This document shows positions 1 to 64,000 of a stretch of 64,000 nucleotides of DNA, piece by piece (positions within the stretch are counted from its first letter, which is position 1; each line of letters starts with the position of its first letter). The stretch lies in assembly GCF_009914755.1 (NCBI RefSeq), contig NC_060928.1; one strand, given 5' to 3'. The DNA is from the human T2T-CHM13v2.0 reference genome, Homo sapiens. Made by a program: the position numbers and the translations under genes. The notes under the pieces were generated by a model. It had not been told where the DNA came from. It made no database searches and saw nothing but the letters and a program-made list of their open reading frames with translations.

Positions 1-157
1 AGTGCCACTATGCTTGGATAAACATTTTATTTTAAATTTTTTTGTAGAGATGTGGTCTTGCTATGTTGCCCAAGCTGATCTTCAACTCCTGGCCTCAAGG
101 GATCCTCCCGCTTCAGCCTCCCAAAGCATTGGGCTTACAGGTATGAGCCAACATGCC
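1..157 (-). mobile_element. AluJ-type fragment at the window edge
   Basis: Antisense Alu left arm. Confidence 0.85.
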
Positions 158-439
158 CTCTAATCTATTATTCTCTAATAAAAAGTTGGGCAATTTCAAT
201 CTATAGGAATAAAATAATCATTTTACCTTATGCAGGGTATTTAGTCATTTAACTATGATAGTTTATAGGTAATCATATAAGCACTTTTGGCTTAATCACT
301 ATGATTATATGTCCTGGAAATTAAGACACATACACACTCTGATTTTATTAAACTTTACACTGAACTTTTAGATTCAACATTAGATGGTTTAAAAGACAAA
401 GGTGATGTCTCTCAAAGAGAAGTTTTTTTTTTTAAAAAA

Positions 440-795
440 AACAGCTTTATAGGGGTAGAATTTACATAAAATAAGCCGTTCATATTAAAATATACCACTG
501 ACACGCACAGAGTTGCGACCTCATCCTTACAATCAAAGTAGTAAACATATCTATCACCCCAAAAAGTTTCCTCATGCCTCTCTGTAACGCCCCCCTCCTA
601 CCCTTCTCAGTACCTGCCCTCAGTTTTCTGTATGTGTAGATTAGTTTGCATTTCCTAGAGTCTTATATAAATGAGATCATATAGAATTTATCTTTTTCTG
701 GGTCTGGTTTCTTTCAGCACAATTACTTTGAGATTCATCTGTGTTGTTGCATGTATCAATGGTTAATTCCTTTTTATTTTTGAGTAGTATTCCTC
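440..795 (-). mobile_element. Old L1M 3' end fragment
   Basis: ACAGCTTTAT...CATATCTATCACCCCAAAAAGTTTCCTCATGCC...TTTTGAGATTCATC...GAGTAGTATTCC. Confidence 0.7.
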
Positions 796-1920
796 TAGTG
801 TTGTAGAAAAACTAATTCTGAGCTTCCTCCTGCTAGTGGAAGAAATTACTACAATTTGGGACTTCTGTCTCTTAAACATTTAAATGAGCCTTTCTGACCA
901 AAATAGGCTGATATTAATCTATATTAATATTGTGCCTGTGTGTGCTTTCATTGTTGCTAATGAAAATTTCAGCGTTAACTCTACAAATTGTGTGGTCAAA
1001 AGGATCACACAGAGGCTGTTTGTTAAAAATACATTCTTTGAAAGACAAAAGAAAGGGCTACTTTCATTGTTGTACAGTATCTTTCCCAAGTGGAACATCG
1101 GCGTTATCATAAAGACTGGAAATCGGCTTTCCATCCACCTGTAAACAAACAAGAACTGGGTTATTCCTAATCCTTTCCTATGCAAAGCCTTTTCTTATAT
1201 CTCTCACTCTGGCTGAAATATTATTTCCTCTCGTCAACTGAGCAAATTCTGCCCACTCTTTAAGGATTTTCTCAGCTGGATATAAGTTCTTTCTTCTCTG
1301 ATCTTTCATAACACATTCCATCTTTCTTTTAGTCATATGTAGTATTATCTTAAACTTTTTTGAGTATTTGTCTTATTTTTATATTGTTATAAGCTCTTTA
1401 AGGGCAAAGTGTATGCCAAATACATAGTAGGTACTCAAATATTTGCTGCATGAGTAAATAAACCTACCAGTAAGAAGCAAGAAAGTTATAGATAGTTCCA
1501 TTTTTAGCCTACATGAGAACAGTGATAAGATTTCAAAAGGAGCATATCCATTGAACACTTCAATACATTTGGAGCCACAGAAGCTTTACATAAAGCCCCT
1601 AACCAACATTAAAAATAAGAGGATGAGAGAATTTTTACCTATACAAGGCTAGGTACAGGGATAGGAAGTAAATGATTATATTGTTATATACTGGCTGGAT
1701 TCATTTTATATTGGATGATTTTTTTCATCTTATATGCCCCTACCATACCAAAAGTACCTATTCTAGTACTTAGGCCACAAACTTGGAATGTAGTGGAGCA
1801 TAGTATCATGGTAAAACCCAGGCCGAATTTGGGCCAGGTGAACAAGAGCACAAAGGATTGAGGGTGTTTATGAAAAGTTGGATCATGAAACCTAGATCAT
1901 GCATCTAGGCTGATTTAAGG

Positions 1921-2070
1921 AAGGAAGTGGCAGAAGAGGGCTTTTAGTAAGAAAATGGATGAGCTAAAGGAATGGACAAGATTGAAATTTAGGATAAGGA
2001 AGTGGCAGAGGAGGGCTTTTAGCAAGAAAATGGATGAGCTAAAGGAATGAACGAGATTGAAATTTAGGAT
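1921..2070 (+). repeat. 75-bp direct tandem duplication
   Basis: AAGGAAGTGGCAGA...GAAATTTAGGAT at 1921-1995 and 1996-2070 with few substitutions. Confidence 0.9.
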
Positions 2071-2278
2071 TTAAGAGGTGATAAACCACCTGGTTTGTAA
2101 CAAACTTAGATTTAGCTATAGAATAGACCAAAGAACAGAATAAAGTTGTGACAAACCACCTAATGTTGGCAAACAGGTACAGCCATAGAATAGACCAAGT
2201 GGAATGTGTTAAAGGGTATCAAATTGAGAGGATTCAAGGAATTGGAGACTAGGGCTGTTCACATGGACAGTGAGGTCA

Positions 2279-3137
<859 letters not shown>

Positions 3138-4029
3138 GGATGAAAATACAGGTGAGTTTGTTTTGAATAGGCTGGAGTTCCAGAAAGCCCAGGAAAAAGG
3201 AGAGCAGAAGTAAGCAGAAGGGTTTGGGAGAGCTTGCAAAGCTCTCTGGGAAAGGAGAGCCACCTGTAGAGGCTTGTATTTGGAGAAGTGCTGAATATGA
3301 TAGGGAACTGAAGATTAACTGGCCTTAGAGATCTCATGGAATTCCTATGAAAAGATGTTTCAGGACTGGTCCAGGCAGAGGCATCAGAATTGTGAGGAAG
3401 AGGACAGTTGGCAAGTAGGTCTGGGATGCATTTCTTTCTGCCCTGGCTGGTATTAGAGACATAATGCTATTAGCAACCTTTGTTTAAGGTTTTTTCATTT
3501 ACTCAACATATAGTGATTGAGCATCTCTTCTATGCCAGGCATTGTGCTCGATTCTGGGAATGGAGTTACAATGGTAATAGAGATACACCCCTTCCCCAAA
3601 GAAAACATAAAATACAGTGTGAGGTATAGACCAGTAAACAGTATTCTGATGGGGGAGTTCAGGGTGTAATGGGAATATAGGCAGTGAGGGTGGCACATAT
3701 ACCCAGATTTAGGAAGTGAGGAACGCTTCTTGGAGGAAGTATTGAATAAACTGGGGCCTAAAGTGTTAGTATGAATTAGCCAGTTGAGAGAGGGTCAAAG
3801 AGCAAGGGAAAAGAAAGTAGAGTGTTTCAGGCAGAGAGCAGTGTGAACAGCGTGTGCAAAATCCTGGAAGCGAGAGAAAGAAAGGCTGAGACATTGAAAG
3901 AAACCTGTTTTCTATCTTACAGGGTTGTTGTGCAATTTAGCCCCTAGAATAGTGGCTGGCACAGAATAAATGCTGAGAAATATCAGAAATTATTACTATG
4001 CCTGTAGCATAGAATTGAGGGTGAGTGGG

Positions 4030-4360
4030 GGCCGGGCACAGTGGCTAACGCCTGCAATCCCAAGACTTTGGGAGGCTGAGGCGGGCGGATCACCTGAGGT
4101 CGGGAGTTTGAGACCAGCCTGACTAACATGGAGAAACCCCGTCTCTACTAAAAATACAAAATTAGCCGGGCGTGGTGGCATGCGCCTGTAATCCCAGCTA
4201 TTTGGGAGGCTGAGGCAGGAGAAACGCTTGAACCTGGGAGGCCGAGGGAGGAGAAGCGCTTGAACCTTGATCTGGTGAGCCGAGATCGCACCATTGCACT
4301 TCAGCCTGGGCAACAATAGAAACTCTGTCTCAAAAACAAACAAAAAACAAAACAAAAAAC
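4030..4360 (+). mobile_element. AluSp/Sq with internal partial duplication
   Basis: TSD AGAATTGAGGGTGAGTGGG; duplicated GAGG..GGAGAA.CGCTTGAACCT. Confidence 0.93.
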
Positions 4361-4644
4361 AGAATTGAGGGTGAGTGGGAAAAGAAGGCTACACAAGTAG
4401 GCAGAAGCCAAATTATAAAGTCCCATAAACCATGATACTAGGCATTTAGACTTAATCCAAGTCACTGGCAAACTACTCAACAGATTTTAAATAGTGGAAT
4501 GAATTTCATGCATTTTAGAAAGATGGGCTGAGACTAGTAGCAGGGAGATGAGGCAGAAGATTAATCATGATCTGAACTAGTTAGCAGCAGTGTTGGTAGA
4601 GAAACATAGATGGATTTCAGAGCTATTTAGAAGGTAGAAAATTT

Positions 4645-5045
4645 GTTTCCTGGGACTACCATAACAGATTACTACAAACCTCATGACTTAAAAAAGCAGA
4701 ATTTATTCTCTTACAGTTTTGGAGGTCAGAAGTCTGAAATCAGGCTGTCAATGGGGTTGGCAATTCTTGGTGTTCTTTGGCCTGTAGCAGCATCACTCCA
4801 ATCTCTCTCTCCAGCCTTATAGGGATCTTCACATGGCATTCTCCCCTGTGTCTTTGTCTCACATCTCCCTCTCCTTTCATGTTTAAGGACATCAGTCATT
4901 GGATTTAGGGCCCTCCCTAATCCGGGATAATCACCTCTCAAGATCCTGAATTACATCTACAAAGACCCTAAGTAAGATCACATTCATAAGCAGTGGGGGC
5001 TGGGACTTTCACATATCTTTCTGGGGGGATACAATTTCTCTCACT
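4645..5045 (-). mobile_element. MLT1-family MaLR LTR
   Basis: CATAACAGATTACTACAAAC...AATTTATTCTCTTACAGTTTTGGAGGTCAGAAGTCTGAAATC...GGATTTAGGGCCC. Confidence 0.75.
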
Positions 5046-6007
5046 GTAATAGAATTAATGGAAGCCAATGGTTGGCTAAATGGGGGAAGGGGGCTGAAGG
5101 CGAAGGATAAATCAAGGACAATATCCATGTTTTCTACTTGAGCAACTGGATGATGCTACCACTCACTAAAATAAGTAACACTGGAGGAGAATCAAGTTTG
5201 GAGATGGAAGAGGGCATCTTTATTTTGAGGTGCTTGTGGAAATCAAGGTGGATATCAAGTAGACACTAGGTCAAATAAGTCATGAGCTTAGTACAGAGAA
5301 ATCTGAGCTGGGCTTCCAGGTTTAGGTGGTAACTAAAGCAATGGATGTAGTAAGATTGCCAAGGAAGAATCTGGAGAACATGAAGAACTTGTATCAGAAC
5401 GCTGTGATATACAAAATTTGAGGGAGGGACAGGAAAAGTAGCAATCAGGGAAGTAAGATTAAAAAAACAATAAGAGAGTAATATCTTGGAAGAGCTCAGG
5501 AAAGAAAGTTTAAAGCAGGAGTGAACAGTTTCTATGGGTTTGGAGAAACTTGAATGAAAGAGAATTGAGGCAATGCAAAGAGTATAAATAAATATTTCAA
5601 AAGTTTGTTAAGAGCAGGAGAGACAGAGACTGGCAGCTGACAGGGGATGCCCAGAGAGAATTTTCTTTCTCTTTTTTTGTTTTAATTTAAGATGGGAGAG
5701 ATGTATGCTTGCCAGAAAACAAAAAATGTAGCCAGGGAGAACTGAATGTGGAAGATAGGCAATATTAAGGAATGCTGAGGAGGCAGGACACAGGGGAGAC
5801 ATTATAATCTCAGACAGGAAGAAAAACATCTCTAGGGAGAGGGGAAAGGATGGCTGTGGAAGCAGGTAAGTTTGCTCACTTACTTATTCAACGAATATTT
5901 TTGAATGCCTGGCAGATGTAAATGCTGATGATACAAAGTGAACAAAACAAAGTATTGAACCTGTATTTCAGAGGGAAACTTACATTTCAGGTGGGACTAC
6001 ATAGAGT

Positions 6008-6260
6008 CAGGTGTGCTGGTGTGTGCCTATAATCCCAGCTACTTGGGAGGCTAAGGTGGGAAGATCACTTGAGTCCAGGAGCCTGGGCAACATAGTGAGA
6101 CCCCTATATGAGGGGAGGGGAGGGGAGGGAAGGGAGAAGGAAGGAAGGAGAGAGAAAAGAATGGAAGGAAGGAAGGAAAAAGAAAAGAATGAAAGGAAGG
6201 AAGGAAGGAAAGAGAAAGAAAAAGAAAGAAAGAGAAAAAGAAAGAAAAGAAAGAAAAAAA
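6008..6260 (+). repeat. Alu monomer fragment followed by a GA-rich purine tract
   Basis: FLAM/FRAM-like 6008-6108, then (GGAA/GAAA)n at 6110-6260. Confidence 0.8.
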
Positions 6261-6399
6261 ATCTCAATATCAATGTGGGGTAAGTGCTATGAGGAAAATA
6301 AGCATAAGGAGAGGAAGAAACCCTTGCAGGGGTATCTGTTTAAAATGAGGTACCTAGGTTCAGCCTCTCTGAGTTAGAAAATGAGAAAGTAAGGCATTA

Positions 6400-6801
<402 letters not shown>

Positions 6802-7829
6802 GAACAGCAAGGAGGCCAGTGCTGCTGGAGCACAGTAAGGTAGCAGGAGAGAGGTCTGAAGTCCGAATGATAGGCTGGGGTCAAATCACATAGATCTAGT
6901 AGGATTTGGTAAGGACTTCAGATATTTAGTCTAAAAGTGGTGGAGAGCTCTTGGAAGGTTTTGAGCAGAGAAGTGACATGATCTAATTTATGAAAGAATA
7001 ACTTTGGCTGCTATGTGAACAATAAATGGCAAGCAGCAAGAGTGGAAGTTGGGAGTCCAGTTAGGAAGTGACTACAGTAGTCCAGATGAAAAATGATGAT
7101 GGCCTGGACCAGGGTGGTGGTTGTGGAGGAGTAGGAAATCACTGAGTTACGAATCTAGTCTGAAAGCAGAGCTCACAGTACATACTGAGAGACTGAAAGT
7201 GGGGTGTGAAAGAAAAAAGCAGAGAGCATCAAATACCTCAGATAGAACACTGGCTAAGATAGAAATGGTTCCTTCAAAGAAATCCTAGCCCGTGTGGATA
7301 AGTATATAACAAGGGAGAAGGGAAGGAAGTGTGTATTTGCTAGATGCCTCTATGTCCTAGTTTTATGTGTCATCCCATTAAATCCTCTCCACAACCTTTG
7401 GTGATATTATTATCCTTAATTGTAGATAATAAAATTAAGTAATTAAAATTTAATGTAATAGTTTCTTCGTCACAGCTAACGTGAATTTTAACTCAAGACT
7501 GTCTAACAGTCAAGCTCTTTTCACTAACACTGTTCTCCAAAAAATATACCTGAAGAATAGGAAATAACACTCTTATAATAATAGTACAAATAAAAAGATT
7601 AATTTTGAAGCAAACTAATACTTGAAAAAAGCAGCTTTAATTAGACAATGATACAAAAGTACGTATTCATTTTGGGACCAGTTCTGAATGAGACTTTTGG
7701 GGACTTCAAGGGTTTCAGAGTCTAACTGCACTCATTATTTCAGATTTCTAATTTCCCTTTTAAATGGCGGATTTATCCCTAGTACAACTTTTACACTTAT
7801 TAACGTTGATGCCATTTGTTTTTTCTTTT

Positions 7830-9597
7830 GTAAACTGAGGTAATACATAACATACCATCTTTACCATTTTAAGTGTACAGTTCAGTGGTAATAAGTACAC
7901 TTATATCCTTTTTCCCCCTTCATCCCCTACTCCATCCCCTCCTTTCTGGCTTCTGGTAACCACCAATGTACTCTGTGTCATCATGAAATCCACATTTTTA
8001 GCTCCCATGTATGACTGACAACATGCAATATTTGTCTTTATGTACTTGGCTTATTTAACATAGTGGTCGCCAGTATCATCCATGTTGCTGCAAATGAGAG
8101 GGTTTCATTATTTTTTATGGCTGATTAATATTTCATTGTGCATACATACCACACTTTATCCATTCACCCATTGATGGGCACTTAGGTTAATTCCATATCT
8201 TGGCTATTGTGAACAATGCTGCAATAAACATGGGAGTGCAGATATCTTTTTGATATACGGATTTCCTTTCTTTTGGATACATATTCAGTAGTGGAATTGC
8301 TGGATCATATGGTAATTCTATTTTTAGTTTTTTGAAGAACTTCCATACTGTTCTTCATAGTGGTTGTACTAGTTTACATTTCTACCAACAGTGTATGAGG
8401 GTTCTCTTTTCTCCACATCCTCACTAGCATCTGTTATTATCTGTTTTCTTAATACAAGCCATTTTAACTGGGGTGAAATAACATGTTGTTTTAATTTGCA
8501 TTTCTCTAATGATTAGTAATGTTGAGCATTTTTTCATATACCTGTTGGCCATTTTTATGTCTTCCTTTGAGAAATGTCTGTTTGGATCTTTTGCCCACTT
8601 TTTTTTTTTTTTTTTTCAAGATGGAGTCTCGCTCTGTCATCAGGCTGGAGTGCAGTTGTGTGATCTTGGTTCACTGCAACCTCTGCCTCCCAGGTTCAAG
8701 CGATTCTCACTGCCTCAGCTTCCCAAGTAGCTGGGACTACAGGCACATGCCACCACACCCGGCTAATTTTTTTTGTATTTTCAGTAGAGATGGGGTTTCA
8801 CCATGTTGGCCAGGATGGTCTCGATCTCTTGACCTGCCTGCCTTGGCCTCCCAAAGTGCTGGGATTATAGGCTTGAGCCACCCCACCCAACCTGCCCACT
8901 TTTTAGATTATTTGGCTTTTGTTTTTTTTGTGTTTGTTTGTTTTGTTTTTGGCTTAAATTGTTTGGTCTCTTTATTCTGGTCATTAATCCCTTGTCGGAT
9001 GGATAGTTTGAAAATGTTTTCTCTCATTCTGTGGGTTGTCTCCCCCACTCTGTTGAGTGTTTCCTTTGCTGTGCAGAAACTTTTTAGCTTAATGTAATCT
9101 CATTTGTCTGTTTTTGCTTTGTTGTCTGTGCTTTTGAGGTCTTAAACAAAAAAATCTTTTCCCAGACCAAGGTCCTGGAGCACTTCTCCAGTGTGTTCTT
9201 CTAGTTTTGTAGTTTCAGGTCTTAGATTTAAGCCTTTAATCCATTTTGATTTGATTTTTGTGTATAGCGAGAGAGAGGAATCTTGTTTCATTCTTCTGCA
9301 TATAGTTATCTAGCTTTCCCCCACACCATTTATTGAAAAGACCATCGTTTCCTCATTGTATGTTCTTGGCACCTTTGTTAAAGATGAGTTGGTATATCTA
9401 GATTCTCTATACTGTTTCATTGGTGGTCTATGTGCCTATTTTTTTTTTTTTTTTAATGCCAGTACCATGTTATTTTAGGTATTAGAGCTTTGTAGTAAAT
9501 TTTGAAGTCTGGTAGTGTGATGCTTCCAGCCTTGTTCTTTTTGCTCAGGGTTGCTTTGGCTATTTGGGGCTTTTATGGTTCTGTATATATTTTAGAA
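7830..9597 (-). mobile_element. L1MA-type 3' fragment, interrupted by an Alu
   Basis: L1 3'UTR/ORF2-end antisense motifs such as CATCCATGTTGCTGCAAATG, GGAGTGCAGATATCT and TTTGAAGTCTGGTAGTGTGATGC. Confidence 0.85.
8599..8892 (-). mobile_element. AluS within L1MA
   Basis: Antisense dimer, TSD TGCCCACTTTT. Confidence 0.93.
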
Positions 9598-9936
9598 TGA
9601 TGCCCTTTGTGTTTGATCCACAAAAAGGGAGACATCCAGAGCTGAAGAGTTTTCCCTGAGAATTTTGTCAAGAGCTAGAAGAGAAAGGGGAAGAAGTACA
9701 TGAACAACTGCATATGGTGATATTCACTCTTAAGTCTGCTATACAGAAATTTAAGGGGTGGGGGGCGGTGGTTATAGTGTGGAGCCAGGAACCCAAGGAA
9801 GCCTATCCATAGTTCCACATCGCTGATGTAATTCTTAGTATATGGACACTTGAACAATTCAATATATTAATAAGTCTAAATTTCTATCTGGACAAGGGTC
9901 TGGGGTAAGGAGCTGGGGGTATTTTGTTTCCTTATA

Positions 9937-10937
9937 TGTTGCGGGAAGTCAGGGACCCCAAATGGAGGGACCGGCTGGAGCCGTGGCAGAGGAACATAAA
10001 TTGTGAAGATTTCATGGACATTTATCAGTTCCCAAATAATACTTTTATAATTTCTTATGCCTGTCTTACTTTAATCTCTTAATTCTGTTATCTTCGTAAG
10101 CTGAGGATGTACATCACCTCAGGACCACTGTGATAACTGTGTTAACTGTACAAATTGATTGTAAAACGTGTGTTTGAACAATATGAAATCAGTGCACCTT
10201 GAAAAAGAATAGAATAACAGCGATTTTTAGGGAACAAGGGAAGACAACCATAAGGTCTGACTGCCTGCAGGGTCAGGCAAAAAGAGCCATATTTTTCTTC
10301 TTGCAGAGAGCCTATAAACAGACATGCAAGTAGGAGAGATATCGCTAAATTCTTTTCCTAGCAAGGTATATTAATATTAAGACCCTGGGAAAAGAATGCA
10401 TTCCTGGGGGGAGGTCTATAAATGGCTGCACTGGGAGTGTCTGTCTTATGTGGTTGAGATAATGATGAAATATGCCCTGGTCTCCTGCAGTACCCTCAGG
10501 CTTATTAGGATTGGGAAACTCCATCCTGGTAAATTTTTGGTCAGACCGGTTCTCTGCTCTCGAACCTGTGTTTTGTTGTTTAAGATGTTTATCAAGACAA
10601 TACATGCACCGCTGAACATAGACCCTTATCAGGAGTTCTGCTTTGCCCTTGTCCTGTTTCCTCAGAAGCATGTGATCTTTGTTCTGCTTTTTGCCCTTTG
10701 AAGCATGTGATCTTTGTACCTACTCCCTGTTCATACACGCCCTCCCCTTTTGAAATCCTTAATAAAAACTTGCTGGTTTTGAGGTTCGGGTGGGCATCAT
10801 GGTCCTACCGATATGTGATGTCACCCCTGGTGGCCAAGCTGTAAAATTTCTCTCTTTGTACTCTTTATTTCTCAGCCGGCCAACACTTATGGAAAATAGA
10901 ACCTCCGTTGAAATATTGGGGGCGGGTTCCCCTGATA
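9937..10937 (+). mobile_element. MER11 solo LTR (HERV-K11/HML-8)
   Basis: TGTTGCGGGAAGTCAGGGACCCC...GGCGGGTTCCCCTGATA, ~1 kb, with a 6-bp TSD CTTATA/ATTATA and internal AATAAA. Confidence 0.85.
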
Positions 10938-11102
10938 ATTATACTTCTCTCAGTAAATGTTCATACTGTCTTTACTGTCTTTTCGCTCCCTCCCTCCTTT
11001 CCTTCCTTTCCTTTCCTTTCCCTCCCTCCCTTCCTTCCGGACAAGGGTCTTGGGGCATTTTGTTTCCTTATACTTCTCTCAGTAAATCAATCAATCCTTC
11101 CC

Positions 11103-11357
11103 TTTTTTTTTTTTTTTTTTTGAGACAGAGTCTCGCTCTATCCCCTGGCTGGAGTGCAGTGGTGTGATCTCGGCTCACTGCAACCTCCACCTCCCAGTTT
11201 CAAGTGTTTCTCATGCCTTAGCCTCCCAAGTAGTTGGGATTACTTTAGTAAAGACATGGTTTCGCCAGGCTGGCCTCGAACTCCTGACCTCAGGTGATCT
11301 GCCCACCTCAGCCTCCCAAAGTGCTGGGATTACAGGCATAAGCCACCACACCTGGCC
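11103..11357 (-). mobile_element. AluS with internal deletion
   Basis: Antisense Alu lacking the middle A-rich linker region. Confidence 0.9.
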
Positions 11358-11559
11358 TATACTGTCTTTTCATCCATGAGAAACATAACACAAAGACTGG
11401 GCATATGCTAAGAGTTGTCACCAAAACACTGAAGGAACGGACAAGGAAAGGGCAAGGGTACGTAGTGGAAGGGGCAGGGGCAATTAATGGGCTAAGAAGG
11501 TACAGTACAGAAGGTTCAGGAGAGGGAGGTAAAACTCAGAATCACTGGCTGCATCCCAA

Positions 11560-11740
11560 CTATACAGCCTTGGGTAAGTTGCTTACTTTTTCTGAGCCTC
11601 AGGATCCTCATCTGGTAAGTAGGGATAAGTGAGAGTAAAAATAGGACCAACCTCATAGGCTCCTGTGACAATAAAATGATATAATCCATTTGAAGTACTT
11701 AGCAAAACGGCTCAACAAATGTTTGCTACTATTATTAAAT
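11560..11740. mobile_element. MIR SINE
   Basis: CCTTGGGTAAGTTGCTTACTTTTTCTGAGCCTCAG..CTCATCTG core. Confidence 0.7.
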
Positions 11741-11918
11741 TTCACTAACAGTGCAACTTCAGACAAGTGGCTTAAAGTCTTTGCCCTTTATTTCTTCAGC
11801 TACAAAATGATGGATAGAACCAGGTGATACTGAAGATTTCTTTATAACTTTATATAATTATGATGTTACGTGCATTGTACTCAAGGTGGTAGAAAAGAAA
11901 TTAGAAATCTCCCTTGGT

Positions 11919-11934
11919 TGCCACCAGGTGGCAG
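11919..11934 (+). promoter_or_regulatory. CTCF core motif, quasi-palindromic
   Basis: CCACCAGGTGGCAG matches CCASYAGRKGGCRS and lies within TGCCACC-A-GGTGGCA. Confidence 0.65.
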
Positions 11935-12799
11935 TAATGAGGAATTTAAGTACCATCCCATTTTGGGGAAAGCATACCATTTTTCAGTGTACAGATGCAG
12001 AACTATTGTTAACATTTTGATATATAATCTTCCATCTAGGTTTTTTTCTTCACAGGTATATGCCAATTTTTATTTTACAAAAATGTGGATAGTATTAGAC
12101 ATCTGTTTTGTAATCAGCTTTTTAAAAAACATAACAATATATGGCGATCACCTTCCATATCAATTAATGTAGTTCTACATCATGCTTAAGAGCTCTGTGG
12201 TATTCCACAGGAATTTATTTAAACCATACTTGGTTAAAACCATCCTCTACTTGTCAAACAATCAATGTTTTTAATTGGATTGGCATTATAACATTATAGA
12301 CAATGTTTCAATAAATATCTTAGCCATATACTATCTAGTTATTTCTCAGGGAAATTTTCCAGAAGTGGAATGTCTGGGCAAAGGGTATGTACTTAAAAAA
12401 AAAACTTTTAATATATACCACCCATTTGTCTTTTCCTATATAGGTTTTTGTGTCTAATAGAGCAAGGTCCCTTATCGATGCCTTTCTTCAAAATATGAAT
12501 TGGCTATTCTGAAGCATTTATTCTTCATGGTGAAATTTACAATCATTTTGTCAAATTTGCCCCTTCCTTTCCTCCAAAAATTCCACTGGAATTTTGACTG
12601 ATATTGTGTCCATTTTATAGATTAACTTGAAGAGAGTTTGCATTATTACAATATTATGTCTTTCCATCCAGCAGCATGGTACTCTCCTCCATTCATCCAT
12701 TTCCTCTGTCGGTAAATTTGAGTACTATTTACCATTTAGTTTACTTCTGAATATTTTATATTTTTTATTACCATTACTGGGTTTTTTTGTCCTTTTTGT

Positions 12800-13102
12800 T
12801 TTTTTTGTTTTGTTTTGTTTTGTTTTTTTGAGACAGGGTCTCACTCTGTCACCCAGGCTGGAGTGCAGTGGTAAAATGTCGGGTCACTGCAACCTTTGCC
12901 ACCCGAGTTCAAGTGATTCTCTTGCCTCAGCCTCCCAAGTAGCTGGGATTACAGGCACATGCCACACCAATTTTTGTATTTTTAGTAGAGATGGGGTTTC
13001 ACCTTGATTGCCAGGCTGGCCTTGAACTCCCGACCTCGGATGTTCTGCCCACCTCGGCCTCCCAAAGTGCTGGGATTACAGGCATGAGCCACCACGCCCA
13101 GC
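12800..13102 (-). mobile_element. AluS
   Basis: Antisense dimer. Confidence 0.92.
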
Positions 13103-13936
13103 AGAATTACTGATTTTTTAATTGGTCACATTACTAGACTTGTTTAATGGTTCTAATATTCTTCAGTTTATCCATCCACTCTACAAATATTTATTGAGTG
13201 TGTACAATGTGCCAAATGCTATTCTGGGTCCTGGAAATAGCAGTAATAAATCTGTTCTCCAGGTCTTTATATCCTACAGAGAGGAAATACTAAACAGAGA
13301 AATATATGACAGGTGGTGATAAGTGCTAAGGAGGTGGTGGTCGGGAAAAGCATAGAAAGGAGGATGGAAAGTGACCAGGAAAGATATTCTTTCAGATAAT
13401 GTATTAAAATAAGCCCCCTCTGATGAGCTGAAGTTTGAGGAGACACCTAAAGTGATGTTGCTTTTCTTGGATTTTCCTGGTAGATATTTACTTATATCAC
13501 TATGCTCTTTCCCAGTCACAGCAGGATTTCCAAGCTCCTGGAGATTGCCTGTCCAGTGGCAGCAACACCAAAGACTTAGACTGTAAAGAAAGCCTCTAAA
13601 ATTCCCAGTGTTCCTGGATTTAAATAACACATCCAGAGTTCTTCCCAGTCACAACTCCAGCTGGATTTTAGAGGCACAAAGAGCTGAATGTGATCCTGGT
13701 AAATCTACCCCCGACCCATCACAATATCCACCTGCTTTATAAACTGCCTAACAGAACAATTCCAAGAGATTATAATAACACGCTACAAACTGCTTAAAAG
13801 AACAATCCCAAGAGGCTATAATGAGACCTTTTTTTAAAAAAATAGAAATAACCCCATCATACCTCATTTCCCTATTTGCATCTTTTAAAGTCCATTGTAT
13901 AGAATTGTAACACCATCATGCTTTGCTCTAATATAG

Positions 13937-14274
<338 letters not shown>

Positions 14275-14667
14275 TGACCCTTCCACTGTATTGTCATCAG
14301 TCAAATCCCCTAATCCTTAACACCTTTTCTAAACATTCCTTTCATTTTCTTACTCTAACCAAAACCTAACCATCTCCTAATAATATTGCTTTCCTTGCAA
14401 TACTCTCAAATTGTGTCTGCTTTTAAAAATTACTCAACCCACTTACCAAAGGAGCCTAGAGATGAGGTAGGTGTCCTGCTTATTCCCCACTGCCAATTCC
14501 AGACCTTTTTTCTCCTTTGAAAATTCTAGTTCCCTTGACCATATCATCCATTCTCCTTTTTTTTTTTTTACAGTCGTCTACTGTCTTCCTGGTCTCTCAC
14601 CCTCATTGCAGAAGAGCTTAGCATGCAGTGTCTTGTTTTCCTTTCCACTGCTACTGCTGTCATTATT

Positions 14668-14962
14668 CTTTTTTTTTTAGATGGAGTCTCGCTCCGTTGC
14701 CCAGGCTGGAGTGAGTGCAGTGTCGCGATCTTGGCTCACTGCAAGCTCCGCCTCCTGGGTTCAAGCAATTCTCCTGCCTCAGCCTCCCGAGTAGCTAAGA
14801 CTACAGGTGCCTGCCACCACGCCAGGCTAATTTTTTGTATTTTTAGTGGAGACAGAGTTTCACCATTTTAGCCAGGGTGGTCTAGATCTCCTGACCTCGT
14901 GATCCGCCTGCCTCGGCCTCCTGAAGTGCTGGGATTACAGGCATGAGCCACCGTGACCGGCC
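14668..14962 (-). mobile_element. AluSc/Y
   Basis: Antisense dimer, TSD GCTGTCATTATT. Confidence 0.93.
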
Positions 14963-15071
14963 AGCTGTCATTATTTTTAACATTAACAATTCATCTATTA
15001 CCTTAGCTATGGATGGTGCTATGTAATTTGCCCTGCCTGCTCCTTCACCTTCACATCCTGCCACTCTCCCC

Positions 15072-15480
15072 TGTTAAGTCAGAAACTGTGAAGTGTCTTA
15101 GAGTTTGTCCTTCTTGCAAGCTAATAGGTTAGCTTGCCACAGTTTCATATACATATACTGCCAGAAGACACCAGACTGCTGGGCTGGTGCCATAAAAGAT
15201 TTGCTACTGAAAGCACAAAGCATTTACAACACCTTGTGTCATTTCCCCATGCCCCATTTCCCGTAAGGCAACAGATGTTTCCTGTGCAGTGGGTTGCATC
15301 ACAGGAGAAGAATCTTAAATTTAGAAGCCTCCAAGCTTTTATCAAAGCTGCTGGTGACCTACCCATTCCTCCCATTCAGGAGAGAAATTATTCATTATCT
15401 TGAAATGTAAGTGAATTTCCTCTGGGAAGAGGAAGAAGGCCCCTCTAGGTTTATCACCCTGGAATGTAACACACTCTGGG
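15072..15480 (-). mobile_element. Old ERVL LTR (LTR41-like)
   Basis: Reverse complement of the TTGCAAG...GCCACAGTTTCAT...AGAAGACAC 3' module shared with the neighbouring LTR. Confidence 0.55.
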
Positions 15481-15798
15481 GTTTGGGAGGTGGATATTAA
15501 TATCATTATGCGCTTTCTCACCTACAGAAGACTAGTCTGAACTTGTGGCAGGAACCTAGCCAGCTTGATTGCCTGCTAAAACAAAAATATCAACATTCTT
15601 AATAGGATTTAAATAAGATCCAGCATCTCAAAACAGAATATTCAAAATATCCATGATACGGTCCAAAATTACAAAGCAAACAAACAAAAAAAAAACAACA
15701 AGAAAATCTCAATTCATATAGGGAAAAAAAAGGACAATGCTGAGATAACACAGATGATAAAATTGTCTGATGAAGGCTTTAAAGCAACTACTAATATT

Positions 15799-16300
15799 TG
15801 TTAGGAGTCTATTCTCCATTGGTCTCTTGCATTTCTACAGGTGTTCTAGGCAAAGGCATTAACAGCTTTTTCTCTGAACTATCTTTTTTAGCTGTTTGTA
15901 TAGCAAACATCCTTGGAAGATAGAATGTCTTCCTTTGGGACCAAGGACAGATTTTTTTCCTTCCAGGATGAAAAAAAAAAGATAATGTCTCTCTCCAGGG
16001 CAAGGCTGGGCAGGTTTGCTGGCCCTTTATTGAAGACTGGTGTTTCCCACAGCATTCATAAATCCCACTACATATACAGGTATCACCAGGCCCTCACAGC
16101 ATCACTGTGTGGGAACTGAGGCTCAGAAAACTGGGTTAAATGCTGATACTCTGCCTCCTGCTATTCGTGTGGGTAATAAACTGTCCTTTGTCTCTGACCC
16201 AGGAGTCTCGTGTCTTCTGTCACTATTCATGAAATTGTGGCAGCCTAACTTGTTAACTTGCAAGTAAGGTAAAATATCAGACCCTCCAAAGTTCTTGACT
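15799..16300 (+). mobile_element. Old ERVL LTR (LTR40-like)
   Basis: TGTTAGGAGTCTATTCTCCATTGGTCTCTTGC...AATAAACTGTCCTTTGTCTCTGACCCAGGAGTCTCGTGTCTTCTG. Confidence 0.6.
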
Positions 16301-16875
16301 TTGTTATAACAATTCTCCTACAAGCAGTCACAAGCATTTTTGAAGCCAATAAGAAAAAAATAGAAAGTATCAGCAAATAAATAGAAGACATAAAGAAGAA
16401 TCAAATGGATATTTTAGAACAGAAAAATACAATAGCCAACATTTAAAAAAAATTCACTGGATGGTTTCAATAGCAAGGTAAACATGACAGAGTCAATGAA
16501 CTTGTAAATAGATCAATAAAAATTAACCAATCTGAACAGCAGAGAGAAAAAAGATTTGAAAAAACAATGAGTAGAATCTCAGAGACCTCTCGGATAATGA
16601 CAAAAGGTGCTGAAAAATTTAGAATAATGGAAGAAAAGGTCTCAAATTTGGCAAAAGACAAATCTACAGATTTAAGAAGTTCAACAAACCCCAAACAGGT
16701 TTAACACATAAATTTATACCCAAACACATCACAATCAAAATGCTGAAAATGAAGACAAAGAAAAAAATCTTGGAAGTAGCTAGAGAAATTCAAAGTACTA
16801 CCTACACACAAACAATCTGAATCACAGCAAATCTCTCAGCAGGATCCATGCAAACCACAGAAGTGGCACAATAAT

Positions 16876-17241
<366 letters not shown>

Positions 17242-17469
17242 TCAGGAATTCAGGTGAAATAATGGCATTCTCATATGAAGACAAACTAAAAGAATTCATT
17301 TCTAGCAGAGCTGTTCTAAAATAATTGCTAAAGAAAATTCTTCAGACAGAGGGAAATGATACCAGAAGGAAACCTGAAAACATCAGGAATGAAGGAAGAG
17401 CACCAGAAATGGTAAATATCTGTGTAAAAATAGTAGTCTATTCTCCTATTCTCCTCTTAAGTTTTGTTT

Positions 17470-17858
17470 GTTTTTTAAATTATACTTTAAGTTCTAGGAT
17501 ACATGTGCAGAATGTGCAGGTTACATAGGTATATATGTGCCATGGTGGTTTGCTGCACCCATCAACCCATCATCTACATTAGGTATTTCTCCTAATGCTA
17601 TCCCTCCCCTAGTACCCCATCCCCCAACAGGCCCCGGTGTGTGATGTTCCCCTCCCTGTGTCCATATGTTCTCATTGTTCAACTCCCACTTATGAGTGAG
17701 AACATGTGGCGTTTGGTTTTCTGTTCCTGTGTTAGTTTGCTGAGAATGATGGTTTCTAGCTTCATCCATGTCCCTGCAAAGGACATTAACTCATCCTTTT
17801 TTATGGCTGCATAGTGTTCCATGGTGTATATGTGCCACATCTAGTCTATCATTGACAG
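17470..17858 (-). mobile_element. Short L1PA 3' fragment
   Basis: TTATACTTTAAGTTCTAGGATACATGTGCAGAATGTGCAGG...GTATATGTGCCACAT. Confidence 0.88.
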
Positions 17859-18639
17859 GTACTAAGTTCTTTAAAAATATATTTGATGGTTGAAAATAAC
17901 TGTACCATTGTCTAATGGGGTTTTAAACATATGTAGACGTAATTCATGACAACTCTAACGTAAGGGGTACAGGTTAAGTAGACCTATATGTAAGGTTTCT
18001 ACATTCTACTTAAAATGGGGGGAAAAGACATTCTAAGCAGATTCAAAAAGCTAAATATGTATATTTGCATTATGTGAAACTCATGTTTGCCTCAGGGTCT
18101 TTCCAGTTGCTTTTCCTTTTGTCTGAAAAAATATTCCCCTATATATACACATCATTTGCTCCCTCAACTAATTCATGTGTCCGCATAAATGCCACCTCTT
18201 CAAGGAAGCCTTCCCTTAACCACCCTCATAAAATAACCACCTCTTCCCATTAGATTCTACCTTTATATTTGATTTTTTCTTCATTCATTTATCATTATCC
18301 AAAATTTGATATTTTTGTTAATTTATCTTCCCACTAGCATGCAGGTGATGGTCTGCCTGTTCACTTCTGTATTCCCAGGGCCTAGACCAATGCACTGGTT
18401 TTTGTTTGTTTAACCTATCAAGAACTGAGAGAGTTGCATAGAAATTTGCCACCTCCTGTAGTTCTAACATTTTTTGCTGTATATAGCTTAAGTCCATTTT
18501 ATTAGTTACAAACAGGATTAGAATTTTTCTGTTTTTTTTCTGGTGAAAAAAACCTTTTATCAGTAGGTAATGACCTTTTTATTCTAATAATCTTTTTTTG
18601 TCTTAAAATCTTTTTTCTGAAATTAATGTATGTATGTGA

Positions 18640-19204
<565 letters not shown>

Positions 19205-19859
19205 GTTTCTGCATTTTTAAAAAACTGACTTTATGGTTAGATTTTTTAAATTCCATTTTTCCTCCACTGAATTGGAATTCATAGCTCTGTATTTATTCCT
19301 TTTTTTTTTAACAACTGTCCCTGCATTTTATAAGTGTCTAACTTAACAAAATGTAAAGGCAAACATATCTTAACTTTCCTTTGAAACGAAGTAATGATCT
19401 TAGAATAATTTTAATTACATTGACCCTCCCCCAAATGCCTACTTGCTATTGTTATTGGAGGCATTAGTTCAAAACTTCACAAATCGGACCTTATTTTTCT
19501 AGACTGATGTTTGGACTGACAAGCTTGTTCACCATTTTATTCACTCACCATTCTATTTTGTACTTCAGACCATTCTTTTATGATAATTTCCTTTTTTTAA
19601 GCTCTGACTTAACAAAGCACTTATATTCCAGGTTTGGTTCTAAGTGCTTTATTTTATATTAGTTCATTTAATCCTCATAACAATTCCATGAATACAATTA
19701 TTGTCAAAATTTTACAAGTGAGAAAAAAAACTGAAGCACAGAGGTGTTAACTCACTTGTCCAGTGTTCCACAGCTAGCAAATGGTGGAATAGGGATTCAC
19801 ACCTATGGAGTCTCCAAAGTGCATATTCTTAACTCCTGTGAAATACTATCTCTCAACTA

Positions 19860-20426
19860 CAGTCACACATCACTTAATGATGGGATACATTCTGAGAAAG
19901 GTGAAATGTGTCCTTACGTGATTTCATCATTGTGCAAACCACAGACTGTACTTACACAAACCTAGATGGTATAGCCTACTACATATTTAGACTATATGGC
20001 ATAGCCTTTTGCTCCTAGGCTACAAACCTGTATAGCATATTACTGTACTGAATAGGCAACTGTAATACGAGTATGTATTTGTATATCTAAACATAGAAAA
20101 GGTCCAGTAAAAATACAGTATTACAGGTTGCGTATCCCTAATCCTAAATCCTTAGGACAAGAAAATTTTGGTTTTGAATTTTTTTTTTATTTTGGAATAT
20201 TTGCATGATACTTAGTGTTGAGCATCCCTAACCTGAAAATCCAAAGAAATGTTCCAAGGAACCTTTCCTTTGAGTATCATGTTGGCACTCAAAAAGTTTC
20301 AAATTTTGGAGTATTTTGGATTTTGGATTTTTGGATTAGCAATACTCAGCCAATATAATCTTATGGGACCACCATTGTATATGCGGTCTGTTATTGACCA
20401 AAACTTTGTCATGTAGTGCATGACTA
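19860..20426 (+). mobile_element. Tigger3/MER7-type DNA transposon with a nested Tigger4/MER46 (20124-20353)
   Basis: TA|CAGTCACAC...TGCATGACTA|TA termini. The nested element runs TA|CAGGTTGCGTATCCCT...ATACTCAGCC. Confidence 0.75.
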
Positions 20427-21434
20427 TATGTCATTTAGGAGTTTTGTGCATATCTCTGAGCTAAACTCTCAATTATCACTTATCTTTAAATGTCTCTATT
20501 TCACTCTTCTTAAAAGGTAGTCTGGGCAAGTACATAATTCTAGTTGACCATTATCTTTTGGCACTTGAAAGGTATTATTCCATTAACTTCTGGTTTCCAT
20601 TGATGCTGATAATAAATCCACTGTCATTTTCACTGCTGTTCTTTTGCAAGTGATCTGCCCTTTCTAGCTGCTTGTAAGATCTTACAAATTCTGCAGGTTC
20701 TTTATACAATGTCATTATACATTTCTGTTTATGTATCCTGCTTTCATTATCTTGTGACTCCCAGATCTGTTAATTCATTTTTTTCATCATTTCTGCAAAA
20801 ATCACAGCACTATTTATCTAAATGATACCTCTCATTAGAACACTTCTTACCAGTGGGAGGTAAAGGGCAGGGATTGACTAGCAAGGGGCATAAGGGAATT
20901 TTCTGAAGAGCAGTATATGGTTTTTTTTGACAGTTTGTGTTACACAGGTATATGCACTTGTAAAAATTTACCAAATATTGTACTTAAGATCTGTGCATTT
21001 TATTGTATGTACATTTTAAATACAAAAAAGCTATAGAACAATACTGAATACTAATGATGAACATACTAAAATGTTTAGTGGTGATGTCTACAACTTACTC
21101 TGAAATGCATAAAAAATAGGATTGATGGATGGTTAAGTGGATAGCTATATGATACAGTAAATATAACAAAATGTTCTAGAATTAATTGGTAAATGTAAAA
21201 GTTCACTGTGTAATTCTTTCAACTTTTCTGTATGTTTGAACAATTTCACAAAATATTAGGGGGCAGGGAGTATTGCCTCTACTTTTTTCCTTCTTTTCTT
21301 TCTTTCTGAGATTTCAATTAGTCATATGTGTGACTTTCTTATCCAAGCTTCCATCTCTTAATATTGTTTTCATATTTTTACTTCCTTGTCTCTCCTTAGT
21401 ATACCCTGGGTAATTTTTAAAGATATCTTCTCAT

Positions 21435-21727
21435 TTATTTTTTAAGAGACAAGGTCTCCCTCAGTCGCCCAAGCTGGAGCACAGTGGCATAATCATAGCA
21501 CTCTGAAGCCTCAAACTCCTGGGCTCAAGTCATGCTCTGCTTTAGCCTTTTGAGTAGCTAGGACTACAGGCATACACTAACATGCCCAGCTAATTTTTAA
21601 ACTTTTTTGTAGAGACAGGGTCTCACCATGTTGTCCAGGTTGGTCTTGAACTCCTAGCCTCAAGTGATCGTCTCACCTCGGCCTCCCAAAGTGCTGGGAT
21701 TATAGGCATGAGCCACCTCAGTGGCTT
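21435..21727 (-). mobile_element. AluJ
   Basis: Diverged antisense dimer. Confidence 0.9.
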
Positions 21728-22474
21728 CATTTATTAATTCTCTCTTCATCTGTATCAAATTTGCTCTTTAACCTTTCCACTGAGTTTTGTTATTCTAACA
21801 ATTATATTTTATATTTCTAGAGCATCTCCCCATCTCCCAACTACCTTCCAACCTGTCTGTCCATTCCTGGTAATCTCTTGCTCATCTTTATAACATCCTT
21901 TACCTTTTAAAATATTCAGAACACAGAAATTCTATACTTTTCATATCTGTCAATTCCACTACCTACAGTCCTTGGAGTTACACATCTACTGAAGTTTATT
22001 TCTGCAGACACTCATAGCAGTTTGGCTTTTTGGTGTATTTTTCTCTGTGTGCTACAGCTTGAATAGCTTCTATTGCTATGTCTTCAAGGTCATCAATCTT
22101 TTCTTCTACATTAAATTTGCTTTAAGCTCCTACAGTGATTTAAATTTTTTTCAGATATTGCATTACATAAGTCTAAAAGCTGCATTTCATTGTTTTTCAT
22201 ATCTTCATTTTTTCTTATGTTCATATTTTCTTGTAAATTCTTAATTATATTAGTAATAGCTGTTTTAATGGTTTTTTTTGTGCTAATTCCATGATCTCTG
22301 TCATTTCTGATTCTATTGACTGATTTTTCTTCTGGTATGGATCATATTTTGTTGAATCTTCATGTGTCTAGTAATTTTTTATTGTATAGTTGTAACTGCT
22401 ACATTGCTTAGTATCTTGATGTTGTGAAGTTGTTTCCTTCTTTTACACAGTGTTGAATCCTGTTTCGGCAGGTA

Positions 22475-22919
22475 GTTTTTTTTTTTTTTTTTTGAAACAG
22501 AAGTCATCAATGGTGACATGCTGGATGCCACAGATGGTGGCACTCTGCCTCATGTATGTCTTGACAGTGTGTGCAACTTCTCATCTCTCCAGAAGGTCGG
22601 GTGGGTCAGCAGGTCCACGATGTAGGTCCCCATTGTGTCAGACCCCTGCTGCCCGTGAGCTCGTCACAGATCCAGCTATGGCTGGGGCTCAGCAGGCTGC
22701 CTGAGTAGATGCAGGTGTCGCAGATCATCATCACTCCTGCGTAGTGCTTCGAGACTGGTTGCTTCACCTGCACACAAAGGCAGGTAGGAAATGCAGCATG
22801 TTCCCCACCACGTTCATCAGCTGCAGGCAGTTAACACAAGGCCATCACCATCCAAAAGGCATCCACTGATGTTGCTGTGTTCTTGCAAACCACAGTCTTC
22901 CCAATACCCTGATGGACTG
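22475..22919 (-). pseudogene. GFOD2 processed pseudogene, 3' part ending in poly(A) mid-CDS
   Basis: Degenerate GIGKTVVCKNTATSVDAF...SGSLLSPSHSWICDEL...MGTYIVDLLTH...HVTIDDFCF, followed directly by an A tail (T-run ~22475-22493 on +). Confidence 0.88.
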
Positions 22920-22970
22920 TGTATTAGTCTATTCTCACACTGCTATAAAGAAATACCCGAGACTGGGTAA

Positions 22971-23262
<292 letters not shown>

Positions 23263-23419
23263 GAGACTGGGTAATTTATAAAGGAAAGAGTTTAATTGAC
23301 TCACAGTTCCACGTGGCTGGAGAGGGCTCAGGAAACTTACAATCATGGCCAGAAGGTGAAGGGGAAGCAAGGACCTTCTTTTTTTTTTTTTCTCTTCTTA
23401 ACCACTTTATTTCCTCCCA

Positions 23420-23818
23420 ATTATTATTATTATTATTATTATTTATTATTATACTTCAAGTTTTAGGGTACATGTGCACAACGTGCAGGTTAGTTACATA
23501 CGTATACATGTGCCATCCTGGTGCGCTGCACCCACTAACTCGTCATCTAGCATTAGGTATATCTCCCAATGCTATCCCTCCCCCCTCCCCCCACCCCACA
23601 ACAGTCCCCAGAGTGTGATGTTCCCCTTCCTGTGTCCATGTGATCTCATTGTTCAATTCCCACCTATGAGTGAGAATATGCGGTGTTTGGTTTTTTGTTC
23701 TTGCGATAGTTTACTGAGAATGATGATTTCCAGTTTCATCCATGTCCCTACAAAGGACATGAACTCATCATTTTTTATGGCTGCATAGTATTCCATGGTG
23801 TATATGTGCCACATTTTC
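23420..23818 (-). mobile_element. Second L1PA2-like 3' end with degenerate (TTA)n tail, 3'-transduced
   Basis: About 370 bp nearly identical to 23840-24207. It is bounded by the tail of the other L1 and by a unique tag with AATAAA. Confidence 0.85.
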
Positions 23819-26056
<2,238 letters not shown>

Positions 26057-26202
26057 TCACTCACTATCATGAGAGCAGCATGGGAGAAACAGCCCCCATG
26101 ATCCAGTCACCTCCTATTGGGTCCCTCCTTCAACACGTGTGGATTATGGGGATTACCATTCAAGGTGAGATGTGGGTGGGGACAGAGACCCAAACCATAT
26201 CA

Positions 26203-26800
26203 GACCAAGATGGAGTCTGTTCACACAGGCTCAGGAGGGGAACTCATCTGGCCAGCTTGCAGCAGAAACAATCATAGACACAGACAACAAATCTAGAGCC
26301 TTGACATGTATCTGCTGGGTGAGTGGAGGGGAGATGCTGATGCCCACCAGATCCACATCTTGATGCAGCAAGATGTCATCAGTCTGGCTGACATAGAAGC
26401 AGCAAGCTGCTTTGCCTCCTCCTCAGTCTTCCCCCAAAGGGTCTCACCAGTGAACCCTTCTGCCCTCAGCAGTGAGAGCAGAACCCGGGTGGAGCTGCCA
26501 GTCCCAAACTGGCCCACTCCTGGAGGCATCTTCATCCTGGCCTCTCTCTTCACCAATTCATCTCCTCACAAGAACCTCCAGCATGGCTATGACCTTCCCA
26601 ATGTTCTGGTCAAACATGGCGTCTGGCACCCTGGCATCACCCACCCTGTAATGCACTGAAGACCATGAGTCTGGATGGGTCTCCATGGCCACCCGTCTGC
26701 CTTCAGGGAGGCTGGTGGGGATGCGAGAGCCTGGAATCCAGCGTGCCACCACCGGGAATATGCAGCCTGGTTTCTAAAGAATGGGAAGCTGTGGAAAGGG
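26203..26800 (-). pseudogene. GFOD2 processed pseudogene, 5' part (5'UTR, ATG at 26535, N-terminal CDS, most of an extra cassette)
   Basis: [45 protein letters not shown], then after a frameshifting deletion [31 protein letters not shown]. This matches the recalled GFOD2 N-terminus (MKMLPGVGVFGTGSSARVLVPLLRAEGF...). Confidence 0.88.
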
Positions 26801-27595
26801 TGCTACTTATTTTTGTATGTTTATTTGTATCCTGCAACTTTACAGAATTTGTTTATCAGTCCTAATACTCTTCTTGTGGAATCTTTAGGTTTTTCCAAAT
26901 GTAAAATCATATCATCAGCAAACAACAATAATTTGACTTCTTCCTTTCCAATTTGGAAGCCTTTTCTTTCTCTTGTGTGATTGCTCTATCTAGGATATAC
27001 AGTACTGTGTTGAATAACAGTGGTCACAGTGGGCATCCATGTTGTGTTCCAGATCTTAGAAGGTTTTCAGTTTTTCCCCATTCAATATGACACTAGCTAT
27101 GGGTCTGTCATATATGGCATTTATTATGTTATGTTCCATCTATACCCAGTTATTTGAGGGTTTTTATCATGAAGGGATGTTGAATTTTATAAAAAGATTT
27201 TTCAGCATCAATTGAAATGACCATATGGTTTTTGTTCTTCATTCTGTTGATATGTTATCACATTATCACACTGACTGATTTGCATTTGTTGAAACCCCCT
27301 TGCATCCCAGGGATAAATCCCACTTGATCGTGATGAATGATTTTTTTAATGCGTTGCTGAATATGGTTTGCTAGTATTTTATTGAAGACTTTTGCATCAA
27401 TGTTCATCAGGGATATTGGCCTGTAGTTTTCTTCTTTTGATTCATCTTTGTCTGATTTTGCCTCATAGAATGAGTTTGGAAGTATTCCCTCCTCCTCTAT
27501 TTTTTGGAATAGTTTGAGCAGGATTGGTAATAGCTCTTCTTTAAATGTTTGGTAAAATTTGGCAGTGAAGCCATCAGGTCCCAGGCTTTTTTAAT

Positions 27596-29048
<1,453 letters not shown>

Positions 29049-29142
29049 TGATATGTTTTTTAAGTTTGGGCTGGTGTCTCACTAGCTCACGTGTCCCCCA
29101 AGTCCACTAGTTCCGAGCCCAGCACAGCATTAGAACTTTCTA

Positions 29143-29440
29143 GGCCAGGTGCGGTGGCTCAGGCCTGTAATCCGAGCACTTTGGGAGGCCGAGGCAGGTG
29201 GATCATGAGGTCAGGAGTTCAAGACCAGCCTGGCCAAGATGGTGAAATCCCATCTCTACTAAAAATACAAATATTAGCTGGGCATGGTGGTGGGCACTTG
29301 TAATCCCAGCTACTCGGGAGGCTGAGGCAGAGAATTGCTTGAACCTGGGAGGCGGAGGTTGCAGTGAGCCAAGATTGCGCCACTGCACTCCAGCCTGGGT
29401 GACAGAGCCAGACTCTGTCTCCAAAAAAAAAAAAAAAAAA
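29143..29440 (+). mobile_element. AluS, the only sense-strand Alu found between ~8.5 and 47 kb
   Basis: TSD AGAACTTTCTA. Confidence 0.93.
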
Positions 29441-29975
29441 AGAACTTTCTAGGAGATGCAGTCCTTGTGGCCTAGACCGTCTTTCAGGTTTATTTAGGAC
29501 TGTAGGGCATGTTAGCCCATGGTGGCAAAGCTTGCTGAAACTCATGTTCTGACCTCTGGGATGGGCAAATTCCCTCTGGCTAGGGCTGGTCTAAATGCTC
29601 CCTCTGAGGATGCTGGCTGAGTTCTGCCCAGTGTTGCTCTCAACTGCAACATGGGAGCACTAAATTCCAACACAGTCCCACAATCACTGCGATCTCCCTC
29701 CTTCAACTGTAGAGTCTCTCTGTGTGCCACGTGGCCACTGCTGGGGGCTGGGGAAGGGGAGGTGTTAGCAATTTAAGACTGTCTTTCCTACCCTCCTCAG
29801 TGTCTCTTTCAGTCATATGAAGTTAAAACCAGGTACTATGAGTGCTCACCTGATTTTTGGTTCTTATGAAGGTGCTTTTTAATATAGATAGTGGTTAAAT
29901 TTGGTGTCCCTGTCAGGAGACACCTCCACAATTGGTGGAGGCTTCTATTTAGCTGTCTTGCTCTGCCTCCTCCAT

Positions 29976-30839
29976 TTTGTTGTTGTTGTTGTTGTTTTTT
30001 TAGACAGACTCGCACCCCGGTTGGAGTGCAGTGACACAAAAATGGCTCACTGCAGCCTTGACCTCTGGGACTCAAGTGGTTCTCCCACCGCAGCCTCCTG
30101 AGTAGCTGGGACTACATGTGTGCACCATCGTGCTCAGCTCATTTGTGTTTTTAATTTTTTTGTAGAGATGATGTCTTACTATGTTGCCCAAGCTGGTCTC
30201 AATGTCCTGGGCTTAAGGGATCCTCTGGCCTCAGCCTCCCAAAAGTACTGGGATTATAGGCATGACCTGTTATTGTTTATGAACTGTGTGCTCTTTACAA
30301 TTTTCTCTTTGCAAGCATTTACTCTTTGATTTAACTCACCATTACTACAACCACTTGTCACTCATAGATTTGCCAGAGATTAGGTAAATATTTTACTTGT
30401 TTCTATTAATCTTTTTTTAAATGTACATGTAGCTTGCATTTATTTCAATGTTTAAAACTGGAGATGTTTTGGGTCTTTCTTTAGAACTTTGATGATGTTT
30501 ATAAAACATCTGTAGGAACTTAATTCTTGTTTATATAAATTAGCCTTTTTTTTTTTTTTGAGACAGAGTCTTCCTCTGTTGGCTAGGCTAGAGCACAATG
30601 GCTCAACCTCAGCTCACCGTAATCTCTACCTCCCGGATTCAAGTGATCCTTCCACCTCAGCCTCCCAAGTAGCTAGGACTACAGGCTTTTTTTTTTGTTT
30701 TTGGTAGAGACGAGGCTCACTCTATTGCCCAGGCTGGTCTTGAACTCCTGAGCTCAAGTGAACCTCCCATCTCAGCCTCCCAAAGTGCTGGGATTACAGG
30801 TGTGAGGCAGTGTGCCTGGCAAGCCTATGGCAAAACTGG
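29976..30839 (-). mobile_element. Two AluJ copies (29976-30265, 30546-30839)
   Basis: Diverged antisense Alus. Confidence 0.88.
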
Positions 30840-30912
30840 CTTCCTGATGTATCATTTGCTTAAAGTCACAGTTTCCAAGTACCTATCAACATTAAGTGAT
30901 GACTTAAACTGT
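30265..30912 (+). mobile_element. MER82-like Tigger fragment, interrupted by an Alu
   Basis: Ends CTTAAAGTCACAGTTTCCAAG..CCTATC..TTAAGTGATGACTT..CTG|TA. Confidence 0.55.
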
Positions 30913-31816
30913 ATAATCCTTTAACTATACTGCTGAATTCTGTTTGCAAGTACCTTTCTGAGGATTTTTGCATCAGTCTTCATAAGGGATACTGGTCTGT
31001 AGTTTTCCTGTAGTACCTTTACTGGCTTTGGTATTAGGTTAATGCTGGCCTCATAGAACGTGTTAAGGGTATGCCCTCATCTTCAATTTTTGGGAAGTCT
31101 GAAATGATTGATACAGTTCTTCTTTAAATGCTTGGTAGAATTAATCAGTGAAGCCATCAGGTTTAGGGCTTTTCTTTGACAGGAGATGTTTGATTACTGA
31201 TTGAATCTCTTTAGTAGTTACAAATCTACTCATATTTTTTATTTCTTCATGGTTTAGCCTGGTAGGTTTAGTGTTTCTAGGAATTTCTCCATTTCACTTG
31301 GGTTATCCAATTTCTTGGCAGACAATTGCTGACAGTATTCCCCTATAACTCTTTTCATTTCTGTAGAAATGGTAGTAATGTCTTCATTTTCATTTCTGAC
31401 TTGTCTCCTTTGTTATAAGTAGATCTAGCTAGAGATTTGCAAAGTTTTTTGATTTTTGAATAACCAACTTTTGGTTTCATTTTGATTTTTCTATATTATT
31501 TTTCTAGTCTCTATTTCATTTATATCTATTCTAATCTTTACTACTTCCTTTCTACTGCTAGCTCTGGGTTTAGTTTGCTCTTCCTTTTCAGTTCCTTAAA
31601 TTGGAAAGTCCGGTTGGTGATTTGATATTTTTCTTATTTTTTAAATAATTTTTAATTTTGCTTTCTTCAGACCAGACTCTTATTTTTTAATGTAAGAATT
31701 TATAGCTAGAAACTTCCCCCTTGGCACTGCTTTTGTTGTGTCTCATAAGTTTTGGTATGCTGTGTTTTCATTTTCACTTGTCTTTATAAGTATTTTATTA
31801 TTTGTCTTGTGGTTTC

Positions 31817-32150
31817 TTTTTTTTTTTTTTTTTTTAGACAAACAGCTTTATTTGAAAGACGGAGGACAGCCGAGTCCCCCCGACCCCGTGGTCCTGGCGA
31901 CATCGGTCTCACGTGTGGGAAGACCAGTGTCCTGTGGAGAGAAAACAGGGTTAGGGGTCGGCAGCCTGGGTCAGGAGCCAGACCACGCGAGCGGCCGCAC
32001 CCAGGGAGAGGCCGCGGGGCCTGTTGGGGCTGGGTTTCACCGCCGCACATGTGTCAGCGCGCGGTGAGCTGAGGCCCCTGGAGGCTCTGGGCGCCGAATC
32101 TCACCCGCTGCCATGGCCAAAGCCGGGGGGTGATTTTCAACCAATGCCGG
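31817..32150 (-). pseudogene. Retrocopy of a SNORA78(ACA64)-headed, SNHG9-like transcript (snoRNA + intron remainder + terminal exon + polyA)
   Basis: Poly(T) 31817-31835, minus-strand AATAAA at 31847-31852, TSD GTGGTTTCTTT at 31809 and 32151, retained branch point/pyrimidine tract/CAG acceptor at 31932, CpG-rich. Confidence 0.85.
32019..32145 (-). ncRNA. SNORA78/ACA64 H/ACA snoRNA retrocopy (127 nt)
   Basis: Minus strand reads ATTGGTTGAAAATCACCCCCCGGCTTTGGCC...GGCGGTGAAACCCAGCCCCAACAGGC, matching the recalled SNORA78 sequence. ACA box lies 3 nt from the 3' end. Confidence 0.8.
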
Positions 32151-32609
32151 GTGGTTTCTTTTTTGATCTAATGGTTAAGAGTGTGTTAATTTCTATGATT
32201 TTTAAATTTTCCAGTTTTCTTTTTGTTTTTGATTTCTAAGTTCATCCCATTGTGGTCAGGGAAGATATTTTGCTGTCTTTTAAAATCAATTCAGACTTAA
32301 TTTATGACCTATCTTGGAATTTATCCTATGTATACTTGAGAAGAATGTGTATTTCATTGTTGGGTAGAGTGTTCTGTATATGGTTGTTAGATCTAGTTGG
32401 TTTATTGTGTTGTGAAAGTCCTATATTTCCTTGCTTAGATTTTGATGGTTCTATCCACTACTGAGATTGGGATATTAAAGTCTCCAACTATTAATGTAGA
32501 ATTGTACTTCTCCCTTCAATTACGTCAATTTTTGTTTCATATATGTTGATGGTTTGTCATTAGGAGCATACATGTTTACAACTGTTAAACCTTCTTGCTG
32601 TATTGAACC

Positions 32610-32910
32610 TTTTATGTTTTTTATTTTTTTAAGACAGGATCATGCTCTGTCGCCCAGGCTGAAGTGCAGTGGTGTGATCATAGCTCACTGCAGCCTCCAG
32701 TGCTTTGGCTCAAGCTATCCTTCTGCCTCAGCCTCCTGAGTAGCTGAGACTACAGGCACATGCTACCATGCTCAGCTAATTTTTTAATTTTCTGTAGAGA
32801 CAGCGTTTCACTGTGTTGCCCAGGCTGTCTCCAACTCCTGGTCTCAAGGCACCCTCATACCTTGGTCTCCCAAAGTGCTGCGATTACATGCCTGAGCCAA
32901 CGTGCTCATC
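32610..32910 (-). mobile_element. AluJ
   Basis: Antisense dimer. Confidence 0.9.
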
Positions 32911-33103
32911 CTGAACCGTTTTTTAGTATATAATGTCCTTCTTTGTCTTTAGTAATCTTTTTTGCTTTGAAGTGTATTTTGTTGTATACTAGTATCGCCA
33001 TCCTTAATATTTGGTAATTAGTTTCATGGAATATCCTTTCCCATTCTTTCACTTTTAACCTGTTTTTGTCTTTGGATCTTAAGTCTCTTACAGACAGCAT
33101 ATA

Positions 33104-33408
33104 CAGTCATGTATCATTTATGTATGGGTATATGTTCTTAGAAATGCATTGTTATGCAATTTCATCATCATGTAAATATCACAGAAGGTACTTACACAAA
33201 CCTAGATGGTATGGTATAGCCTATTGCTCCTAGGCTACAAAGCTGTTACGGCATGTTACCATACTAAATACTGTAGGTAACTATAACCCAATGGTGTTTG
33301 TATATCTAAACATAGAAAATATATAGTAAAAATACGTTATTATAATCTTACCATTGTATTACCATCCTATGTGCATTCCATCATTGACTGAAATGTTATG
33401 TGGCACAG
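33104..33408 (+). mobile_element. Tigger3/MER7-type DNA transposon
   Basis: TA|CAGTCATG...ACTTACACAAACCTAGATGGTA...GCTCCTAGGCTACAAA, shared with the 19860 copy. Confidence 0.75.
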
Positions 33409-33871
33409 GAGTCTTGAATCATGGTTTTTTAAAACCCATTCTTCTAATCTCTGTCTTTTCACTGAAGTTTAACCCATTTACATTTAAAATAATTACTGAT
33501 GAGGGAATTCTGTCATTTTGCTATTTTCTATATATATTGCAGCTTTTTTTGGTTCCTCATTTCTTATCTGTCTTCTTTCATGTTTAGTTGATTTTTGTAA
33601 TGAAACTTTTAACTTCCTTTCTTATCTTCTTTTAGCTATTTTCTTTGTGTTATCATGGGATTACATTTGACATCCTAAATAAGGAAGCTTCTAACATAAA
33701 TTTATAGCAGCTTAATTTGAAAAAGATACAAAAACTGCTCCTTAACTGCCCTGTCCCCCACCCCTTTCAGCTGTTGATATCACATAATTACATCTCTATA
33801 TAACATGTGTCCAAAACAAACTAAATCTATTAGTCCCTTAAATTAAGTAGAAAACAAGATGTGGAGTTACC

Positions 33872-34333
33872 TGTTGTGAAAATGTTTTCTGGGTATGTGA
33901 CCACAAAGTGCATTGTAGCATGCAGTGACCTAAAAATGCATACCAGTGCTAAAATAACTGCTGCTGTCTGCAACATCCCTCCTCTCCTTAGGAATGTTGA
34001 CCAGACTCTACAAAACCCAAACAGTTCCTGTAAGCAAAGAGTAAACAGATTAAGAAAACAACCAGACGGCTTAACACACCATCAGTGACTTCCCCCGCCC
34101 CTTCCATTCCCTCTTCATGATATAAAAGACTAGATAGGCATGTACTATAAGCACTGAAATCTACCTTGTCTTGCTGCTGCCCAAGGCTGCCTTATAAATT
34201 TCCCCTGGATAAATCTTTGACTACCTGCCAACCCGGAATCATCTGCCTTTTTTTTTTGGTCTGATGGCAAATCAGTAATTTGCCTCCACTTGTAGAGGGC
34301 AATTCTCAGTCCTGGCAGGGAGTTTTCCCAACA
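33872..34333 (+). mobile_element. LTR-like insertion, family not identified
   Basis: TGTTG...CAACA termini, ~460 bp, TATAAAA and GATAAA inside; interrupts old L1 sequence. Confidence 0.45.
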
Positions 34334-34667
34334 AAAGCAAAGTTACAATAACACTAGCTTTTGGCCTAATCATTGGTTTTTGTTAATGTATTGGTCTCAA
34401 GTCATGTTGTAAACAAAAAGTGGAGTTACATACCATTGTTACAATAATACTAGCTTTTATAATTTCCCATGTATTTACCTTTACTTATCTTTATTTCTTT
34501 ATACAAGTTCAGTTACTGTCTAGTGTCCTTTCAACTTGCAGGACTTCATTTAGCATTTCTTGTAGGGCAGGTCTAGTGGTAATGAACTCCCTCAACTTTT
34601 GTTTATCTGGAAAGTCTTATCTTCTACTTCAATTTCGAAGGACAGTTTTTGCCAGGTATGGGATTCT

Positions 34668-34950
34668 TTTATTTTTTTTTTGACACAGAGTTTCGTACTG
34701 TTGCCCAGGCTGGGGGGCAGTGGCGCAATCTTAGCTCACTGCAAGCTCCGCCTCCTGGATTCATGCCATTCTCCTGGAGTAGCTGGGACTACAGGCACCC
34801 ACTACCACGCACAGCTAATTTTTTGTATTTTTAGTAGAGATGGGGTTTCACTGTGTTAACCATGATGGTTTGGATCTCCTGACCTCGTGATCCGCCCGCC
34901 TCGGCCTCCCAAAGTGCTGGGATTACAGGCGTGAGCCACTGTGCCTGGCC
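34668..34950 (-). mobile_element. AluY
   Basis: Antisense dimer with a small deletion. Confidence 0.92.
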
Positions 34951-36234
34951 AGATATGGAATTCTTGATTGATAGACTAAATTTTTTCTTTTACCACTTTG
35001 ACTATATTAGCTCATTGTCTTCTGGCTTCCAAAGTTTTTGATAAGAAATCTGCTGATAATCTTATTGAGGATCATTTGTATGCGAAGAGTCATTTCTCTT
35101 TTGCTGCTTTCAAAATTCTCTTCTGATAGTTTGATTATAATGTATCTCAGTATGTGTTTCTTTGAGTTCATCCTACTTGGTTTATTGAACTTCTTAGATA
35201 TTCATATTCATGTTTTTCATCAAATATGGGAAGCTGTTGGTCATCATTTCTTCAAATATTCTCACCAGCCTTTTCTCTCTCTTCTCCTTCTGTAGTTATC
35301 ACAATGTGTATGCTGATCTGGTTGAGGTATCGCACAGGTTCCTTAGACTGCTTTCACATTTCTTCAATCTCTTTTCTTTCTGTTCCTCAGACTCAATAAT
35401 TTCCATTATCCTCTCTTCAAGTTTTCTGACTCTTTCTTCTAACTGTTCAATGTGCCTTTGAATCCCTCTTGTGAATTTTTAATTTCAGTTATTGTACTTT
35501 TTAGCTCCAGAATTTCTTTTTGGTTTCTTTTAGGTTTTCTATCTGTTTTTGATATTTCCATTTTGTTCATAAATAATTTTCTTGACTTTAAATTCCTTTT
35601 GTTTTTTGAGTCTCTTTAGGTTTCATTTGAATGGGTTACACTTTCCTGTTTCTCTGTATCCTTTGTGATATTTTTGTTGAAAACCAGACATTAGAATTTA
35701 CTAATGTGTTAACTCTGGAAATCAGATTCTTCCTCTTCTCCAGGGTTTGCTGTTTTTGTTACTGTTTTTATTATTTTTGTTTTTTTGATTGTTGTAAGCC
35801 CTCTTTGCCTAAGATGAGTCTGAAGTATAAATCTAAGGTCTTCTCAGAGGTCTTTTCTGAGCCTGCACCATCCCCTAGGCTGTGCCATGACTTTCTGATT
35901 TCTCTCATATATGCAATTGTGTTTATGTCTGGCTCCCAAAAGGGGAAAATGAGAAAAATGAATGGGAGTGGGGAGGGAAACACCAGCTCTTTAATTCTCC
36001 TGGAAGTCACTTCAACCAGAAGGTGAGGGGCTTGCAACAATGGAAGTGCAACAATGGCTAATGACTCTCTGCACCTCTGTGATCACGAGTGGCAGTTAGG
36101 AATCAGAGCACAGATCTAACGTTTTGAGGACAATGTACTTTTTGCCCCCCTAGCTCCTACAAGCTGTGTGCAAACCACTCTAGGAACATGTGCACAGCTG
36201 CGTGCCATGAGATTCAGTGGTAGGAGATGGTTAG

Positions 36235-36561
<327 letters not shown>

Positions 36562-36579
36562 TCTCTTTTCCTTTTTTTG

Positions 36580-37050
36580 GTCTTAAAACAACATGCATTT
36601 ATTTGGGTCACAATGCTATAGATTGGCTATTTGGGCTGGGCTCCGCTGGGCAATTCTTCTGGTCTCTGTTGGACTCATTCCCGCATATTTTCCCCCAGTT
36701 GCTAGGTTGGCTAAGTGTCGGCTATTCTAAGACAGATGGCTCACTGCTGCTCCACATAATCTCATCTCCCAGTAGGCTAGCCCAGGTTTGTTCTATAGCA
36801 GCTGAGCAGGATCCCAGAAAAGCAAGTGGAAGCATGCAAGACTTCTTAAAGGTTACGCTTAAAACAACTACATGATCACTTTCACCACATTCCATTGGGC
36901 AAAACTTCATAACACGGCTAGCTCAGATTCCAGGGTTGAGGAAATAGATTCCACTCTTTAATGAGGGGAGTTACAGAGACACATTGCAAATGAATGAATA
37001 TAGGGAGGAACAGAGAACTGGAGACATTTCTGCAATCCTCTTCAAAGCAT
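36580..37050 (-). mobile_element. Degraded MLT1-family LTR
   Basis: CTTAAAACAACA..TTTATT, GGGCTGGGCTCCGCTGGG, CACTTTCACCACATTCCATTGG, AAATAGATTCCACTCTTTAATG motifs. Confidence 0.6.
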
Positions 37051-37218
37051 TAGCATATATATTTTGCCTTAGGCTTTATTTTCTAAGGGACTCAGGCTAT
37101 GACAGTGTCTATTACACTAATTTTTTTTTAAAGAAATTGACAAAATTTAACCACAATGTACTGTCCAAGTCTTCCTCTGGAAGCTGCAAGTTTCAATAAA
37201 TTCTACAGTTCTAAAATA

Positions 37219-37449
37219 CAGATGGTTCCTTGATTTATGACGGAATTATATCCCAGATAAATCCATCACAAGCTGAAAATATCTTAAGTCAAAAACACAC
37301 TTTTGACATATTATTTTTAACTTACAACGGGTTTATCTGGGACATAACCTCACTGTAAGTCGAGAAGCGTACTAAAATCTATAACATTTTTGGACTATTG
37401 TAAAGTTGAAAAATCATAAGTGAAACCGTCGTAAATCAGGGATTGTCTG
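37219..37449 (+). mobile_element. MER47/Tigger5-type MITE
   Basis: TA|CAGATGGTTCCTTGATTTATGACGG ... CCGTCGTAAATCAGGGATTGTCTG|TA inverted termini with TA TSD. Confidence 0.75.
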
Positions 37450-38042
37450 TACATAAGACAGACTCTGCCAGTGTAATTTTTGTCTAGGTGAGGAGACAGA
37501 TTTCTGGTGCTTCCTATTCTGCCATTTTCCTAGAATCCTCTCCTATTTGTTTCATTTTCATTCATTCTATATTGATTAATATTAAACATCTAATATTGTG
37601 ACTTTATATACTACTTTGGCTGAACTCTCATGTTTCTATTTTTTTTGTTCTCATTGTGATTAATTTCTAAATAGTTTATAAATCTGCAATCACGGTTGCG
37701 ATTTTCTCCTTGACCCAGATTTAAGGCATTTTTCCCTTTAGCTTCCAATTAGATGAATTTCCTTTTATCTTTTTATCTAAAAAATTATTTTTAGTGCTGT
37801 TAACAGAGTGTGTAACTTAAAATTGAGATTTTTTGGGTGTAATTTTAAAAATCAATTTTTATAAATGTTTCCTGGTCATTAAAGGCAACTTCTCTATCTG
37901 CAAGTTATAAAGTTTAATATAGCTGTTAAATCTTGTATTACTACTTAGGTTCTTTTAAAAATTGTCTATTACTTCCCTGCTGAGGTTTCAAATACAAAGA
38001 ATGGTATATAATCAAACAATTTAAAGGTGAGGAGAAAGAGAA

Positions 38043-38489
38043 TGTGATGGTTAATAGTGAGTGTCAACTTGATTGTATTGAAGGATGCAAAGTATTGATC
38101 CTGTGTGTGTCTGTGAGGGTGTTGCCAAAGGAGTTTAACATTTGAGTCAGTGGGCTGGGAAAGGCAGACCCACCCTTAATCTGGGTGGGCACCATCTAAT
38201 CAGCTGCCAGCATGATCAGAATATAAAGCAGGCAGAAAAAACGTGAAAAGATTAGACTGGCTTAGCCTCCCAGCCTATACCTTTCTCCTATGCTGGATGC
38301 TTCCTGTCCTCAAACATCAGACTCCAAGTTCTTCAGGAACTCGGACTGGCTTCCTTTCTTGCAGCTTGCAGATGGCCTATTGTGGGACCTTGTGATGGTG
38401 TGAGTTAAAACTACTTAATAAACTCTCCTTTATATATAAATATATATATCTATTCCATTAGTTCTTTCCCTCTAGAGAAACCTAATACA
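38043..38489 (+). mobile_element. HERV-L 5' LTR (MLT2A, probably MLT2A1)
   Basis: TGTGATGGTTAATAGTGAGTGTCAACTTGATT...CTAATACA, with TATA-like AATATAAA and AATAAA. Confidence 0.9.
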
Positions 38490-38566
38490 GATTTTGGTAC
38501 CAGGAGTGATTCTACAGGAACAGAATATTAAGGATGGAGTTCTTTTGTTGGTTTTGGGGTTTCTGA

Positions 38567-38942
<376 letters not shown>

Positions 38943-41900
38943 TGGCATGAACTTTTTAGAGAGTTATGAAAAATAAATGCGTTTGACACTCCTGATTCAC
39001 CACTTGTGAGAGGCAAGGAGTTTAGTGACTCTATACATAATACCTTTGACTCTATGTGGAGAACAAAGGAACATAATTAAGTTGGTTGGTTGTTCCTAAG
39101 TTCACTGGACAAAGTGAATCCAAAGGGATTCTAACTCCTCGCTCCAGAAGCAGATACTGAGCCTCAAATCTAAGACTGTCCTAAGTGAGAGTCTTATCTC
39201 CTGTAGAGAAAGAACTGAAATTGTGGAAAAACAGACACAAGCTCTTATTAGGCAAGTGGCTGACCTGCAACAAAAGGTGCATGCACAGCCTTGCCAGGTG
39301 TCTACTGTTAAAGTGAGGGCATTGATTGGAAAAGAATGGGACACTGTAAGTTGGAATGGGGACACTGAGCTTGTAAACGCTGATGAACTTTTTTTGCCAA
39401 AAGAAACAGCTTCCCCATCCCGGGTAGCAAGTAGCGGCAACATCCCCTCCCTGACCCACACTGTCATCAGCCTTTCTACCTTTGTCGGAGGAGATAAACC
39501 CTACACTGCCTGAGGCAACAGTGATGGCCTCCCCTGAGGCAGCTGCCAGGCAAGATAACGTTGATTCTCCTCAGGAGCCACCCCCAATACCCTTGTTTGC
39601 TTCTGGATCTATAACAAGACTAAAGTCCCGGCAGGCCCCTAGAGGTGAGGTTCAGAGTGTGACCCATGAGGAGGTGCACTATACTCGAAAATAACTGCTT
39701 GAGTTTTATAATTTATATAAGCAGAAATCTGGAGAACAGGCATGGGAATGGATATTAAGGGTGTGGGACAATGGTGGAAGGAACACAGAGTTGGATCAGG
39801 CTGAATTTATTGATTTGGGCCCACTAAGTGGGGATTCTGCATTTAATGTTGCAGCTCGGGGAGTTAAAAAAGGTTCTAATAGTTTATTTGCTTGGTTAGC
39901 TGAAATATGGATTAAAAAATGGCCCACTATGAGCGAGCTGGAAATGCCTGATCTCTCTCAATTTAATGTAGAGGAAGGGATCCAAAGGCTTAAGGATATT
40001 GGGATGGTGGAGTGGATTAGCCACTTTAGACCTACTCATCCCAGCTGGGAGGGTCCAGGAAATAGACCCAAAACCCCTTGAATGAAGGGGAGGCCAGTCC
40101 CCTTGAGGAAGGACCCCGCTATATTACCGACAATTTATGCTGTTAATCTTTCTCTCATTCTCCCCCAAGAAGATCTCTAGCCTTTTACCAGGGTAAAACT
40201 GTGCACTGGGGAAAGGGAAATGATCTGACATTTCAGGGACTACTGGACACTGGCTCTGAGCTGACGTTGATTCTAGGGGACCCAAAATGTCACTGTGGTC
40301 CTCTAGTTAACATAGGAGCTTATAAAGTTCAAGTAATTAATGAAGTTTTAGCTCAGGTCCAACTGACAGTGTGTCCAGTGGGTCCCTGGACTCATCCTGT
40401 GGTCATTTTCCCAGTGCCAGAATGCATAATTGGCACAGGCATACTTAGCAGCTGGCAGAACCCCCACATTGGCTCCCTGACTGGTAGAGTAAGGGCTATT
40501 ATGGTGGAAAAAGCCAAATGGAAGCCATTAGAGCTGCCTCTACCTAGAAAAATAGTAAATAAAAAACAGTATCACATCCCTGGAGGGGTTGCGGAAATTA
40601 GTGCCACCATCAAGGACTTGAAAGACACAGGGGTGGTGATTCCCACCACATCCCTGTTCAACTCTCCCATTTGGCCTCTGCAAAAGACAGATGGATCTTG
40701 GAGAATGACAGTCAATTATGTAAGCTTAACCAAGTGGTGACTCCAATTGTGGCTGCTGTATCAGATGCGGTTTCACTGCTTGAGCAAATTAACACATCTC
40801 CTGGTACGTGGTATGTAGCCATTGACTTGGCAAATGCCTTTTTCTCCATTCCTGTCCATAAGGCCCACCAGAAGCAATCTGCCTTCAGCTGGCAAGGCCA
40901 GCAATATACCTTTACTGTACTACCTCTGTGGTATATCAACTCTCTGGCTGTGTCATAATCTTATTTGGAGAGAACTTGATCTCTTTTTGCTTCCACAAGG
41001 TATCACACTGGTCCATTACATTGATGACATTATGCTGATCGGATCCAGTGAGCAAGAAGTAGCAAATACACTGGACTTACTGGTGACACAGAAGATGGAA
41101 AATAAATCTGACTAAAATTCAGGGACCTTCTACCTCAGTAAAATTTCTAGGGGTCCAGTAGTGTGGGTCCTGTCGAGATGTTCCTTCTAAAGTGAAGGAT
41201 AAGTTGCTGCATTTGGCCCCTCCTATACCAAGAAAGAGGAACAACGCCTAGTGGGCCCATTTGGATTTTGGAGGCAACACATTCCTCATTTCGGTGTGTT
41301 ACTCTGGCCCATTTACTGAGTGACCCGAAAGGCTGCCAGTTTTGACTGGGGTCCAGGAGAAGGCTCTACAACATGTCCAGACTGCTGTGCAAGCTGCTCT
41401 GCCACTTGGGCCATATGACCCAGCAGATCCAATGGTGCTTGAGGTGTCAGTGACACCTCAAGGGATGCTGTTTGGAGCCTTTGGCAGTCCCCCATAGGTG
41501 AATCACAGTAGAGGCCTCTAGGATTTTGGAGCAAGGCCCTGACATCTTCTGCAGATAACTATTCTCCTTCTGAGAGACAGCTTTTGGCCTGTTACTGGGC
41601 TTTGGCGGAAACGGAACGTTTGACTATGTGTCATCAAGTCACCATTCAACCTGAACTGACTATCATTAACTGGGTGCCTTCTGACCCATCTAGCCGTAAA
41701 GTGGGTCATGCACAGCAGCATTCCATCATCAAATGGAAGTGGTATATACGTGATCAGGCTCGAGCAGGTCCTGAAGGCACAAATAAGTTACATGAGGAAG
41801 TGGCTCAAATGCCCACGGTCTCCACTCCTGCCACCCTGACTTATCTCCCGAGCCTGCACCGATGGCCTCATGGGGAGTTCCCTATGATCAGCTGACAGAG

Positions 41901-43273
41901 GAAGAAAAGACTAGGGCCCGGTTCACGGATGATTCTGCACGATATGTAGGCACTACCCAAAAGTGGACAGCTGTAGCACTACAGCCCCTTTCTAGGACAT
42001 CCCTGAAGGACAGCAGTGAAAGGAAATCTTCCCAGTGGGCAGAACTTTAAGCAGTACACCTAGTTGTGCACTTTGTATGGAAGGAGAAATGGCCAGATGT
42101 GCGATTATATACTTATTCATGGGCTGTAGCTAATGGTTTGGCTGGATGGTCAGGGACATGGAAGAAGCATAATTGGAAAATTGGTGACAAAGAAATCTGG
42201 GAAAGAGATATGTGGATGTATCTCTCTGAGTGGTCAAAAACTGTGAAGATATTTGTATCCCATGTGAGTGCTCACCAATGGGTGATCTCAGCAGAGAAGG
42301 ATTTTAATAATCAAGTGAATAGGATGAGCCCTTCTGTGCATACTCAGCCTCTTTCCCCAGTTACGCCTGTCATTGCCCAATGGGCCCACGAACAAAGTGG
42401 CCATGGTGGCAGGGATGGAGGTTACATATGGGCTCGGGAACATGGACTTCCACCCACCAAGGCTGACCTGGCTACGGCCACTGCAGAGTGCCCAATTTGC
42501 CAGCAGCAGAGACCAACACTGAGCCCTCGAAATGGCACCATTCCTTGGGGTAACCAGCCAGCTACCCGATGGCATGTTGATGATATTGGACCTCTTTTAT
42601 CATGTAAAGGGTAGAGGTTTGTCCTCACTGGAATAAACACTTATTCCAGATATCGGTTTGCCTATCCTGCATGCAATGCTTCTGCCAAGACTACTATCTG
42701 TGGACTCACAGAATGTCTTATCCACTGTCATGGTATTCCACACAGCATTGCCTCTGACCAAGGCACTCACTTTATGGCTAAAGAAGTGTGACAGTGGGCT
42801 CATGCTCATGGAATTCACTGGTCTTACCATGTTCCCCCGTCATCCTGAAGCAGCTGGAATGATAGAACGGAATGGCCTTTTGAAGTCACAATTACAACAT
42901 CAACCAGGTGACAACACTTTGCAGGCCTGGGGCAAAGTTCTCCAGAAGGCCATGTATACCCTGAATCAGCGTCCAATATATGATACTATTTCTCTCATAG
43001 CCAGGATTCACAGGTCCAGGAATCAAGGGGTGGAAGTGGCACCACTCATCATCACCCTTAGAGAGTCACTAGCAAAAGTTTTGCTTCCTGTTCCCATGAC
43101 ATTACGTTCTGCTGGCTTAGAGGTCTTAGTTTCAAAGGGAGGAACACTGCCACCAGGAGACACAACAGCAATTCCATTAAACAGGAAGTTAAGATTGTCA
43201 CCTGGACACTTGGGGCTCCTCCTACCTTTAAGTCAACAGTCTAAGAAGGGAGTTACAGTGTTGGCTGGGGTGA

Positions 43274-43617
<344 letters not shown>

Positions 43618-44093
43618 CAGTCTACTACTTTTAAGTCAACAGTCTAAGAAGGGAGTTACAGTGTTGGCTGGGGTGATTGACCTGGACCATCAAGATGAAA
43701 TCAGTCTACTATTCCACAACTGAGGTAAGGAAGAGTATGCATGGAATACAGAGATCTATTAAGGTGTCTCTTAGTATTACCATGCCCTGTGGTTGAAGTC
43801 AATGGGAAACTATAAAAGCCCAGTCCAGAAAGGACTACAAATGGTCCAGACCCTTCAGAAATGAAGGTTTGGGTTACGCCACCAGGAAAAAAACCACGAC
43901 CTGCTGAGGTGCTTGCTGAAGGCAAAGGGAATACAGAATGGGTAGTAGAAGGCTAGTCATCCATACCAGCTACAACCAAGTGAACAGTTGCAGAAATGAG
44001 GATTGTAATTGTCCTGAGTATTTCCTCCTTTTGTTAAAAACATGTTTGTGCATATATACACTTGTACTAAGAAAATATCTTCATTTTATTTCC

Positions 44094-44810
<717 letters not shown>

Positions 44811-45023
44811 TCCTTTTATCATGGGACATTAAGATTTACTTCATATCAGCATTTAAGTATTGTTAACTTTATGTAATAGCATTTGGGTTGGGGACTGGTG
44901 TGTTTCCAGCTGTACAAAGGATAGTTGTATTAGGTGTAATTATGACATTATTATTGTCTTTATTTGAAGATTATGAATGATCTCAGGAGATATGTATGTG
45001 TTTAAGTTGACAAGTGGTGGACT

Positions 45024-45469
45024 TGTGATGGTTAATACAGTCAACTTGATTGGATTAAAGGATGCAAAGTATCGATCCTGAATGTGTCTGTGAGAGTGTT
45101 ACCAAAGGAGATTAACATTTGAGTTAGTGGGCTGGGAAAGGCAGACCCACCCTTAATCTGGGCGGGCACCATCTAATCAGCTGCCAGCACGACCAGAATA
45201 TAAAGCAGGCAGAAAAACATGAAAAGACTAGACTGGCTTAGCCTCCCAGCCTACAGCTTTCTCCCATGTTGGATGCTTCCCGTCCTCAAACATTGGACTC
45301 CATGTTCTTCAGCTTTGAAACTCGACTGCCTTCCTTTCTCCTCAGCTTGCATATGGCCTATTCTGGGACCTTGTGATCATGTGAGTTAATACTACTTAAT
45401 AAACTCCATATATATATATATATATATCTCCTATTAGTTCTATTCCTCTAGAGAACCTGGACTAATAAA
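45024..45469 (+). mobile_element. HERV-L 3' LTR (MLT2A, probably MLT2A1)
   Basis: Direct repeat of the 5' LTR, preceded by a purine tract. DUX4 motif TGATTGGATTA at 45047-45057; donor GTGAGT at 45381. Confidence 0.9.
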
Positions 45470-46149
45470 GAGAACGAGATAAAAGAGGAAACAACAGAGG
45501 CCATGATTGCACTTTTTACATATATCAAATATTGGCAAGTCTGCCATCCTAGCTTCCCATCTGCCTACAAGTGGGCAGAGCCATTTTTAACCTTTCTTAC
45601 TGTGAACATACTTCAATTCACTTAGAATTCTTGAAGTCCAGGCCAAGCACCTCTAGGGTAAAATTTAGCATTCTGTTTTATCCAGGTGTTCACTAACGGT
45701 TCCATATTAATTTGCTTCTGCAGATAAAGTATAAATTCCTCATGGGCTAAAATCACACCTTATTTTGTATCTTCCCCTTGCACCAACCACTAGCATAGTA
45801 CTGAGTACATAGTTCAAATGCCATTAACTCCACAGTGATCCTACCTATGAAGATATGACTTGAAGAATTCTGAAACTCATTAAGCTAACCTATACAAGGA
45901 TACTAATTTACTATTTATATACTGAAATTAAAGCCCTAGTATGATGTCTGGGGTTACCAAACACAGTGATATAGTAATTTGGTGGAGGCCAGCAAGGCCA
46001 ATGCCATACTTCTCAGGGTAACTGGAATTGTGTCTTCAAAGGAGAAGTAATTCCCACTATCAACTGGGAGGTACAGGGTATCAAACTTGTGAGAAGAGCC
46101 CTTCTGTAGGCTCAAGGAGTGCCAGTGGCATTCAAGGAGGAGGGAGGGA

Positions 46150-46342
46150 GAGGATTTTTGTCCCCAAGGGGCATCTAGCAACATTTTGAGACAGTTTTGG
46201 TTGGTGGTGGGGTGCTACTGGGATTTACTGGGTAGAAGCCAGGGATGCTGATAAAATAAACATCCTACAATGCACAGGATAACCTTCCACAACAAAGAAT
46301 TATCTGACTTAAAATGTCAATAGTGCCAAGGTTGAGAATCCT
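46150..46342 (+). mobile_element. MER20 hAT DNA transposon
   Basis: GGGTAGAAGCCAGGGATGCTG..AAACATCCTACAATGCACAGGA...AAATGTCAATAGTGCCAAGGTTGAGAA. Confidence 0.85.
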
Positions 46343-46553
46343 TTCTTTCATAGGCAATCAAGGGAATTCTTTGTCCTCTGTGCTCAGACCTGAACTTAAA
46401 GAGTAAAATTATCTAAGAGCTGTTTCTGAGTAAGACAAGTTACGAAATGGGCACTGTCATCAGGAGGTGGCATATCTAGTTAAAAAAAAAATTCAGAAAT
46501 TGAGTAGTCTTATTTTGTATATAAGATTATCCTTATGCTATTCTGTTTTCTAC

Positions 46554-47432
<879 letters not shown>

Positions 47433-49223
47433 TGACAAAGGATCCAAATTTACAGTTTCTGCTCAGCTGTGTAGCAAAGTATTAAGGAAAGGGTTACATG
47501 TTCACACTTTGAGGCCAAGTGGTAGTGACTCCAAGGACAAAATGAACAGTCAAAAAACAGGGCTGTATAATCCATCCATTCTTTCCAACAGTAGAATTTC
47601 CTCCAATTATCAATTCTGGAGATTCTGGGGTTATTCAATTAAGAAGAGTAGCACATACTTCAGTCACATGAGGACACTCTCAAAATACAAGTTGAAAATA
47701 CAAAACTCCTCATAACAATGTCAAGTGCCAACAATGATTTTTAAAATTTAAGTAGGGCTGAACTGTGTGTAACTGGTGAAATGTTCAAGTTAACAATCCT
47801 TACACACGAAATCTCTCACTTCACTGACTTAATTCATTATTTGCTGAATAAACAATAAACTTCCAGTCAGTAGTCAAGAGTTGGCAATCTAGCTGGTAGG
47901 ACATAACATATAATCATGAAACAGCAAAAACAGTATTCAAAGATTAAATTAGCAATACCCCAAAATGTGTGTTAGAGTTAGCATAAAGAATTTCTGATGT
48001 AGTTTACCAAGAGCTAAACTAAAAAGTCCAGAATACAAAAAACAGGGATGCAATGATGTTAGTTTTTTTCACCATCCTTGAAATTCTCCCATTAACCACA
48101 GCTCTGAGTTTTCAACTGCTCTTTGTCCTTAAATCTTCAGATTCCCTCCTTTGAATGGGATAGGTAGAGCAGATTAGAAGAAATATATTCCGAGGCTCTC
48201 TAATAGTTTCTGGATGATTAACCTTCATGAAAATAACCTCACAGATAAGTAATTAGGATTTTTCAGCCCATTTCTATAAACTAAGTAAACTTTTTTTCTA
48301 GTGAACATAACTTGATATATTAGTGACTGTAGAAAGTCTTTCTACAGCAACAGGAATTATATCAAGGCTTTTGCAAATTCCTGGCAACTCCGGGCATGTT
48401 TAAGTTCTACTACTCATCTGTTCTGACTATATTTTCATCTGATGGAATAAGCAGTTCATCTCCTTTCCTAGAACTTTTAGTGCTCTACTGTCCCCCTCAC
48501 TTTAGTTAAGGTCTGCCATGTCCTCCTCTCCGACAGTCCTTGACTTTCCCAATGGCATATTCATCTGCTCAAACAGATGTCACTGCAAAACAAAACAAAC
48601 TTTTAACAAAAAGCAATGTTTGCATATTTGGGGCCTTTTGTATGACAATATTGCACGTTTCCTCAGAAAAATTCACGGAGATTCTTTAAGGTTGGGGGTT
48701 TAATCTATTGATATTTTCCTTAGGTAGACAAAGACAACCTCTAAGTGCGCTCAGTTAATCTTTAACCGCTACATCATCGTCACCCAGGCACTAAGACATA
48801 ACTAGGGCATAATGAGTTTTATTTCCACCAGGGGCGCCTAGTAACTACCAGGTTCAACGCTCCCAGGTGGCCGACATGTGATGTGCTCTACTGTTTGGGC
48901 TGGGGATATTAGCTCAACAAACTCTGGCCACAAGGATCACGCGGATATTCTTGGGGATGCCTAGCGAAATGCGCTGTACCTAGGCCTCGAACTCTCGCCT
49001 GCTCTCCGGTGGGCGGTCTCGAACTCCAGCCTGCTCTCCGGCAGCCCACAGCAATGCGCCTGCCAAGACCTTAGGCTGCAAAACTCGCCACGGCCCAGAG
49101 CTCGCCTCCAAGTGCGCCCCGCACAGGGCAAGCTTTCGGCGAGGACTCGCGTCCCACCCATCTAGCCCTGGCCGCTGTCCCAACTCCCGCAGTTCACAGA
49201 GGCGGCGGCGGTGAGCGCAGCCG

Positions 49224-49348
49224 ATGCCACATCCTCAGCGGCAAGCTGAAGAAACCTGTCTCCTCTCTGGGGCGACCAAACGATACGTCGATGCCGGAAC
49301 CGACCCGACGCCGGAGCCGTCGGCTCCGTCCTTACCGTTGCTCTCCAG
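49224..49348 (+). CDS. RAB33B: Candidate alternative upstream coding exon of RAB33B
   Basis: ATG at 49224 is open to the donor CAG|GTACAC at 49348/49349 (125 nt). Joining to the 49828 acceptor is in frame with ATG 49847. Confidence 0.5.
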
Positions 49349-49785
49349 GTACACGCCCCCGTCAAAGGCGGCTCTGCGGCCCTCTCGCGAGAGAGTGCCC
49401 GTGGTACCTCCTTCCTCTCAGTTGTCTGTCTCTCCCCGCCCCCGGAGTGATTGCGCGGCTTCCTCCAGAGGGCGGGAACCTTGGACGTGGCGGGGCTGGG
49501 TCAGTCAGGGCGCTGGGCCCAGCCTCTCTGCAGGCTGGCCTTCCGCGCTGCCGTGAAGCCCCCGACAGGTCCCACGCCTGCCTAGGTAGACCGGCGCCAG
49601 CCCGAGTGACGCCTGGCGTGTGGCCGCGGGCAGGCGGCTCCGTGCGGCGGGGCGGGCGGGTGCCACACCTGTGCGGGCAAGGGCGGGGCGGGAAGGTGCG
49701 CAGGCGCGCTCGGGGCTGGTGGGCGGTGGCTCCTGGGAAGTTGCGCAGCCGAACTGGCCGGCTGGGCGCGCGCTCTTGCGGTGGC

Positions 49786-49827
49786 GTAATCTCTCAGCCT
49801 TTCTGTGTCTCCTTTCCTCCGCCTCAG
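49786..49827 (+). promoter_or_regulatory. 3' splice acceptor 19 nt upstream of the RAB33B ATG
   Basis: Branch-like CGTAAT, a long pyrimidine tract CTTTCTGTGTCTCCTTTCCTCCGCCT, then CAG|TTT (AG at 49826-49827). Confidence 0.7.
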
Positions 49828-49846
49828 TTTGGGGCGGGTCGGGGGA

Positions 49847-50095
49847 ATGGCTGAGGAGATGGAGTCGTCGCTCGAGGCAAGCTTTTCGTCCAGCGGGGCA
49901 GTGTCAGGGGCCTCAGGGTTTTTGCCTCCTGCCCGCTCCCGCATCTTCAAGATAATCGTGATCGGCGACTCCAATGTGGGCAAGACATGCCTGACCTACC
50001 GCTTCTGCGCTGGCCGCTTCCCCGACCGCACCGAGGCCACGATAGGGGTGGATTTCCGAGAACGAGCGGTGGAGATTGATGGGGAGCGCATCAAG
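49847..50095 (+). CDS. RAB33B: RAB33B first coding exon (83 codons), Rab small GTPase
   Basis: Translates [83 protein letters not shown], with the Rab33 P-loop GDSNVGKT and switch I TIGVDF. Ends at the canonical donor AAG|GTGAGC (50095/50096). No downstream coding exon seen in the window. Confidence 0.97.
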
Positions 50096-50261
50096 GTGAG
50101 CGGATGGGGAACTGTTGGGGAGGACAGGGTGACAGGTGTCCCAACCCCACCGTGGGCTGGTCGCTGGCCGTGTGCACGGTGTGTGTGCGCTCCATTTTTT
50201 TCTCACGCTGATGAGATTGGAGTTGGGGATTGGAAGGATTGCAATACTGCAAACTTCTAAG

Positions 50262-50390
50262 GCAGCGTTTCTCAGACTTCATTGTGCATGCGATTTACCT
50301 GGGGATCTTGTTTTTGAAAATGCAGGCTATGATTTAATAATCTCGCTGATGATGCAGGTGCAGCTAGTCCGTGGACCACACTTTGAGTTC
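50262..50390. mobile_element. MER5A-type hAT relic
   Basis: CAGCGTTTCTCAGACTT...ACCTGGGGATCTTGTT..AAAATGCAG...GGACCACACTTTGAG. Confidence 0.7.
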
Positions 50391-51553
50391 AGGAGTGTAG
50401 GGCTTATCTACCGACCCATTTACTGTGTGTGTCGTGTGCTGGGAGTCAGTCAAATATGAACGGAGGAAAAACAGTGAAATTGCGCGAGAATGGAAAATTC
50501 ATTTAATCAGTAATAGTTATTAAACATTCATTCGAGCAGTGCCTTAGATGTTGTGGAAGTAAAGCCTATTGCCTTTGAGGAAGTACTTAGGTATTCTCTT
50601 GCATACAGTTTTGCTGTAGTAGTTTCTTTATGATACTGATTTTAGAAAAATCTATTTTCCTGCAGAAACATTCTATATGTGATAGTTCCTACTCAGGTTG
50701 CCAAAAGCATTTCTCATGATGCCACCTCAGACACACGCCCAATTCTTTATTCCCTTTAAGTCGTTATTTTTGGTCCCTGGGACTGGGGACACTGAGTGAC
50801 AGTAATAGTGGAGAAGGTAGTATAGGCCCCAGGGCAGGTTTGAAGTTCTGAGGGGTTGGAATCTAACAGTGGAATGAGGATCAATGACAAGGCTTAGGCC
50901 TCTTGATGGTATAAACCTTAGACACACCTTCATAGCAAGCCACCACTAAATGCCACCTGTTGATGCCACTCCTTAAAACATAGGTGGAACCACCTTGCCT
51001 TATACTACTGCTTTAAATCAGCGATCGTCTTTATCTCAGTCTCTTGGTGGGGATGGGGAGTGGTGGGAGAACAGGCTTGCTTTAGACGTTCCTACCCTCG
51101 TATCTTAGAGGCAAGAACAATTTATTTTTCAGTTCCCTAATCATCGCCCCCCACCCCAACGGGTTATACTGCTAATGATGGTAGAGGTGAAGTAAGCTGG
51201 GTTAAAAGAAATTAACCTTTCTTTGGTGCTTCTGTCTTTTAATTTTTCACATTAGTATTTCATGTCCCATATGAGCTCTCAGTGGTGGTTTTGGAGTTGC
51301 TTTGTATTAGGGAATTTAGAAAGATTTGTATACTTGCAGAAGAAAAGATAGAATAAAAGGCTAAACATTTTTCACCAGAATTAGGTTTGGCCCAGAAGCC
51401 TTTGGGGTGAAAAATAATGGAGCTTCTGAAGTTCCAAGGGAGTTAAGATTGGGAGAAGCAGGAATCTGGGAAGTACGTGGGCTTTGGAGCCCAACTAACC
51501 TGGATTCATATCTGAACCTACGAAAGGGTAGGGATGGGCTGCGTGTCCTTACT

Positions 51554-51652
51554 AGGGTGACCAACTTTGCCCAAGACTGTCCAGGTTTTAAAACTGGGTC
51601 TCACATCCCGGGGACCCCCTGTATTGGGCACACCAAAATAGTTGGTCACCCT
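51554..51652. mobile_element. MER94-like hAT-Blackjack MITE
   Basis: Perfect TIRs AGGGTGACCAAC / GTTGGTCACCCT. Confidence 0.75.
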
Positions 51653-53326
51653 GGACCTTAGGCAGATTCTTTAACCTCTCAGAGTCTGTATTTTTCTTCC
51701 GAAAAACTGGGATCATGATACCTTATCAGGCTGCTGTGAGGATCAGATGAGGACATATATGAAGCACCTGGTTCATAGTTGGTGCCTTTAAAAAGATTCT
51801 TTGTCTTTCCTGGTGGCTTAACATTATTTTTCCTGTTTGCCACCATTAGTTCTGCAGTTGTACACCCAAAGTTGAAAGCAGAGATAGTGGAGGGCATAGG
51901 TAGACAGCTAAGGGGAGAGAAATTTAAAAAACAAAACAAAAACAAAAACGGAAGTAGGAAATTCTTTCAAAAGTGGAGAGAATGAGGGTGGGGGAGGAGT
52001 TGGGATTTGAGGGCCCTTTATCTGTTCCTGGGTTGCCATTTATACTTAAAGATAACAGATGAATCAGGTGCAAATTTAAGAGATAATAGTATTGAAAAAA
52101 TATAAAGCATGTGCAGTGTATAAAGTCAATTACCTAACTACTGAGGTGAGTGCTGGCAGTGATAAATAAGACAGAACCACAGGTATGACGAATCTGGGAG
52201 CACAGAGTTGATAATTCTGGTTGGGAAGAGCAAGGAGATGATATTTTTTGGGGAGATTATTTCTACTGAACTTTAGCCTAACTTGTTACATTGATATGGA
52301 CTTGAATACTGAGATCATTTTTCTTCTAAGGCCCTAGCCGTTGATTTGTGCCACCAATGGTGAGACTTGAGAGAGATTTTTATTGTGGTTGAAATGACTA
52401 CAGACATGTTCTGAGGTTTCTATAGTAGGAAAAGATATAGCTATGTTGGGCATTTTTTAAAACCACAGAGCTTAATTTTTTTTAGTGCCCTTTTTTTCGA
52501 AAACTGAAAAGTGATATAAAGAGCTTTATTCTATGTGCTGCTTCTGCTGCTTTTTGGTTAACCTGTAATACATCTTGAGTGCTGCTGAAATGTTCATATT
52601 ACGTCTTTGGAAAATTGTAGCCTGATCTAAAATGACATTTTTCCTAATTTTTCATCTCAAAGCTGGAAAGCTCTATTACTTTACTAGTAAAATGCCATTC
52701 TAGACATTATTTCTTTGATAAAAATGAGATATTGCGTTAAATGTTTTGATAATCATGGACTAGAAAATTTTCAGAAAGCATGACTTAACAACAGTGCCCT
52801 TTCAGAATCCGTTAAAATGTTTTATGAAATTTAAGAAAGCCTATATCTGCTAATCCATTCCTAAGCAGTATGTGCAGGTAGTTGAAAGAGGAAAATCTTG
52901 TTTGCAAAATTTTGGAAGTCGAATAAAATTATAAAATTAAATTCCTTAAATACAAATACATTCGGCTTTTAAATTGAGACTCCTAACTCTAATCCTTATG
53001 CTCCTTCCTCGTGTGTATATCCCCTTCATGACTAATTGTATTCCTTTAGCACAATCATTTTCCAGTGGCAGACACACCAACCCATTAAAGCCTGGTGTTG
53101 TATTTAATCCGGCCTCCCATTAGAGGTCAGCAGGTCCTACTTGAACATTTTAGTAGCTTACTTTTTTGTAGCGGTAGAAATGAAATGTTCCCATGTTAAG
53201 TGCAAAATGTTAATATTAACTAAAGGAAAATAATCAGGACCTCTCCCCACACTGGTAAAACAAATATTTAATGAGTAATTGCTGGAAAGAAGACATTTTG
53301 ATAAGCACAGAGAATTATGATACGGC

Positions 53327-53480
53327 ACAAGGGTCAGCAAACTATGCTTGAGGGCCAAAAATGGTCTTTTGCCTGTTTTTACATGGCCACAATCTAAGAA
53401 TGATTTTTTACATTTTTTAATGTTTAGGGAAAATATCAAGATTTCATGACATGAAAATCATATGAAATTCAAAATTCACC
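53327..53480 (+). mobile_element. MER58-type hAT fragment
   Basis: CAAGGGTCAGCAAACTATG..GGGCCAAA...ATATGAAATTCAAA. Confidence 0.6.
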
Positions 53481-53796
53481 TAGGTTGTACTACTTTAATC
53501 CTTCTTATCCTTGTACTCTCACCCCTCTCTTTGCTCTGAGTCCAATTGGTTTTCCACCTGCACACTTTCTATTAACTGTCTTGTCTTCAAAATTCTAGTT
53601 CAAGTCCTTTTTTTAACCTCTCTTTGAACTGTTGCAGCAGCTTAACAGTTACAGCAGCTTAACTGATCTCCCAGTCCTCAATTAATCTATTTTGTACATT
53701 GTTGCCAAAATGCCCGATTAATGTTGTACTTCAAGATTTATCTCCCCTAACTCAAGTGCCCTTTATATTATATTCTCCATTATGTTATAAAGTTCC

Positions 53797-55581
<1,785 letters not shown>

Positions 55582-57439
55582 TAGTTCAGTTCTTAAACCA
55601 CATAGTAAGTACTCAGGGAAAAGTGTTGAATATATAGAGGCAGAGAGATCAGTTGGTAGGGTACTCTGGAAATCCAGAATTGAGGTGATAAGGGAAAATA
55701 AAGGGGTGATAGAAGAGGTATTTTGAAGATAAAGCCAAAGTCTTCAGTAACTGGCTGTTGGTGATGAGAAAGAAGAGGACTAGATGAGTGAGGTTGTGAG
55801 TCTGGGTGACAGGAGGTAGGTAGTGGAGCTAAGGGGGACTACGTGGAAGATTGAATTTGGACAGGCTCTGTAACATTATGATTTAGTCATGTGTTTATTG
55901 AGATGATCCTATATTCAAATGGAAATACTGATTGGCAGCTACAAATACCGGATTGGCACACAGGAGAAATAATTATGCACATGAAGTTGAAGTTTGGAAG
56001 CACGGATAGAACAAAATGTAGCTAACATGCCTAGAGAGAATAGTAGAAATTTTGTTAAATTTTTTTATGGCATGATGAAGATGACATTCAGTGAATGCTG
56101 TGTAAATATAAAATATAAATTGGGTTACTAATTATTGTTCTGTGTTGATCTTCATTAAAAGTAAATTAATGTTTATAAGTCAAAAAATATTTTATATGAA
56201 GTCACCTTATACCCTACCTTAAAACAGAATCAAATTGATACTTTATTTCTTAAAATGTGGTATTGGTGGTTGGAGAGATACCAAACTGGTTCTCTTGATT
56301 TGATTTGATTTGCATTGAAATTCAGTGAATGAGAATATGCGCAGTTCAGGTATCCTAAGAATGCTGAAGAATCTTGTGATCCCTTAGCTCAGAAACTTTT
56401 GGGCAGTTTCTGGTCTGAAAAAGACTTTGAATTGCTGGGGTTTGGTCCTGGGGCTGGCATGGTGTAAGTAATATACATTTTCACAGACCCAAGCTTTCCT
56501 ACTATCTGAAGGATCCCAGGAACCAGGTCAGAATTCCTGTTGTTTTTCTAGCCTGATTTCAGAAGCCTATGATTCTCTTCTGTCACTTCTTACGAAGACG
56601 AAGAAGGCAGCATTGGTGTGTATATTCAGAGGTGGTGAGAAGAGAATTACTTACTTCTCTGGAATCAGTGGTCAAGATCTCTTGCTTTGGAGACTGTGTG
56701 AGGACTCTAAGCAAATTAGTTTAAGCAGAAAGGGAATTTATTTTTTCATATAACTAAAAAGCCTAGAAGTAAATTTCTCTGTCTGCCAGTTCCAACTGCA
56801 GCTCTACATGCCCATTCCTAAACTATGGTAGTGACAGGGAGTGTGGGGGTGCGAACCTCTGATTGGTCAGACGTAGGTCACATGCCCTCCCTGGGAGCCA
56901 GTGGTTCATGTGAATGGAAAGCAGGGGAGGGCCGATTCCCAAGGAAAATAGGGTGCTATTAATAGAAGGGAGAATGAGGGTTAGGCTGGAGAAAACAACA
57001 TGCATTCTCTACAGAATCAGGTAGTCCACGTTTAAATTCTGGCCTTAAGACTTACTCGTTTTGTGGCCTTGGGTGAATTACTTAAACCTCAGTTTCCTCA
57101 TCTGAAGATTGGGTAATTATTACATAGGGTTGCATATATTAAATAAGGGCATGTAAAGGACTTAGCAGAGTTCCTGGAGTATACATGGAATGTGCTAAGC
57201 CCCAAATCAATATTAATAGTTTAAGAGTAAATGCTCATTCCTTCAGGAGAGAGATGGTAGTGGGGAAAAAAAACAGGCAGTGAAAGAATAGGGAAAGAGG
57301 ATGGATAACTAAGATTACTGTTCCAAATTGTGTGTATTTTTTCCTCTAAGGTGATAACTAATGCTTTCTCTCACTGCTTGCTCTCTTCCTTATCACCATT
57401 ATTATTCTGTAATTAAATCCTTTATTTAAAAAAAATTTT

Positions 57440-63780
<6,341 letters not shown>

Positions 63781-64000
63781 GTGGCTGGGGAGGCCTTACA
63801 ATCAAGGCAGAAGGTGAAAGGCATATCTCACATGGCAGCAGACAAGAGAAGAGAGCTTGTGCAGGGAAACTCCCCCTTTTAAAACCATCAGACCTCTTGA
63901 GACTTACTCACTGTCATGAGAACAGCATGGGAAATACCTGCCCCCATAATTCAGTTACCTCTCACAGGGTCCCTCCCACAACACGTGGGAATTCAAGATG
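63781..64000 (-). mobile_element. THE1/MST MaLR LTR fragment running off the window end
   Basis: GGCTGGGGAGGCCTTACAATC..GGCAGAAGGTGAAAGG...AAAACCATCAGA...GGGTCCCTCCCACAACACGTGGGAATT. Confidence 0.85.

What the first reader, a model, noticed from the sequence alone, without database searches (positions are those of the whole stretch)
31809..32164. Retro-fossil of a snoRNA-capped, polyadenylated RNA (SPA-like SNORA78-SNHG9 species)
Seen, on the minus strand between TSDs (GTGGTTTCTTT): 5 extra nt, a 127-nt H/ACA snoRNA (32145-32019), ~87 nt of unspliced intron with branch point CCTAAC, pyrimidine tract and CAG acceptor (31932), a ~95-nt terminal exon with AATAAA, and poly(A). No upstream host exon is present. 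Known (recalled): SNORA78/ACA64 sits in the SNHG9 intron, and 5'-snoRNA-capped, 3'-polyadenylated (SPA) lncRNAs are described mainly for C/D snoRNAs at the Prader-Willi locus. Inference: L1 copied an RNA that starts at the snoRNA, retains the intron 3' half and ends at the host poly(A). That is germline evidence of an H/ACA-headed SPA-type RNA. The copy keeps many CpGs, so it is probably young, and it is sense to any minus-strand lncRNA from the RAB33B promoter, so it could donate a terminal exon or be processed as a snoRNA.
Basis: partly seen in the sequence, partly recalled or inferred. Interest (0 to 1): 0.8.

Follow-up and report, generated by a model that had tools for sequence, protein, structure and literature searches.

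The report
Known snoRNA retrocopy (ACA64c) near RAB33B
This is a dead, L1-made DNA copy of an SNHG9 RNA that began at the SNORA78 snoRNA and ended at the host gene's poly(A) site, and both this kind of copy and this locus were described in 2006.

Summary
On the minus strand, a perfect 14-nt target-site duplication brackets the element. Inside it are 5 nt of intron, a full ACA64/SNORA78 copy (Rfam, 111 bits), the remaining 87 nt of the SNHG9 intron, the 98-nt terminal exon with AATAAA, and poly(A).

The segment downstream of the snoRNA matches the chr16 parent up to its poly(A) site. Of 7 SNHG9-derived copies in this genome, 4 start 5-6 nt upstream of the snoRNA, 3 start at the host transcription start, and none starts elsewhere.

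The inferred template is therefore well supported: an RNA with a snoRNA 5' end and a poly(A) 3' end. It is not new.
- Weber 2006 defined exactly this anatomy as the "Type-3 snoRNA retroposon" and proposed the same mechanism.
- Luo & Li 2007 list this locus as retrogene ACA64c (their Fig. 1C).
- H/ACA-headed poly(A)+ RNAs have since been seen directly (cSPA, 3'-snoRTs).

The copy is not especially young: 6.3% of sites changed on its own lineage. Its snoRNA part drifts as fast as its flanks, and no annotated transcript covers it. Verdict: a neutral relic of a known class. Interest is low.

The parts
32151..32164 (-). 5' copy of the target-site duplication, AAAAAAGAAACCAC
   Evidence: 14 of 14 identical to the 3' copy, and it abuts the first base of the insert.
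32146..32150 (-). 5-nt leader CCGGC, the SNHG9 intron bases just upstream of the snoRNA (parent L002 1501-1505)
   Evidence: matches the parent. The chr1 copy starts at the same base and the chr16:12.33 Mb copy starts 1 nt further upstream.
32019..32145 (-). Copy of the H/ACA snoRNA ACA64/SNORA78 (RefSeq LOC124900188; ACA64c of Luo & Li 2007)
   Evidence: RF01225, 111.4 bits, E = 4e-24, model positions 1-128, ACA box kept, 2 non-canonical pairs flagged; 91.4% identical to the parent snoRNA.
31932..32018 (-). Rest of the SNHG9 intron downstream of the snoRNA, unspliced, with CCTAAC, a pyrimidine tract and the CAG acceptor
   Evidence: aligns to parent L002 1633-1727. Identity is 76.8% counting a 7-nt deletion.
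31834..31931 (-). SNHG9 terminal exon (exon 2), with AATAAA at 31852-31847, ending at the host cleavage site (GTCTAA)
   Evidence: 86.9% identical to parent L002 1728-1826. The chr1, chrX:79.29 Mb and chr6 copies end at the same site to within 2 nt.
31823..31833 (-). Poly(A) tail: 11 untemplated A, within an A run of 19 that includes templated A and A of the TSD
   Evidence: the TSD begins 11 nt after the last aligned base.
31809..31822 (-). 3' copy of the target-site duplication, AAAAAAGAAACCAC

Best explanation
The element is a Type-3 snoRNA retroposon, a fossil of one L1-mediated retrotransposition event.

Inferred sequence of events:
1. An SNHG9 transcript was cleaved and polyadenylated at its normal site but kept its single intron.
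2. Its 5' part (the 12-17-nt exon 1 and about 50 nt of intron) was removed by 5'-to-3' exonuclease.
3. The exonuclease stopped 5 nt in front of the assembled H/ACA snoRNP on SNORA78.
4. L1 ORF2p nicked an A-rich site inside an older L1 and primed on the poly(A) tail.
5. It copied the roughly 320-nt RNA to its true 5' end, creating the 14-nt duplication.

Today the copy is most likely an inert relic that drifts neutrally.

Shown: the anatomy, the match to the parent, the TSD and poly(A), and the recurrence of the same 5' end in independent copies. Inferred: the nuclease step, snoRNP protection, the absence of a cap, and the lack of present function.
For: - Anatomy and TSD.
- End-to-end match to SNHG9 from 5 nt upstream of the snoRNA to the poly(A) site.
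- 5' ends of the 7 SNHG9-derived copies found: 4 of 7 start at parent L002 1500/1501, which is 5-6 nt upstream of the snoRNA (chr4, chr1, chr16:12.33 Mb, chrX:86.58 Mb). 3 of 7 start at the CTCTCC start site (chrX:79.29 Mb unspliced, chr11, chr6 spliced). 0 of 7 start elsewhere.
- The three start-site copies show that reverse transcriptase normally reaches the 5' end of this short RNA and can read through the snoRNA.
- The chr16:12.33 Mb copy has the same 5' end but stops exactly at the intron's last CAG. It is followed by a G-rich, A-rich tail and a TSD matching 14 of 15. It therefore came from an excised intron, so that 5' end was made by trimming, not by transcription initiation.
- The flanks of the chr4 copy match no other copy's flanks, so the insertions are independent.
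- Weber 2006 describes the same class and mechanism for many snoRNAs.
- Nanopore reads put the 5' ends of poly(A)+ '3'-snoRTs' a median of 2 nt upstream of H/ACA snoRNAs.
- Neutral drift: in the chr4 lineage, 7 of 126 snoRNA sites changed against 13 of 184 elsewhere (p = 0.65). In the parent lineage the figures are 2 of 126 against 13 of 184 (p = 0.03).
Against: - No RNA data were available, so the 5' chemistry of the template (monophosphate or cap) and the nuclease are not shown.
- The strict TSD finder found no TSD for 2 of the 7 copies, chr1 and chrX:86.58 Mb. A gapped search did no better than shuffled flanks: 345 and 160 of 500 shuffles reached the observed score. The chr1 event therefore rests on its A-rich (AAAT)n tail at the host poly(A) site and on its unrelated flanks.
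- The chrX:86.58 Mb copy is so decayed that its 5' limit is only where a local alignment ends.
- The 5' end lies 5 nt upstream of the Rfam model start, not at it. The true mature 5' end of SNORA78 was not checked.
- Luo & Li report one EST (DA572426, whole embryo) for ACA64c, so the locus may be transcribed at some level.
- The genome search scores only the best candidates, so 7 copies is a lower bound.
Confidence: 0.85

Rival explanations
1. Alternative internal promoter. The template was an ordinary capped Pol II transcript that initiated 5 nt upstream of the snoRNA, inside the CpG-island intron. It could not splice because it had no 5' splice site, and it was polyadenylated normally. No snoRNP capping would be involved.
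For: The parent region is very CpG-rich (31 CpG in 326 nt, observed/expected 0.85) and lies about 65 nt downstream of the main start site. Dispersed initiation is conceivable there. DNA alone cannot tell a cap from a trimmed end.
Against: The chr16:12.33 Mb copy has the same 5' end but ends at the intron's last base. That requires splicing and hence an upstream 5' splice site, so the end was made by trimming. The same coincidence of retrocopy 5' ends with mature snoRNA 5' ends is reported across many snoRNAs and hosts (Weber 2006). The sequence at the start (GA/CCGGC) is not a pyrimidine-purine initiator or a TOP start; those motifs are recalled, not tested.
Confidence: 0.06
2. Chance 5' truncation. 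L1 reverse transcriptase copied an ordinary intron-retaining SNHG9 RNA and fell off, or stalled at the snoRNA structure, so the 5' end says nothing about the RNA.
For: 5' truncation is common for L1-made copies (established knowledge). Weber notes some truncated Type-3 versions.
Against: 4 of 7 copies end within a 2-nt window, and 0 of 7 end at a place that is neither that window nor the start site. Under uniform truncation over 392 nt, P(2 or more of 6 others in the same window) = 3.9e-4, and P(3 or more) = 2.6e-6. Reverse transcriptase moves 3' to 5' on the RNA, so a stall at the snoRNP would leave the snoRNA out; every copy has the whole snoRNA. Three copies read through it to the start site.
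Confidence: 0.04
3. The copy is a working gene today. It would be either a second SNORA78-like snoRNA, or a donated acceptor, terminal exon and poly(A) site for a minus-strand RNA from the RAB33B bidirectional promoter. This is compatible with the origin given above.
For: Rfam score of 111 bits with the ACA box intact. The CAG acceptor and AATAAA are intact. Luo & Li report a typical H/ACA fold and one EST. Weber raises exon donation by Type-3 snoRTs as a possibility.
Against: RAB33B-AS1 ends at 47326, about 15 kb upstream of the element in the minus sense, and no annotated minus-strand transcript covers the element. The RefSeq snoRNA row is a cmsearch prediction only (hub table). The snoRNA part changes as fast as its flanks (7 of 126 against 13 of 184, p = 0.65), whereas the parent snoRNA is constrained. 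Nine CpG transitions in its own lineage fit decay in methylated, silent DNA. Weber states that snoRTs can be transcribed only when inserted in a gene.
Confidence: 0.08

Closest known systems
Type-3 snoRNA retroposon (snoRT) of Weber 2006, PLoS Genet 2:e205 (PMC1687206; passages and sections 8 and 14 read)
   Same: It starts at the mature 5' end of the snoRNA, carries the whole downstream intron and then the processed downstream exon(s) of the host, and ends in poly(A) bracketed by a TSD. The proposed origin is also the same: the host pre-RNA is cut, degraded 5' to 3' up to the snoRNA, and polyadenylated normally.
   Different: There is only one downstream exon, so no exon-exon junction is present. 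The start lies 5 nt upstream of the Rfam model start. ACA64 does not occur in Weber's main text (0 hits), and his supplementary figures could not be seen.
Retrogene ACA64c of Luo & Li 2007, Nucleic Acids Res 35:559 (PMC1802619; passages with Table 1 and Table 2 rows read)
   Same: It is the same locus. Their entry is chr4, intergenic, 91.6% identity to ACA64; I measure 91.4%. It is the only chr4 copy above the Rfam cut-off. It is shown as the example of their Fig. 1C. Their ACA64b, d and e correspond to my chr1, chrX:79.29 Mb and chr16:12.33 Mb copies.
   Different: They filed it under 'snoRNA plus retroposed 3'-flank nucleotides' (processing intermediate), not under their exon-containing classes D and E. 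That the 3' flank is the rest of the SNHG9 intron plus its terminal exon up to the host poly(A) site is a small refinement. Their old-assembly coordinate was matched to this window by chromosome, identity and uniqueness, not by a lift-over.
SPA lncRNAs: 5' snoRNA-capped, 3' polyadenylated (Wu et al. 2016, not read; known here from review passages)
   Same: The inferred template has the same end structure, a snoRNP-protected 5' end and a canonical poly(A) tail. The reviews state that an H/ACA snoRNA (SNORA5C) can replace the C/D cap in a reporter.
   Different: SPA1 and SPA2 arise from read-through after an upstream poly(A) site, are very long and are retained in the nucleus. Here the RNA is about 320 nt and comes from within a two-exon host gene. 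The window holds only the DNA fossil, not the RNA.
cSPA RNAs and '3'-snoRTs' from snoRNA-retaining host transcripts: NOP56/SNORD86 and EIF4A1/SNORA67 (preprint 10.1101/2021.01.21.427585, passages; PMC12152556, section 3.1)
   Same: An intron-retaining host transcript is shortened from the 5' end to the snoRNA. Nanopore 5' ends lie a median of 2 nt upstream of H/ACA snoRNAs. The RNAs are poly(A)+ and dyskerin-bound.
   Different: Those cases are thought to depend on translation and NMD of coding hosts. SNHG9 is non-coding, and another paper calls it a target of the nuclear PAXT pathway (PMC11487169). SNHG9 and SNORA78 are not named in those papers' main texts (0 hits).

Membership tests
Type-3 snoRNA retroposon (Weber 2006) | [quoted passage not shown] | tested here: met
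   The insert starts 5 nt upstream of the RF01225 model start, directly after the TSD. The mature 5' end of SNORA78 itself was not checked.
Type-3 snoRNA retroposon (Weber 2006) | The entire intron downstream of the snoRNA in the parental host gene is present | tested here: met
   31932-32018 aligns to parent L002 1633-1727 up to the CAG acceptor, with one 7-nt deletion.
Type-3 snoRNA retroposon (Weber 2006) | Processed downstream exon(s) of the host, ending at the host poly(A) site with a poly(A) tail | tested here: met
   Exon 2 at 31834-31931 with AATAAA. It ends at GTCTAA, as the chr1, chrX:79.29 Mb and chr6 copies do, and is followed by 11 or more A.
Type-3 snoRNA retroposon (Weber 2006) | Target-site duplication at the insertion point | tested here: met
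   14 of 14 nt, abutting both ends.
L1-mediated retrocopy | Insertion at an L1 endonuclease-type site (T-rich/A on the nicked strand) | tested here: inconclusive
   The TSD begins with six A, so the nicked strand reads TTTTTT/G. This is near the recalled TTTT/A consensus but not identical to it.
ACA64 / SNORA78 H/ACA snoRNA (Rfam RF01225) | Covariance-model score above the gathering threshold over the full model | tested here: met
   111.4 bits against 35, model positions 1-128. The parent scores 132.7 bits.
ACA64 / SNORA78 H/ACA snoRNA (Rfam RF01225) | Expressed, dyskerin-bound and guiding pseudouridylation | not testable with these tools
   No RNA data were available. There is no sign of constraint: 7 of 126 snoRNA sites changed against 13 of 184 elsewhere.
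SPA lncRNA (applies to the inferred template RNA, not the DNA element) | 5' end formed by a snoRNP that blocks 5'-3' exonuclease, with no m7G cap | not testable with these tools
   Inferred from the recurrent 5' end in 4 of 7 copies, one of which derives from an excised intron.
SPA lncRNA (applies to the inferred template RNA, not the DNA element) | 3' end made by canonical cleavage and polyadenylation | tested here: met
   The copy ends 13 nt after AATAAA at the same site as three other copies, followed by poly(A).
SPA lncRNA (applies to the inferred template RNA, not the DNA element) | Arises from read-through downstream of an upstream gene's poly(A) site | tested here: not met
   The snoRNA lies in the only intron of a two-exon host, about 70 nt from its start site. 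The route resembles cSPA or 3'-snoRT formation instead.

The most novel reading that the evidence does not exclude
SNHG9, a non-coding host with a 12-17-nt first exon, makes a stable H/ACA-capped, polyadenylated RNA of about 320 nt (SNORA78, retained intron, exon 2). This RNA has been the gene's preferred L1 template in the germline for tens of millions of years: 3 of the 5 copies that end at the host poly(A) site are of this form. Because the host has no reading frame, the RNA would be made by a nuclear route or a decapping route rather than by NMD. That would make it a natural H/ACA SPA of a kind not yet shown for a non-coding host.
Probability: 0.45. Interest if true: 0.3.

Novelty: already known. 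Interest (0 to 1): 0.12.

Why it matters
It matters little for new biology. The locus is a tidy textbook case of a Type-3 snoRNA retroposon.

The SNHG9 retrocopy family as a whole preserves five RNA species of one small gene:
- the spliced RNA;
- the unspliced RNA;
- an RNA running from the start site to the snoRNA 3' end;
- an RNA running from the snoRNA to the intron end;
- an RNA running from the snoRNA to the poly(A) site.

This supports the view that snoRNA-headed poly(A)+ RNAs, now called SPA, cSPA or 3'-snoRT, are old and recurrent in the germline. Weber inferred this from retrocopies ten years before SPAs were named.

Practical value: the RefSeq row LOC124900188 is best read as a retro-pseudogene. 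Reads from SNHG9 or SNORA78 may mis-map to it.

Tried and rejected
Stop-free fragments gave only a sub-threshold RVT_1 hit (19.1 bits against 29.6, E = 0.0011) at 30924-31076 (-), and nothing for the 4 other fragments. That the insertion sits in an old L1 ORF2 therefore rests on that weak hit plus my own recognition of L1-like peptides (recalled).
- TSD search for the chr1 and chrX:86.58 Mb copies found none under the strict rule. Gapped alignment did no better than shuffled flanks. I read a degenerate AAATTTA...TTTT repeat at chr1 by eye, but it is not supported statistically.
- A segmental-duplication origin was rejected. The chr4 flanks match no other copy's flanks, and the matches among other flanks are dispersed repeats in varied orientation.
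- 'Kept CpGs mean hypomethylation or selection' was rejected. Nine CpG transitions on its own branch and a fall from 31 to 24 CpG look like ordinary decay. The rate argument uses recalled mutation rates.
- Supplements: those of PMC12152556 held as text (4 files, 2,520 characters) do not name SNHG9 or SNORA78. Whether his Figures S2 and S3 show an ACA64 copy, or whether Luo & Li's supplementary figures show the ape-specific alignment, could not be seen.
- Literature searches for a described snoRNA-headed SNHG9 RNA: 'SNORA78'+'SNHG9' gave 12 papers (listing only). 'SNHG9'+'intron retention'+'snoRNA' gave 3 papers (listing plus passages of one). None describes such an RNA in what I saw. This is not proof of absence.
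Full report
**What is there**

On the minus strand of the window, the sequence reads as follows:
- a 14-nt direct repeat AAAAAAGAAACCAC (32164-32151);
- CCGGC (32150-32146);
- a complete H/ACA snoRNA (32145-32019);
- 87 nt ending in a pyrimidine tract and CAG (32018-31932);
- 98 nt containing AATAAA (31931-31834);
- 11 further A (31833-31823);
- the same 14-nt repeat (31822-31809).

Rfam's ACA64 model (RF01225) matches 32145-32019 over its full length at 111.4 bits (gathering score 35, E = 4e-24). Two non-canonical pairs are flagged and the ACA box is in place.

**The parent**

A search of the window's own assembly with 31830-32150 finds the SNHG9 locus on contig C16 (1985138-1985463) at 86% identity over the whole query.

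Reading that locus shows a TATAAA box and a CTCTCC... start. A very short first exon ends in AG|GTAGGT, and about 54 nt of intron follow. Then come the snoRNA (132.7 bits), 95 nt of intron ending in CAG, and a terminal exon with AATAAA.

The window's copy aligns from 5 nt upstream of the snoRNA to the GTCTAA that precedes the host cleavage site. It aligns with nothing upstream of that point. By region, identity to the parent is 91.4% for the snoRNA, 76.8% for the intron remainder (including a 7-nt deletion) and 86.9% for exon 2.

Three searches (the copy, the Rfam family, and the parent from promoter to poly(A) site) together give 7 SNHG9-derived copies besides the parent. There is also one sub-threshold Rfam hit (23.6 bits) that I set aside. 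The tool scores only the best candidates, so 7 is a lower bound.

Pairwise and multiple alignments with flanks sort the copies by their ends.

| Copy | 5' end | 3' end | Tail | TSD |
|---|---|---|---|---|
| chr4 (this window) | 5 nt upstream of the snoRNA | host poly(A) site | 11 A | 14 of 14 |
| chr1:160278485-160278810 | 5 nt upstream of the snoRNA | host poly(A) site | (AAAT)n | none found |
| chrX:86.58 Mb (very decayed) | alignment starts 5 nt upstream | just past the host poly(A) site (about 4 nt) | none recognisable | none found |
| chr16:12333608-12333822 | 6 nt upstream of the snoRNA | last base of the intron (CAG) | CGGGGGG + A6 | 14 of 15 |
| chrX:79290680-79291043 | start site | host poly(A) site, intron unspliced | A-rich | 9 of 10 |
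| chr11:119343929-119344114 | start site | a few nt past the snoRNA 3' end | A-rich | 10 of 11 |
| chr6:42579904-42580016 | start site | host poly(A) site, 12-nt exon 1 spliced to exon 2 | poly(A) | 14 of 14 |

So 4 of 7 copies start within a 2-nt window just upstream of the snoRNA, 3 of 7 start at the host start site, and 0 of 7 start anywhere else.

Under uniform truncation along the 392-nt primary transcript, the chance that 2 or more of the 6 other copies fall in the window of the first is 3.9e-4. For 3 or more it is 2.6e-6.

Two caveats apply.
- The strict TSD finder found a TSD for only 5 of the 7 copies.
- For chr1 and chrX:86.58 Mb it found none, and a gapped search did no better than shuffled flanks (345 and 160 of 500 shuffles reached the observed score).

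The chr4 flanks resemble no other copy's flanks. The similarities among other flanks are dispersed repeats. The insertions are therefore independent events and not a DNA duplication.

**What this says about the template RNA**

The three start-site copies act as an internal control. For this short RNA, reverse transcription normally reaches the true 5' end, and it passes through the snoRNA without trouble. A stall at the snoRNP would in any case act on the 3' side of the snoRNA, and every copy holds the whole snoRNA. The recurrent end just upstream of the snoRNA is therefore a real RNA 5' end.

The chr16:12.33 Mb copy has that same 5' end but stops at the last base of the intron, so it must descend from an excised intron. 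Its 5' end was therefore made by trimming and not by initiation. That argues against the internal-promoter rival. I cannot exclude that rival for the poly(A)-site copies from DNA alone.

**Age and selection**

A three-way comparison of chr4, chr1 and the parent over 315 ungapped columns gives the following:
- 20 changes private to chr4 (9 CpG transitions, 4 other transitions, 7 transversions);
- 14 changes private to chr1;
- 15 changes private to the parent, which the older copies mostly show to be derived in the parent.

The 86% identity to the parent thus overstates the copy's own divergence, which is 6.3%. The copy keeps 24 CpG against 31 in the parent, whereas the old chrX copies keep 0 and 2.

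Luo & Li report ACA64c among nine events present in human and chimpanzee but not in rhesus. I could not test this. By recalled primate substitution rates, 3.5% non-CpG change fits an insertion near the ape/Old World monkey split. It is not a recent event.

Within the chr4 lineage, the snoRNA part changed as often as the rest (7 of 126 against 13 of 184, p = 0.65). The same holds for chr1 (6 of 126 against 8 of 184). In the parent lineage the snoRNA is spared (2 of 126 against 13 of 184, p = 0.03). The numbers are small, but they point to neutral drift of the copy.

**Surroundings**

The insertion lies between decayed minus-strand reading-frame fragments that I recognise as L1 ORF2-like (recalled). 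The only tool support is a sub-threshold RVT_1 match at 30924-31076. Four other fragments gave nothing relevant.

Alu-type SRP matches lie at 30558-30820 and 32629-32910.

The hub's table shows no minus-strand transcript over the element. RAB33B-AS1 ends at 47326, and the RefSeq snoRNA row is a cmsearch prediction.

**Comparison with what is known**

Weber 2006 (PMC1687206; passages and sections 8 and 14 read) defines three types of snoRNA retroposon.
[quoted passage not shown] - He also describes rare Type-2 copies that run to the 3' splice site, and G-rich tails. My chr16:12.33 Mb copy shows both.
- For RPL10/U70 he counts 30 Type-3 copies among 42 processed pseudogenes.

Luo & Li 2007 (PMC1802619; passages with table rows) list ACA64b (chr1), ACA64c (chr4, intergenic, 91.6%), ACA64d (chrX) and ACA64e (chr16).
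- They use ACA64c as the example of Fig. [quoted passage not shown]
- They report one EST for it.
- Only one chr4 copy passes the Rfam cut-off, and its identity is 91.4%, so ACA64c is this locus.

On the RNA side:
- Reviews state that an H/ACA snoRNA can cap an SPA in a reporter, and that the known natural SPAs are C/D-capped.
- A 2021 preprint infers a dyskerin-bound cSPA from EIF4A1/SNORA67.
- A 2025 nanopore re-analysis finds poly(A)+ '3'-snoRTs' whose 5' ends lie a median of 2 nt upstream of H/ACA snoRNAs.
- SNHG9 and SNORA78 are not named in the main texts of those two papers (0 hits).
- SNHG9 is called a PAXT target elsewhere.

**Verdict**

However, the kind of element, its mechanism and this very locus have been in print since 2006, and the RNA class has been seen directly since.

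What is added here is minor. The 3' flank of ACA64c is the SNHG9 intron remainder plus the terminal exon, which makes it Type 3 rather than a bare "3'-flank" retrogene. SNHG9 has also left fossils of five distinct RNA species.

The boldest reading still open is that SNHG9 makes a natural H/ACA-capped poly(A)+ RNA by a route independent of NMD. That needs RNA data I could not reach.

Noticed in passing
L007 (G000:C11:119343929-119344114, minus): This retrocopy starts at the SNHG9 start site, keeps exon 1 and the upstream intron, and ends a few nt after the snoRNA 3' end with an A-rich tail. Its TSD matches 10 of 11. It is a fossil of a 5'-unprocessed RNA ending at the snoRNA 3' end. It resembles the hybrid mRNA-snoRNA species described in yeast (PMC9351541, seen in a search listing only) and Luo & Li's 5'-flank class B. 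It carries a 10-nt deletion inside the snoRNA.
   Followed up: partly
L005 (G000:C16:12333608-12333822, minus): This is a Type-2 snoRT. It shares the 5' end just upstream of the snoRNA and runs exactly to the intron's terminal CAG. It is followed by CGGGGGG plus A6 and a TSD matching 14 of 15. The G-rich tail matches Weber's remark on TRAMP-like tails.
   Followed up: partly
L002 1435-1451 against the chr11, chr6 and chrX:79.29 Mb copies: The three start-site copies have a 12-13-nt exon 1 (CTCTCCACTTAG-like), whereas the present parent has 17 nt (CTCTCCTTTTCACTTAG). The human parent seems to have gained about 5 nt (TTTTC) in its TOP-like first exon after those copies were made. All five copies that cover the site also have one T fewer than the parent in GCTGTTTTGTCTAA.
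   Followed up: no
L002 about 1300-1430: The SNHG9 promoter holds two tandem units of about 60 nt, each with CCCCAGCCGCGGC..GGGAATC...CTATAAACG. That gives two TATA-like boxes about 60 nt apart.
   Followed up: no
L002 1633-1826 (parent intron remainder and exon 2): Outside the snoRNA, the living host gene changes about as fast as its dead copies: 13 of 184 sites in the parent lineage against 13 of 184 (chr4) and 8 of 184 (chr1). Only the snoRNA seems constrained in SNHG9.
   Followed up: partly
window 30558-30820 and 32629-32910 (minus); 30924-31076 (minus): There are Alu-type matches to the SRP RNA model below its gathering score, and a weak RVT_1 match. The retrocopy appears to sit in a decayed minus-strand L1 that also received Alu insertions.
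   Followed up: partly
L013 (G000:C23:86575858-86575984, plus): A very old ACA64 copy (80.9 bits) has a flank that still aligns to the SNHG9 intron remainder, exon 2 and AATAAA. It keeps 2 CpG. No TSD or poly(A) is recognisable. The alignment starts at the same base upstream of the snoRNA, but the copy is too decayed to be sure.
   Followed up: partly
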